Below, in pieces: positions 1 through 64,000 of a stretch of 64,000 nucleotides of DNA. The notes under the pieces were generated by a model. It was not told the DNA's origin and did not search any database. It saw nothing but the letters and a program-made list of their open reading frames with translations. Both the position numbers and the translations under genes were made by a program. Position 1 is the first letter of the stretch; every line of letters begins with the position of its first letter. Origin of the DNA: an uncultured Gemmatimonadales bacterium (GTDB taxonomy: Bacteria > Gemmatimonadota > Gemmatimonadetes > Gemmatimonadales > GWC2-71-9); assembly GCA_963798915.1 (NCBI GenBank), contig CAWCVB010000005.1:281291-345290 (forward strand), written 5' to 3'.

Positions 1-1851
1 GACCAGGACGCGAACCGGTGCCCCGGGCGGAGCCAACTGGGTGCAGCACGCCCGCTACCGTATCGACGGTTCGCTGGATCCGTCGGTGCACCGGATCCAT
101 GGTCACGAGCAGGTGATCTACCAGAACCACTCGCCGGACACCCTCCGGCGCATCGCCGTCCACCTGCGGCAGAATGTCTTCGCGGCGGGTGTGCCGCGGC
201 GGGATCCGGTGCCCATCACCGGTGGCATGGCGCTGGGTCGGATGTCAATCGATGGCCAGCTCCTCACGCCACGGCCTCAGGGCCAGCGCAATGGCGCTGG
301 GCCAGGGCGGAGCGCCAGCGGACAGTATCAGGTGCAGGGAACCGTCATGTGGATCGCCCTGCCGCACGCGTTGCTGCCCGGCGACAGTCTTACGTTCGAG
401 TGTGCCTGGTCGTATGCCGTGGCGCCGTCGCCGTCCGATGGTCGTGAAGGACGCGAAGGACGGGTCTATTTCCTGGGCTACTGGTACCCGCAGGTCGCCG
501 TCTATGATGACGTGCACGGGTGGGTTGCCGATCCGTACCTGTTGGAGGCCGAGTTCTACATGGATCCGGCCGACTACGACGTACGCCTGACGGTTCCACG
601 CGGATGGGTGGTGGGCGCCACGGGCGTACTTCGCAACCCGACGGAGGTGCTCTCCCCGGCGGCGCGCGACAGCCTTGCGGTGGCGCGGCGGTCAGGTCGA
701 GTCGTCCGAGTGCTGACGCCAGGGCAGGGTGCGCAGCGGGCACTTGCCGGCAAGGGAGTCCAGACCACCTGGCACTTCAGCGCCGAAAACGTGCGGGACT
801 TTGCCTGGGGTACGAGTGATCAGTACGCGTGGGATGCCACTCGTGCGCTGGTGCCGGTTGCGGGCCGGAGCGTACCAGATACGGTGGACATCAACAGCTA
901 CTTCCGGCTGCACCCGCCGGCGGCCGCATGGGCGGTGGGGGGTGCCCGCTTCACGCGTGATGCCATTGAGCAGATGTCGGCATGGCTGTGGCCCTATCCC
1001 TGGCCGCAGATGAGCTCGATGGAGGGAGTGTTGCTGGGTGGCGGCATGGAGTATCCGATGATGACGATCATGCAGCCATGGGCGGATACGCTGTCGCTCG
1101 CCGGTGACCTCATGCATGAGACGGGTCACATGTGGTTCCCGATGCAGGTCGGCTCCAACGAGACGCGCCATCCGTGGATGGATGAAGGGCTCACCCAGTT
1201 CAACGTGGCGCAGGGCATGCGCGCCGTCTACGGCGCGCCGCGCAGCGGAGGCCGGGGCAACGATTCCGAGGAAGGCCAGCGCGCGGCCTACCTGCAGTCA
1301 GCGCGAGAGGGTCACGACATGCCGCTGTCGCTGCCCGGCGACGAATTTCCAGAAGACCTGTATCTGGTGACGTACTACAACAAGACCGCCCAGGTCCTGG
1401 CGGCGCTACGTGGCGTTATTGGGCCCCGAAGTATTTCATCGAGGCGTTGGTGGAGTACGGTCGGCGGTGGATTGGACGCCACCCGGAGCCGTATGACTTC
1501 TTCAATACCATCTCGGACGTGTCCCATCAGGATCTGGCGTGGTTCTGGAACAGCTGGTTCAATCACGGCTGGTCGCTTGACCAGGCGATCGACTCGGTCA
1601 CGGCCAACGGTGACTCCCTGGTCATCGCGATCAGCGATCTCGGCTTGGCCATCATGCCGGTGCGGCTGGTGCTTACCCGAGAGGATGACACCACCCAATT
1701 GATTGAGCTTCCAGCATCGACATGGCTCGACGGCAGCCGCCACACCGCGGTGCGGATGGCGGCCCACCCCAAGGTGGTAAAGGTGGAGATTGACCCGGAG
1801 GGACTCTTCCCGGATGTAAATCGAGACAATCAGAGCTGGAAGTCGCGATAG
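1..1851 (+). CDS. M1 family (gluzincin) aminopeptidase, 5'-partial, frameshifted near 1421-1447
   Basis: GGMEYP, HETGH (HExxH), WMDEG and YYNK motifs in ORF 41..1702. The C-terminus (HPEPYDFF...IDPEGLFPDVNRDN) continues in ORF 1447..1851. Confidence 0.9.
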
Positions 1852-1929
1852 GGTGACGGTCGTCGGTCCGCCCGGCCGGCATCTTTGGGCCGACGGAGGG
1901 GCTCCGTCGACGACCGCAGTCGGGCTCCT

Positions 1930-1974
1930 GGTTGCTTCGTCGGCGCCTTCGGACGGCGCCTCCTCGCAATGACA
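1930..1974 (-). repeat. REP-like palindromic intergenic element
   Basis: Reverse strand reads TGTCATTGCGAGGAG-GCGCC...GGCGCC-GACGAAGCAACC with an internal hairpin, resembling the widespread GTCATTGCGAGG...GAAGCAATC repeat. Confidence 0.55.
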
Positions 1975-2240
1975 CGGCTTTGGCGAGCGGCTGAGCCGCA
2001 TCTGGCGCGCTCGCGGCCGCCGTCCCGCTGGACGCTGCAGTTCGCTCCGACCTCAGGGCTCGTCCTCCGGGCGACCGCTCACTGACGCGCCCGCTGGCAC
2101 GGCGGCCCGCTCGCCCGACCTTGCCGAGCCGCCGAGCCGCCGAGCCCTTTCCGTCCAATTCCCCATGCCAGCCCGTGCACCGCTGGCGCGCCGAGGCTGC
2201 GGGACGTATGCTGTGGGGGAGCCCAGCCAGGGAGGCCCCC

Positions 2241-2621
2241 GTGCCCACGCCAGGCCGTCACCGCATTCTGATCGTTGAGGACCAGCCTGACGTCCGCCGT
2301 GTGATCGCCCGGTTTGTCCGGCTGCTGGATGGTGAACCCGTCCTCGCCCGTGATGGGGTTGAGGGGTGGGAGCTCGCGCGTACCGCAGATCCTCCGTTTG
2401 ACCTCGTAATCACCGACAACCACATGCCCAGGATGACGGGCCGGGCGCTGATCCTGAAGCTCCGTCAGCTCTCGCCATCCATCAGGGTGCTGCGCGTCAC
2501 GGGCAGCGACGGACCCGAAGACGCGCCGGCCAGCGATGGCACCACGACCCTGCACAAGCCGTTCACCCTGGACGAATTCTCGGCAGCGATGCAGCACGCC
2601 CTGGTGGCCAGGGGGGCCTGA
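2241..2621 (+). CDS. Single-domain response regulator (receiver)
   Basis: ILIVED...DLVITDNHMP...TGS...KPF. GGAGG at 2231 precedes GTG 2241. Confidence 0.88.
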   Translation: MPTPGRHRILIVEDQPDVRRVIARFVRLLDGEPVLARDGVEGWELARTADPPFDLVITDNHMPRMTGRALILKLRQLSPSIRVLRVTGSDGPEDAPASDGTTTLHKPFTLDEFSAAMQHALVARGA

Positions 2622-2857
2622 CCCGGCTGGAGCGCGGACGCCACAGGGGTGGTGGAAGGGGCCTGTTGCTTGTGATCAACGAGGCGACGTCGGGACAGCG
2701 CCATAAAGGGGAGTAGAAATATCGGATTTGGGAAAATCCCAGTATGCGCGCTCCCGTTGGCGCGCTACCATGAAGGGATCACATGCCATGCCGAATTCCT
2801 CTGCCCCTGCCGCCGCATGAGGGGGTCCGCACGCCTCGCGACGGAGACCAGCCCCCG

Positions 2858-3019
2858 ATGATGTCCGAACGGTGCCGCGATTGCGGCGTCCAGCAGGCCG
2901 ACGAGGGGTCGTTGTGCCATGCATGTCTCATGCGGCGGGCCCGGCGCTTCGAGTGGATTGCCGTCATAGGCATCGTGGCCATGGCGCTCGCGCTGCTCTG
3001 GCGAGATACCGCGGGATGA
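2858..3019 (+). CDS. Small (53 aa) CxxC...CxxC zinc-ribbon protein with C-terminal TM helix
   Basis: MMSERCRDC...LCHAC...WIAVIGIVAMALALLW; GGAG at 2843. Confidence 0.6.
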   Translation: MMSERCRDCGVQQADEGSLCHACLMRRARRFEWIAVIGIVAMALALLWRDTAG

Positions 3020-3068
3020 GCTGAGGTCGAGCGCTGGCCGGTCATGTAGCAATGCGAGCGAGGTCCTG

Positions 3069-3446
3069 ATGGCTGGATTCGAGAGACCCAGGGTGCTGCT
3101 GGTCGAAGACGCGGCTGATGTGCGGCGGCTTCTTGCCCGGTTTATCCGGCTGGCGCACGCCGACCCGGTCGTGGCGGAAGACGGCCTTCAGGGTTGGGAG
3201 CTGGCCCGGATGGCGGATCCGCCATTCGACCTGGTGATTACCGACAGCCGTATGCCCAGGATGACGGGTCGTGAGTTGATCGCCTTGCTCCGGGAGCGAT
3301 TCCCCGGGATACCAATCCTGCGGATTACCGGGAGCGACGGCATGAGCGGCCTGCCGCCGATCGCTGATGTCCGCACACTGCAGAAGCCCTTCGCCATGGC
3401 CGATTTCATTGACGCCGTCGAAGCGCTGCTTGCTTCCGGCCGGTAG
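3069..3446 (+). CDS. Single-domain response regulator (receiver), paralog of 2241..2621
   Basis: VLLVED...DLVITDSRMP...TGS...KPF; GAGG upstream. Confidence 0.9.
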   Translation: MAGFERPRVLLVEDAADVRRLLARFIRLAHADPVVAEDGLQGWELARMADPPFDLVITDSRMPRMTGRELIALLRERFPGIPILRITGSDGMSGLPPIADVRTLQKPFAMADFIDAVEALLASGR

Positions 3447-3942
3447 AAACCCCTCCCCAGGCGTCGGTGCGCCGTCGCCGCGCTTCCAGCAGCAGCAGGC
3501 CGGGAAATCCGGAAGCACTTGGCTCCCTCGCGTTGAAGAGAGAGAGAGAGGGACACTATAGGGTGAGAGTCCCAAGGCTGTGCTCATCAGTCCGGCCGCG
3601 CTCTGCCCGGCAGGCTCCATTGTGCCCGACAACCTCGACTCGATTGCACTTAATCCCATCTTCCGCGTCGCCGCCCGGCTATCGGCACCTCCTACGATCG
3701 CGGTCACCTACAGCCGAATCCCCTGAAGACGACCTCGTGCTCCGAAGGCAGGCGCGCTATCCCGGCAACCACCGCACCACTGGCCTCCCCCCATGGGAAA
3801 TGCCGACCGAGTCCAACGAGCGGACCGGACTGAATTGCCGCATAAGCGATAAAATCAGGGCAACGGATAGGACGGACGGCGGACCTGTCGCTGTCGGGAG
3901 CCATGCCGATCCTCGCACCCGCGCAGCGCATGCGTACCCGAA

Positions 3943-4001
3943 CTTTCGTGTTTTCGTGTCTTTCGTCTTGTTCGTGCTTTCGTGACTTTCGTGTTGTCGT
4001 G
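3943..4001. repeat. Degenerate ~9-bp tandem repeat with TTTCGTG core
   Basis: ctttcgtg ttttcgtg tctttcgtc ttgttcgtg ctttcgtg actttcgtg ttgtcgtg. Confidence 0.75.
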
Positions 4002-4106
4002 CCCCCGTGTCATCTTCCTGACATCGAAGCAACACAGCTTCTCCGGCTCGATCGCCCGCGAGAGGTGGCCGTCGTGGCCCAAACATATTCTTCCGGAGAT
4101 AGTATC

Positions 4107-4502
4107 ATGCGCACAGCCCTCGCCGTGCTCCTCCTCGCCACGCCCGTGGGGGTGGCGCACGCCCAGGCAACCACCAAGCCGGTGCCATCCGTAACGGTCA
4201 AGGAGGAGACGCCGGGGCTCATGAAGTCTGCCAAGGTCACGGCCGAGGCGGCCACCCGCACCGCGGCAGCTCGGGTGCCGACCGGCCACATTAAGAGCGC
4301 CGAGATCGAAAAGGAAGATGGCAAGCTGATCTACTCGTTTGATTTCGTGGTGCCCAAGCAGGAAGGCATCCAGGAGGTCAACGTGGATGCCATGACCGGC
4401 GCCGTGATCGGAGTGGAGCACGAGTCCGCCGCCGCCGAACAGAAGGAAAGGGCCCGTGACAAGCAGGGCGATGCGGAGGACAAGGACCCTGACACCGACT
4501 GA
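4107..4502 (+). CDS. Secreted PepSY domain protein
   Basis: Signal peptide MRTALAVLLLA...AHAQ; SAEIEKEDGKLIYSFD...EVNVDAMTGAVI. Confidence 0.85.
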   Translation: MRTALAVLLLATPVGVAHAQATTKPVPSVTVKEETPGLMKSAKVTAEAATRTAAARVPTGHIKSAEIEKEDGKLIYSFDFVVPKQEGIQEVNVDAMTGAVIGVEHESAAAEQKERARDKQGDAEDKDPDTD

Positions 4503-4511
4503 TCGGAAATT

Positions 4512-5201
4512 GTGCGGATCCTGATCGTCGAGGACGAGCCCGCGCTCGCGGATTTTCTCGCGCGCACCGTACGTCAGGCCACCTGGGCGGCTGATGTCGC
4601 AGTTTCGGGCGCGGCCGCCCTCGAGGCACTGGCGGTGGTGCCGTACGACCTGGTGGTCCTGGACGTAGGGTTGCCGGACATGGACGGCTTCGAAGTATGC
4701 CGGCAATACCGCGCGCGGAGCGGGCACGCGCCCATCCTGGTGCTGACCGCGCGCGGCGCCCTGGGGGACCGGGTCTGCGGGCTCGATGCCGGCGCGGATG
4801 ACTACCTGACCAAGCCATTTGCGGTGGAGGAATTGCTTGCGCGCCTTCGTGCACTGGCTCGCCGTCCGCCCGACACCCGCGGCGGCGTCTTGCGCTACGC
4901 CGACGTTGAGCTGGACCCGGCGCTGCGTTCGGCGCGGCGGGCTGGTATTCCATTGCAGCTGACTGCTCGCGAATTTGCCCTCCTGGAATACCTGGTTCGC
5001 ACCCCGGACCGGGTGCTCACCCGTGGCCAGATCCTGGATCACGTGTGGGACGACAACTTCGATCCGGTGGCCAACGCCGTGGATGTGCTGGTCGGCCGCG
5101 TGCGGCGCAAGCTGGACATCGCCGGCTCGTCGCCACTGATTCACACGTTGCGTGGTGCGGGGTACCTGTTTGCCGCCAGCGCACCCGACGATGCCGCTTA
5201 G
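4512..5201 (+). CDS. OmpR-family response regulator (CusR/CopR-like)
   Basis: Receiver plus winged helix (LTAREFALLEYL, NAVDVLVGRVRRKL, IHTLRGAGY). Confidence 0.93.
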   Translation: MRILIVEDEPALADFLARTVRQATWAADVAVSGAAALEALAVVPYDLVVLDVGLPDMDGFEVCRQYRARSGHAPILVLTARGALGDRVCGLDAGADDYLTKPFAVEELLARLRALARRPPDTRGGVLRYADVELDPALRSARRAGIPLQLTAREFALLEYLVRTPDRVLTRGQILDHVWDDNFDPVANAVDVLVGRVRRKLDIAGSSPLIHTLRGAGYLFAASAPDDAA

Positions 5202-6525
5202 CCGCGTCCGGCTTCGCCTGGCCGGCTGGTTCTCGCTGGCGTTTCTGGCTGGGCTCCTGTTGCTGAGTCTCTTCCTCTACCTCTATACCCACCGCCGTAA
5301 CGATGCCCGGTTCACATCGGCCCTGACGTCCGAGGCGAAGGACCTGGTCCAGGCCATCCAGCGCGAATTTGCCGAGACACCTGCGGCCGGACTGACGGCC
5401 GCCGCCAGCGCCGCCATCGAGGAATTTCCTGCCGGTCTCGATGGCTTCGCGGTCTACGATCCGCTCGGGGCCAGGGTTGCCACTGGCGGCGTTGCTGCGC
5501 TGGCAGCCTCGACACCCGCCAGTCTGACTGCGGACTCATGGTCCGCCCGGGAGGTTCCTGGAGCTGGGGAGCATGGCATCCGCCTGATTCATGCTCGCGC
5601 GGAGTCACCAGTGATGCAGGTGGTCATGGCGGGCTCGATGCAGCGCTTGGATGAGGATACCGAAGCGCTGATTCTGTGGCTTGCCGTGAGCGTACCGGTG
5701 GCGGCTCTGCTCAGCCTGGCTGGGGGCTACATGCTCTCCCGCCGCGCCCTGCGGCCGGTGGCCGACCTGGAGCGCAGCATCGGCGCCATCGGTCCCGATC
5801 AGCTGGATCGGCGACTGCCGGTCCGTCATGCCGATGAGCTGGGTCGGGTCGCCATTCAGTTCAACGGTTTGCTCGAGCGCCTGGAATCGTCGCAGGCGAA
5901 GAATCGTCGCTTCCTGGAGGAGGCAGCGCACCAGATTCGCACGCCGCTGACGCTGGTGCTGGGCGAGGCCGAACTGGCACTGAGCGCAGGCGGCAAGCCC
6001 GAGGCATCCACGGACGCACTGCGCCGGGTGCGGCTCGCGGCGACCCAGATGCGCCGCCGGGTGGAAGAGCTGCTGCTGCTGGCGCGCGCGGATGCGGGGG
6101 AGCGGGCGCCACTCACCGATCAGGTTGAACTGGACGGCCTGGCCTTGGAAGCGGTGGACTTGATGCGCGCGCGCGCACACGCGCTGGGCCGCCGGCTGGA
6201 GCTGGGGCGGATTGACGCCGTCAGCGTCACCGGCAGCGAGCCGCTTTTGCGGGAAGCGGTGCTGGAACTCCTCGAGAACGCCTGTCGCCATGGCGAGCAG
6301 CAGGTCCCGGTGCGGCTTTCGGTATCCGCGACCAACGCCTCGGCGGTGGTGGCGGTGTCGAACGGCGTGGCTGGGGTCAGCGAGGCGCCGGCGCCAGGCC
6401 ACGGACTGGGATTGCAGGTGGTCGACTGGATTGCGTCGGAGCACGGCGGCGAGCTCGCGCGCAACACCGAGCCGGGCTCGGTCTGCTTCGCCCTCACGCT
6501 GCCGCAGACGATCGCACGATGCTGA
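5191..6525 (+). CDS. HAMP-domain sensor histidine kinase with atypical HATPase domain
   Basis: Two TMs, HAMP, AAHQIRTPL H-box, LLENACRH N-box, GHGLGL G2 box. Overlaps the regulator stop. Confidence 0.88.
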   Translation: MPLSRVRLRLAGWFSLAFLAGLLLLSLFLYLYTHRRNDARFTSALTSEAKDLVQAIQREFAETPAAGLTAAASAAIEEFPAGLDGFAVYDPLGARVATGGVAALAASTPASLTADSWSAREVPGAGEHGIRLIHARAESPVMQVVMAGSMQRLDEDTEALILWLAVSVPVAALLSLAGGYMLSRRALRPVADLERSIGAIGPDQLDRRLPVRHADELGRVAIQFNGLLERLESSQAKNRRFLEEAAHQIRTPLTLVLGEAELALSAGGKPEASTDALRRVRLAATQMRRRVEELLLLARADAGERAPLTDQVELDGLALEAVDLMRARAHALGRRLELGRIDAVSVTGSEPLLREAVLELLENACRHGEQQVPVRLSVSATNASAVVAVSNGVAGVSEAPAPGHGLGLQVVDWIASEHGGELARNTEPGSVCFALTLPQTIARC

Positions 6526-7691
6526 TGCTGCTGCTGGCGTTGGCGGCGCAGCAGCCGGGCGACACTCTGTCGCTCCGTGTGTCGCTCGTTCTCGCCCATG
6601 CACAGCGGCCACTGAGCTCAGCTGCCGCCGCCGGCGTGAATGAGGCGCGAGGCGCGCTGCGCTCCGCCGGCGCCATTCCCAATCCCACCATCATGTACAG
6701 TCACAGCGAAGCCTTTCCGCTCAACCATCTCACCGTGGAGCAACCGCTGGACTGGCTGCTGCGGCGAGGTGCTGATCGTGACGCGGGGCTCGCCGGCGTG
6801 GCACGGGCCGGTGCGGACTCGGCTGCGTCCATGGCGCAGCTGGATCGCGACGTGCGGAGTGCGTACTGGAACGCGCGCGCTGCGCGCGCGGCCTCCGCGC
6901 TCGCCGCGTCGGAGGCAATGGAGGCTGACTCGCTCGCCGCCATCGCCGGCGCGCGCTACCGGGCGGGCGAGATTTCACTGCTGGAACAGGAACAGGCGGC
7001 GCAGGAAGCCGCGCTCACCCGCCAGGCGGAGTCCCGCGCGCGCGAAGTCGCCCGTGTCTCTGCGCTCGACCTGGCCCGTGCGCTGGGTCAGTCTGACGGC
7101 ACCGTCGTTCCAGCCGACCCGCTCGATTCCGGACTCGACCAGCTGCCGCCCGCAGACCTGCTGGCTGCGGCAACGCCGGCGGTCCGTTCTGCCCTTGCGG
7201 ACTCCGTGGTTGCCGCCGCCGAGTTGCGCGCGACCGCGCGGGCCCGCGTTCCGATTCCCTCGCTGCAGGCTGGTGCGGAATGGGGCGATCCCTCTCAACC
7301 CGGCTCGCTCTCCACCATTGGCTTTGCCATTCCGCTGCCGCTCTGGAACCAGGATGGCGGGGGCATGACCGCTGCGCGTGCCCGCGCCAGGCGCGCCAGC
7401 GCGCTTGCCGCGGAAACTCGCCTGGAAGCGAACCGGCTCATTCGCGGTGCCAGGGTCCATCTGGAGGAGACGACGCTGCGAGCCCGCGTGGCGCGCGACT
7501 CCCTGGTGCCATCAGCGGCGCAGATTCGCAGTCGGGCCATGCGCGGATATGCCGCCGGCGAAACCGGCATTCTCCCGGTGCTCGACGCGCTCCGTAATGA
7601 ACGGCAGATCCTGCTGCAGGCTATCCAGGATCAACTCGCTTTCCAATTGGCGCTTGCCGACTGGCATGCCCTTTCGGGGTCAGCTGAATGA
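6519..7691 (+). CDS. TolC/CzcC-family outer membrane efflux protein
   Basis: IPNPTI, ARYRAGEISLLE, IPLPLWNQ, YAAGETGILPVLDA repeats. Confidence 0.88.
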   Translation: MLMLLLALAAQQPGDTLSLRVSLVLAHAQRPLSSAAAAGVNEARGALRSAGAIPNPTIMYSHSEAFPLNHLTVEQPLDWLLRRGADRDAGLAGVARAGADSAASMAQLDRDVRSAYWNARAARAASALAASEAMEADSLAAIAGARYRAGEISLLEQEQAAQEAALTRQAESRAREVARVSALDLARALGQSDGTVVPADPLDSGLDQLPPADLLAAATPAVRSALADSVVAAAELRATARARVPIPSLQAGAEWGDPSQPGSLSTIGFAIPLPLWNQDGGGMTAARARARRASALAAETRLEANRLIRGARVHLEETTLRARVARDSLVPSAAQIRSRAMRGYAAGETGILPVLDALRNERQILLQAIQDQLAFQLALADWHALSGSAE

Positions 7692-8743
7692 GACCTTCCC
7701 TGCGTGCGCTGGTCCTTCTCGCACTGGCTGCCTGCGGCTCGGCCGACACCGGTGACGAGGCCGCGCAGACCGGCGCCGCACTGGTGCCTGTTCACTTTGC
7801 CGTGGTGGTGCGCGACTCCATCAGCGAAACGCTGCTGTTCACCGGACGGCTCTCCGCCCGCCCCGGCGGGGCAGTGGAGCTCACCGCGCCTGCGGCCGGG
7901 GTGGTGCGCCGGGTCTCAGCGCAGATCGGCGACCGAGTCGGGCGGGGCGCGGTGGTGGCTGTCATCGACGTCCCGGAGCTCAGTGCCGATGCCGCGCAGA
8001 AGTCCGCCGCCGCATCGTTGGCGGCACGCGAATCAGCGCGGCAGGAGCAGCTGCTCGCGGATGGCATCACCTCGGCCCGCCAGGCCGAAGAAGCAGTGGC
8101 GGCGAAGCGGCAGGCCGCCGCCGCGGCGCAAGCCGCCAGCGCACTTCTCGCGCGTACCCGGCTCGTGAGCCCGCTGGCGGGCCGAATCCAGAGCGTGAAT
8201 GTGCAGGTGGGCGCGCGGGTCGAGGCGGGCGCACCCATGGCCCGGGTGGTGAACGTGGACACGCTGGACCTTACGCTGGCGATTCCCGCCAATGCGTTGT
8301 GGCGGCTCCGGCCGAAGATGGTCGCCGACATCAGCGAAGAAGGAGCTACGACGACGGTCGAGGGCTTTGTTGCCGGGATTGCGCCCGGGGTGGATTCGCT
8401 CACGGGAACCGGTACCGCCGTGATCCGGATCCCCAATCCGGATGGCGCGTTGCACCCGGGCGCTGCCGCCACCGCACGGCTCCGGCTTGGCTTGCGGCGG
8501 GATGTCCTGATTGTTCCCGATTCGGCGCTGGTGCTGGCGGGCGACAGCAGCGCCGTCTTCGTCGTCGGCGCCGATTCCGTCGCGCACCAGCGCGTGGTGC
8601 GGCCCGGTGTCCGATCCGGGGGTCGCGTGGAAGTCGAGGGCAACCTCAAGCCTGGTGACCGGGTGGTGACCGCAGGCGCCTTTGGCCTGGAAGACGGCAT
8701 GCGCGTTGGGGCGGCCCGTGACTCGACCGATTCCACGCAGTGA
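7688..8743 (+). CDS. RND periplasmic adaptor (MFP) lipoprotein
   Basis: Lipobox LAAC; lipoyl-like halves (APAAGVV, SPLAGRI); GDRVVTAG. Confidence 0.92.
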   Translation: MRPSLRALVLLALAACGSADTGDEAAQTGAALVPVHFAVVVRDSISETLLFTGRLSARPGGAVELTAPAAGVVRRVSAQIGDRVGRGAVVAVIDVPELSADAAQKSAAASLAARESARQEQLLADGITSARQAEEAVAAKRQAAAAAQAASALLARTRLVSPLAGRIQSVNVQVGARVEAGAPMARVVNVDTLDLTLAIPANALWRLRPKMVADISEEGATTTVEGFVAGIAPGVDSLTGTGTAVIRIPNPDGALHPGAAATARLRLGLRRDVLIVPDSALVLAGDSSAVFVVGADSVAHQRVVRPGVRSGGRVEVEGNLKPGDRVVTAGAFGLEDGMRVGAARDSTDSTQ

Positions 8744-11700
8744 AAGTTGCCGGGCATGCGCTGCGCCACCGCGCCGCAGTTCAGCTGACCGTCGTCCTGC
8801 TCGCACTGGGCGGCGTCTGGGCACTTTTCACCCTGCCAGCCGGAATCTATCCCGAGGTGACCTTTCCGCGGATCGTGGTTCTCGCCCGTGGAGGCACCTT
8901 CGAAGCGGACGAAATGACAGTGGCGGTCACCCGGCCGCTGGAACAGGTGATGACCGGCATCATCGGGCTCCGCCGCATCCGTGCTCGCACCGTCCGCGGC
9001 TCCACTGAGCTGAGCCTGGACTTTCGTCCCGGCGCCGACATGCAATTCGCGCTGAGCCAGGTGCAGGGTCGCCTGGCGTCCGAGGCGGGCGCGCTGCCGC
9101 CGGAACTCGACCTGCGCGCCGAGCGGCTCACGCCCTCGGTCTTTCCCATGCTGCAGTATGAACTGACCGGCACCAACCCGCTGGCTCTGCGTGACCTCGC
9201 GGAGTTCACCATCCGGCCCCGGCTGGCCGGCATCCAGGACGCAGGCGAGATCGAAGTGCAGGGCGGCCGGGTGCGGGAGATCAGTGTGCAGCTCGATCCC
9301 ACCCGGCTCATCGCCGCGCACGTGGGAGTTGACGAAGTGGCCCTCGCCATCGAGAACGCGGATCGCGCCGAGGCGGCGGGCCGGCTGGAGCGGGACTATC
9401 GGCAATACGCCATTATGGTCACGGGACTGACCAGCACGCCCGACGCAGTGCGCGGCGTGGTGGTCCACATGGTTGGTGATCGCCCGGTGCGGGTGGGGGA
9501 TCTCGGCTCAGTTGGCTATGGCGCGGAAGATCTGTTTCAGATCGTGGCCGGGAACGGCCAGCCGGCGGCACTGGTGAACATCGCTCGACAACCCGATGGC
9601 AACATGCTGCGGCTGCAGCAGTCGGTCCACGCTGTCATGGACTCGATCCGACCCGAACTACCTGTCGGTGTGCGGCTGCAGCCGGTCTATGACCAGGCCG
9701 CACTGGTGCGGGAATCCATGAAGAGCGTTCGGGACGCCATCCTGCTGGGCGGTGCGCTGGCGGTCATCGTGCTTCTGTTGTTTCTGGGGGAGTGGCGCAC
9801 TACGCTCGCCGCGGCCCTCTCCCTTCCGCTCACGGTGGCCATCACACTGCTCGGCTTGGCTGTGGCCGGCGACTCGCTCAACCTGATGAGCCTGGGCGGT
9901 CTTGCCGTGGCGATCGGCATCATCATTGACGATGCCGTCGTGGTGGTCGAGAACATCCAGCGGCGCCTGGCGCTGCATCCCGATCTCCCGCCCATTGATG
10001 TCATCCGCGACGGTACCGACGAGATATTCGGTCCGGTGGCGGGCTCCACGCTGACGACGGTGGTAGTCTTCGCACCCCTCGGCCTGCTCACTGGCGTGGT
10101 GGGAGAGTTCTTTCGCTCGTTCGCGCTCGCGCTTGCCATCGCCGTGCTGCTCTCGCTGGTTCTCGCCATCACTCTTATTCCAATCGTCGCCGGGCGACTG
10201 CTTTCCCGCGTGCGGGATGCATCAGGGGCCAGCCGGAAACCGCTGCCCAGCATTCCCCTGGCCCGGACCGAAGCACGCTATGGCCGCACCATAGGCTGGG
10301 TGCTGGCGCACCGCGCGGTGGCCATCGGCGCCGCGATGGCACTCTTGGTCATCTCGCTGGGGCTGACACGGGTCATGGGCACCGGGTTCCTCCCCGAAAT
10401 GGACGAGGGGGGATTCATCCTCGATTACCGTGCGCCCGCCGGCGGCGCCCTCAACGAAACCGACCGGCAGATGAAGATCATCGAAGGAATTCTTCGGGCC
10501 GATCCCGATATCCAGGCGTTCACCCGCCGCACCGGCAGCGAACTGGGCTTTGCGGCGACGGCGCCCAACACCGGCGACTTCACTGTGCTGCTCAAGCCCC
10601 GGGGCGTCCGCCGGGCTTCCGTCTATAAGGTGATGGATCGGGTCCGTGCGGCGGCGGAGACATCGGCACCCGCAGTCGAGGTGGAGTTTGTCCAGCTCAT
10701 GCAGGATGTGATCGGCGACCTGGCCGGGTCGCCCGAGCCGCTGGAGCTCAAGCTCTTCAGCCGGGACCACGTCGCGTCCCAGCGCGCGGCGGTCGCGGTG
10801 GCGCATGCCATCGAGACAACGCCGGGCCTGGTGGACCTGTTCGATGGGGTACAGGGGCCCAATCCCGAAGTCAGGATCGAGTTGGATCCGCTGCGGGTCA
10901 GCCGGCTCGGACTTACTGGCGCCGATGTTGATGCGCAGGCGCGCTCGGCGTTGTTCGGCGCCGAGGCTGGCACCGCGCGAGAGCCCGACCGGCTGGTGCC
11001 CATCCGGGTGCGGCTGCCGGACAGCGTCCGATACCAGCCCGACGTGGTGCGGCATCTGCCAATCGTTGGACCGAACGGCTGGCTCCCGCTCGGCGCCCTC
11101 GGAACCGTGAGCGACACCGTCGGCTCCAGCGAACTGCTGCGGGAAAACCTGCGACCCTACGTGGCCGTCACCGGCCGCACCAGCGGCCGGAGCCTCGGCA
11201 GCGTCATTGCCGATGTGCGCCGCGCACTGCGCGGGGTGACGCTGCCAGCCGGCGTGTCACTGGAGATCGGTGGCCAGTATGCCAGCCAGCAGGCGGCCTT
11301 CCGCGAACTGCTCGGCGTGCTGGCCCTCGCGCTCGGTGCCGTGCTGCTGGTGCTGGTGATCCAGTTCGAGAGCTTCCGAGGGCCGCTTGCGATCGTCCTC
11401 GCCGTGCCGCTCGGGCTGACCGGGGCCGTGCTGGTGCTCGCGGCGACGGGCGTGCCGTTCAACGTTTCCAGCTTCATGGGTGTGATCCTGCTGGTGGGAC
11501 TCATCGTGAAGAACGGGATCCTGCTGCTCGATGCTGCCCGGCACGCCGCCCGTGACGGCGCACCGCCCGGGGAGGCGCTCATCATTGCCGGGCGGGTGCG
11601 TCTCCGCCCCATTCTCATGACTACCGTCTGTACCCTGGCGGGGCTGGTGCCGTTGGCCCTGGGGCTGGGAGCCGGTGCCGAACTGCAGCGGCCGCTGGCG

Positions 11701-11802
11701 CTCGCAGTGATCGGCGGATTGCTGGTGTCCACGCTGGTGACCCTGCTGGTGGTGCCGGTTCTGCTCGCGAGCTTCGGCGCGCTCCGGCCGCAGCATGATT
11801 GA
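8740..11802 (+). CDS. RND efflux permease (AcrB/CzcA superfamily)
   Basis: 1020 aa; NLMSLGGLAVAIGIIIDDAVVVVEN, FLPEMDEG, RLRPILMT. Confidence 0.95.
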   Translation: MKVAGHALRHRAAVQLTVVLLALGGVWALFTLPAGIYPEVTFPRIVVLARGGTFEADEMTVAVTRPLEQVMTGIIGLRRIRARTVRGSTELSLDFRPGADMQFALSQVQGRLASEAGALPPELDLRAERLTPSVFPMLQYELTGTNPLALRDLAEFTIRPRLAGIQDAGEIEVQGGRVREISVQLDPTRLIAAHVGVDEVALAIENADRAEAAGRLERDYRQYAIMVTGLTSTPDAVRGVVVHMVGDRPVRVGDLGSVGYGAEDLFQIVAGNGQPAALVNIARQPDGNMLRLQQSVHAVMDSIRPELPVGVRLQPVYDQAALVRESMKSVRDAILLGGALAVIVLLLFLGEWRTTLAAALSLPLTVAITLLGLAVAGDSLNLMSLGGLAVAIGIIIDDAVVVVENIQRRLALHPDLPPIDVIRDGTDEIFGPVAGSTLTTVVVFAPLGLLTGVVGEFFRSFALALAIAVLLSLVLAITLIPIVAGRLLSRVRDASGASRKPLPSIPLARTEARYGRTIGWVLAHRAVAIGAAMALLVISLGLTRVMGTGFLPEMDEGGFILDYRAPAGGALNETDRQMKIIEGILRADPDIQAFTRRTGSELGFAATAPNTGDFTVLLKPRGVRRASVYKVMDRVRAAAETSAPAVEVEFVQLMQDVIGDLAGSPEPLELKLFSRDHVASQRAAVAVAHAIETTPGLVDLFDGVQGPNPEVRIELDPLRVSRLGLTGADVDAQARSALFGAEAGTAREPDRLVPIRVRLPDSVRYQPDVVRHLPIVGPNGWLPLGALGTVSDTVGSSELLRENLRPYVAVTGRTSGRSLGSVIADVRRALRGVTLPAGVSLEIGGQYASQQAAFRELLGVLALALGAVLLVLVIQFESFRGPLAIVLAVPLGLTGAVLVLAATGVPFNVSSFMGVILLVGLIVKNGILLLDAARHAARDGAPPGEALIIAGRVRLRPILMTTVCTLAGLVPLALGLGAGAELQRPLALAVIGGLLVSTLVTLLVVPVLLASFGALRPQHD

Positions 11803-11844
11803 TCGATTCACTCTTCATCTTCCGCGAGGCGTCCGATGGGTTCA

Positions 11845-12876
11845 ATGAAACAGATCGCGCTGACGCTCCTGGTTCCGGTCATCATGGCGTCGGCGGTGCA
11901 GGGGCAGCAGGCACGACCGGCTGCTTATCACATCGTGCGGCAGATATCCGTGCCCGGCGACGGCGGCTGGGACTACCTGGCCTACGATCCCGGCACGCAT
12001 CACCTCTTTGTGAGCCACGGAACCGAGGTAGCCGTGGTCAACCCGGACAGCGGAACCGTTGCGGGGAGGATTCCGGACACTCCCGGTGTGCACGGTATCG
12101 CCTTCGCGCCGGACCTCAACCGAGGGTACGTGAGCGATGGACGGGATACCACCGTGACGGTGTTCGATCTCCACTCTCTGGCGGTGCTGCAACGGGTCCA
12201 TGTCACCGGCGCGAACCCCGACGCCATCATGTACGAGCCGACGACGCACCGGGTCTTCACCTTCAATGGCCGGGGCGACAACGCGACGGCGCTCGACGCC
12301 CGGACCGGGGCGGTAGTCGGCACCATTGCGCTGGGCGGTAAACCGGAGTTCGCGGTCGCCGATGGCCACGGCGGGGTATTCGTCAACATCGAAGACCAGG
12401 GCGAAATCGTGGCGTTTGATGCCAGCACGCTCAGTGAACGGGCTCGCTGGACCCTGCCAGGCTGCGAGGAGCCATCCGGGCTCGCCTACGATGCCGCGCA
12501 CGGAAGGCTGTTCTCGGCCTGCGGCAACGGGCGGATGGTGATCCTCGATTCGAAATCCGGGAAACTCGTGGCGAGCATCCCGATCGGGGACGGGGTGGAC
12601 GCCGCACGCTTTGACGCCGCCACCGGACTGGCCTTCGCTTCCAACGGCGAAGGGACGCTGACCGTGATCCACGAGGAGACGCCCGACAGCTTCCGGGTCA
12701 TCGAAAGCGTGCAGACCCAGCCGGGCGCTCGCACCATGGAGCTGGATCCCGTCACCCACCGCGTCTTTCTGAGCGTGGCGTCGTTCGGGCCAGCCCCTGC
12801 GGCCACCGCGCAGCAGCCGAGGCCCCGGCGGACCTTGGTGCCGGGCTCTTTCCGGGTGCTGGTCCTGGCGCCTTGA
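11845..12876 (+). CDS. Secreted YncE-family beta-propeller protein
   Basis: Signal peptide; GDGGWDYL, GVHGIA, NPDAI, GKPEFAV, GARTMELD blades. Alternative start at 11836. Confidence 0.88.
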   Translation: MKQIALTLLVPVIMASAVQGQQARPAAYHIVRQISVPGDGGWDYLAYDPGTHHLFVSHGTEVAVVNPDSGTVAGRIPDTPGVHGIAFAPDLNRGYVSDGRDTTVTVFDLHSLAVLQRVHVTGANPDAIMYEPTTHRVFTFNGRGDNATALDARTGAVVGTIALGGKPEFAVADGHGGVFVNIEDQGEIVAFDASTLSERARWTLPGCEEPSGLAYDAAHGRLFSACGNGRMVILDSKSGKLVASIPIGDGVDAARFDAATGLAFASNGEGTLTVIHEETPDSFRVIESVQTQPGARTMELDPVTHRVFLSVASFGPAPAATAQQPRPRRTLVPGSFRVLVLAP

Positions 12877-13066
12877 CGGCCGGCAGCCAGGGCGTGAGCG
12901 CCTGGCACTGGATGTCATAGAACGTGCCCTGCGATCGATGCCAAGGCTGGGCCCAGCGTTCGACCAGATGCGTGATGGGTTATGGCGTGATCAGGAAGTG
13001 ACAGATGTGCTGTGGGCTACGAGCTATGCGCAGTGCGACGATAAAGCGCGTAGCTCGCAGCACACA

Positions 13067-13140
13067 CGGGCCCGGCGAGATTCGAACTCACGACCTCTTG
13101 CTCCGGAGGCAAGCGCTCTATCCAGCTGAGCTACGGGCCC
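13067..13140 (-). tRNA. tRNA-Arg(CCG)
   Basis: GGGCCCG acceptor stem; anticodon arm CTTGC-CTCCGGA-GCAAG; TTCGAAT T-loop; CCA not encoded. Confidence 0.96.
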
Positions 13141-13414
13141 TGGGGAGCGGAAAGGTCGTCACCGCAAGCGCTTTGCGCAAGCGGCCGCGAGGGCGCCCTC
13201 GGCAGGTCGTCTGCGAAGCCGGCCCGGCCTCGATTCACGGCCTCCCCTTCTGCCGCATGTTTCGCTGGTGGACGCGCCGCGAGACATCACCGCATTCCCC
13301 GACCATGCCGCCAGTGATAATTGTCACGGCGCCACGCACGCCGAGGTCGCAGCTTACCCACTTGTCCGGTCACCACAGACCGGACGCCCGGGTCCCTTCT
13401 GCCCCTTGAGGTGC

Positions 13415-14224
13415 ATGATGCATATATCCTATTCACGACTCACCCTGGGACTTGTCGCCTCAGCGACCCTGGCGGCCTGCGCCGGCAACCCCTCGCCTGA
13501 AGACACGGCGGCCGCCGATACCACCGCTCCCAATGCCGGCGTCATGGCCGCTCCGTCCCCGGATACGACCAGGCGCGATACCACGATCATCACGCGCGAC
13601 ACCAGTCAGGCCATGCCTGCCGACTCCGCCATGGTGCCCCCAACAGATACGACCATGATGCCACCGGCGCGTGATACATCGGCCATGGTGTCGCCCACCG
13701 ACACAGCGGCAATGCCGCCACTCCAGGACACCACCGCCATGCCGGCGGACACCAGCATGGCCATGGCGGCCAGCGGTGCTGCCGTGACGGCCAAGATGGA
13801 AGGTGCCGCCGGGCGCGATCTGGGCACCCTCACGCTGACCGAGTCAGGGGGCGGCATTGCGGTATCCGGACAGCTCGTCGGCCTCCCTCCGGGAGAACAT
13901 GGATTCCATGTCCACGCCGTCGGCAAGTGCGAAGGTCCGTCCTTCGAATCCGCCGGAGCGCACTGGAATCCGACCAACAAGGCGCACGGCACCGATAACC
14001 CGGCCGGTCCCCACCTGGGCGACCTGCAGAACTTGACTGTGGGAGACGATAGCTCGGTGACTGTGCACGCCACCACGCCGAGTGGCACCCTGCATGGCGA
14101 AAACCCCCTGCTGGATGGCGATGGAGCAGCGATCGTGATTCACGCTGCGGCGGACGACTACCAGAGCAATCCCGCCGGAAACTCCGGCAAGCGGATCGCC
14201 TGCGGCGTGGTGCAGGGGAGCTGA
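13415..14224 (+). CDS. sodC: Cu/Zn superoxide dismutase lipoprotein with long repetitive linker
   Basis: Lipobox LAAC; HGFHVH, AGAHWNP, HG...PHLGDL, VIHA, GNSGKRIACGV. Confidence 0.92.
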   Translation: MMHISYSRLTLGLVASATLAACAGNPSPEDTAAADTTAPNAGVMAAPSPDTTRRDTTIITRDTSQAMPADSAMVPPTDTTMMPPARDTSAMVSPTDTAAMPPLQDTTAMPADTSMAMAASGAAVTAKMEGAAGRDLGTLTLTESGGGIAVSGQLVGLPPGEHGFHVHAVGKCEGPSFESAGAHWNPTNKAHGTDNPAGPHLGDLQNLTVGDDSSVTVHATTPSGTLHGENPLLDGDGAAIVIHAAADDYQSNPAGNSGKRIACGVVQGS

Positions 14225-14332
14225 ATCCGCTCTGCCAAGGGGCGCTCCGTCGGGTCTCCGGTGGCGCCTGCGGATCCGGTTTGGGCAGGACGACAGGGAC
14301 CAGATTGAATCTGATATGAGGGAGGTCATCCC

Positions 14333-14995
14333 ATGTTGCTGGATTATTGCCATCACAAGACCCAGGCAGCCTTCGCCGTCATGGCGGCACTGATCGCCGT
14401 CACTGGCTGCTCGAATAATCGGCAGGATGCCGCCGCCAGGGCGAGCGATAGCGTCAGCATGGCGGCACCGGCGGCCGATAGCACGACCGGCATGGCCGGC
14501 GTGCAGCTCAATGACGCCAAGATCGCCGACATTGCCGTCACCGCCAATTCGCTTGACAGCGCCGCTGGCGCGCTCGCGCTGAAGCAGGCCCAGAGCAAAG
14601 CTGTCAAGGACTTTGCCCAGACCATGATCCACGATCACTCGGCGGCGAACCGGAAGGCCGAGCAGCTGGCGACCGAGCTCAACCTGTCGCCGGAAGGCAA
14701 CAAAGTCAGCGATCAGCTCAAGGACGAGGCCGACAACGCAACCTCCGATCTCAAGGACCTGAAGGGCGCGGCGTTCGACCGGGCCTACATGGATCACGAA
14801 ATTGCCGTGCATACGTCGGTGCTGGCGTCGCTGGACAATACGCTCATTCCCGGCGCCGGGAACGCCGAGCTGAAGCAGTTCCTGAGTTCCATCCGGCCGA
14901 CCATCGCCGGGCACCTTGCCCGCGCCAAGTCAGTGAGGAAGGATCTCGGCGGGACCGACTCGCCCAGCGCTCGGGATTCAGCCCGGATGCCATAG
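14333..14995 (+). CDS. DUF4142-domain lipoprotein
   Basis: Lipobox VTGC; VKDFAQTMIHDH, GAAFDRAYMDHEIAVH, IAGHLARA. Confidence 0.85.
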   Translation: MLLDYCHHKTQAAFAVMAALIAVTGCSNNRQDAAARASDSVSMAAPAADSTTGMAGVQLNDAKIADIAVTANSLDSAAGALALKQAQSKAVKDFAQTMIHDHSAANRKAEQLATELNLSPEGNKVSDQLKDEADNATSDLKDLKGAAFDRAYMDHEIAVHTSVLASLDNTLIPGAGNAELKQFLSSIRPTIAGHLARAKSVRKDLGGTDSPSARDSARMP

Positions 14996-15055
14996 GCTTG
15001 TACCGGAGCCGCGCAGCGCCGAAGCGGTGCTGCGCGGTCGTGGCAACTGGTCGGC

Positions 15056-15084
15056 TTGACATTACATGTTATAACAGCTATCTT
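15056..15084 (+). promoter_or_regulatory. Sigma70 promoter of marR with operator palindrome TGTTATAACA (15067-15076) in the spacer
   Basis: TTGACA (15056) - 17 bp - TATCTT (15079); ATG follows 6 nt after the -10. Confidence 0.75.
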
Positions 15085-15090
15085 CTGGGC

Positions 15091-15552
15091 ATGTCGCTTC
15101 AGGCCGAGATCAAGCAGACCCGCCCATTTCCCAGCCGCGCCGCCGAGGCGTTGTTGAGCATTCTGCGGACCGCGGCGGTGCTGGAACACGATCTCACCGA
15201 TGCGCTCCGGCCATTTGGCATCACGCCGACCCAGCACAACGTGCTCCGGATCCTGAGGGGTGCGGGTGCCGATGGACTGTGCGGCCGGGAGATTGCGGAA
15301 CGGCTGGTGGCCAGCGTGCCCGACGTCCCAAGACTGCTGGAACGGCTGGATGCCATGAAGCTCATCGTGCGGGAGCGGGACCCGGAGGACCGACGTCACG
15401 TGACCGCGCGCGTTACGCCCGCGGGCCTGAAGCTGCTCACGCTGGTGACACCGGAACTCGAGGCGGTGGAGCGGCGGCGGGCCGGCCGGCTGAGCGACCG
15501 GACCCTGCGGGCACTGATCAGCAGCCTGGAGGCGATCCGCGAAGGCGGGTGA
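15091..15552 (+). CDS. MarR-family transcriptional regulator
   Basis: GITPTQHNVLRILRG, PDVPRLLERL, RERDPEDRR. Confidence 0.92.
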   Translation: MSLQAEIKQTRPFPSRAAEALLSILRTAAVLEHDLTDALRPFGITPTQHNVLRILRGAGADGLCGREIAERLVASVPDVPRLLERLDAMKLIVRERDPEDRRHVTARVTPAGLKLLTLVTPELEAVERRRAGRLSDRTLRALISSLEAIREGG

Positions 15553-15574
15553 CCGATTTTCCTGAAGTGATACG

Positions 15575-15584
15575 TGTTATAACA
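15575..15584. promoter_or_regulatory. Second TGTTATAACA operator, upstream of doxX
   Basis: Exact copy of the 10-bp palindrome in the marR promoter. Confidence 0.72.
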
Positions 15585-15619
15585 GTGACAGTGATAACGT
15601 TTAACAGGGGCGGTGTGAT

Positions 15620-16177
15620 ATGTCGGTTTCTATTGCGGTAAGCGCGGGGTCACTGAGTGTCGGCCTCCTGCTGGCGCGTCTGGTGTTCGGGGGCCTGATG
15701 ACAGCCCATGGTTCCCAGAAGCTGCTGGGCTGGTTCGGCGGGCACGGTCTCGCGGGCACCGGCGCCTTCTTCGAGTCCCTGGGTTTTCGTCCCGGCCGGT
15801 TGTTTGCCACCGCGGCCGCCGTCTCCGAGATGGCCAGCGGTATCCTCCTGCTGCTCGGCCTGCTTGGGCCGGTCGGCCCCGCACTGATGGTTTCGGTGAT
15901 GATCGTCGCCGCCGGCAGCGTGCACTGGAAGAACGGGCTCTTTGCGATGTCGAATGGCATCGAGGTCCCATTGCTGTACGGCACCGGCGCGGTCGCGCTG
16001 GGACTGACCGGTCCGGGTGGGCTCTCAATTGACGCGCTGCTGGGACTGGGAGCGATGTGGACGCCGGTCGTCAGCGGCGGCGTGCTCGCGCTGGGCATCA
16101 TTGGTGGCTTTGCAAATCTGGCACTACGACACCGGCTCTCCCTCACGCCAGGTCGCCACGAGCCGCAGACCACGTGA
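15620..16177 (+). CDS. DoxX-family membrane protein
   Basis: RLVFGGLMTAHGSQKLLGWFGG, VHWKNG, GIE, GPGGLSID. Confidence 0.92.
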   Translation: MSVSIAVSAGSLSVGLLLARLVFGGLMTAHGSQKLLGWFGGHGLAGTGAFFESLGFRPGRLFATAAAVSEMASGILLLLGLLGPVGPALMVSVMIVAAGSVHWKNGLFAMSNGIEVPLLYGTGAVALGLTGPGGLSIDALLGLGAMWTPVVSGGVLALGIIGGFANLALRHRLSLTPGRHEPQTT

Positions 16178-16182
16178 GCCTG

Positions 16183-16230
16183 GGTGATCGCCGCTTCCTC
16201 TTGTGCGGAGACAGGAAGCGGCGACCCACC
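16183..16230. terminator. Stem-loop downstream of doxX (possible terminator)
   Basis: tcgccgcttcct ... aggaagcggcga inverted repeat; no U tract. Confidence 0.4.
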
Positions 16231-16447
16231 GGCGAAGGTGAGTGCATGAAAGCTACTGACTGACGGAGACCGCTGGATCGGGGGCAGGCGGCCCACTTGC
16301 GACTGCCTGCCCCCACGCACGTCCTGCCGCGTGACGGGATCGCCCTGGCCGGGCACGACGGCTCGTGCACGTCGGGAGTCGTGGCTATCATGCCAAGGTT
16401 GAAGACGCGCGTGCACATTTGACGTGATCCGGAAGGCGGAGATGAGC

Positions 16448-17812
16448 ATGGCGATCGTATCGGTGAACCCGGCCACAGGTGACGCCATTCAGGCCTATGA
16501 CGAGATGACTGCGGAGCAAGTCGCATCCGCGGTCGAGGATGCCAACGACGCCTGGGGCGACTGGCGCTCCGCGAGTTTCGGGGATCGAGCGGCGGTGATG
16601 CAGGGAACCGCCAGGATGCTCAGGGATCGCAAGGATGCCTTGGCTCGCCTCATGGCGCTGGAAATGGGCAAGCCACTGGCGCAAGGCGTCGCCGAGGCCG
16701 AGAAGTGCGCCTGGGTGTGCGAGTACTACGCGGAGCACGGCGAGGCCCAACTTGCGCCCGACCGGGTAGGCACCGAGGCCGCCAGGTCCTACGTTGCCTT
16801 CCAGCCGCTGGGCGTGGTGCTTGCCATCATGCCATGGAACTTTCCACTCTGGCAGGTCTACCGGTTTGCCGCCCCGGCGCTCATGGCCGGTAACGCCGGC
16901 GTGCTCAAGCACGCGTCGAACGTGCCGGGCTGCGCGCTCGCCATCGAGGAGATCTTCGTACGTGCCGGTGCGCCGCCGGGATTGTTCCGGACGCTGCTCA
17001 TCGGCAGCGATCAGGTGAAGAGCGTGATCGAACATCCACTGGTTCGCGCCGTGACGCTTACCGGGAGCACACCGGCGGGCCGGGCCGTCGCCAGCCAGGC
17101 GGGTGCAGTGCTCAAGAAGACAGTGCTCGAGCTTGGCGGCTCAGATCCCTACCTCGTGCTCGAGGATGCGGACCTTGACCTCGCGGCGGAGACCTGTGCT
17201 CGGTCCCGCCTCATCAACAGCGGCCAGAGCTGCATCGCGGCCAAGCGGTTCATTGTGGTCGGTGCGGTGCTGAAGGCCTTCACCGAGCGGTTGGTCTCGC
17301 GCATGGGCGCCCGGCGGGTAGGGAATCCTCTGGACGATGGAGTGGATGTCGGACCGCAGGCGCGCGAAGACCTGCGTGATGCGCTGCATCGGCAGGTGAC
17401 GTCCTCCGTCGAGCGTGGCGCCACGCTGGCGTTGGGCGGGCGCGTTCCCGACCAGCCCGGCGCGTTCTATCCGCCGACGGTGCTCACGGGGGTGACTCCC
17501 GGCATGCCGGCCTTCGATGAGGAGACGTTCGGTCCGGTGGCAGCCATCATCCCGGCGCAGGACGAGGCGGATGCAATCCGCCTGGCCAATCATTCGCACT
17601 TCGGGCTGGGGGCCGCGGTCTTCACCCGCGACCCGGACCGGGGCGAACGGATTGCGCTCAGGCTGGAAGCGGGCGCCACCTTTGTGAATGCACTGGTCGC
17701 CTCCGATCCGCGCCTCCCCTTTGGGGGGATCAAGCAGTCCGGCTATGGCCGCGAGTTGGGCAGCTATGGCATCCGCGAGTTTGTCAACGTGAAGACAGTC
17801 CAGGTGCATTGA
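16448..17812 (+). CDS. NAD(P)-dependent aldehyde dehydrogenase (succinate-semialdehyde dehydrogenase-like)
   Basis: IMPWNFP, LKHAS, TLTGS, LELGGSDP, NSGQSC, EETFGPV, PFGGIKQSG. Confidence 0.92.
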   Translation: MAIVSVNPATGDAIQAYDEMTAEQVASAVEDANDAWGDWRSASFGDRAAVMQGTARMLRDRKDALARLMALEMGKPLAQGVAEAEKCAWVCEYYAEHGEAQLAPDRVGTEAARSYVAFQPLGVVLAIMPWNFPLWQVYRFAAPALMAGNAGVLKHASNVPGCALAIEEIFVRAGAPPGLFRTLLIGSDQVKSVIEHPLVRAVTLTGSTPAGRAVASQAGAVLKKTVLELGGSDPYLVLEDADLDLAAETCARSRLINSGQSCIAAKRFIVVGAVLKAFTERLVSRMGARRVGNPLDDGVDVGPQAREDLRDALHRQVTSSVERGATLALGGRVPDQPGAFYPPTVLTGVTPGMPAFDEETFGPVAAIIPAQDEADAIRLANHSHFGLGAAVFTRDPDRGERIALRLEAGATFVNALVASDPRLPFGGIKQSGYGRELGSYGIREFVNVKTVQVH

Positions 17813-17884
17813 CTCCACGGTGCGGCCGGCTCACCGCGTCGGCGGCGCGCCAGTCCGCAGGCGCTGCGGTGGCAGATTGGCAGG

Positions 17885-18391
17885 TCAGCCGCCCTTGCGT
17901 CTCACCTGCCAATGACCTGTGCTGGGTGCCGGCTGCCGTTCACCGTAGGTCGTAAAGGTGCCTTCGATCCGACCGCCGCTCAGGCGTCCCGTGAATACCG
18001 TTTCGAGCATGCAGTCGCAATCAGGCGCCTGGTAGGGCAGAAGTTCGCCCCGGACCTCATCACCCTGCAGTCGGACAAAACGGATCGTCAATACCGACGG
18101 CATGGGCGCCGCTTGCTGCGGCTGAATCTTGTCCTGCCCGGCAGGCCGCAAGGGCCGGTCGGAGTTGGACGGAATCATGAGCACATCACCAGTCGCCGTG
18201 TCGTGCCCCGCCTCGAGTGTAAAGACGATGCTGCCACTGCGGCCCGTCTGTGCGCTGCTGTAACTGCCTTCCCACCGTCCGGCGAGGGCGCCGAGGTCGG
18301 ACCCGGCTGCCTCCACCGGAACGGGGGATGGATTTGCCGCACAACCGAGCAACACGCTGGCCAGGAGTGCAAACGAAAGGTGACGCGACAT
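17885..18391 (-). CDS. Hypothetical lipoprotein (beta-rich, CDC motif)
   Basis: MSRHLSFALLASVLLGC lipobox; LAGRWEGSY; RBS upstream. Confidence 0.8.
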   Translation of the reverse strand: MSRHLSFALLASVLLGCAANPSPVPVEAAGSDLGALAGRWEGSYSSAQTGRSGSIVFTLEAGHDTATGDVLMIPSNSDRPLRPAGQDKIQPQQAAPMPSVLTIRFVRLQGDEVRGELLPYQAPDCDCMLETVFTGRLSGGRIEGTFTTYGERQPAPSTGHWQVRRKGG

Positions 18392-18438
18392 GGCGGCTCC
18401 CTCCACGAGGTCAGCGACAGCCACTCGGCTGCGCCTGC

Positions 18439-18879
18439 TTACTTGATGGCAATCCGGCTGCGCGGCGATGGTTGCGCCTTGACGAGCCGGATTGTCAGCA
18501 TGCCGTCGCTGTAGCGGGCGTCTACCGTCTCCGGAGCGACGGGCTCCGGCAGCTGAACGCTCCGCACGAACCGGCCTTCTTCCCGCTCGCGCCAGAAGAA
18601 TTCCTCGTTTTCCTCCTGGCGGGCCAGCTCGCGGCGTCCCACCACCGTCAGCATCTGGCCATCCAGAGCCACATCAAGGTCATCCTTGGCCACGCCCGGC
18701 GCCTCGATGCGAACCACGAACTCCTTCTCGGTTTCGGAGAAGTCGAGCTTCGGTGACCACATCAGGCCGCCGTCCCGCGTGGGTGCCGGAAACGGGGTCA
18801 TGCGGAAGAAGCGGTCGAAGAGGCGCTCGAAATCATCCTTGAGCGCGACGGCAGTCTGGTTGGCCTGGGCGAGTTTCAT
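18439..18879 (-). CDS. Hsp20/alpha-crystallin small heat-shock protein
   Basis: WSPKLDFSETEKEFVVRIEAPG, ERxxGRFVRSVQLP, ARYSDGMLTI; AGGAGG RBS. Confidence 0.93.
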   Translation of the reverse strand: MKLAQANQTAVALKDDFERLFDRFFRMTPFPAPTRDGGLMWSPKLDFSETEKEFVVRIEAPGVAKDDLDVALDGQMLTVVGRRELARQEENEEFFWREREEGRFVRSVQLPEPVAPETVDARYSDGMLTIRLVKAQPSPRSRIAIK

Positions 18880-19090
18880 GGCGGTCCTCCTTGCACTGAC
18901 GTGCATGAGAAAGGTGCACTCCAATGGTACCTGGGTGGCCATGAAGAGCGGCTGAAGACTTCGCGAAATTTTTCCAGGCCATCGTCGGAAAGCAGGAAGG
19001 TGACGATCCTCACAGTCAGCGGTGGGACGGTAGCCTACCCTGACAGGGCAAGGGCCAAACGGTTGGCCCGAAGGAGGAGGTCGAACAACA

Positions 19091-19564
19091 ATGAAGAGGC
19101 ATTCACATGAAGTGCGCTCGCTGCTCGCGGGGCTGAGCCTTGGTGCGATCGCGATGTATATCCTGGATCCATTGCGGGGCCCGGCCAGGCGTGCACGCGT
19201 GCGGGAGCGTGCCGGCAGCACGCTGCGGAGTGGGCGGCGCGAGTTTCGGCGGCGCGCCGAGGACCTGCGCAACCGCGCGAAGGGCGCGCTGGCGGAAGTG
19301 CGTGGGCGCCTGTCGGAGCATGGCGTGACCGACGAGCAGCTGGTCGCCCGGGTCCGCGCCGAACTCGGTCACCACGTGAGCCATGGCGGACAACTCGAGG
19401 TGAGTGCCCACGATGGAATCGTCACGTTGGGTGGACACGTGTCGGGCCGAGAGGTGCCCGATGTGCTGGCCATGGCGCGAAGGGTTCGCGGAGTCGAACA
19501 GGTTCGGGACGACCTGCAAGTTGCGGACTGGGACGTGGGTGGAAACGTGAAGATCGGCGGTTAG
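19091..19564 (+). CDS. BON-domain protein with N-terminal TM and coiled coil
   Basis: MYILDP.RG..RR, TDEQLVARVRAELG, DGIVTLGG, GVEQVRDDL; AGGAGG RBS. Confidence 0.88.
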   Translation: MKRHSHEVRSLLAGLSLGAIAMYILDPLRGPARRARVRERAGSTLRSGRREFRRRAEDLRNRAKGALAEVRGRLSEHGVTDEQLVARVRAELGHHVSHGGQLEVSAHDGIVTLGGHVSGREVPDVLAMARRVRGVEQVRDDLQVADWDVGGNVKIGG

Positions 19565-19688
19565 GAAGGCGTCTCGCGGAAGGATCTGGCGCGGGTTAAT
19601 GTCGCCGCGCAGGGCGACCGGCTCATGAAAGACGATGCCGCCTACTTGGCCGAGAGGCGGCACGTGCCGAACGACATTCCTCAGCGCG

Positions 19689-20132
19689 TCAGGCGTGCCG
19701 GGCGGAGACCTCGGGCACAGGCGGGCCGTATGTTGCGCCCACCACGGCGCCGTAAACCAGGTGGCCAATCATGCTTCCCATGACGAGCATCCACTGGTTG
19801 GGGGCGTTCGCCGTGAAGAGCCCCATGCCCATCATGGGCATGACCGCGATCTGCGCCAGCAGGAATGGAAAGAGCCCATAGAGGGCGCCACGCATCCACG
19901 GTGCGCCGGGCAGCCGGGAGGCAAAGAGCGCTGCATAAATGATGGCGAACATGGTACCGATCATGAAATGCGCGAGCCACCCGACGGCGGTTGGCACGTT
20001 CATGAATCCGCTCAGCATGGCAGGGATATCCATCTTGATCCCCATAAGACCTGCCATCGTGGTCATCAGGGTCATCGCCGCAGTTCCGATGACACCCGCA
20101 ACAATGGCGCGGGAAAGATTAAACGACTTCAT
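19689..20132 (-). CDS. Met-rich four-TM membrane protein (DUF2938/DUF6789-like)
   Basis: AGVIGTAAMT, GWLAHFMIG, MPMMGMG, GHLVYG; AGGAG RBS. Confidence 0.82.
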   Translation of the reverse strand: MKSFNLSRAIVAGVIGTAAMTLMTTMAGLMGIKMDIPAMLSGFMNVPTAVGWLAHFMIGTMFAIIYAALFASRLPGAPWMRGALYGLFPFLLAQIAVMPMMGMGLFTANAPNQWMLVMGSMIGHLVYGAVVGATYGPPVPEVSARHA

Positions 20133-20275
20133 GAATGTGCTCCTGGCAGGTGGTGTGTGGTGCCTGAAAAGCTGGCGGCGCCGGACGTGTCCGCATCGCG
20201 CCAGTGGGCGACGTGGGGTGAACCGGGCAATGCGGCCACGTTTACTCGCCCAGGGGTAGATGGCGCTCGCCTCCT

Positions 20276-20302
20276 AACCGGATGGCGGATGGATCAGTTC
20301 CC
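20276..20302 (-). promoter_or_regulatory. ECF promoter copy 1 (GGGAACT-N12-ATCCGGTT), facing the Met-rich membrane gene
   Basis: Forward aaccggat-ggcggatggatc-agttccc equals GGAAC-N18-GTT on the minus strand. Confidence 0.8.
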
Positions 20303-20397
20303 GTGACGGTAGCATCGCTCGTGCTCATTCTTGAGTTCGAGAAGGTCTGTCGTACCGTACTATTCGCTCGCAAGCGCATCGCGGTTCGGCGGGGTGA

Positions 20398-20649
20398 TCA
20401 TGCGCCCTCCCCGGCGGCGCCTTCCTGGGCCAGCAGCCGGGCGAACAACTGATGCCGCAGGGCAGGCGAGGCCTGCTCCCGCTCGCGCAGACGTCGCGTG
20501 TACTCGAAGTAGCGCGCTGGATTGTACCTGGGATAACACCGGCTGCAGATGGCAAGGTGCGTCTGCACCGACTTTGAGGTGGCAGCCGTCCAGTGAACAC
20601 GGGCTCGCCAGGCCTCGTCACACGTCACTCCACCAATGCGCATCATCAT
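20398..20649 (-). CDS. Zinc-binding anti-sigma factor (ZAS, zf-HC2; RsrA/RshA-like), probably with indel errors
   Basis: TCDEA...HLAICSRC (HxxxCxxC), SPALRHQL; start overlaps the sigma stop. Confidence 0.8.
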   Translation of the reverse strand: MMMRIGGVTCDEAWRARVHWTAATSKSVQTHLAICSRCYPRYNPARYFEYTRRLREREQASPALRHQLFARLLAQEGAAGEGA

Positions 20650-21350
20650 GGCTGTGTATCCTCGTGCACGTAACCGGATCGGACCGCAAAGTCCCGCAGC
20701 TGATCCTGCAACAGTCGCCGGGCCCGGAAGAGGCGGCTCTTGACCGTACCAATCGGAATGGTGAGTACTTCGGCAATCTCCTCGTAGCTCAGATCGCCCA
20801 CGTCGCTCAGTACGAGCACCTCGCGAAAATCGTCGGAAAGACCGTCGATTGCCTGGACTACCTCGTCGTCGATGAGATCGTCGAAGTCGTCCGGAGACGC
20901 GCCGGGCGCCGCGTTCGGAAGCGCGCTCGCGGCGGAGAGGTCTTCGACACGAGCGTCGAGATCCGATGCCGGCCGTTCCCGCTGGTTGCGAATCCGCTCC
21001 CGCTCGTGCAGATACGTGTTGCGGCAGATCGTGAAGAGCCACGACTTGCAATTGCTTCCCCGCTGAAACGTGTGCCAGAAGCGATGCGCCCGGAGAAAGG
21101 TGTCCTGGGTCAGGTCATCGGCCGCGTCCTGGTTCCCCTGGGCCAACCGGAGCGAGAAATGGTGGACGGCGTTGAGCCACGGAAGCGCCTCCTCGGCAAA
21201 GCCTTCCGCTGCAAGAGCTGGCTCGTCTCCTAGCGGCGCGATTGGCGTTTCGCGGGGACGTCCCGGCGCCACGTCCAGATGGCGCGGCCGCTTGGCCAGC
21301 ACCGCCCATGCTGTCTGGACGCGATCCCACAGTGCGTCTCTGCCACCCAT
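20646..21350 (-). CDS. ECF RNA polymerase sigma factor (SigR/SigH-like)
   Basis: ADDLTQDTFLRA, GSNCKSWLFTICRN, LSYEEIAEVLTIPIGTVKSRLFRAR. Start uncertain (21350 or 21401). Confidence 0.93.
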   Translation of the reverse strand: MGGRDALWDRVQTAWAVLAKRPRHLDVAPGRPRETPIAPLGDEPALAAEGFAEEALPWLNAVHHFSLRLAQGNQDAADDLTQDTFLRAHRFWHTFQRGSNCKSWLFTICRNTYLHERERIRNQRERPASDLDARVEDLSAASALPNAAPGASPDDFDDLIDDEVVQAIDGLSDDFREVLVLSDVGDLSYEEIAEVLTIPIGTVKSRLFRARRLLQDQLRDFAVRSGYVHEDTQP

Positions 21351-21410
21351 GTGCGCTGACCCTTTCGCATCGTGTCCCGCGTGGCCGCATGATTGAGGCA
21401 TTCCCGCCCG

Positions 21411-21437
21411 AACCGGATTCCGGTCTCGCAAGTTCCC
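21411..21437 (-). promoter_or_regulatory. ECF promoter copy 2, facing sigma/anti-sigma (autoregulation)
   Basis: Minus strand GGGAACT-tgcgagaccgga-ATCCGGTT. Confidence 0.8.
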
Positions 21438-21448
21438 AGACTCAACCA

Positions 21449-21475
21449 GGGAACTCGACCTCCGCACATCCGGTT
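21449..21475 (+). promoter_or_regulatory. ECF promoter copy 3, facing the secreted protein and cupredoxin
   Basis: GGGAACT-cgacctccgcac-ATCCGGTT. Confidence 0.8.
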
Positions 21476-21509
21476 GGCGTCATACACTTTTCCTCTTTGT
21501 GGAGATCGC

Positions 21510-22448
21510 ATGCGACGCCAGTGGATGGTACCCTCATTGCTCTGTGTCCTGCTTCCCTCTCTCCTGGCCGGGCAAGGGATGGCTCCGGCCGGTTCGATTC
21601 CCTATCAGGGCTATCTGAAGTCCCACAGCGACGTGTCCCGGCCGCTTGGCCTGCTGGGCGGACCAGTCGATGTGACCGTCAAGCAATCTTCCGGCGGCGT
21701 ATTCGTGGCACTGCCCGATCGCCGCGCGCTGGACGAGGCGGTGTTCGGGACGCCGGCCGCCCCCCGCGCATTCGCGGGTACGCCGGTCATGACCGGTCTG
21801 CCAGTGGCCATGCGGGACTCGGCCGACGCTCGCTTCACCACGGCGAAACCACTGACGCCGTTTGGTGACAAGAACATGGTGCTGGGCAACGGGACGCTTA
21901 CCCTCACCTTGCATGATGCAACGGCGACCGACGCGGCCAAGTCCGAAGACCGGGTCCAATTCGACGCCACCTGGAAGGACAAGGACGGCAACACCTATGA
22001 AGTGCGTTGTTGCCAGATGCTCGCGACTCACGGTCTGGAGTATCCCACGTTTGGTGGAGTGGCGACCAACACGCTGCTGCATGGGTCCACCCGAATCGGT
22101 ACACCGCTGATGCCAACGGAATTCACCTACGCGGCCTTCTGGGGGATGGGCGCGGTGCTGAAGAATGGCAAAGTGGTGGACCAGCCCCGGCTCATTCACG
22201 GGATGTTGACCGAGTACGTGCGCACCGAAGGATATGCGCTGGCTGCGGATAGCGCGGTCGGGCCTACCCGACTGCATTTCCACCTGATGGTGCCACCGAT
22301 GATGCCCGACATGGCGACGGGGAAATTCGCGATGAGCCCGGTGAAGACCGGTTTCTCGCTCCCCAACGGCATGGAGCTCCCGTTCTGGCACGTGATGTTC
22401 GAAAATCTTGCGGTGACGGGCCAGCGCGCCGGCACCAGCGGGCGGTGA
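21510..22448 (+). CDS. Uncharacterised secreted protein rich in His/Met with vicinal Cys-Cys; putative metalloprotein
   Basis: Signal peptide; EVRCCQML, THG, LHGSTRIGTPLMP, IHGM, HFHLM, WHVMF; GGAG RBS. Confidence 0.85.
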   Translation: MRRQWMVPSLLCVLLPSLLAGQGMAPAGSIPYQGYLKSHSDVSRPLGLLGGPVDVTVKQSSGGVFVALPDRRALDEAVFGTPAAPRAFAGTPVMTGLPVAMRDSADARFTTAKPLTPFGDKNMVLGNGTLTLTLHDATATDAAKSEDRVQFDATWKDKDGNTYEVRCCQMLATHGLEYPTFGGVATNTLLHGSTRIGTPLMPTEFTYAAFWGMGAVLKNGKVVDQPRLIHGMLTEYVRTEGYALAADSAVGPTRLHFHLMVPPMMPDMATGKFAMSPVKTGFSLPNGMELPFWHVMFENLAVTGQRAGTSGR

Positions 22449-22451
22449 CCG

Positions 22452-22837
22452 ATGCGGCTGCTTGCTCCGACTCTCGCGGGTCTGGTGCTTGCCGTCGGTG
22501 GCGTGCGGGATCAGTTGCGCTAGCGACGGGACGACGGTGGTATGGGCCGATACGGCAGGGTGGAACTGACCAACACCCTGACATACACGCCAGACACCGT
22601 GCGAATCGTTGCCGGTGGGACGGTGATGTGGAAGAACGGATCGCTGCTCGTTCACACGGTCACCGATGATTCGGGGAAGGCGACCGTGCCGGGTTCGGCC
22701 GGGTTGCCGTCCGGCGCCAGGCCTTCGATTCAGGGAACCTTGAGCCGGGAGGCACTCGACACATAAGATAGGGCGTTATTACTACTCTGATGCATGAAAG
22801 AGCAGGATGCGGGGCGTGTCATCGTGAGGCTGGATGA
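22452..22837 (+). pseudogene. Plastocyanin/cupredoxin-family protein, multiply frameshifted (sequencing error or decay)
   Basis: MRLLAPTLAGL signal; LTYTPDTVRI.AGGTVMWKN...HTVT. Pieces FDSGNLEPGG, GRYYY, MHE, GM, GRVIVR lie in shifting frames. Confidence 0.75.
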
Positions 22838-22981
22838 CTCGTGTGAGTGGGCAGAAGAAAGGGTGAAGTCATGGAACATCAACGCAGAACGAATCTCGTT
22901 GGTGTTGGGTTGGTAATTGGGGTAGGTCAGTGACGGAGAATGGTCTGGGAGGAGAAAAGAGGGTCGGATGAGAGGGGCGCG

Positions 22982-25231
22982 CTACTTGAGGCCGATACGC
23001 TTGACCAGGTCGGCGAACCGCGGATCCCCTCGCAGCGGCAAGTAGCCGGGATCGAGGTGGAGATAGATGAGGCCCGCCGAACGTGCCTGATACGCCCGCT
23101 CCAGGGAGGCGAAGGCCCGGTCCAAATCGCCAATCGCTGCGTGGCCCATCGCAAGAATCTCCGAGCGCATGTACTGCTGGCGCGAGGCCTCCTCCAGCCG
23201 GGCCATGATTGCTTCGGCCTCGTCCCGCTGCCCCAGTGCCGCCAGCGCCCGGACAATCATCGCATCGTAGGCCCGCACCGACTTCTCCATCGCCTGAGCC
23301 CGGCGGAACCAGCTCAGCGACTCCTCCAGCTCGCCCTTTTGCAGGTAAGCCGCGCCAATGTAGTGCGGCGCCCGAAGCCAGACTTCATCCATCTCCAGCG
23401 CCCGATGACCCTGCGCGATGGCGGCGTCGTAGTCACCGGCGTACATCAGGAATCGGGATAGCCACTCGCAGTAGTGCACCGAGAGCGGATCCAGCTTGAG
23501 CGCCTTGGCCATGGTATCGATGGCATCATGCAGCCGGCCCACCAGCGGCAGGGCCGTCCCGTGCACATAATGCGCTTCGGCGTAGCTCGGACTCAACTCG
23601 ACCGCACGCGCCAGCTGGGCCTCCGCACCGGCGAAGTCCCACTCGTGCCAGCAGAGCACCTTGCCGATCGAGGTAATGGCCTCCGCCAGCTCGGGATCGC
23701 GCTGCAGCGCCCGCTCGGCGGCCGCCTTGGCGCGGGGATAGGCATCATCCGGCGCCACCCAGTCGTCGGCCAGGTTGCACCAGACGTCGGCAACGCCAGC
23801 GTAGGCGCGCGCCAAGCCGGGGTCACGGAGCAGGGCGTGCTCGAACAGGTCGAGGGCCTTCCGCAGTGCCGGCTCCGACAGCTTGGCAAAGAAGAAGCGG
23901 CCCTTCAGGTATTGGGTGTATGCTTCCAGGTCCTTGGTGGGCGGTACCACCTGGGCGGTGCCGTCGCTGAGCCGCAGTTTGAGTGCATCCACGATGGCAT
24001 GCGAGATTTCGTCCTGCACCGCAAAGACGTCTTCGAGCTGCCGGTCGTAGGTCTCGCCCCAGAGCTGATAGCCGTTCTCCACGCTCACAAGCTGTGCCGT
24101 GATGCGGATGCGGTTGCCGACCTTCCGCACGCTTCCCTCGAGCACCGAACCCACGCCCAGCTTCTCGCCGATCTGGCGGATGTCCACTTCCTTGCCCTTG
24201 AATGCGAACGAGCTGGTGCGTGAGGCGACCTGCGTGCCTGGCACCTTGGAGAGCGCGTTGATGATCTCCTCGGTCATACCGTCCGCGAAATATTCGTTCT
24301 CCGGGTCTGCGCTCATGTTGGCCATGGGCAGCACGGCAATGGCGCGCAGGTCTACGCGCGGTTGCGCGGCGGTCACGCCACGCTCGCCACTGTCTGAGTC
24401 TCGATTGATGCTGAGGAGCGCGGCGGCAAAATCGGCGGCGGAAGGGAAACGGTCTGCCGGCGTCCGGGCCAGCGCCCGGCTCACGGCGGCATCCACGCCC
24501 GCTGGCACGTCGCGCGTGGTCTGCACCCGGGGCACCGGCGAAACGAACCGCTTGGCGATGATCGCCTGGGGCGAGACCCCGGTGAAGGGCGGCTCGCCGG
24601 TGAGCATCTCGTAGAGCACGCAGCCAAGCGAGTAGAGGTCACTGCGCCCATCAGTGCTGATGTCGCCCGCCGCCTGCTCGGGACTCATGTAGGCCGGGGT
24701 GCCGAGGGAGAGCCCGGTCTGGGTGAGCGACGCGCTCTGCGCCGAAAGTGCCTTGCCAATCCCGAAGTCCGCCACCATGGCCGAGCCTTCGTGAAGCAGG
24801 ATGTTTTCCGGCTTGATGTCGCGATGCACGACGTGGTGGCGGTGGGCATAATCGAGCGCCGAGGCCACTTCCCGTGTGATGCGGAGGGCTTCACTCAGGG
24901 AAAGCTGGCGCTCCCGTTCGAGCCGTTCCCGAAGCGAGCGGCCTTCCATGCTCGGCATCACATAGTAGAGCAGCCCGCCGGCCTCGCCCGAGTCGAACAC
25001 CGGCAAGATGTGTGCGTGCGTGAGGCCGGCGGCGAGCTTGATTTCCCGCAGGAACCGGTCGGCGCCCATGGCGGCGGAGATGTCGGGCCGCAGGACCTTG
25101 AGCGCCACGTCCCGGTCGTGCCTCAGGTCGTGGGCCAGGTAGACGGTGGCCATGCCACCCTGGCCGAGCTCGCGAGCCAGGGTGTAGCGGTCGGCCAAGC
25201 CCTCTGCGAGCCGGTCACGGATGTCGTTCAT
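22982..25231 (-). CDS. Hanks-type Ser/Thr kinase with TolB-like and TPR domains
   Basis: LGQGGMATV, VALK, HRDIKPEN, DFG, GTPAYMSPE; IAVLPM...EYFADGMTEEII; TPR repeats. Confidence 0.95.
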   Translation of the reverse strand: MNDIRDRLAEGLADRYTLARELGQGGMATVYLAHDLRHDRDVALKVLRPDISAAMGADRFLREIKLAAGLTHAHILPVFDSGEAGGLLYYVMPSMEGRSLRERLERERQLSLSEALRITREVASALDYAHRHHVVHRDIKPENILLHEGSAMVADFGIGKALSAQSASLTQTGLSLGTPAYMSPEQAAGDISTDGRSDLYSLGCVLYEMLTGEPPFTGVSPQAIIAKRFVSPVPRVQTTRDVPAGVDAAVSRALARTPADRFPSAADFAAALLSINRDSDSGERGVTAAQPRVDLRAIAVLPMANMSADPENEYFADGMTEEIINALSKVPGTQVASRTSSFAFKGKEVDIRQIGEKLGVGSVLEGSVRKVGNRIRITAQLVSVENGYQLWGETYDRQLEDVFAVQDEISHAIVDALKLRLSDGTAQVVPPTKDLEAYTQYLKGRFFFAKLSEPALRKALDLFEHALLRDPGLARAYAGVADVWCNLADDWVAPDDAYPRAKAAAERALQRDPELAEAITSIGKVLCWHEWDFAGAEAQLARAVELSPSYAEAHYVHGTALPLVGRLHDAIDTMAKALKLDPLSVHYCEWLSRFLMYAGDYDAAIAQGHRALEMDEVWLRAPHYIGAAYLQKGELEESLSWFRRAQAMEKSVRAYDAMIVRALAALGQRDEAEAIMARLEEASRQQYMRSEILAMGHAAIGDLDRAFASLERAYQARSAGLIYLHLDPGYLPLRGDPRFADLVKRIGLK

Positions 25232-25333
25232 GGACAGGTAATATGCGCTACGGCGGCAAAAGCGCGAGCGGCAACCGCTGCGGCACCTGCCGAAGCGAGG
25301 CCGCCGACGGGTGCTGTGCCTCCCCCGGCGCGC

Positions 25334-25657
25334 TCATCGTGACGTCAGCAGGCGCTGCTGCGCCTTCAATTCCCGCTTCATGCGCCCGCACATGAGGTCG
25401 CAAAGCCGGAAGATGTCCTTGTCCGCCAGCGTGTAATACGCATGGAGGCCATCCTTCCGCCGAGTGACGAACCCGAGCCGAAGAAGGAGTTGCAGGTGCT
25501 TGGACACATTGGCCTGGGTCAGGCCGGTCTCCTGCACCAGGCTGGAGACACTTGCCTCGCCCGTCCGCAGGCACTGGAGCAGCTGCAGACGGGCTGGTTC
25601 GGCCAGTGCCTTGAATCGCTCAGCCACGCCGGCCATCAATTCGGGGGACAGCTTCAT
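25334..25657 (-). CDS. ArsR/SmtB-family regulator with Cys in alpha2 and CxxxC in alpha5
   Basis: FKALAEPARLQLLQCL, QANVSKHL, RRKDG, RLCDLMC; GGAGG RBS. Confidence 0.92.
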   Translation of the reverse strand: MKLSPELMAGVAERFKALAEPARLQLLQCLRTGEASVSSLVQETGLTQANVSKHLQLLLRLGFVTRRKDGLHAYYTLADKDIFRLCDLMCGRMKRELKAQQRLLTSR

Positions 25658-25847
25658 GAGTGTCGCTCGCCTCCTGGGGACTATGCCTCCGGTGCCCGAC
25701 CAGGCGCACGGATCGCCGCGCATGATTCGGGTGGCGGAGTCTGAACGGAGCTTCATCCAGTCCTCATTCCCGGTGCAGTTCCACACCATCATTATCACCT
25801 GAGCGGACTTCGGGCCACAGCTGTCGCCGATCGGACCCGCCGTGGCA

Positions 25848-25877
25848 TTGTAAAGATAACTATATGGTTGTATAGTT
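25848..25877 (+). promoter_or_regulatory. Sigma70 promoter overlapped by inverted repeat AACTATA-N6-TATAGTT (probable ArsR operator)
   Basis: TTGTAA (25848) - 17 bp - TATAGT (25871); inverted repeat at 25858-25877. Confidence 0.72.
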
Positions 25878-25920
25878 GTGCAAGGACCCCGGATGGGCCG
25901 GGGTCGACTGGACCGGGTGA

Positions 25921-27288
25921 ATGACCGTGTTGGTGATGCGATTCGCGACTATCTCCTTGCTGGCCGTCGCCGCCTGGTCCCGGGCGCTGCCGGCCCAGGA
26001 ACTCTCCCTTGCGGAGGCACTCCGCCGGGCCGAGCACGGCGCCTACGCCAACCGGATCGCCGGTGCGCAGGCCCGCGCTGAGGCGGCGCGCGCCGCCGAG
26101 ACGCTGCGAGGCGTGCTCCCGAGTGTTCGGCTCGAGGGCGGCTACATCCGCACTACCGAACCCCTGTCGGCGTTCGGCTTCCTGCTGCGGCAGCGCGCGG
26201 TCACCGCGGACGCGTTCGAGCCAGCCCGGCTCAATGACCCGGCGGCCATCGGCAACCTGGGCTCCGCGCTGGTGGTCGAGCAGCCGATCTTCAATGCTGA
26301 TGCATTGCTCGGGCGCCGCGCGGCGGCTCGCGGGAGCGCGGCGGCGCGCGCGTCGGAAGAATGGACCCGCAGCGGGACACGCCTCGACGTCGTGCGCGCC
26401 TACTATGGCGCCGTGCTCGCCGCGGAACAGATCGGCACACTGGACAGCGCGGCGCGTGCGGCTGCGGCCCACGCCCGGGCCGCGGAGTCGCTGCACCGCA
26501 ATGGCCTCGTCACCAGATCGGACGCGCTGCTCGCGTCGGTGCGGGCGGGCGAGGTCGATCTTCAGCTCCTCGCCGCCCGGCGGGCGGCCGCGCTTTCGCA
26601 TGCTCGGCTCGCCGTGTTGCTCGGCGCTCCGGCCGATACCGGCTTTGTGCTCCCGGCCCAGCTCCCCGATACCGCGGCGATCGCCCGACTGGCCGAAGCG
26701 GGTGACTCCGGCGTCCTGACCGATCGCGCGGACGTGCGTGCAGCGGATCTGTCGGTTGCCGCCGCGGCCGCCGACCAGCAGCGCGCCACCGCACTCTTCC
26801 TGCCCCGGGTGAATTCATTCGGCCGGCTCGAATGGAACTCAAGTGGCTCGATCTTTGGCGGAACTGAAGCGTGGACCGCCGGTGTGATCCTGACCTGGTC
26901 GCCGTTCAGCGGCGGCGCCGAGCTGGGCGAGCGCCGGGCTGCCACGGCCCGCCGGGGAGCCGCGGAGGCGGCGGCGGAAGCGGCGCTGGCTCAGGGGCAG
27001 CTGGAGCGTCAGGAGGCAGCGAACGCGCTGGCGGTCGCGCAGGCGCGCATGGCCATCACCGGCCGTGCGGTGGGCCAGAGCAGTGAGGCTCATCGCATTG
27101 TTGCACGGAGGTATGAAGCCGGCCTGGTGAGCGTGGTGGAGCTCTTCGGAGCGGCTGCAGAAGAGACCGCTGTGCGCCTTGGCTTCGCCGAGGCGCGCTA
27201 TCAGGCAATCGTGGCCCTTGCCGAGGGCCGGCGCGCCTCCGGTCGCAGCCTTGAGGTACTGACCAGTCTCGACTCAATGGAGCGGTAG
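25921..27288 (+). CDS. TolC-family outer membrane protein
   Basis: Signal peptide; LSLAEAL, LPSVRL, VVRAYY, RYEAGLVSVVEL. Confidence 0.9.
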   Translation: MTVLVMRFATISLLAVAAWSRALPAQELSLAEALRRAEHGAYANRIAGAQARAEAARAAETLRGVLPSVRLEGGYIRTTEPLSAFGFLLRQRAVTADAFEPARLNDPAAIGNLGSALVVEQPIFNADALLGRRAAARGSAAARASEEWTRSGTRLDVVRAYYGAVLAAEQIGTLDSAARAAAAHARAAESLHRNGLVTRSDALLASVRAGEVDLQLLAARRAAALSHARLAVLLGAPADTGFVLPAQLPDTAAIARLAEAGDSGVLTDRADVRAADLSVAAAAADQQRATALFLPRVNSFGRLEWNSSGSIFGGTEAWTAGVILTWSPFSGGAELGERRAATARRGAAEAAAEAALAQGQLERQEAANALAVAQARMAITGRAVGQSSEAHRIVARRYEAGLVSVVELFGAAAEETAVRLGFAEARYQAIVALAEGRRASGRSLEVLTSLDSMER

Positions 27289-27289
27289 G

Positions 27290-28342
27290 ATGCGGAGGAA
27301 GACCAAAGGCGCCCCCTGGCAGTTGGTGCTCGCGAGCATGACGACAGTCCTGCTGGTGGCCTGCGGCAAGGCGCCGGCGCCGGAGCGGGCTGAGCTCGGG
27401 GCGACGCTGCCGGCCGGCCGCATGGTCGAAGTGCGGGACACCACGATCGCCGCCATCCTCGATGCACCCGGCACCGCGGAGCCGATGCAGCGGGCAACCA
27501 TGAGCACCAAGCTCATGGGGACGGTGATGGCTGTGCTGGTGCGTGAGGGTGAGATGGTGAGCACTGGCCAGTTGCTCGCCCGTATCGATGCCCGGGATCT
27601 CCAGGCGAAGCGGGCCCAGGTCCAGGCGGGCCTGGCCGAGGCCGAAGCGGTGCAGCGCGATGCGGCCACGCAGGCGCAACGCTTTCGGGCACTCTACGCC
27701 GACAGCGCCGCGACGCAGGCGCAGCTCGATGCGGTGGAAACCGGACTCGCGCGCGCGGATGCGGGAGTCCGGAGCGCCCATGCCGCCGCCGCCGAGCTGG
27801 ACGCCACGCGAGCGTATGCGGAGGTACGGGCTCCGTTCCGTGGAATCGTGACCAAACGGTTCATGGATCCCGGAGCCTTTGCGGCCCCGGGTGCGCCCAT
27901 CGTGACGGTGGAGGACGGATCGCGCCTGCGGATCTCGGTGATGGTGGCGCCATCCAGTGCGACCGCGCTGCGCCGAGGAATGCGGCTGGCCGGGACGGTG
28001 GAGCGAATGCCAGTGGAAGCCATAGTTGAGGGAGTGGCGCCCTCATCGGCGGGCGGTGTCTACACCGTGAATGCGATCGTCGAGAACCGGCGCGGGGTGT
28101 ATCCCATCGGGGGTGCCGCAACGCTCAGCGTGCCGCAGGGCAGCCGGTCCGGCCTTCTGGTTCCGGTCGATGCCATCGTGCGCGAAGGCGACCTCACCGG
28201 CGTACGGGTGCAGTCGGGCGCTGGCACTGAACTCCGCTGGGTTCGGCTGGGCAGGCCCACCGGTGAGATGGTGGAGGCGCTCTCCGGATTGCGCAATGGC
28301 GACCGGGTCTTCGTGCCGGCGTCACTCGAAGGCAGGCACTGA
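27290..28342 (+). CDS. RND periplasmic adaptor (MFP) lipoprotein
   Basis: LVAC lipobox; VREGEMV, VRAPFRGIV, SGLRNGDRV. Confidence 0.92.
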   Translation: MRRKTKGAPWQLVLASMTTVLLVACGKAPAPERAELGATLPAGRMVEVRDTTIAAILDAPGTAEPMQRATMSTKLMGTVMAVLVREGEMVSTGQLLARIDARDLQAKRAQVQAGLAEAEAVQRDAATQAQRFRALYADSAATQAQLDAVETGLARADAGVRSAHAAAAELDATRAYAEVRAPFRGIVTKRFMDPGAFAAPGAPIVTVEDGSRLRISVMVAPSSATALRRGMRLAGTVERMPVEAIVEGVAPSSAGGVYTVNAIVENRRGVYPIGGAATLSVPQGSRSGLLVPVDAIVREGDLTGVRVQSGAGTELRWVRLGRPTGEMVEALSGLRNGDRVFVPASLEGRH

Positions 28343-28344
28343 GC

Positions 28345-31539
<3,195 letters not shown>

Positions 31540-31550
31540 GGGCAGGCGGA

Positions 31551-31841
31551 ATGCGAATGCTCGTGGTCATCTATGGTGGCTCCCGGCGCGAGCTGGTGCC
31601 GGACCTGCTGGACAGGCACGGCGTGATCGGATGGACCCAGCTCGCCAACGCGCACGGTGCGGGCCGTTCTGGCCGGCATGAAGGCACCAGGGCATGGCCC
31701 GGCGAGTCCGACGTGTTCTTCACGGTGGTCGGCGACGACGCCGTTGCCGCACTGTCGGCGACGCTTCGCGAGATGGCGCTCGCGGCGATGCCCGGGGAGC
31801 GGCTGCATGTGGCGGAGCTGCCGGTCGAGCGATTCTTCTAG
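31551..31841 (+). CDS. PII-like transporter-associated protein (PG0541-like)
   Basis: GWT...HGAGRSGRHEGTRAWPG...LPVERFF, directly after the RND gene. Confidence 0.75.
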   Translation: MRMLVVIYGGSRRELVPDLLDRHGVIGWTQLANAHGAGRSGRHEGTRAWPGESDVFFTVVGDDAVAALSATLREMALAAMPGERLHVAELPVERFF

Positions 31842-31869
31842 TCGGGACCTGGTCCCGGAGGGAGTACTC

Positions 31870-32085
31870 ATGTGTCATGATCGTATCATTCGGCGCTTTG
31901 CCGGCACGTTCATCCTGGTGTCACTGGCGCTGGGCTGGTTCGTGAGCCCGTTCTGGTTCCTGTTCACCGCGTTCGTGGGGCTCAACCTGCTGCAATCGAG
32001 CTTGACCGGCTTCTGCCCGCTCGAGCGGATCCTGGGCCGATGGCATCTGCTCGGATGTCAGCCTGGCAAGGTACCCGCCGACTGA
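31870..32085 (+). CDS. DUF2892 (YgaP TM-like) membrane protein
   Basis: DRIIRRFAG, FVGLNLLQS, GFCPLE; GGAG RBS. Confidence 0.9.
   Translation: MCHDRIIRRFAGTFILVSLALGWFVSPFWFLFTAFVGLNLLQSSLTGFCPLERILGRWHLLGCQPGKVPAD
31991..32036 (+). repeat. 46-bp direct repeat, copy 1 (inside DUF2892 gene)
   Basis: tgcaatcgagcttgaccggcttctgcccgctcgagcggatcctggg, identical at 35914-35959. Confidence 0.93.
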
Positions 32086-32164
32086 CGCTGGCTTCTTGGC
32101 TTGCGCGTAATCGAATGATCTCGCGGCGGCACGCGTGACGAGGCTCAAGGCGACGAACTGCAGG

Positions 32165-32592
32165 TCATTCAGCCTTACGCTACACCTGCCATTGACCCGT
32201 GCCGGGCGCCAGCTGCCGTTCGCTGTAGGTGGTGAAAGTCCCCTTGATGCGGCCGATTTTCCGCGTTCCCGTGCAGACCGTCTGCGGTGGTGCGGTCGCG
32301 ATCCGGCCGCTCCAGGGCGGGTGCTCTTTCCTCACTGCATCGCGTTCGATCCGCACCAACCGGATCGTCGGCACCTCCGGAGCCGCCTGTCTTGCCATAG
32401 CGGTTGACGCCCGGCGCTTCCACCGGCAGTAGAACGTCCTTCTCAATCTCGGTGAAGATGAGATTGAGTGACCACATTCATCCGCCGCCCCGTGCGGGTG
32501 AAGGGAAGGGAGTTCCGAAAGCAGCGATCGCATAGAGTGTCAACCTCATCCTTGAACACGACCGCGGTCTGGTTTGCTTCGACGAGTTGCAT
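32165..32592 (-). pseudogene. Decayed, internally deleted copy of the Hsp20-lipoprotein pair at 17885-18879
   Basis: MQLVEANQTAVVFKDE and MWSLNLIFTEIEKD match the Hsp20 N-terminus. GRIKGTFTTYSERQLAPGTGQWQV matches the lipoprotein C-terminus. Confidence 0.85.
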
Positions 32593-33192
32593 GACAGCCC
32601 TCGTCACGCGGGTGTGGGTGAGAATAGTACGATTCAATCATCCGTTTGTAGCCATGAAGGGCCCTAAAGGTCTTGCGTATGCTGCTGTCGGCGTCGGCGC
32701 TACGCTGAATGACGGACCGAGTGACGATCATCATTTCTCATACGAGTCGCGGTCGCTGCATGGTGCCGGGAAGCCGTTCTCCCTGGCATCGGCCGTTACG
32801 ATGCGGTTGTCGGCCTTCAGAGGGCAGCTCGCGGTTATTTCGGCTCGCCAGGATCCTGCCTTCAGTTGCGCACATTGTCTTTCGAATGCAGGGTGGCCTG
32901 AGGAGTGCAACGGAGCGGCGATGGATCGTCCCTGCCAGCAACGGCCTGTCCCGCACTTGCACCGTTCGTGACCGCGTATGGGAAATTGGCCCGCTGCATG
33001 CTGAAATTGTATAATGGGCACGATGGGCACGATGGTCCGTCAATGCTCCTTGTTCAGCCGTGCTGGAATTCCTCACGTCGCAGAAGGCCGGGCTTCGAGG
33101 CCAGGATTCTTGGAGTAGCGATCCAGGCGACGGCACTGGTGCAACCAAGCGTCCCATTGATCCACAACCGTTACGATTCGGAGATCCGCGCC

Positions 33193-33756
33193 ATGAGCTC
33201 TTTCGCCTCCTGCGGTGTCAGTTGCCGCCTCCGCATGGTTCTTATTGCAGCGTGCCTGACCAGCTCGGTCGCCGCTGCGCAGCAGCCATCGGCGTCTGAT
33301 ACCGCGGTCGCCGAGCGGTGCCAAGGGCCGGAGTACCGCGAGTTTGACTTCTGGCTGGGAGCGTGGGAGGTCCGCGACTCTACCGGGAAAGTCCTCGGGC
33401 ACAACGAGATCCGCCCGGTGTCCGGCCAGTGCGCGCTGCTGGAGAATTGGCGCGGCGCGGGCGGGGGACGCGGCGTCAGCATTAATACCTACGACACCGA
33501 GCGGAGCAAGTGGACGCAGCGGTGGGTGGGCAGCGGCGCAACGCTGTGGCTGGAGGGCGGCCTTCAGCAGGGCGAGATGGTGCTGACCGGGACCGAGCTT
33601 CGCACCACTCCGCGCGGCAAGGTGCTGGACCGTATCACCTGGACCCCGCTGCCGGACGGCCGCGTCCGCCAGAGTTGGGACATTTCGGCTGATCGTGGTG
33701 CGACCTGGATGCACGCGTTTATCGGTTTCTATCACCCCGTCCGGCACTCATCCTGA
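33193..33756 (+). CDS. Secreted hypothetical beta-barrel protein (FDFWxGxW family)
   Basis: Signal peptide; CQGPEYREFDFWLGAW, CALLENW, RITWTPLPDGRVRQ. Start could be 33235. Confidence 0.8.
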   Translation: MSSFASCGVSCRLRMVLIAACLTSSVAAAQQPSASDTAVAERCQGPEYREFDFWLGAWEVRDSTGKVLGHNEIRPVSGQCALLENWRGAGGGRGVSINTYDTERSKWTQRWVGSGATLWLEGGLQQGEMVLTGTELRTTPRGKVLDRITWTPLPDGRVRQSWDISADRGATWMHAFIGFYHPVRHSS

Positions 33757-33790
33757 TCGAACTCACCCACCCACTGACCCAGGAGGTCCG

Positions 33791-34186
33791 ATGACATTAC
33801 GGAAATCCGTCGCCCGCGTGATCGCGGGTGCCGTCGTGGGCTGGCTGGCACTCATGGTCCTGAGTTTTCCGTTGAGCCTTCTCATCAGTCGCCTTGCGCC
33901 GGGAGCGACCATGCTGTCGGATGGCGTCCTGTACCTGGACTTCGCCCTCAGCGTGCTGATAGTGGGCCTGGCCGGGTACGTTGCCACCCGGATTGGCGGG
34001 CGGGCCAGCACTTACATCATGGCTGCGCTGATCGTGGCCAGCACGATTGCCGCGCCGGCGCGGAACTGGCCGGGCGCGGCCGGATGGGCGTACGCCGCTT
34101 TCGCGGTCGTCATTCTGTACATCGTGGCCTCGCTCTCGAAGGCGCGTGTAGTGCGACGCGGGCGTCTGAGCGGGAGCCCGAGCTGA
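33791..34186 (+). CDS. Hypothetical four-TM membrane protein
   Basis: AGGAGG RBS; four hydrophobic segments. Confidence 0.75.
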   Translation: MTLRKSVARVIAGAVVGWLALMVLSFPLSLLISRLAPGATMLSDGVLYLDFALSVLIVGLAGYVATRIGGRASTYIMAALIVASTIAAPARNWPGAAGWAYAAFAVVILYIVASLSKARVVRRGRLSGSPS

Positions 34187-34226
34187 CGAAACCTCTCATA
34201 GCGACGTTTCACTCCATGCGAGTCGT

Positions 34227-34766
34227 GTGAAACCCCTGTTGAGCAGCCCTCGGGGCGGAACCGACGACCAGCAGGCATGGCCAAAGCAACTGGATCTGGC
34301 TCGCGGCGATGACACTCGCGCTGGCGTCTCGATGGCGCTCCCGCCGGGATCGATGATCGCGGTCTCGGCCGAGGTGCCAATGGGGTGGGACTCCTCGGGG
34401 CTGATCCTGTCGCCGAGACCTCCCTTGTCGCGCGCGCCCGGCGGTTCTTGGCCTTGCTGGAGCATGAGGCCCACCCAGCCCCGGTGGGATGCACAATTCG
34501 GGTCGGAGCGGGCGCTCGTCGCATGGCGTGAGCAGCCGCATTCGGCCACCGCGGTCATGCGTGAGATCAACGGCTACTATCGCCTGCTCGAGCGAGGCTG
34601 GATGACGACTGAAGTGACCTACTTCTTCAATGACACGGGGCGGATTGAGAGGCTGCTGATCCGCGGAGTGGGAGAGCGGCCACTCGGTCGTACCGAGGAG
34701 TTCCAGGCGTGGTTTCGACGGTTGCTGCACCAGTGGCGCCAGGCGACGGGTCTGCCTGCGAAGTGA
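34227..34766 (+). pseudogene. Possible gene remnant, function unknown
   Basis: Only the 3' half (REINGYYRLLERGWMTTEVTYFF...) looks protein-like; no convincing start. Confidence 0.3.
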
Positions 34767-34938
34767 CACATGCCGTTCCTCACCGAGTCGAGCGCCCGAT
34801 CTGATGCCTCCGTTGAGGAGGGGCGCGCGCCCGAGGTCACTCCATACGTCTGCGGCTTACGCGTTCCGATACCATCCGTGACAGCAGGTGCGGTATGCGC
34901 GCTGCCAACTGCTGAAATCGCAGGACCGGGACGGACAA

Positions 34939-35778
34939 ATGACTAAGCTCTCACCGGCAACAATTGCGTTGGTCACTGGGATGCTATGCGCCACGTCCGG
35001 CGCGCAGGCACAACGAACAGCGGACGGCACGTCCGAAGCCTCGATGTCACTGGTGGCCGCCGAACGGGCGTTTGCACAGGATGCCAGTGTACGCACCATC
35101 AACGAGGCCTTTCTGGCGGTCTTGTCTGACAGCGCCATGATTTTGCGGCCCACACCGGTGATCGGGCGCACGTCGCTCGGTCAGCGACCCCTGCGAACCA
35201 CGCTCTCGCGGGTCTGGGCCCCGACTTACGTGGAGACCTCGAGCGATGGCCTGTTCGGTTTTGACGGTGGGCCGGAGGAAATTGGAGAGCGTGGCCAGCC
35301 GCCGACGATCACTGGGTATTTCTTCTCAATGTGGCGCCGCATTGACGGTGTGTGGCGGCTCGAGAGCAATTGCGGCATAACCTCACCAATTCGGGTGCGT
35401 CCCGAGAATGCCGCGCCCTTGCTCACCGCACGCACAACCAATAGCGAGATCCTGGACGAGCGGCAGCTCTGGGATGTGGAGCGATGGCTGATTGAGGATT
35501 ACAAGCGCCGGTTCGCGCAGCTCGCAGACGACGATGTGCGCGTCTATCGCGAAGGAACCGTGCCCACGACCACGCGCGGTGATGCGATCGCGCTGGTCAA
35601 CCATGATAGGGATGTCGACCAATCGATACTGCGCGTGGAAATGGTCGGGTCGGCTGAGCTTGGTTACGCCATCGGAGTGCTCGACCCGAATGGTCCCAAC
35701 CCGCGTGGCTATCAGCGCATGTACCGCCATGGGAAGGACGGCACATGGCGGATCGCGGTTGACTGCCACCCCGGGTGA
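34939..35778 (+). CDS. Secreted tandem NTF2/DUF4440-like protein
   Basis: Signal peptide; LVAAERAFAQDA, WAP...SSDG, YFFSMWRR, and a second repeat ending DGTWRIAVD. Confidence 0.75.
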   Translation: MTKLSPATIALVTGMLCATSGAQAQRTADGTSEASMSLVAAERAFAQDASVRTINEAFLAVLSDSAMILRPTPVIGRTSLGQRPLRTTLSRVWAPTYVETSSDGLFGFDGGPEEIGERGQPPTITGYFFSMWRRIDGVWRLESNCGITSPIRVRPENAAPLLTARTTNSEILDERQLWDVERWLIEDYKRRFAQLADDDVRVYREGTVPTTTRGDAIALVNHDRDVDQSILRVEMVGSAELGYAIGVLDPNGPNPRGYQRMYRHGKDGTWRIAVDCHPG

Positions 35779-35799
35779 TTGCGCGAGCACCTCATTCCT

Positions 35800-36004
35800 T
35801 CTCTTTCGCCTGCTGTCGCGGACATTCCTCTTCTATCGCAAGTGCATGCGATACCTGCCCTGGCCACAGCTTGGCACAGTGCGCTGCGTTTCATATCGTG
35901 GGTCTCAACCTGATGCAATCGAGCTTGACCGGCTTCTGCCCGCTCGAGCGGATCCTGGGTCGGTTTCATGCCTTCGGGTGCCGCCCTGGCGGCCTGCCGG
36001 CTGA
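35800..36004 (+). pseudogene. Degenerate second copy of DUF2892 gene, containing direct repeat copy 2 (35914-35959)
   Basis: VGLNLMQSSLTGFCPLERILG retained; 5' part decayed and out of frame. Confidence 0.8.
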
Positions 36005-36239
36005 ATCACGGCCGGGAGAGTTCTGATCCCGACCGATGGGGCATGGACCGGCGGCGCTGGCCGGACCTCTGGTTGGCTCCGCACCCACAGGTCATCGGGC
36101 GGTCATGGCGGCCGGCTCCGGGCGAATCGGACGCGCCGGAATGGGCGACCGTTCGGGTCTCCCGGCTGGAGCCGCCATTGCGCGGCCCCACCGGCCGCCG
36201 GTCGGAAGTATTCTTCGGAGCCTCAACCGACAAGATTGC

Positions 36240-36953
36240 ATGCCTGAGAGAAGCGTGGATGGCCAGGGGACGGTGCTCGTCATTGACGACGAGCCGCAGA
36301 TCCGGCGTGTCGTTCGTAACGCGCTGGCGGAGGAATTTCTGCGCGTTCTCGAGGCAGCCACCGGGCAGAAAGGCATCGATCTGGCCGCCGCCGAGCGGCC
36401 GACGCTCGTGGTACTGGATCTCGGCCTTCCTGACATGGCGGGGCTCCTCGTTTGCCGTGAACTGCGCAAGTGGTGCACGGCACCGGTCATCGTGCTGTCG
36501 GCCCGACATTCCGACGCGGAGAAGGTGGCGTTGTTGGACGCCGGTGCCGACGACTACATGACCAAACCCTTCAGCACGGCGGAGTTCCAGGCCCGGGTCA
36601 GGGCTCAGGTGCGGCGGGCGCGAACAAGCGGGAGGCCCGCCGAGTCCCCGATCGTCAGGCTCGGCGATGTCGCGGTCGATGTGGCGGCGCGAACGATCAC
36701 GCGCGCGGGGGAGCCCATCCACCTTACGCCCACGGAATGGAGCCTGTTGCGAGCATTCGTGAAGCATCTGGGCCGGACACTCACTCACCAGCAGATCTTT
36801 CATGAGGTGTGGGGTGGCGCCGCCGGCGATGCCCAGGCCTACCTTCGAGTCCATATCGCGAACCTGCGACGCAAGCTCGAGCGCGACCCGGTGAGGCCCA
36901 GGCTGATCCACACCGAGCCCGGCGTTGGGTATCGCCTCGAGGCCCATGGCTGA
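36240..36953 (+). CDS. kdpE: KdpE-like response regulator
   Basis: VLVIDDEPQIRR, LDLGLPD, HLTPTEW, YLRVHIANLRRKLE.DP, TEPGVGYR. Confidence 0.9.
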   Translation: MPERSVDGQGTVLVIDDEPQIRRVVRNALAEEFLRVLEAATGQKGIDLAAAERPTLVVLDLGLPDMAGLLVCRELRKWCTAPVIVLSARHSDAEKVALLDAGADDYMTKPFSTAEFQARVRAQVRRARTSGRPAESPIVRLGDVAVDVAARTITRAGEPIHLTPTEWSLLRAFVKHLGRTLTHQQIFHEVWGGAAGDAQAYLRVHIANLRRKLERDPVRPRLIHTEPGVGYRLEAHG

Positions 36954-38506
36954 GGTTCGGACGAGGCGGTGGCGTCGGCTTGGATGGACGGTGCTGTGGT
37001 GGCCACTGCTGCTGGCGCTGGCGACCGCCGGGCTCGTTGCGCTGCGCGGGCACCTCGATAAGGCGCATGCGGCGCTCGTCTACCTGCTCGTGGTCCTGGG
37101 CGCGAGTGCGCGGCGGGGGCGACGTACCGGATTGCTCATTGCGGTGCTCGCATTCCTCGCCTTCAACTTCTTTCTCCTGCCGCCCTACTACACCTTCGTC
37201 ATCGCCGATCCACTCGACTGGCTTGTGCTCGCCGTCTTTCTCGCCACGGGCGCGGTCGCCGCCCAGCTGCTCGACCGGGCCCAGCGGCAGGCGAGTCTGG
37301 CGCAACGCCGCGCCGAGGAGGTCGAACGCCTCTCAGCGCTGGGCGCGGAAACCCTGAGCGCGCCGCGCGCCACAGATGCTGTCGACGCAATCGCCCGCGT
37401 AATCCGGACCACACTCGGCATCGACCAGTGCGAGATCTACGCGTACGATCCGACCGGTGGAATCCTGCGGGCCGCAGGCGTGGGAGTACTTGAGGGCTCT
37501 GACCAGGACTTCCTGCAGCTGCTACCCTACGCAGCGGAGCACGGCATCGTGGCGACCCGCCGCGTGGATGGGACGGCGCAGGTCGGAGGGACGGTGGGCC
37601 AGGGCCTGGGCGACGCGCTGGCTCTCCATCCCGACGCGAACGACATGGTGTACCCGCTCCGCACCCATGGCATCACTCGCGGCCTCCTGCGTCTGGCCAA
37701 TCGCGACGGGCTGCGGTTGGATTCGGCACGGCGGCGCTTCGCCGAGGCGCTGGGCGTACTATGCCGCGCTCGGCGTGGATCGGATGCATCTGGCGCGCGA
37801 GGCTGAGCACGCACACGCGCTCAGAGAGGCGGACCGCCTGAAGGACGCGCTGCTCGCGTCGGTGTCACATGACCTGCGGACCCCGCTCACGACCATCAAG
37901 GGACTCGCGCAGGAGATCTGGCAGACTGGCGATGAGCGCGCCTGCGTGATCGAAGAGGAGGCGGACCGGCTCAGCCGATTCGTCGCCGACCTTCTCGACC
38001 TCTCGCGCATCGACAGCGGCGTCCGAGTGGAGCCGGAGCTGAACGCGGCCGAGGATCTGGTCGGGGTGGCGGTCCAGCGCGCCACCGGGGCGCTCAACGG
38101 GCACGAACTCCGGATCCGGCTGCCGCCAATGGATGATCTCCTCGTCGGCCGCTTCGATCTGGTGCACGCGACGCGAATTCTGGTCAACTTGCTGGAGAAC
38201 GCCGCGAAGTATTCTCCGCCAGCGGCGCCGGTGGATCTCACGGTCGAGCGCGAAACCGGGATATTGCTCGTCTGCGTTGCCGACCTTGGACCGGGTGTCC
38301 CCGCCGCTGAGCGAGATCGCATCTTCGAACCTTTCTACCGCCTGGGTACCACGCCGGACGTCGGCGGGAGCGGACTCGGGCTGGCCATTGCGCGACGCCT
38401 CGCCGAGGCGCAGGGCGGCTCGGTGCAATATGCGCCGCGACCCGGTGGCGGAAGTATTTTCGAGCTCCGGCTTCCCGCCGCCGATCTCCCCTCCACCATT
38501 TCTTAA
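36946..38506 (+). CDS. KdpD-like histidine kinase lacking N-terminal sensor and USP domains (DUF4118-GAF-HisKA-HATPase); frameshift near 37752
   Basis: FNFFLLPPYYTF TM block; SVSHDLRTPL, NLLENAAKYS, DLGPG, GSGLGL; two overlapping ORFs. Confidence 0.88.
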
Positions 38507-38567
38507 CAACTCCTTAATATCGGCGCCGCTCGCCTTTGTGCGGCGTTAACGGCTGCGTCCGTAGCTT
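38501..38567 (+). promoter_or_regulatory. Phased CTTAA direct repeats (putative KdpE site) and -10 TAGCTT
   Basis: CTTAAC 38502, CTTAAT 38513, CTTTGT 38534, GTTAAC 38545; TAGCTT at 38562, 6 nt before ATG. Confidence 0.5.
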
Positions 38568-38573
38568 GGCTCC

Positions 38574-39371
38574 ATGGAATCAGCCTCAGTTGCACGATGC
38601 ATTGGCGTTATCGCCTTGGGCCTGGTGCTCGTCCTCTGGCGACCGGCCGCCGCGCAGGATGCGCGCGATCCGATCAGCACTGATCGGCCAGGCCTGGGAT
38701 TCTCGGCCAGATCGCTGCCCGCCGGGGCTGTGCAGGTGGAAACCGGCCTGCCGGCAATCGCGCTTGACGACGAGGCCGGTGCGCACGCCCGCACCTTCAG
38801 CTTTCCGACACTCCTGCGTGCCGGCGTGGCACGCGGGATCGAGCTTCGAGCAGCCAGTCCGATCTATACGTCGAGCCGTGTCAGTGCCGCCGGTACCGCC
38901 TCAACGACGAGCGGTTTCGGTGGTCTCGAACTCGGCGCCAAGCTCACTACTGCACTGGCGAGAGGTCCCGCGCTCGCCCTGATCCCATCGGTAATTCTCC
39001 CGCTCGGTGACGACGCGGTGACCGCCGACCGCGCAGGCTACACCCTGAATGCGGTTGCCTCATGGTCGTTGCCCGGCGGGACCGGACTGACCGGCGTCGC
39101 GGGTGGCGCCCTGAATCCCGGCGCGCCCGGCGATTACAACGTAGCCGGCGGCTTCGTCGGGGTCGTCTCGCACGCGCTGGCGGCCCGGACCGGCGGCTAC
39201 GCGGAAGGCGGTTGGTATCCCACGGAGGGCGCGCCCAATCCGGCCTACGCCGGCGTGGGTGTCACCTGGCTCGTGCAGCCGATGGTCCAGCTCGACGCTT
39301 TCGTGGACCGCGGCCTCACCGGCGCCGCAACTGACTGGATCTTTGGTGCCGGCGCTTCGGCGCGCTTCTAG
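38574..39371 (+). CDS. Outer-membrane beta-barrel (MetA-pathway/'transporter' family)
   Basis: Signal peptide; ISTDRPG, GAVQVETG, VQLDA, terminal ARF. Confidence 0.82.
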   Translation: MESASVARCIGVIALGLVLVLWRPAAAQDARDPISTDRPGLGFSARSLPAGAVQVETGLPAIALDDEAGAHARTFSFPTLLRAGVARGIELRAASPIYTSSRVSAAGTASTTSGFGGLELGAKLTTALARGPALALIPSVILPLGDDAVTADRAGYTLNAVASWSLPGGTGLTGVAGGALNPGAPGDYNVAGGFVGVVSHALAARTGGYAEGGWYPTEGAPNPAYAGVGVTWLVQPMVQLDAFVDRGLTGAATDWIFGAGASARF

Positions 39372-39403
39372 GCGCCTGAGGCTTTCACTGGAGGAGCTGA
39401 ACC

Positions 39404-39496
39404 ATGGCGGACCTGGTCTTCGTTGTACTCACCGCGCTCTTCTTCGTTCTGTCGTGGGGCCTCGTCCGCCTGGCGGATCGGCTCCGGGGGGAATGA
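39404..39496 (+). CDS. 30-aa single-TM peptide upstream of kdpF
   Basis: MADLVFVVLTALFFVLSWGLVRLADRLRGE; GGAGGAG RBS; stop overlaps kdpF start. Not in the ORF track. Confidence 0.8.
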   Translation: MADLVFVVLTALFFVLSWGLVRLADRLRGE

Positions 39497-39588
39497 TGAC
39501 CGTCTGGTACTGGATCGGCGGCGCTATCGCGCTGCTGCTGTTCGGCTATCTCGTGGTCGCGCTGCTGATGCCGGAGCGGTTCTCATGA
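39496..39588 (+). CDS. kdpF: K+-transporting ATPase subunit F
   Basis: [14 protein letters not shown] (ALLxPExF motif); overlaps kdpA start. Confidence 0.9.
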   Translation: MTVWYWIGGAIALLLFGYLVVALLMPERFS

Positions 39589-41337
39589 GCGTCAATGGCT
39601 GGGTGCAGCTGGTGCTCTACATGGCTGTTCTGCTGCTGCTCGTCAAGCCGCTCGGCGCCTGGATGGCGCGCGTCTACGAGGGCCGTTCCCTCTTTGGCCT
39701 CGAGCGCGTGCTCGGGCCCGTCGAGCGGCTGCTCTACCGCCTGTCCGGCGTTCGGCCGGAGCAGGAGATGCGTTGGACTACCTATGCGGCTGGCAATGCT
39801 GCTGTTCAATGCGGCCGGCCTGCTGTTCGTCTACCTGCTGCAGCGCCTGCAGGGTGTTCTCCCGCTCAACCCTGCTGGCATGCGGGGGGTGGCTCCGCAC
39901 TCCGCATGGAACGTCGCGGTAGCTTCGCGACCAACACGAACTGGCAGAACTACGGCGGCGAGACCACGCTCAGTTATTTGACACAGATGCTCGGCCTCAC
40001 GGTCCAGAACTTCATGTCGGCCGCCACCGGGATGGCGGTGCTTGTTGCGCTGATCCGCGGGCTCGCGCGCCGCCAGGCGTCGAGCATCGGCAATTTCTGG
40101 GTCGATCTCACCCGCACGACGCTCTACATCCTCCTGCCGTCTGGCAGTCGTCCTCGCGCTGGCTGCAGACTCTCACAGGGCGTGGTGCAAACGCTCGACC
40201 CCTACGCCAGCGCTACGCTGATCGAGCCGGTAGCCGGGCGACAGCGACCGTCGTGACGCATCAATCAATCGCACTGGGTCCGGCCAGCTCGCAGGTCGCG
40301 ATCAAGCAGCTCGGCACCAACGGCGGCGGCTTTTTCAACGTCAACTCGGCGCATCCGTTCGAGAATCCGACGCCGGTGTCGAACTTCTCGAGATGCTCGC
40401 GATCCTGCTGATTCCAGCGGCCTCTGACCTACACCTTCGGGCGCATGGTCGGGGACACCCGCCAGGGGTGGGCCGTCCTCGCGGCTATGACGATCATCTT
40501 CGTCCCGCTGCTTGCTGCCGGACGGTGGCGGAGCAGTCCGGCAATCCGGCGTTGACCGCGTTCGGGGTGGACCAGGCGGCGACGCCGCTGCAGGCCGGGC
40601 GGCAACATGGAGGGGAAGGAGGCGCGCTTCGGCATCGCCGCAACTGGCGCTTGGGCCGTGGCGACGACCGCCGCGTCGAACGGCTCCGTCAACTCGATGC
40701 ACGACTCCTACACTCCGCTCGGCGGCCTCATTCCTTTGTGGCTCATCCAGCTCGGTGAGGTGATCTATGGTGGGGTCGGTCCGGCCTCTACGGGCTTCTC
40801 GTATTCGTCATCGTCGGCGTGTTCGTGGCCGGGCTCATGGTGGGTCGCACCCCCGAGTATCTCGGCAAGAAGATCGAGCCGTTCGAGATGAAGATGGCCG
40901 CGATCGCGGTTCTGGTACCGCCGGCGATGGTGCTCGATGGCGCCGCCATTGCCGTGGTGGCGCCATCGGGTGTCGCGGCCATTCAGGACCCGGGGCCGCA
41001 CGGCTTTTCGGAGGTTCTCTACGCCTTCAGCTCGATGGGCAACAACAACGGCAGCGCCTTCGCCGGTTATGGCGCCAACACTCCGCTGGTCAACACGCTG
41101 GGTGGTATCGCGATGCTCTTCGCCCGCTATTGGGTGGCGCTTCCGGTGCTGGCGATCGCCGGCTCGATGGCTGCGAAGAAGCGGGTCCCGGCCGGGCCCG
41201 GCACCTTGCCCACCCACACGCCACTCTTCGTCCTGGTGCTCGCCGCCGTGGTGATCGTGGTGGGTGCCCTGACCTTCATTCCGGCGCTGGCGCTCGGCCC
41301 GCTGGCCGAACAGTTCGCGCTGTTCACCGGCCGGTGA
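39585..41337 (+). CDS. kdpA: K+-transporting ATPase subunit A, multiple frameshifts
   Basis: [63 protein letters not shown]. Confidence 0.93.
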
Positions 41338-41359
41338 CCGCGGACCGAGGAGGCGTATC

Positions 41360-43495
41360 ATGACTGCATCAACCAGTGTCCAGGCCGCCGAGCCGAGCAG
41401 GCGTCCTCGGGGCGCTCCAGCAGGTCCGTCCGCCGGGGCCTCTTCGATCCGGCGATCACGCGCGGCGCCATGATCGCCGCGTTCCGGAAGCTTGGGCCCG
41501 CGGCATCAGATCCGGAACCCCGTGATGTTCGTCGTCTGGGTGGGCAGCGTGCTCACCACCGTGCTCTGGGTTGCGGCCGCTCGCGGGCTGGCGCCCTGGA
41601 TGAGTCGGCAGGCTTCATCCTTGCCGTGGCCGCTCTGGCTCTGGTTCACGCTGCTCTTCGCCAACTTCGCCGAGGCGATGGCCGAGGGGCGCGGCAAGGC
41701 GCAGGCCGATGCGCTGCGGCGCACCCGCACGGAGACGATGGCAAAGAAGCTCGCCGACGCCGCCGACCGCGAGCGGCGGTCGACGAGGTCCCGCGCCGGA
41801 GCTCCGCAAGGGCGACTTCGTGCTGGTCGAGGCGGGCGACGTGATTCCGTCGACGGCGAAGTGGTCGAGGGGTCGCGTCGGTCGACGAGAGCGCCATCAC
41901 CGGTGAGAGCGCCCCCGTCATCCGCGAGAGCGGCGGCGACCGAGCTCGGTGACGGGCGGCACCCGCGTGCTCTCCGACTGGCTCGTCGTGCGCATCACGC
42001 GGACCCCGGCGAGACCTTCCTCGACCGGATGATCGCCATGGTGGAGGGGGCCGCGCGGAAGAAGACGCCCAACGAGATCGCGCTCGACATCCTGCTCGCG
42101 GCGCTCACGATCGTCTTCCTGCTCGCGTGCGTCACGCTGGTGCCGTTCTCGATCTTCAGCATCCAGGCCGCCGGCCGCGGCGAGCCGATCACGCTCACGG
42201 TTCTGGTGGCGCTGCTGGTCTGCCTGATCCCGACTACCATCGGCGCGCTGCTGTCGGCCATCGGCATCGCCGGCATGGACCGGATGATCCAGGCCAACGT
42301 CATCGCCATGTCGGGCCGGGCCGTCGAGGCCGCGGGCGACGTGGACGTGCTGCTGCTCGACAAGACCGGCACGATCACGCTCGGGCAACCGACAGGCCCG
42401 CGCGTTCCTCCCGGCGCCCGGCGTGACCGAGGCGGCTCGCCGACGCGGCGCAGCTCGCCTCCCTGGCCGATGAGACGCCCGAGGGCCGCAGCATCGTGGT
42501 GCTGGCGAAAAGAGTTCGACATGCGGGGCCGGAACGTCCACGAGCTGAAATGCGCACCTTCGTTCCCTTCACGGCGCAGACCCGGATGAGCGGTGTCGAT
42601 CTCGACGGCAGGCAGATCCGCAAGGGTGCGGCTGACGCGGTCGAGCGCTACGTGCAGGAGCAGGGCGGGCGCCTTCCCCGCGAGGTGCGCGGCGGCGGTG
42701 GACGACATCGCACGCGACGGGGGCACGCCGCTCGTCGTCGCCGAGGGCGACCGCGTGCTCGGGGTGGTCCACCTCAAGGACATCGTGAAGGGCGGCATCA
42801 GCGAGCGCTTCGCCGAGCTGCGCGCGATGGGGATCAAGACGGTGATGATCACCGGCGACAACCCGCTCACCGCCGCCGCGATCGCGGCCGAGGCGGGGGT
42901 GGATGACTTCCTGGCCGAGGCCACGCCCGAAGCCAAGCTCGAGCTGATCCGGAAGTACCAGGCGGCGGGCCAGCTGGTCGCCATGACCGGGGACGGCACC
43001 AACGACGCGCCGGCCCTCGCGCAGGCCGACGTCGCTGTGGCCATGAACTCCGGGACCCAGGCGGCCAAGGAAGCCAGCAACATGGTCGACCTCGACTCGA
43101 ACCCGACCAAGCTCATCGAGATCGTCGAGATCGGGAAGCAGCTCCTCATGACGCGCGGGGCGCTGACGACGTTCAGCATCGCGAACGACGTCGCCAAGTA
43201 CTTCGCGATCATCCCGGCGGCGTTCGTCGGCATCTATCCGGCGCTGGCGTGCTCAACATCATGCGCCTGGCAACACCCGCGAGCGCCATCCTGTCGGCGG
43301 TGATCTTCAACGCGCTGATCATCGTCGTACTGATCCCGCTGGCGCTGCGGGCGTCCGGTACCGGCCCGCAGGCCGCGGCGCGCGCTGCTGCGGCGACAAC
43401 CTGCTCATCTACGGCGTGGGCGGGCTGGTGGCACGCCGTTCATCGGCATCAAGCTCATCGACCTGATCCTCGTGGCCCTGGGGGTCGACATGGAA
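41360..43495 (+). CDS. kdpB: K+-transporting ATPase subunit B, multiple frameshifts, end approximate
   Basis: [48 protein letters not shown]. Confidence 0.93.
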
Positions 43496-43499
43496 GGCG

Positions 43500-44127
43500 C
43501 ACGGCCAGGGCGGGCCCAGGCTGCGAGCGGCCGTCCCTCGCTGCTGGCTCGTTGTTCACCGTGCTGACCGGAGTGGTGTATCCGCTGGCGATGACCGGTC
43601 TCGCGCAGTTGTTCTTCCCGCGACAGGCCAACGGCAGCCTGATCGTCCGGCACGGGGAGGTCGTCGGCTCAGCGCTCATCGGACAGTCTTTCGACGCCCC
43701 GGACTACTTCTGGAGCCGGCCCTCGGCCACGCGCCGGCTATCCGTACAACGCGCGCCGGCTCCCGGGGCTCGAACCTGGGACCGACTGAGCCCGGCTGAT
43801 CGATGCGGCGCGTGAAGCGAGCGCCAGGCCTCCGGGCCGCCGATCCGGAGACGCGCCCGGTGCCCGTCGACCTCGTGACCGCTCCGGGCAGCGGGCTCGA
43901 TCCGCATATCTCGCCGGCTGCCGCGCGCTACCAGGTGGGCCGGGTGGCCGAAGACCCGCGGTCTCGATCCGGCCGCCGTTGAGGCGCTGGTGACGCGCGC
44001 CACTGAAGGACGGGCGTTCGGCGTGCTCGGCGAGACACGGGTCAATGTTCTGCTGCTCAACCTGGCGCTGGACTCCCCTCGGTCAGTCCGCCGCCCCTCC
44101 GGCGCGCGGAAGGCGGTCGCCGGATGA
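43500..44127 (+). CDS. kdpC: K+-transporting ATPase subunit C, frameshifted, ends approximate
   Basis: [47 protein letters not shown]. Confidence 0.88.
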
Positions 44128-46831
44128 CGGGGAGACCGGCCGGACCCAGACGCGCTGCTCGCCCAGGTGCAGCGACGACCGGGGACCGGCGCGTCCGTGG
44201 CCGCCTGAAGGTCTTCTTCGGCGCGACCGCCGGCGTCGGGAAGACATACGCCATGCTGGAGGAGGCGCGGCGCCGCCGGCGTGAGGGCGTGGACGTCGTG
44301 GTAGGTGTTGTGGAAACCCACGGTCGGCGCGAAACGGAGGCGCTGCTGGATGGGCTCGAAGTCCTGCCACGGCGCATGCTCGAGCACCGGGGTGTCCGCT
44401 CTGGCGAGTTCGATCTCGACGGCGCGCTCGCCCGCGCGGCCGGGGCTCGCTCCTGGTCGACGAGCTCGCGCACACCAACGCGCCCGGGCTCGCGGCACGC
44501 AAAGCGGTGGCAGGATGTCGAGGAGCTGCTCGGGGCCGGGATCGACGTCTACAGCACGGTGAACGTCCAGCACGTTGAGAGCCTCAACGACGTGGTGGCC
44601 CGCATCACGATGTCCAGGTACGCGAAACGGTGCCCGACGCGGTGCTCGAACAGGCCGACGAAATCGAGCTGATCGACTTGCCACCCGAGGAACTGCTGCA
44701 GCGGCTGTCCGAGGGCAAGGTCTACATCCCGCACCAGGCGCAGCGGGCCACGGAACAACTTCTTCCGCAAGGGCAATCTCATCGCGCTGCGGCAGCTCGC
44801 GCTCCGCAAGGCCGCCGAGCGCGTCGACGACGCAGATGCAGACCTACCGCCGCGCGCTAGGCGTGGCAGAGATCTGGCCGGTGACGGAGCGGATCCTGGT
44901 GCGCGGTGGGACCGACGCCGGTGCGGCCACGGCTGGTGCGCGCCGCCAAGCGAATGGCGAACCGGCTTGGTGCCGAGTGGACGGCGCTGTTCATCGAGAC
45001 ACCCGACGCCACGCCATTGGGCGGACGCTAGACCGGGCGCGCGTCTGGGAGACGCTGCGCCTCGCGGACTCCCTTGGCGCCAACACCGTGACGATCACGG
45101 GTTCGGATGCCGGCCGGGAGGCTACTCAACTACGCTCGGACCCACAACGTCGGACGCAGTCGTCGTCGGCAAGCCAAGCCGGTCGCGCTGGCGCGAGCTG
45201 CTGTTCGGATCAAAGATCGACGGCGTCATCCGCCACAGTGGCGACATCGATGTCTACATCATCGCCGGCGCGCCGGAGGCGGTGCCGGCGCGCGGGTTGC
45301 GGCCGGTGGTGCCGGTCGAGCGGGCGCCGTGGACCGTCTACGCCCGTGTGGCCGTCATCGTGGCCGTGCTGACGGTGGTGGCGGTGATGATGCGGGAGTT
45401 CTTCTCGCCGGTGAATCTGGTCATGGTGTACCTCGTGGGCGTGCTCGTCATCGCCATGCGGTTCGGACGCGGGCCCTCGGTGCTCGCCGCGGTGCTGAGC
45501 GTTGCCGCGTTCGACTGGTTCACGGTTCCGCCCTACTATACGTTCGCCGTCACCGACACCAGTATCTCCTCACGTTCGTGGTCATGCTGGGCGTCGCGCT
45601 CGCGATCAGCGGGCTCGCCGTGCGGTTGCGCGAGCAGGTGCTGCGGTCACGCGCGAGGGAGCATCGCACGGCCGCCCTGTACGAAATGAGCCGGGAGCTG
45701 ATCGAGACGGCCGACCTCGACGAGGTCCTTGTGGCTGGAACGCGGCAGCTCAGGACTGTCTTTGGTCTTCGCCCCGTCATTCTGCTTCCCGGCGAGGAGA
45801 AGCGGCTGGTGCCATGGCCGGGGACGGCGGAGGAGCCCGCGCCCGTAGTGGGTCCACAGGAGCTCGGCGTTGCCCAGTGGGTGTACGACCATGGGGAGCG
45901 CGCGGGCGCTGGCACCGACACCCTGCCATCGGCGAATGGGCTCTACCTCCCGCTGTCGGCACCCGCCGGCACGGTGGGCGTGTTCGGGGCGCTGGACATT
46001 GATGCGGCGCGCTTTCGCGATCCGGAGCAGCTGCACCTGCTCGAGACCTTTCTCCATCGTGTGGCCGCGGGCGTCGAGCGGAGCCGACTGGCTGACGAGA
46101 CTCGGCGCGTTCGCGAACTCCAGGAGCTGGACCGGCTGAAGAGCGAGTTCGTGGCGACGGCGTCGCATGAGCTCAAGGCACCGCTCGCCAGCCTTGCGCT
46201 TACGGTCGGCCGCCTCCGGAGCGCGTCGCCCGGAGTCGGCAGCGAATGGATGGCGCAGCTTGACGCGGCCGAGGAGCAGGTCGTGCGACTGCGTCGGCTG
46301 GCTGACGATCTGCTCGACCTGGCTCGGCTCGAGGCCGGCCGCGTCGAGCTGCACATCCTGGCGGTCGATGCCGGGGCGCTCGTCCGTGAGCAGGTCGACC
46401 TGCTGCAACAAGTGGCGGCGGAGCGGGGCGTACGGCTCGGGCTCGATGTGCCGGACGGCCTCCCGGCGGTCGCTGCGGACCGTAACCGCCTCGGCCGAGT
46501 CATCGACAACCTGGTGCTGAACGCGCTTCGGCAGGTCGGGGTCGGAGGGCGCGTACTCGTGTCGGTGGACGCGTTCGGCCGCTTCGTGCAGGTTTCCGTC
46601 GCGGATGACGGGCCGGGAATCTCGATCGAGGATCAGGCGCGCATCTTCGACCGGTTCGTCCGACTCGGGCAGGCGGGGCCCGACGGCAGTGGCCTTGGCC
46701 TGCCGATCGCACGCGAGATCGTCCGGGCACACGGCGGCGCGATCTGGGTGGACTCCGGCCTGGGCCCGGGTAGCGTCTTCAGCTTCACAGTGCCGGTCGC
46801 GGCCGGCGACGGAAAGGATGCGGCGGAATGA
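44124..46831 (+). CDS. kdpD: Full-length sensor kinase KdpD, multiple frameshifts
   Basis: GRLKVFFGATAGVGKTYAML, KRWQDVEELL, STVNVQHVESLND, USP, TM block, GAF, ASHELKAPL, DDGPG, GSGLGL. Confidence 0.92.
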
Positions 46832-47292
46832 GCAGGCCGGGGATACGACTGGCGGATTACTTCGATCTGGAGAACGTGCGACTCGATCTGGCCGCGACCA
46901 CGAAGCCGGAGGCTATCCGCGAGCTGCTGGCGAGCTTCGGGCTGCCACCCGAGAGCGAGGCTGCCACGCTCCGAACCATTCTGCGGCGGGAAGAGATGGG
47001 AAGCACCGGTATCGGCCGTGGAATTGCGGTGCCGCATGGGCGCACGCCTCTGGTCTCGACACTGCGGGTGGCGTTCGGGCGCTCGGTGGGCGGCATTCCC
47101 TACGAATCTGTCGACGCAGCGCCGGTGCATTACCTGTTCCTGCTGCTTGCGCCGCCGGTCGAGGTGTCGAATGAGTACCTGCCGGTACTGGGGCGCATCG
47201 CCGAACTGGCGAAGGACCCGGCAACCGGCGGGGAGCTCGCGGCAGTGGAGTCGGTCGAGGATCTGCTGGCGCTCTTCCAGGAGGGAGACTGA
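46828..47292 (+). CDS. PTS EIIA (PtsN/EIIA-Ntr-like)
   Basis: RREEMGSTGIGRGIAVPHGR; overlaps kdpD stop. Confidence 0.9.
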   Translation: MSRPGIRLADYFDLENVRLDLAATTKPEAIRELLASFGLPPESEAATLRTILRREEMGSTGIGRGIAVPHGRTPLVSTLRVAFGRSVGGIPYESVDAAPVHYLFLLLAPPVEVSNEYLPVLGRIAELAKDPATGGELAAVESVEDLLALFQEGD

Positions 47293-47347
47293 TCGCTCCG
47301 GCCGGCACGTAGGCCTTGATCTCATGCATGATGCTGCGCTCCCAGGC

Positions 47348-48830
47348 TAGATGTCCACCTCTGCCGGCACGGGTTCCGCAAAGTGGCTCGGCCGGAGTTT
47401 GGCTCAATCTCTCTGTCCCCGCCAGGCGCAGCCGCCGCGCAAGCTCCCTCTCCTTCCAGAGCGAATAGATGGCCGGGATCACCACCAGGGTGAGCAGCGT
47501 TGCGCTCACCATGCCTCCCACCATCGGGTCTGCGATGCGTTTCATGACATCCGCCCCGGTCCCTTCGCTCCAGAGAATCGGCGGGAGGCCGCCGATCACC
47601 GCCGTGACGGTCATGATCAAGGGACGTACCCGGAGCATCGCACCCTCGGTGACTGCCTGGGCCAGGTCCCCGCGCTCCGGCACCCGGCCGCTGGCCCAGC
47701 GCGACCGCCACGGCTGATCCAGTTGGACCAGCATGATGACGCCGGTTTCGGCCGCCACTCCCGCCAGCGCGATGAACCCGATCGCGACTGCCACGCTCAG
47801 GTTGTAATGCGGCGGCCACATGAGCCACATCCCGCCCACCAGCGCAAAGGGAAGCGAGAGCATCACGATCGCACTTTCGGCCACGCTGCCGAAATTGAGA
47901 TAGAGCAGCAGCAAGATGATGCCGATGGTGACGGGAACCACGACCCTGAGCGTGCGGTTGGCGCGCTGCATCGCCTCGTATTGGCCCGACCATTCCAGCC
48001 GGTATCCGGGAGGGAGCGCCAGTCTGGCCCCGAGCAGCTCCTTGGCCTCCGCGACGTAGCTGCCCACGTCGCGGCCTGCACATCGACGTATACCACATTG
48101 TTGAGGTAGCCATTCTCCGACTTGATCAGCGTCGGCCCGCGCACGACCGCAAGGTGCGCCAGCGTGCCGAGCGCCACCTGGGCTCCTGACGGCGTTGCGA
48201 CGAGGGTGTTCGCGATGACGTCGGGACTGTCACGGAGGTCACGAGGATAGCGGACCAGTACCGAGTAACCTTCCCGCCCACCGCTGTGCTGGCGGCCATC
48301 AGCAGGTCGCCGACCGGCATTCCATTACGCGCGGCAGCGGTCCGGTCCACCTTCACATCCGCGAAGCGACCGCTCATAGTCCGGCGAATTCCGACTTGGT
48401 TCCCGGGACGCCGGGCAGCAACGCCTCGATGTGCTTTCCGATCTGCTCCAGGGTGCCGAGATCCGGGCCGAAAACCTTGATGCCGATCGGCGTCTTGATT
48501 CCGGTGGTCAGCATGTCGAGCCGGTTCTTGATCGGCATCGACCACATGTTGGCGACTCCCGGCGTCTTCACCGTTGCAGTGGCGTCGCTCACGATCGAGT
48601 CGTAGGCTACTCCGGGGCGCCATTCGCGCTTGTCCTTCAGGATGGCAATGGTCTCAAGCACGGACATCGGTGCCATGTCGGTCGTCGTCTCGGCGCGCCC
48701 GATCTTGCCCAGCTCCATCTTGACTTCCAGGATTCGGGCCAGGGCCGCGTCCCGCTGCTGCAGCACCGCCCGCTGGCCGGTTTCATCAACGTGGAGTCGC
48801 TCGACATAGCCGCTGAAGCGCGGGGTTGAC
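47348..48830 (-). pseudogene. cusA: cusA C-terminal remnant fused by deletion to a cusB fragment
   Basis: WSMPIKNRLDMLTTGIKTPIGIK, GFIALAGVAAETG, RVRPLIMT, GTGADVMKRIA. RFSGYVERL (CusB-like) is joined directly to mid-CusA. Confidence 0.85.
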
Positions 48831-49026
48831 CTGTACGCCGGCCACATCGCTGGAAGCCGACTCGACCTACGCCCTGCACATGGGAACTGGACTGATGACT
48901 GCCGCCGGTGATACTGTGAGCATACGTGCCGGTCTCGGGATAGGCGGGCAGTGGCTCATGGGGGGCATGATGTTCACGTGCATGACGAGTTTGGTCGCGG
49001 TTCGCGCGGCGGCGCTGGCGCCCTGA
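48826..49026 (+). pseudogene. Fragment of an Ig-like, Met-rich exported protein
   Basis: PATSLEADSTYALHMGTGL...GGQWLMGGMM; no start or signal peptide. Confidence 0.35.
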
Positions 49027-49563
49027 TGGGCGCTCGTCCGGGAGTCGCGGCGCTGGTTGTCAGCTTGGTGTTTCTCGCGGGTGGGTGCTCAGACCCGCGG
49101 CAAGGCGGGCCGAGGAATGCAGCTGGCGACGGCGCGCCCGATACCCCGCCACCCCGGGGTATGCGGGGTATGATGTCCGGCCGGATGCCGATGATGGGGG
49201 GTGCACCTGCCGATACCGCCGCCGCCCCACAGGCGAGCGTTGCTCCCGCGCCCGCGGCGGCGGGCTGTCCAGCGACAGCGCAGCCGCTCGTGGAGCAGGG
49301 TCGGCGGATCTTCAGCGGCACGGGCAACTGCTTCGCCTGCCACGGACCGAGTGCCGCCGGTACGGTGGCGGCCCCCGACCTGACTGATACGCAATGGCTC
49401 GACATTGATGGAACCTACGCCTTGATTGTCGGGCTGGTCCGCGCCGGTGCCCCGGCACCCGCAACAATATCCGGGTCTCATGCCGCCGACGGGTGGAGCG
49501 CCGTTGAGCAATGAGCAGGTCTGCGCCGTTGCGGCGTACGTGTATTCGCTTCATTCCAGGTGA
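49026..49563 (+). pseudogene. Monoheme c-type cytochrome lipoprotein, frameshifted near the C-terminus
   Basis: Lipobox AGGC; Met-rich linker; GRRIF...CFACHG...APDLTD; MPP..LSNEQV.AVAAYVYSL in another frame. Confidence 0.75.
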
Positions 49564-49749
49564 CGCCGGCCCGGCCCGCTCGGGGCCGCGGCGTCTCATG
49601 CAGGCAGCCACGCTGCCCGGCGTGTCTCTCCGGCCCAGACACTGTTGGTTGGATTCCTCAGCATCGTGTGTCTTTTGGCAAGCATTGTAGCGCCTTGACG
49701 ACCGCCGCCCTCGCGTGACCACACTGAAGCCGCATGGATACTGCATGTA

Positions 49750-50276
49750 TTTACCATGCCGTGGCGCTGTCCAGCCGGGGCCTTCGCTTGAGCCATCTTA
49801 CGCTCGCCTACAACACCCTCGAAGGAACGCTTGCTCTCGGCGCGGGCGTTCTTGCCGGCAGTGTCGCGCTCGTCGGTTTCGGGGCCGACAGTCTTATCGA
49901 GGTGACGGCGAGCGGAGCGGCTGACGCTCCGCATCGTCGGTGGCTGCTTCCTGGCGCTCGCCTTCTGCGTGGCCTGGGATGCGGTGGGCGCGCGGCTCAG
50001 GCGGGAGGCGCCGAGTGAATCCATTCTGGGCATTGTGATAGCCGCCCTCTTCGATCATCGTCGCCGTACACAGCAGCGCACTCGAGGCCGAAGTCGAATC
50101 AGACATCGCTCTGTGCCTTCCTGTCGGTGATCCTCCTCGGCGGCTTGATTCTGAATGCAGTGCTCGGGTGGTGGTGGGCGGACCCCGTCGCTGCGCTGGT
50201 CATGACGCCGATCATCGCCGGCGAGGGGGCTGAGGGACTGCGCGGTGAGTCGTCGTGCGGAGATCAGTGTCACTGA
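49750..50276 (+). pseudogene. Cation diffusion facilitator-like metal transporter remnant
   Basis: LAYNTLEG...AGSVALVGFGADSLIE, LGWWWADPVAAL, terminal CGDQCH; internal deletions. Confidence 0.78.
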
Positions 50277-50329
50277 GGAGATGACCCTCGAAGGGCAGGG
50301 CTTGTCGTGACGACGCAGGTACCGGGACG

Positions 50330-50365
50330 AAAAAACGGCCAGCTTCGCATTCAAGCTGGCCGTTT
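50330..50365 (-). terminator. Rho-independent terminator of the tRNA cluster
   Basis: aaacggccagctt-cgcattc-aagctggccgttt with an A-run on the + strand, just past tRNA-Pro. Confidence 0.8.
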
Positions 50366-50373
50366 GATATCCA

Positions 50374-50448
50374 TCGGGGCGCCCGGATTTGAACCGGGGA
50401 CCTCCTGCTCCCGAAGCAGGCGCGCTAACCGGGCTGCGCTACGCCCCG
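50374..50448 (-). tRNA. tRNA-Pro(CGG)
   Basis: CGGGGCG acceptor stem; CCTGC-TTCGGGA-GCAGG. Confidence 0.96.
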
Positions 50449-50488
50449 TGTGGGCTGAAAGCTCCAGTCGAAAAGCACTAGTTTCGCT

Positions 50489-50592
50489 CAGCCTTCAGCC
50501 TTCAGCCTCAGCCTTCAGCCTTCAGCCTTCAGCCTTCAGCCTTCAGCCTTCAGCCTTCAGCCTTCAGCCTTCAGCCTTCAGCCTTCAGCCTT
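50489..50592. repeat. (CAGCCTT)x15 heptamer tandem repeat
   Basis: 14 perfect units plus one 6-mer; inverted unit ggctgaa at ~50453. Confidence 0.95.
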
Positions 50593-50594
50593 CA

Positions 50595-50668
<74 letters not shown>

Positions 50669-50693
50669 TCGGCGGCGCAGAACACGCCAGCCA

Positions 50694-50767
50694 TGGGCGG
50701 TACAAGGCTCGAACTTGTGACCTCCACGATGTCAACGTGGCGCTCTAACCAACTGAGCTAACCGCCC
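50694..50767 (-). tRNA. tRNA-Val(GAC)
   Basis: CCACG-TTGACAT-CGTGG anticodon arm. Confidence 0.96.
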
Positions 50768-50771
50768 GAGG

Positions 50772-50886
50772 AGACGGACAGACGGCTAGACGGACGGACG
50801 GCTAGATGGAGAGTGGTCTGGTGACGGATGCCATTCCCTCACCGGAGGCCACCAACCGTCTAGCCGTCCAGCCGCCTAACCGTCTT
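50772..50886. repeat. Inverted pair of octamer arrays (GACGGCTA / TAGCCGTC)
   Basis: gacggacagacggctagacggacggacggcta ... ccgtctagccgtccagccgcctaaccgtct. Confidence 0.75.
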
Positions 50887-50893
50887 CCTGCCA

Positions 50894-50967
50894 TAGCGGG
50901 GGTGGGATTTGAACCCACGACCTCCGGGTTATGAGCCCGGCGAGCTACCAGACTGCTCCACCCCGCG
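50894..50967 (-). tRNA. Initiator tRNA-fMet(CAT)
   Basis: C1:U72 mismatch; GGG/CCC anticodon stem; CTCATAA loop. Confidence 0.96.
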
Positions 50968-51106
50968 ACGCGACCCGTAACTTCAGGTCCATTCCCCGTG
51001 GCGGCCTTGGCCGCCACTAATCATTGGGTCAGGGCTTAAGCCCTGCCGCCGAGACCTGCTCCACCCCGCGACGTTGTGACGCTTAGCGCTCAGCGCTGAG
51101 CGCTAG

Positions 51107-51179
51107 AGCGGGAAACGGGACTCGAACCCGCGACCCCAACCTTGGCAAGGTTGTGCTCTACCAACTGAGCTATTCCCGC
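51107..51179 (-). tRNA. tRNA-Gly(GCC)
   Basis: CAACC-TTGCCAA-GGTTG anticodon arm. Confidence 0.96.
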
Positions 51180-51283
51180 GAGCGGACGACAATGCTAGCC
51201 AGCCGGTTCACGCAACGCAACGCCAGCCCCGCACCCGTCCTGTCCCACGCTGCCGCTCCCACGCTGCCGCGCGTCCCACCAAA

Positions 51284-51356
51284 TGGAGGCGAGGGGGATC
51301 GAACCCCTGACCTCGTGAATGCCATTCACGCGCTCTCCCAACTGAGCTACGCCCCC
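51284..51356 (-). tRNA. tRNA-Ala(GGC)
   Basis: CGTGA-ATGGCAT-TCACG; G3:U70 pair. Confidence 0.96.
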
Positions 51357-51408
51357 GTTATATTGTCGCGCCCCGAAGTGGCCGGGGACGCAGGCGCGGC
51401 AGCACGGC

Positions 51409-51438
51409 AAGTTATCCGAATTCACCCGGCCGCGTCAA
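51409..51438 (-). promoter_or_regulatory. Sigma70 promoter of the tRNA cluster
   Basis: TTGACG - 18 bp - TAACTT on the minus strand. Confidence 0.55.
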
Positions 51439-51493
51439 GCGGCCACGGCCCGCGACGCCTCGCGGCCTCCGGTTTCCGCATTAGTTTGGATCA

Positions 51494-52510
51494 ATGACCA
51501 AGAAGCAGGCATCCGACAGCGGCGATCAGGCGCCCAAGCGGCCCACCAAGCGGCCGCCCGACGACTCCATTCCCGCGATCACCGACGACATGTCGATGGC
51601 CGAAATCCTGGCGGCCAGCCCGCCCGCCAAGGGCAGGCGCAGTCGCAAGCGCGAGACCGCCAAGTCGCTCGGCGTTTACGACGCCGACGGCGACATCCTG
51701 GATCAATACCTCTACGAGGTCAGCCTCACGCCGCTCCTGACGTCGGCCCAGGAGATTGCCATCGCGCGCAAGGTGCGCGCCGGCGATGAAGCCGCCATGC
51801 AGGAGCTGGTCAAGCGCAACCTGCGTTTCGTGATTTCGGTGGCCAAGAAATACCAGAACCGGGGTCTGGCGCTCACGGACCTGATTGGCGAAGGCAATGT
51901 GGGTCTCCTGACCGCTGCGCGGAAATTCGACCCCGACATGGGCGTCAAGTTCATCTCGTATGCCGTGTGGTGGATTCGCCAGGCCATCCTCGCCGCGCTG
52001 GCGCGCCATGGCCGCACCGTGCGGGTGCCACTCAACCGCACCGCGGACCTGTCGCGCATTGGCCGGACCTCGGAGGCCCTCCGCCAGGAACTCCGCCGCG
52101 AGCCCACGCCTGAGGAAATCGCGGCATCGACGGGCCTCGCCCTCGACGTGGTGCAGGCGCTCGCGGCATTGAATACGGCCGAGGTTCGGCTGGATGCGCC
52201 GCTCGATCCCGAGGGCGACCGCTCGCTGATCGATCGCTTCGTTGCCGAAGGACAAGGGGATGTCGAGGAACGGGCCATGGACCAGTTCCTGTCGGAGGAG
52301 ATCGAAACGGCGCTGCGGACGCTGCCGCCGCGTGATGCCAAGGTGCTGCGGCTGTACTTCGGGCTGGACGGCGACCGGGAGCACACGCTCGAGGAGATCG
52401 GCAGCATGCTCGGTGTCACGCGCGAGCGGGTGCGCCAGCTGCGCGACCGAGCCCTCAAGCGGCTGCGCGAGGGCGATGCCGGCCGGGCGCTGGCGAGTTT
52501 TGCGGCGTAG
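51494..52510 (+). CDS. RpoD/SigA-family sigma factor lacking region 1.1
   Basis: NLRFVISVAKKY, DLIGEGNVGL, KFISYAVWWIRQ, TLEEIG...TRERVRQ. Confidence 0.93.
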   Translation: MTKKQASDSGDQAPKRPTKRPPDDSIPAITDDMSMAEILAASPPAKGRRSRKRETAKSLGVYDADGDILDQYLYEVSLTPLLTSAQEIAIARKVRAGDEAAMQELVKRNLRFVISVAKKYQNRGLALTDLIGEGNVGLLTAARKFDPDMGVKFISYAVWWIRQAILAALARHGRTVRVPLNRTADLSRIGRTSEALRQELRREPTPEEIAASTGLALDVVQALAALNTAEVRLDAPLDPEGDRSLIDRFVAEGQGDVEERAMDQFLSEEIETALRTLPPRDAKVLRLYFGLDGDREHTLEEIGSMLGVTRERVRQLRDRALKRLREGDAGRALASFAA

Positions 52511-52550
52511 GGCGCTCGACGCCACGATATTTCCCCCCTAACTTCCTCCC

Positions 52551-53309
52551 GTGCCTCAACCCCCATTGCCGGCCCCGTTCTGGACGCGGGCCATTGTGCA
52601 GGTCGGTCATTCGGCCAAGGGCGCTGCCCGCGCCCTGGCCGACGTTCCAACCTGGCGTCCGCATCTGATTCCGCAGATGCGGCGTCTTGGCGTGGACTCG
52701 GTACCCATCGGGTTGTTCATCGCCATCTTCACGGGCATCGTGCTCGCCCTGCTCGCATCCTACATCTTCACCGGTGCGATCCCGCTGTACTTCGTCGGCG
52801 CCCTGGTCGGCAAGACCATCATGATGGAACTCGGGCCGGTCCTCACCGGGATGGCCCTGGCGGGCCGGGTGGGCGCGAGCATCGCCGCCGAAATCGGCAC
52901 CATGCGGGTGACCGAGCAGGTCGATGCCCTCGAAACCCTGGGGTACAACCCGGACGCATTCCTCACGGCGCCGCGCGTGCTCGCCGCCATGATCATGTTC
53001 CCGGTGGTCACTGCCTTTGCGATGGCGGTCGGCGTGCTCTCCGGATGGATCACGGCGATCAACCTGCTGGACCTGACCTCGCAGGAATTCGTGAAGGGGT
53101 TGCGGCAGTTCTACCAGTTCAAGGACATCTGGTTCGGGCTGCTCAAGTCGGCGACCTTCGGTGGGGCCGTTGCGCTCATGGGTTGTCTCCGCGGGCTGCG
53201 CTCCCGTGGAGGCGCCGAGGGCGTGGGGGAAAGCACCACGCGCGCTGTCGTTCTGGGATGCGAGGCCATCCTGGTGCTCGATGCCTTCTGGGCAGTGATA
53301 TTGCTGTGA
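52551..53309 (+). CDS. mlaE: MlaE-family ABC permease
   Basis: ELGPVLT...AGRVGASIAAEIGTMRVTEQVDAL, GGAEGVG. Confidence 0.92.
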   Translation: MPQPPLPAPFWTRAIVQVGHSAKGAARALADVPTWRPHLIPQMRRLGVDSVPIGLFIAIFTGIVLALLASYIFTGAIPLYFVGALVGKTIMMELGPVLTGMALAGRVGASIAAEIGTMRVTEQVDALETLGYNPDAFLTAPRVLAAMIMFPVVTAFAMAVGVLSGWITAINLLDLTSQEFVKGLRQFYQFKDIWFGLLKSATFGGAVALMGCLRGLRSRGGAEGVGESTTRAVVLGCEAILVLDAFWAVILL

Positions 53310-53316
53310 GCGCGCC

Positions 53317-54066
53317 GTGATCGAGATACGCGACCTGGCCAAGAGTTTCGGGGACAAGGACGTGCTGCGCGCGGTGTCGCTCGACGTGCCTGACGGGCAG
53401 AATACGGTGGTGATCGGCTATTCGGGTACCGGGAAGAGTGTCCTGCTGAAGTGCATCATCGGGCTCCTCCGACCCGATGCCGGACAGGTCACAGTCGATG
53501 GAGAGACGGTCGACGACCTGGAGCCCGAGGCGCTGGCGAGCTTGCGTGGACGGGTGGGATACGTGTTCCAGTTCGCCGCGCTGTTTGATTCGATGACGGT
53601 GGAGGGCAATATCCGGCTTGGGCTGGCCCGGCGCGATCTTGACGAGGCCACGATCCGCCAGCGGATCGCCGAGGCCCTCGACGTGGTGCACCTGACCGGG
53701 TCCGAAGACAAGTTTCCCGGCGAACTGTCGGGAGGCATGCGAAAGCGCGTCGGGCTGGCGCGAGCCATCGCGCTGCGGCCGAAGTACCTGCTCTATGACG
53801 AGCCCACCACGGGCCTGGATCCGGTCACGTCGGCCTCGATGAGCCAGCTGATCTGCCGCACCCGTGATCTCGGGGTGACGGGCGTGGTGGTCACCCATGA
53901 CATGCACAGTGCCTTTGTCGTGGCCGACCGCATCGCGATGCTGTACGACGGTGGGATCCGCCAGGTCGGCACGGTGGAGCAAATGCGCGCCTCGAAGGAT
54001 CCGGTGGTATCCCAGTTCATCGAGGGCCGGCCTGATGCGCCGACGCCCGGGAGGACGGACCAGTGA
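53317..54066 (+). CDS. mlaF: MlaF-family ABC ATPase
   Basis: GYSGTGKS, FQFAALFDS, LSGGMRKRV, YDEPTTGLDP. Confidence 0.93.
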   Translation: MIEIRDLAKSFGDKDVLRAVSLDVPDGQNTVVIGYSGTGKSVLLKCIIGLLRPDAGQVTVDGETVDDLEPEALASLRGRVGYVFQFAALFDSMTVEGNIRLGLARRDLDEATIRQRIAEALDVVHLTGSEDKFPGELSGGMRKRVGLARAIALRPKYLLYDEPTTGLDPVTSASMSQLICRTRDLGVTGVVVTHDMHSAFVVADRIAMLYDGGIRQVGTVEQMRASKDPVVSQFIEGRPDAPTPGRTDQ

Positions 54067-55070
54067 AGAGGACCAACGAGTTTGCCGTCGGGGCCGCCGT
54101 CCTCGTTGCGCTCGCCGTGATCATCGCCGGCGCGCTCTGGCTGGGTCAGCTGCAGCTGGGTGGGCAGCCAGATCACTACTCGGCCCGATTCCGTACGGTC
54201 GACGGGCTCCAGGTCGGAAATCCGGTCACGCTACGCGGCGTGCGCGTCGGGAAGGTGTCCGCCATCCGGCTCGCCGGTGACGACTGGGTGGAAACCGAGC
54301 TGGAGCTGGAGTCCAAGGTGCAGCTGCCGCGGAAGCCGGCCGTGATCGCGTCCTCGGCCAGTCTGTTCGGTGGGTGGAGTGCCAATATCATCTCCTTTGA
54401 GCCGCTGCCGGACGATCCCAACGTGCGGGCGGCGCTGATCGAGAGCGATCGAGCCGGAGGTGACGCGTGGCCCGGTGCGACGCTGCCGGATATCGGACAG
54501 CTGACCGCCCAGGCAAGCCGGATCGCCGGGGATGTGGCCGAAGTGACCAGCCGCATCCAGGGGGCCTTCGATAGCACCGCGCTGAAGGAATTTCGCCAGA
54601 GTGTCCTGGATCTGGCCGCGATCTCCAGCCGCCTCGTGAGCTTCACCAAGGCCCAGAGCGCCCGCCTGGATCGGGTGGGGGCGAATGCCGAGGTCACGGC
54701 CAACAGTTTCGCCAACGTGTCTCGCAATCTGGATCGTACCGTGGAGCGCATCGACAGCGCCACCGCGCATGGCCAGCTCCAGTCCATCCTCGACAATGGG
54801 GCGGCTGCCAGCACGGACTTGCGGACGGCATCCGCCGACTTTCGCCAGGTCATGACCGCGCTGCAGCAGAACCAGGCGAGCCTGATCAACGTCATCCAGG
54901 CCATGGACACGCTGCTCGCCCGGATTCAGTCCGGCAATGGTACCCTCGGCATGCTGGCCACCGATTCGACGCTCTACAGTGAGACCGCTGCCACCATGAA
55001 GCAGTTCCGTGAACTCATGACCGACTTCCAGGCGCACCCGCGGAAGTACATCAAGATTTCGGTGTTCTGA
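54063..55070 (+). CDS. mlaD: MlaD/MCE-family protein with long helical tail
   Basis: GLQVGNPVTLRGVRVGKV; GNGTLG; PRKYIKISVF. Confidence 0.88.
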   Translation: MKRTNEFAVGAAVLVALAVIIAGALWLGQLQLGGQPDHYSARFRTVDGLQVGNPVTLRGVRVGKVSAIRLAGDDWVETELELESKVQLPRKPAVIASSASLFGGWSANIISFEPLPDDPNVRAALIESDRAGGDAWPGATLPDIGQLTAQASRIAGDVAEVTSRIQGAFDSTALKEFRQSVLDLAAISSRLVSFTKAQSARLDRVGANAEVTANSFANVSRNLDRTVERIDSATAHGQLQSILDNGAAASTDLRTASADFRQVMTALQQNQASLINVIQAMDTLLARIQSGNGTLGMLATDSTLYSETAATMKQFRELMTDFQAHPRKYIKISVF

Positions 55071-55559
55071 ATGCCCAAGAAACGAGCGGAACTCGAGGTG
55101 AGTGCCGGTGGCATCGTTTTCCGCCGCGATCCCGATGGGCAGGCAAGATTTCTGCTGATTCGCGACTCCTATGGCAACTGGGGATTTCCCAAGGGGCACC
55201 TGGAAGAAGGCGAATCGCCGGCTGATGCGGCCGTGCGGGAGACGGCGGAAGAAACCGGCTTGGACCAGCTGGTGCTGCGGGGGCCCATCCGGGTCATCGA
55301 CTGGCATTTCCGCTTTCGCGGACGTCCCATTCACAAGTACTGCCACTTCTTCCTGCTGGAATCTCCGGCCGGCGAGTGCATTCCCCAGCGTGACGAGGGC
55401 ATCACGGATTTCCGCTGGCTTCCCCTCGCCGGAGCGCTGGACAAGCTCTCCTACGACAACGCCCGCGGCGTCCTGAAGCGCGCGGGTGACATGGAGCGAA
55501 CGCTCGTGGCCGTCGGCGCGGGCCGTCCGACCTCCCATCCCGCGCCGACCAGCAGCTGA
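55071..55559 (+). CDS. NUDIX hydrolase (Ap4A hydrolase-like)
   Basis: WGFPKGHLEEGE...AAVRETAEETG. Confidence 0.92.
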   Translation: MPKKRAELEVSAGGIVFRRDPDGQARFLLIRDSYGNWGFPKGHLEEGESPADAAVRETAEETGLDQLVLRGPIRVIDWHFRFRGRPIHKYCHFFLLESPAGECIPQRDEGITDFRWLPLAGALDKLSYDNARGVLKRAGDMERTLVAVGAGRPTSHPAPTSS

Positions 55560-55561
55560 CC

Positions 55562-56338
55562 ATGTCACTCGTCGCCGCACTGGTCGACGATCGTGCGGCG
55601 CTGCTCGCACTCCGACGCGCGCTGCCAAGGGGCGGGCCGCGGCTGGTCGCCTGCCGTTCGTCCGCCTCACTGCACCGGCACCTCGAGCAGCACCTCACCG
55701 ACGCCATCATCTTGAGTCCTGCCCGGTTGGGTGATCATGATGGTCACGCGCTTCATGCCTCCTTTCCCGGCATTCCCACGGTGGTCTACTCCGCCTTTCG
55801 CCCCGACGATGCGCCGCTCATGCTGGAGACTTTTGCCCGGGGTGTCGCCGCGGTGATGGTGGCCGACGTGGACGACGCGGTGGTGGGGGAGCTCCTCGGC
55901 CGGATCACGCTGACGGCCCGTCGGCGCGCCGACATGGCCGATGCAGTGCGGGTACTGCAGCTGGACGAGGCTATCCAGCGGCGGGCCTGGGAGCGTCTCG
56001 TCAGTGATGTCGCGACTCCGCTGCGCACGGCGGAGCTGGCCCGGCACCTCGGCGTGAGCCGGGAACACCTCTCCCGGCAGTTCGGGGCGGGTGGGGCTCC
56101 CAACCTGAAGCGGGTGATCGACCTGACCCGGGTCGCGGCGGCAAGCCAGCTCCTGCAAAATCCCGGCTATGCGCCGGCCGCGGCCGCGCGACTGCTCGGC
56201 TTCTCCTCACCAGCCCACCTGAACGCCACGGCCACCCGTATCGCGGGCGTGGGTGCCAAGGGGCTGGCGCGCCTCGGGCCGAGGGGTGTGCTGGCCCATT
56301 TTGTCCGGGGCAACACCCGATCCCGAACCGGCGACTAG
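55562..56338 (+). CDS. AraC-family HTH regulator with receiver-like N-terminus
   Basis: ELARHLGVSREHLSRQF, AARLLGFSSPAHL. Confidence 0.82.
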   Translation: MSLVAALVDDRAALLALRRALPRGGPRLVACRSSASLHRHLEQHLTDAIILSPARLGDHDGHALHASFPGIPTVVYSAFRPDDAPLMLETFARGVAAVMVADVDDAVVGELLGRITLTARRRADMADAVRVLQLDEAIQRRAWERLVSDVATPLRTAELARHLGVSREHLSRQFGAGGAPNLKRVIDLTRVAAASQLLQNPGYAPAAAARLLGFSSPAHLNATATRIAGVGAKGLARLGPRGVLAHFVRGNTRSRTGD

Positions 56339-56379
56339 CAGGGTCCCAGGTGTGCCCTCCCACTTCCCCGATTCGGCCA

Positions 56380-56397
56380 TTGTGATTAATTTCACAA
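56380..56397. promoter_or_regulatory. Rex/CRP-type palindrome upstream of atpA
   Basis: TTGTGA-TTAATT-TCACAA. Confidence 0.72.
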
Positions 56398-56437
56398 GCT
56401 AGTTCCGGACCGTCACCGACGAACCCACAGGACGCCA

Positions 56438-58015
56438 ATGGCCACCGAAACGATCCTTCGCCCGGGCGAGCTCAAGGACATTCTCATCCGTGAAATCGAG
56501 AGCGCGGACCTCGCGACCGTCGATGTCGCGGAAGTCGGCACTGTGCTCGAGGTGCGCGACGGCATCGCGCGGGTTTACGGCCTCAGGTCGGCCACCTCTG
56601 GCGAGATGCTCGAGTTCACCGCCCAGGAAACGGGCGAGGTCGTCACCGGACTGGTCCTGAACTTGGAAGAGGACAACGTCGGGTGCGCCATCCTGGGCGA
56701 TTACCTGAAGCTCAAGGAAGGCGACGAAGTGCGCCGCACCGGGCGGCTGCTGGAAGTGCCGGCGGGTCGTGCCATGCTGGGCCGGGTGGTCGATGCGCTG
56801 GGTCGGCCGGTGGATGGCCGCGGCGAGATCGTCACCGACAAGCGGCGGCCGGTGGAGATGATTGCGCCGGGCATCATCGTGCGCCAGCCGGTCAAGGAGC
56901 CGCTGCAGACCGGCATCAAGGCGATCGACGCCATGATCCCGATCGGCCGCGGCCAGCGCGAACTGATCATCGGCGACCGGGGCACCGGCAAGACGGCCAT
57001 CGCGGTGGACACGATCCTGAACCAGAAGGGCACTGGCGTCATCTGTGTCTATGTCGCGATCGGGCAGAAACGCTCCACCGTGGCCACGGTGGTGGAGCGG
57101 CTCAGGGAAGCGGGTGCGATGGACTATACCATCGTGGTCGTCGCCTCCGCCTCGGAGCCCGCACCACTGCAGTACATCGCGCCCTATTCCGGCTGCGCTA
57201 TCGCCGAATATTTCATGTACGAGGAAGGCGCCGCCACGCTGTGCGTCTATGACGACCTGTCCAAGCAGGCCGCTGCCTATCGCCAGCTCTCGCTCATTCT
57301 CCGGCGGCCGCCGGGCCGCGAGGCATACCCGGGTGACGTTTTCTATCTCCACAGCCGCCTGCTGGAGCGGGCCGCCAAGATTTCCGAAGATGCCCGCACC
57401 ATCGAGCAGGATCCCCGCATCAAGAAGCCGGGCGGCTCGCTGACCGCGTTGCCGATCATCGAGACCCAGGCCGGCGATGTCTCGGCCTACATCCCGACCA
57501 ACGTCATTTCGATTACCGATGGCCAGATCTTCCTCACCACCGACCTGTTCTACTCGAACGTGCGGCCGGCAGTGGACGCGGGCATTTCAGTCAGCCGGGT
57601 CGGTGGCAATGCGCAGATCAAGGCCATGAAGAAGGTGGCGGGACCGCTCCGGCTGTCACTCGCCCAGTTTCGCGAGCTCGAAGCCTTTGCCCAGTTCGGT
57701 TCCGACCTCGACCCGGCCACCCAGCGACAGCTGGCCCGGGGCGCCCGCCTTGTCGAGGTCCTCAAGCAGCCGCAATACCAGCCGGTGCCGGTGGAGCAGC
57801 AGGTCGCGATCATCTTCGCGGTGACCAATGGTTTCCTGGACGACGTCGAGGTCAGGCACATTCGCCAGTGGGAACGGGACTTCCTCAAGTACCTGGAAGC
57901 CCAGCGCCCCGAGGTGCTCGAAGGGATTCGCACTCGGAAGGAGCTGACCGATGAGCTGACTGCCGGGTTGCGGTCGGCCATCGAGGCGTTCCAACACGTC
58001 TTCGCCGCCGTGTAA
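56438..58015 (+). CDS. atpA: F1 ATP synthase subunit alpha
   Basis: [33 protein letters not shown]. Confidence 0.98.
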
Positions 58016-58893
58016 TGGCCAAGACCAAGGCACTCCGGGGCCGCATTCGCTCGGTCCAGAACACGCGCAAGATCACGCGGACGATGGAGCTGGTGTCCAC
58101 GTCCAAGCTGAAGCGCGCCCAGGACCGGGTCATCGCCGCCCGCCCGTATGCCGAAGCCCTGCGAGAGGTGATTGCAGCGCTCGTCACGCCCGAGCTGGCC
58201 AGCGAATTTCCGCTGCTGCGCGAGCCCGCCCCGCCTGGCGCTGGCGGTCCGGATCGCGCAGCACTCATCCTGGTCACGTCGAACCGCGGGCTCGCCGGCG
58301 GCTTCAACTCGAACCTGATCAAGGAAGCCCGGCGACGGATGGCCGAGCTGGAGCATCAGGGACTGACGGTTGACCTTTATGGCATCGGCCGGAAGGGCAT
58401 CGGCTACTTCCGCTACCTCGGCCGCAGCCTGGCCCTCGAGCGCATCGATATTGGCGACCGGCCGACGTCGGCGCAGGCCACCGAAATCATGGAGCCACTG
58501 ACCGAGCGATATGCGCGCGGCGAGGTGGCCAGCGTCGATCTGGTCTATGCCCGGTTCGAGAGCGCCATTGCCACCCCGCCGACGGTCATGCGGATCCTGC
58601 CGGTGCAAACGCCGGAGCGGCGGGGACCGCGCCCCGACTATCTGCTCGAACCGGACGCCGCCACACTGCTGGAGCGGCTGCTGCCACTCTATGTGCGGAA
58701 CGCACTCTATCGTGGCCTGGTGGAGACGGCTGCTGGCGAGCATGGCGCCCGGCGCACGGCCATGAAGAATGCGACCGACAACGCCGGTGAGATTCTCGAC
58801 GGCCTCAAGCGGACCTACAACCGGCTGCGCCAGGCGGCGATCACGCAGGAAATCGCCGAGATCGTCGGCGGCGCGGCGGCATTGCAAGGGTAG
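58015..58893 (+). CDS. atpG: F1 ATP synthase subunit gamma
   Basis: KITRTMELVS, RGLAGGFN, AMKNATDNA, RQAAITQEIAEIV. Confidence 0.98.
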   Translation: MAKTKALRGRIRSVQNTRKITRTMELVSTSKLKRAQDRVIAARPYAEALREVIAALVTPELASEFPLLREPAPPGAGGPDRAALILVTSNRGLAGGFNSNLIKEARRRMAELEHQGLTVDLYGIGRKGIGYFRYLGRSLALERIDIGDRPTSAQATEIMEPLTERYARGEVASVDLVYARFESAIATPPTVMRILPVQTPERRGPRPDYLLEPDAATLLERLLPLYVRNALYRGLVETAAGEHGARRTAMKNATDNAGEILDGLKRTYNRLRQAAITQEIAEIVGGAAALQG

Positions 58894-58899
58894 ACGAGA

Positions 58900-58943
58900 G
58901 TCAACGGTCTACGGTCAACAGTCGACCGTCGACCGTCGACCGA
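58900..58943. repeat. Heptamer intergenic repeat (GTCNACN)
   Basis: gtcaacg gtctacg gtcaaca gtcgacc gtcgacc gtcgacc. Confidence 0.8.
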
Positions 58944-58953
58944 TGACCTTTAG

Positions 58954-60383
<1,430 letters not shown>

Positions 60384-60384
<1 letters not shown>

Positions 60385-60644
60385 TGCATGTCACGGTCAT
60401 CTCGCCTGAGGCGAGGATGTTTGATGGGCAGGCCGATGCAGTGGTCGCGCCTGCGTTCGACGGGGAGGTCGGCATTCTGCCGCACCACGCCCCGCTCATG
60501 ACGCTTCTCGGCGAAGGAACCCTCGCCATCCGGCAGGGCGGCGCGACGCACGCATTTCGGGTGCGGGGCGGCTTCCTGCAGGTCGTGGATGAGCAGGTAC
60601 GCGTCGTCGCGGAGCACGTTCAAGGAGAGACTCCAAATGCGTAA
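60384..60644 (+). CDS. atpC: F1 ATP synthase subunit epsilon, N-terminal domain only
   Basis: VISPE, GEVGILPHHAP, GGFLQV; 86 aa. Confidence 0.92.
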
Positions 60645-61263
60645 GCTGATTGTCGGCATGACCGCTGCGGCCGCTGCGCTGATCCTGGCGGGCCACGCCG
60701 CGGCGCAGGAGACCGGTACTCCGGTGTTCAAGTCGCCGTATCGGACCTATACCTCAAGTGAAGTGGGCGCCACGATCTCCGATCCGGGTGGCAGTGGCTG
60801 GGGCCTGGAAGGCTTCTACGGCTACGGGCATGAAAACTGGGATATCGGACTGCGGGGTGGTTTTCTCGACACGCCCGGGAGCACCAAGGTCCTGGCGGGC
60901 GTCAGTGCGCGCACCCGCGTGTTGCAGTCGTCCGAGAGCATCCCACTCGATGGGGCGCTGACGCTCGGGGCCGGCCTGAGGTTCAATGACGGTACCTATG
61001 CCTTCATCCCGATCGGCATCTCACTGGGCCGGCGCGTCCTGCTTGAGAATTCGGATGTGACGTTCGTGCCCTACGTGCATCCCATCATGGTGCCGGTTTT
61101 CGGGAGCAATGTTGGCGGACTGGGCGACGACTCGGACATCAAGTTCGCGCTGGGGCTTGGCGTGGACATCAAGTTCACCCGGTCGATTGACGTTCGCGTA
61201 GCCGGTGCGCTGGGCGACTCGCCATGGGACGGGGTATCGATCGGGCTCGCATTTGTGCACTGA
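60637..61263 (+). CDS. Hypothetical outer-membrane beta-barrel protein
   Basis: Signal peptide; alternating Gly/aromatic strands; AGGAG RBS. Confidence 0.78.
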   Translation: MRKLIVGMTAAAAALILAGHAAAQETGTPVFKSPYRTYTSSEVGATISDPGGSGWGLEGFYGYGHENWDIGLRGGFLDTPGSTKVLAGVSARTRVLQSSESIPLDGALTLGAGLRFNDGTYAFIPIGISLGRRVLLENSDVTFVPYVHPIMVPVFGSNVGGLGDDSDIKFALGLGVDIKFTRSIDVRVAGALGDSPWDGVSIGLAFVH

Positions 61264-61399
61264 TCTGTCCCAGTGACGCTTAGCCTGCGCGCCCGGCGAT
61301 TGTCGCCGGGCGCGCAGCTTCATCGGCGCTCTTGCATCGCCTCCCGCTGCCGCTAGCTTCCGCGGGTTCATCATCTGGGCATACTTGACGAGGAGCATC

Positions 61400-62077
61400 A
61401 TGCGAAACTCCGTAGGCCGCGCCATCCTGCTCTCGACGCTCGTCACGGCCGCTGTTGGCCAGGTGCACGCGCAGGCCGCCGGCCTCCCCGTAATGAACAG
61501 TGGGATTGTCAGCGGCATCGGGCTCGCCCTGGATGCTGGCATTCCCAATGACGCTGCCGGAGGCGGCTGGGCGGCGGGCGCCACGCTGAAGGCGGGATTC
61601 GGCGTACTCGGCGTGACGGGCACCATCTCGCGCCTGGATCCTGATGCGGCTGACGCCGTGTGGTCGGGCGGGGCCACCGCCAACATGAAGGTCTTCGGCG
61701 GGCCGCTGGTGCCGATTGCCGTGACCCTGCAGGCAGGGGCCGGTTACGTGGCGCCGGAATTTCGCTGCCTCACCCCTGGCGCCTGCGATCTCAAGGAGTG
61801 GCACGTTCCCGTCGGGCTGGGGGTCTCATTCACGATTCCCAATCCTGCCCTCGCCATCAAGCCCTGGATTGCTCCCCGTGTGGACATCGTGCGCACTTCG
61901 CAGACGGGAGTCGACTCCGATACTGACGTGGGGGTGGGGGTGAGCGGCGGCGTCGAATTGAACCTGCTGAACGGCATGGGCCTGCATGCGGCTTATGACT
62001 GGTCCAAGCACAACGACGTCAAGCCCGGCATCTTTTCGGCCGGGATCCATTATGCGTTTCGGGTGCCCGGCCTTTGA
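61400..62077 (+). CDS. Hypothetical outer-membrane beta-barrel protein
   Basis: Signal peptide ..VHAQ; amphipathic strands; AGGAG RBS. Confidence 0.78.
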   Translation: MRNSVGRAILLSTLVTAAVGQVHAQAAGLPVMNSGIVSGIGLALDAGIPNDAAGGGWAAGATLKAGFGVLGVTGTISRLDPDAADAVWSGGATANMKVFGGPLVPIAVTLQAGAGYVAPEFRCLTPGACDLKEWHVPVGLGVSFTIPNPALAIKPWIAPRVDIVRTSQTGVDSDTDVGVGVSGGVELNLLNGMGLHAAYDWSKHNDVKPGIFSAGIHYAFRVPGL

Positions 62078-62451
62078 CCATTCGTTACGCCGTTATGAGG
62101 GCCGCAGTGCTCGCGTGTGTCGTGCTGGTGGCTGGCTGTGCACAGACCTTTGACGCGACGACACTCGGAGTGCCCGCGAGCATGGCCTCCGCGGCGTCTC
62201 CGACGGTGCCGGACAGCGCGGCCGCTTTCTCGGTATCATCGCATGCGATGTTTGGATTCTGGGGCATGGTGTCGCTGAAGAACCCGTCGGTCGAGAAGGC
62301 GTTGGCCGGCCAGCTGGTCGGTGGAAAGCGCATCGAGAACGTGCGGATCAAGGTTCGCAGCAGCGTGAGCGACGTGATCTTCACGGTGCTCACGGCCGGC
62401 ATCATTGTCCCGCGGTCGGTGACGGTCGAGGGGACCGTGACCGGGCCCTGA
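62074..62451 (+). CDS. Small lipoprotein (Bor-like)
   Basis: LVAGC lipobox; FGFWG, LTAGIIVPRSVTVEG. Confidence 0.72.
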   Translation: MTIRYAVMRAAVLACVVLVAGCAQTFDATTLGVPASMASAASPTVPDSAAAFSVSSHAMFGFWGMVSLKNPSVEKALAGQLVGGKRIENVRIKVRSSVSDVIFTVLTAGIIVPRSVTVEGTVTGP

Positions 62452-62454
62452 GGG

Positions 62455-63186
62455 GTGGCCAGTTCCTATTGGCGCCTCTCCCGGGCGCCACGCTACAGCC
62501 TCCTGTTCGCGCTGCCGCTTCTGGTGTTCTATGAGGCGGCAGCGTTTCTGTTGTCCGGCGACGCCGTCTCCGGCGTCCGGAACGGGGCAGACGTCCTGCT
62601 CAAGAGTCTCTTCCTCACCCTTGGCGGCCGGCGCGGGCTGGTAGCATTCGATGTGCTCCTGGTGGTGGTGGCGGGCATCTTCATCGTCCGGGACTTCCGG
62701 CGGAATCCCGGTCCGCTTCGGGGCGGAGTCTTTGGGGTCATGCTGGGCGAATCGGTCGTCGGCGGACTCATCTTCGGTGTGGTGGCGGGCCTGCTCACGG
62801 CAGTGCTGCTTCGTGGCGTGCCCCGGCTGATGCTCGCCCCGGTAGCGGCGCTCAGCGTGCCAACCCAGCTCACCGTCGCGCTCGGGGCGGGGATCTACGA
62901 GGAATTGCTGTTCAGGGTCCTTCTGGTCGGAGGGCTGGCGCTGTTCGCGCGCCGAGTGCTGGGTTGGCGACCACTGCCGGGGGGGATCATGGCTGCCAGC
63001 GTCGGCGCTGCCCTCTTTTCGGCGTTCCACTACGTTGGCCCCTACGGAGATCCCTTCTCCCTGGCCACCTTTGTGTTTCGGCTCGTCGCCGGTCTCCTGT
63101 TCAGCATCATGTACCTGGTGCGCGGCTTCGGCATCACGGCCTGGACACACGCCTTGTATGACGTGTTCCTGATCCTCGCCACCTGA
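62455..63186 (+). CDS. CPBP-family intramembrane protease
   Basis: YEELLFR, FSAFH, HALYD. Confidence 0.9.
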   Translation: MASSYWRLSRAPRYSLLFALPLLVFYEAAAFLLSGDAVSGVRNGADVLLKSLFLTLGGRRGLVAFDVLLVVVAGIFIVRDFRRNPGPLRGGVFGVMLGESVVGGLIFGVVAGLLTAVLLRGVPRLMLAPVAALSVPTQLTVALGAGIYEELLFRVLLVGGLALFARRVLGWRPLPGGIMAASVGAALFSAFHYVGPYGDPFSLATFVFRLVAGLLFSIMYLVRGFGITAWTHALYDVFLILAT

Positions 63187-63386
63187 GCACAGCGGCTCAA
63201 CTGGCACCCGCAGCTGGCCTTCCAGCGGAGGTCTGGCCTCAGGAGTGTTTCATATCGCGAACCATTGTGCATCGCACACGCTGGCTCCGCCCTTCGGGGC
63301 ATCCGTCACCGCCGGGCGACGCACGGTCGATTATCCTGCGGTGAAGGCAGGTTTGGCACTGTTCGGACCCAACGTGGAGGCGAACC

Positions 63387-63662
63387 ATGGCTTCAGGTCG
63401 CGCATCCGGCCACACGCTCCGCTCGCTCGGACTCTGGGCGCTGGGCGGCGTCGCCGGGTACCTGATCATCAGGGAATTCAGGGCAGGGGCGCCCGGCAGG
63501 GCAGCAGGGCACACGTCCGGGGGACCGGTGACACCGGCGACGCTACCGGCTGACACGGAGCGAGGCGTCGAGGAGAGCGGCGGGGATTCCGACCAGCAGC
63601 TGGATGCCGCCGTTGATGCGACCTTCCCGGCGAGTGACCCGATTTCGATGCAGTTTGAGTGA
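63387..63662 (+). CDS. Small membrane-anchored protein with C-terminal FPASDP motif
   Basis: GGAGG RBS; TM segment; LDAAVDATFPASDP. Confidence 0.7.
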   Translation: MASGRASGHTLRSLGLWALGGVAGYLIIREFRAGAPGRAAGHTSGGPVTPATLPADTERGVEESGGDSDQQLDAAVDATFPASDPISMQFE

Positions 63663-63710
63663 CATCCTCAGGGGCCAATCTTCAGTCGCCTGCCAAGTCT
63701 GATCCATAGC

Positions 63711-63756
63711 CACTGACGACCGACGACTGACGACCGACGACCAACGACCGACGACT
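63711..63756. repeat. Heptamer intergenic repeat (CGACGAC-type)
   Basis: actgacg accgacg actgacg accgacg accaacg accgacg act. Confidence 0.82.
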
Positions 63757-64000
63757 TACTTGCTCCTCTCCGCGATGATCGAGTCGAGTATCGGCCGAAA
63801 GACCTCGATCGGCTGGGCGCCGATCAGCAGCCCTCCCTCGATGAAGAAAGACGGCGTGGCATTCGCGCCCGTACGGGCGGATGCCAGCGCCTCCTCACGC
63901 ACCGCTGTCTCGACGGTTGAATCGGCCAGACATCGCAGGGTCGAGTCCCGGTCAAGCCCTGCCGAATCCGCCAGTCCCAACAGCGCTGGCACCGGATTCT
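63756..64000 (-). CDS. DsbA/thioredoxin-like protein, C-terminal part
   Basis: GANATPSFFI.G...GAQP; runs off the window end. Confidence 0.8.
   Translation of the reverse strand, partial: NPVPALLGLADSAGLDRDSTLRCLADSTVETAVREEALASARTGANATPSFFIEGGLLIGAQPIEVFRPILDSIIAERSK

Follow-up and report, generated by a model that had tools for sequence, protein, structure and literature searches.

An accessory SigR/SigH-like sigma factor cassette of Gemmatimonadales with an undescribed exported beta-barrel protein and its cupredoxin

Introduction

The described systems closest to the locus presented here are SigR/RsrA of Streptomyces coelicolor and SigH/RshA of Mycobacterium tuberculosis, members of group ECF12, in which a soluble Cys/His zinc-type anti-sigma factor is encoded directly behind the sigma factor. 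The SigH promoter consensus is GGAAYR-N17-18-GTT (PMC7826278, in excerpt), and a spacer of 17 bp is optimal for SigH, in which loop residues F72, T76, N77 and W81 have been singled out (10.1101/534826, in excerpt). Among ECFs in general, 47.8% are predicted to control three promoters or fewer, nearby and patchily distributed, which makes a small regulon of this local kind ordinary (Todor et al., 2020, PMC7776599, in excerpt).

Small local regulons of envelope proteins are also known from the ECF16 pairs SigF/NrsF and SigF/OsrA, which respond to heavy metals or oxidants. Copper-sensing ECFs of the CorE type carry a Cys-rich C-terminal domain and are not known to have an anti-sigma factor. Dedicated cupredoxins serve periplasmic enzymes in methylamine dehydrogenase/amicyanin and NirK/pseudoazurin. 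The locus described below is one of many accessory cassettes of the Gemmatimonadales that consist of a SigR/SigH-like sigma factor, a zinc anti-sigma factor and variable cargo.

The locus and its promoter sites

The window, i.e., the whole 64,000-nucleotide stretch of DNA that was analysed, contains five genes and three promoter copies of interest:

19689..20132, minus strand: four-helix membrane protein, DUF6789 (also DUF2938), by Pfam
20276..20302, minus strand: promoter copy 1; the DUF6789 start codon lies 143 nt downstream
20398..20649, minus strand: soluble zinc anti-sigma factor with an N-terminal Cys and an HxxxCxxC motif; its nearest relative is 18 nt longer
20646..21350, minus strand: ECF sigma factor, SigH/SigR-like, accessory clade (Pfam sigma2 and sigma4, PDB match, tree)
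21411..21437, minus strand: promoter copy 2, in the autoregulatory position ahead of the sigma and anti-sigma genes
21449..21475, plus strand: promoter copy 3, which stands back to back with copy 2 and is separated from the barrel gene by 34 nt
21510..22448, plus strand: exported beta-barrel protein (signal peptide identified by eye), undescribed family
22452..22837 (3' end approximate), plus strand: plastocyanin/amicyanin-type cupredoxin (PDB matches, family ligands)

The initial annotation had proposed a self-contained regulon defined by three SigR/SigH-type promoters with identical cores. The three copies are present at exactly the positions claimed, with wholly different spacers; all are intergenic and gene-facing, and all read GGAAC-T, 17 bp, GTT, which agrees with the ECF12 consensus save for T instead of a purine at the sixth letter. 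Shuffled sequence gave 0.05 matches at two or fewer mismatches. Across the whole assembly (3.31 Mb, 84.8% complete), a spacer of 12 between the motif halves yielded these three as the sole perfect matches, no one-mismatch match, and a single two-mismatch match within a reading frame at 8404, while nine other spacers (8–11, 13–17) yielded no perfect match. An independent sequencing run (X1) is identical to the window at 21415–21565, spanning copy 3 and most of copy 2; two further runs (X2, X3) gave short unrelated pieces only. A position matrix built from eight sites of relatives alone placed the three window sites within the top six genome-wide. Scans for sigma-70 promoters and for terminators returned none.

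In the rest of the genome, a relaxed motif gave eight intergenic sites at the right spacing versus 6–12 at ten other spacings, i.e., no excess. A large genome-wide regulon, as in studied ECF12 members, was thus not found in this 84.8%-complete genome, and the proposal of a local regulon is borne out. The exact motif was considered as a marker of the family and rejected, its perfect copies being confined to this genome among 401 genomes of the order; one-mismatch copies occur in 56 others, and a reversed control matched in 23. The GC content of the cassette is 0.61–0.64, compared with mostly 0.64–0.70 nearby, a difference too slight to demonstrate transfer.

The sigma factor and its anti-sigma factor

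The sigma factor contains only sigma2 and sigma4 domains (Pfam), and SigH is its best PDB match (E 1.5e-27), in agreement with its earlier description as SigR/SigH-like. The best NCBIfam model, TIGR02947 (SigH_actino), is an actinobacterial model and scores 124.6 bits against a cut-off of 251.55. SigH loop residues F72, T76, N77 and W81 align with F, S, N and W in the window protein, which also has an N-terminal extension of ~40 amino acids in common with a relative in genome G264. A CorE type was rejected, as the protein lacks a Cys-rich tail and is followed by an anti-sigma gene. It is very probable that this sigma factor acts on the local promoters.

The soluble zinc-finger anti-sigma factor is encoded at position +1 behind the sigma factor. 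Its nearest intact relative matches both zf-HC2 (Pfam) and RsrA, and a search with that relative upholds the assignment as an RsrA-like zinc anti-sigma factor. The window's own copy gives no zf-HC2 match in Pfam because of its deletions: the 18 missing nucleotides fall in five gaps that keep the frame, and a conserved W-x-[FY]-L-D-x-E stretch is gone. The gaps may reflect sequence error or true decay of the anti-sigma factor; run X1 leaves this gene and the 3' end of the cupredoxin gene uncovered.

Sister cassettes

The promoter geometry recurs in related loci. With the relaxed motif, 27 loci yielded 54 correctly spaced sites, all intergenic and facing a gene; excluding the window leaves 51 sites, in 23 of the 26 related loci. 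This count is partly circular because the motif was chosen after some loci had been seen and several loci share genomes; the safeguard is a spacer control, in which seven other spacings gave one to three sites each and +1 gave eight. The -10 element varies by locus (GGTT, GATT, CCTT, CGTT, and others).

The cargo of the sister cassettes includes thioredoxins, AhpD/CMD, DsbA-like, TlpA, CcdA, BrxC, OsmC, and RclA/MerA-like genes, and in two cargo genes examined, in-frame TGA occurs at CxxU/UxxC positions. In L005, from another family of the same order, sites precede DUF6789, barrel plus cupredoxin, sigma/anti-sigma, and an RclA/MerA-like operon, making four promoters. The nearest relative of the window sigma factor (74%) regulates other genes, and its genome gave no match to the barrel protein.

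The barrel protein, its cupredoxin, and the membrane protein

Neither Pfam nor NCBIfam contains a match to the exported barrel protein; a PDB sequence search gave none below E 0.05, and Foldseek, run on its structure model, none below E 0.001. The best fold comparison (Z 6.8, rmsd 4.1, 119 aligned residues) indicates generic barrel likeness, which does not exclude particular families. Homologs comprise 476 near relatives and 319 clusters, and relatives and fusions occur in bacteria and archaea, including a barrel-cupredoxin pair in the cultured archaeon Haloferax mediterranei (HFX_RS18735/18740); this pair is intact, as is that of Salisaeta longa. The protein was not found in four further genomes of the same genus (82–91% complete), nor in G557 or G115. 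Searches of the openly readable literature found neither the cassette nor the barrel described; the sole accession match is a listing in which the Haloferax cupredoxin is uncharacterised (PMC9240420, in excerpt).

Five residues of the barrel are conserved, H191, H230, M232, H258 and H294, and all five are retained in 82 of 102 aligned rows. In a fused Gemmatimonadales subfamily, the equivalents of H258 and H294 are seemingly absent (judged by eye). Vicinal cysteines were rejected as a catalytic feature: they are kept in 75 and 71 of 80 members of the close subfamily, yet just 5 of the 102 rows of the wider alignment have them.

A type-1 cupredoxin gene lies directly 3' of the barrel gene in 67 of the 73 loci with room for one. 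Cupredoxin is often fused as well: of 43 long representatives (at least 370 amino acids), 21 match a cupredoxin family (two weakly) and three match cytochrome c, and a C-H-M cupredoxin motif is present at the N-terminus of 22 of 24 distant Gemmatimonadales homologs. Matching plastocyanin and amicyanin in the PDB, the cupredoxin family has type-1 ligands (His...Cys-x2-His-x4-Met) that are invariant in 38/38 aligned relatives. In the window, the gene is split over three frames; the first His is present, the Cys ligand is unreadable, and corruption affects the 3' ligand loop, which lies outside the cover of the independent run. The neighbouring breaks in this gene are absent from that run. The frameshift is probably an assembly error, with the gene intact in nature.

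The membrane protein scores 46.1 bits against DUF6789 (cut-off 27.1), and Atlas agrees. Its structure model is of high confidence (pLDDT 91.6), and fold searches gave no clear match, which does not exclude particular families. H55 and H124 are invariant in 29/29 aligned sequences, whereas its Met richness is not conserved. Of the features of a bis-His cytochrome b, in which two His are opposed across a helix bundle, the two invariant His were seen, and the fold searches pointed clearly to no fold. A heme- or metal-binding electron conduit is a candidate role, although a doubtful one.

The five genes do not constitute a fixed unit, which weakens the initial annotation. All five occur as close relatives in only 1 of 80 barrel loci, and one more has them with a distant membrane protein; the stable combinations are barrel plus cupredoxin and sigma plus anti-sigma plus DUF6789.

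Proposed function and alternatives

On balance, the cassette appears to be an accessory thiol-oxidant response of the SigR/RsrA type with a barrel-cupredoxin redox output. At rest, the sigma factor would be held by the zinc anti-sigma factor; by analogy with RsrA, oxidation or displacement of the Cys ligands, perhaps through disulfide stress, hypohalous acids, or thiophilic metals, would free it to act on its own operon (feedback), the DUF6789 gene, and the barrel-cupredoxin operon. The conserved residues suggest a His4/Met site, probably with copper, and the barrel is marginally favoured to be an undescribed metallo-oxidoreductase of the periplasm. The cupredoxin would exchange single electrons with it, and a link to the membrane electron pool might be provided by the membrane protein with its two His residues. 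Copper would then be the cofactor, not the stress, and the task of the barrel is guessed to be oxidant removal or repair in the periplasm.

An oxidant is likely to be the purpose of the cassette rather than copper, as the mostly thiol-redox cargo of the sister cassettes suits oxidant stress better than copper resistance. A copper-defence module is unlikely. In that reading, the barrel would act as a buffer or chaperone for Cu(I), which the cupredoxin would oxidise, while the Met-rich membrane protein would move copper and the anti-sigma thiols would sense it. Such a module would account for the H-x-M pairs of the close barrel subfamily (230/232, 258/260, 294/296), for the cupredoxin partner, and for the CusCBA-like efflux genes adjoining one sister sigma (L329) and the mer genes and metal-sensing repressor near others. 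However, the Cus-like operon lacks a promoter site, the Met richness of the membrane protein is not conserved, unlike its two His residues, and fusions of the barrel to cytochrome c and a PQQ propeller fit an enzyme better than a chaperone. Motif scans of the 80 barrel loci found a P-type ATPase in one, a multicopper oxidase motif in two, and SCO in none, versus WCxxC motifs in 11 and an AhpD/CMD cluster in 11. The earlier suggestion that the targets are copper-related rather than thioredoxins describes this locus and does not extend to its sisters, which carry thioredoxins, or to the barrel loci, in which copper-resistance motifs are rare.

It is slightly less probable still that barrel and cupredoxin form a periplasmic oxidoreductase that serves metabolism or respiration and plays no part in stress, merely placed under a redox sigma in some Gemmatimonadota. 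An ECF12-like sigma factor lies nearby in only 4 of 80 barrel loci (76 without), and a site directly precedes the barrel in four of nine Gemmatimonadota-type loci, so that the pair is mostly under other control. In haloarchaeal plasmids, neighbours varied and a cupredoxin followed the barrel in two of the four loci opened; the PQQ-dehydrogenase fusion likewise suits metabolism. Against this, redox-stress genes recur near the barrel beyond Gemmatimonadota too, and the site precedes it in five Gemmatimonadota loci, the window included.

The claim that the regulon is self-contained is less secure than its local character, given a second, core sigma/anti-sigma pair (G000:C10:78216-79033) whose own site, GGGAACT...CGGTT at spacer +1, is near-identical to the window promoter. 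Core sigmas of relatives have the same promoter spacing in 7 of 27 cases, and the core sigma may also read these promoters. That it is their main reader, the local pair being redundant or decaying, is improbable. The deletions in the anti-sigma gene look real, and L001, L002 and L004 have a site before the barrel with no local sigma; but the local sigma is intact with its own site in front, its nearest relative carries the same GGTT variant, and the neighbouring cupredoxin breaks are missing from the independent run. Moreover, -10 elements are more alike within loci than between them (2.29 vs 1.54 of four letters; 0/5000 shuffles; window excluded, kin not independent). That the motif copies are duplication remnants or chance can be practically dismissed: exact matches elsewhere do look chance-like, and none of the 149 further loci that contain the pattern (29 in genomes of the order, 120 metagenome stretches, 40 of these with short flanks) had a module gene, but the unrelated spacers, the intergenic gene-facing positions, and the recurrence of the geometry in related loci argue for promoters.

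Significance and comparison with known systems

Regulation offers a first physiological handle on two families without assigned function, barrel-cupredoxin and DUF6789, by tying them to a thiol-oxidant signal. The barrel could conceivably, although this is a tentative view, found an undescribed class of periplasmic copper enzymes that spans bacteria and archaea and whose His4/Met site is supplied by a cupredoxin or cytochrome c dedicated to it. Within Gemmatimonadales, the barrel would be one interchangeable component of accessory cassettes for oxidant defence, and -10 elements specific to each cassette would keep their paralogous SigH-like sigmas apart. Such a class, if real, would interest bioinorganic chemists, and the pair in cultured H. 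mediterranei makes metal content, electron transfer, and phenotype directly testable. Sister sigmas with matched -10 variants provide a natural test series for promoter specificity.

Like SigR/RsrA and SigH/RshA, the window cassette combines a GGAAC-17 bp-GTT promoter with an autoregulatory site, its closest solved sigma is SigH, and a soluble Cys/His zinc-type anti-sigma factor directly follows; the N-terminal extension recalls the long SigR isoform (PMC7826278, in excerpt). Unlike these systems, it is accessory and patchy rather than core, its targets are exported, and it has three local promoters rather than the ~41 predicted for SigR/SigH (PMC7776599, in excerpt). The sister cassettes depart from ECF12 in their -10 elements, and the ECF12 taxon list, as excerpted from PMC7826278, does not include Gemmatimonadota. 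The small envelope-protein regulon resembles that of ECF16, but the six-helix DUF1109 anti-sigma, GTAACC-CGTA promoter, and DUF692/DUF2282 cargo of that group were not seen in the window. Among local ECF regulators at large, the cassette stands out only by its cargo and by the family of repeated cassettes to which it belongs, and the regulon as such would not surprise a specialist. The unusual part is the exported barrel, which has an adjacent or fused type-1 copper carrier, as do methylamine dehydrogenase and NirK; it differs from those enzymes in that its sequence matched no entry of PDB and no family of Pfam or NCBIfam.

Promoter Motif and Genomic Setting

The cassette consists of three genes on one strand and two on the opposite strand, with the following features:

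19689..20132, minus strand: DUF6789 four-helix membrane protein
20276-20302, minus strand: promoter copy
20398..20649, minus strand: zinc-type anti-sigma factor
20646..21350, minus strand: ECF sigma factor
21411-21437, minus strand: promoter copy
21449-21475, plus strand: promoter copy
21510..22448, plus strand: exported barrel protein, 312 aa
22452..22837, plus strand: cupredoxin

The initial annotation claimed three copies of GGGAACT-N12-ATCCGGTT, and all three were recovered in place and mismatch-free, each of them intergenic and gene-facing. Shuffled sequence gave 0.05 matches even when two mismatches were allowed (100 shuffles), and the three are the sole perfect copies in the genome's assembly as scanned (17 contigs, 3.31 Mb, 84.8% complete), with spacers 8 to 17 all included. 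At spacer 12, the whole assembly offered only one two-mismatch copy, which lies within a reading frame. An independent public sequencing run, X1, reproduces 21415-21565 letter for letter and is nearly identical to the window wherever it covers it.

The region at 13418-19564 is of a stress type, encoding Cu/Zn superoxide dismutase, DUF4142, DoxX and BON proteins and, by eye, MarR-, aldehyde dehydrogenase- and Hsp20-like products; a relaxed-motif scan found no promoter site between 17001 and 19689. At 25334-31539, an ArsR regulator diverges from an operon of outer-membrane efflux, HlyD and AcrB-family genes.

Probable SigH-Type Promoters in the Window and Related Loci

Two sources give the SigH consensus as GGAAYR-N17-18-GTT (PMC7826278 supplement) and its optimum as a 17-bp spacer, the -10 T being read by F72, T76, N77 and W81 (10.1101/534826). 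The window copies share the 17-bp spacer, and the window sigma, whose nearest solved structure is SigH (E 1.5e-27), carries F, S, N and W at these positions. The exact 15-letter core is confined to this genome, in a tally that takes in the unpublished genome G445, on which no claim depends singly; the geometry is more widespread. A matrix trained on eight relatives' sites ranked the three window copies within the genome's top 6. The relaxed motif [GTC]GGAAC[CT]-N18-TT fits 54 sites, all intergenic and gene-facing, across 27 loci; without the window, 51 sites remain, spread over 23 of 26 loci. The remaining spacers from 14 to 22 give 1, 1, 1, 1, 8, 2, 2 and 3 sites. The count is partly circular, because the pattern was picked after some loci had been viewed and eight loci are pairs from four genomes. 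Paired back-to-back sites were found repeatedly among these loci.

With the window excluded, the four letters preceding TT are more alike within loci than between them (2.29 vs. 1.54, a difference reached in 0 of 5000 shuffles). A GGTT variant is common to the window and its nearest sigma relative. This sequence pattern suggests cassette-specific -10 elements, although kinship or local copying could also produce the within-locus likeness.

Sigma Factor, Anti-Sigma Factor and Regulon Boundaries

Whether the regulon is self-contained is uncertain. The genome has 8 intergenic relaxed sites at the right spacing vs. 6-12 at ten other spacings, a count within the background range that therefore gives no pointer to distant targets. 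The same genome also encodes a second, core sigma/anti-sigma pair (47% identical), whose near-identical site is one base longer; cross-talk between the two sigmas is possible. Control of the promoters by the core sigma is a rival explanation. Of 250 genomes in the family, 189 carry a sigma of the core kind, and 7 of 27 core-type copies have a site at the window's spacing. A 47-row midpoint-rooted tree, with accessory and core labels assigned from neighborhoods, separates the window sigma from the core copies by placing it in a group of 15 rows (99/94); four rows labeled accessory sit on the core side.

The core pair (G000:C10:78074-79033), a SigH-like sigma and zinc anti-sigma with its own promoter site, has an 8-bp unit repeated head to tail about seven times between site and start codon. 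Relaxed sites, at a background count, also lie ahead of genes that we take to encode a flavin thioredoxin/ferredoxin reductase (G000:C5:134415), an AhpD protein (C2:184082) and a primary-type sigma (C4:47654), all judged by eye; these are possible core-sigma targets.

The zinc-type anti-sigma retains its Cys and HxxxCxxC residues. It is 18 nt shorter than its nearest relative, a loss spread over five gaps that may reflect either sequence error or decay (X1 covers other parts).

The Barrel Protein and Its Cupredoxin Partner

The cupredoxin gene is broken across three frames in the window assembly. X1 contains four additional single bases within it, each correction resting on one contig at a depth of about 3 that is flagged as possibly erroneous. 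With N at these places, the frame that starts with the ATG at 22452 stays open until about 22753, and the loose end of X1, translated by hand, reads as the next conserved strand of the family; assembly error is thus the most likely cause of the breaks. Frameshift-like splits affected 3/50 and 1/37 of other own-genome loci tested.

Profile searches of Pfam and NCBIfam gave no match for the barrel, which has 476 near homologs and, at 50% identity, 319 clusters. Within the phylum, close homologs occur in 4 of 400 genomes and more distant ones in 35 further genomes. A cupredoxin gene lies directly 3' of the barrel in 67 of the 73 loci with room, its type-1 ligands invariant in all 38 aligned sequences. 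Two of four plasmid loci examined, in Haloferax mediterranei and in Halogeometricum, also carry the pair. Among 43 listed barrel representatives of at least 370 aa, 21 match cupredoxin families (2 of these weakly), 3 match cytochrome c and 2 match DsbA-like proteins, while a PQQ propeller and, weakly, SodC are each matched by 1; an N-terminal cupredoxin motif is found in 22 of 24 distant Gemmatimonadales homologs. Of 102 rows, 82 retain all of H191, H230, M232, H258 and H294, but only 5 retain the CC pair. The predicted model is a beta-barrel (pLDDT 77.5) with only generic matches in fold searches. Its repeated pairing with one-electron carriers and its fixed His/Met residues make the barrel a candidate redox metalloenzyme, in which the metal is probably copper. 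At another barrel locus, L115:6584-8575, a distant paralog stands head to head with a close homolog.

An enzyme independent of stress is a rival reading: across 80 barrel loci from many phyla, some ECF sigma is present in 10 and an ECF12-like pair in 4. One of these loci, L005, has all five genes in a different order, with a site in front of DUF6789, the barrel, the sigma and a reductase operon. The window's combination therefore recurs, yet it is one of many. Copper defense, a further rival, meets few copper-resistance signatures in a motif scan of the 80 loci (P-type ATPase 1, multicopper oxidase 2, SCO 0); WCxxC occurs in 11.

DUF6789 and Sister Cassettes

Of 400 genomes from the order, 55 encode DUF6789 relatives, a tally that takes in the unpublished G157, on which no claim depends singly. 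In 17 widened loci, chosen mostly by best score, sigma and anti-sigma are present in 10 and the anti-sigma alone in 2 more. Most of the cargo in these loci encodes thioredoxins, DsbA-like, TlpA/redoxin, CcdA, AhpD/CMD, BrxC, OsmC and DUF3179 proteins and RclA/MerA-like reductases. Nearby are mer genes, a repressor of the metal-sensing kind and a single Cus-like efflux system. Two split cargo genes that were tested read through TGA at CxxU or UxxC. In these AhpD-like and AhpC/TSA-like genes (L333:6065-6598 and L332:4273-4902), the TGA is in frame and falls within the redox motif, and both probably encode selenoproteins; PMC9312934 includes AhpD-like and DUF3179 proteins among selenoprotein families.

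A small exported protein lacking a Pfam match recurs in five cassettes (L330:8624-9007, L334:7823-8209, L335:6200-6595, L339:7532-7921, L072:259-651), directly after a site in three. The genome's second DUF6789 gene (G000:C2:350829-351266) follows another ECF-like gene and has no site. At L334:2701-5112, DUF6789 and a PAS/His-kinase/receiver protein share a single frame, which would mean either that the two form a sensor fusion or that a stop codon is missing. At L338:2511 and L339:1712-4192, a site lies upstream of a radical SAM-methyltransferase fusion, and a phosphate-transporter-family gene comes next.

Proposed Mechanism and Comparison With Known Systems

By analogy with SigR/RsrA, oxidized thiols or a thiophilic metal would release the sigma from its zinc anti-sigma. 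The freed sigma would amplify its own expression and induce an envelope redox kit. This would comprise the putative barrel enzyme with its blue-copper partner, and a membrane protein with two His that may tie the other two to the membrane.

Literature searches turned up no account of either the cassette family or the barrel, and PMC9240420 only lists the Haloferax cupredoxin, as uncharacterised. Nearly half of all predicted ECF regulons are local ones with at most three promoters, according to PMC7776599, and the wiring of the cassette is thus a variation on a known type. What the locus contributes is a connection between the barrel-cupredoxin pair and a thiol-oxidant sigma.
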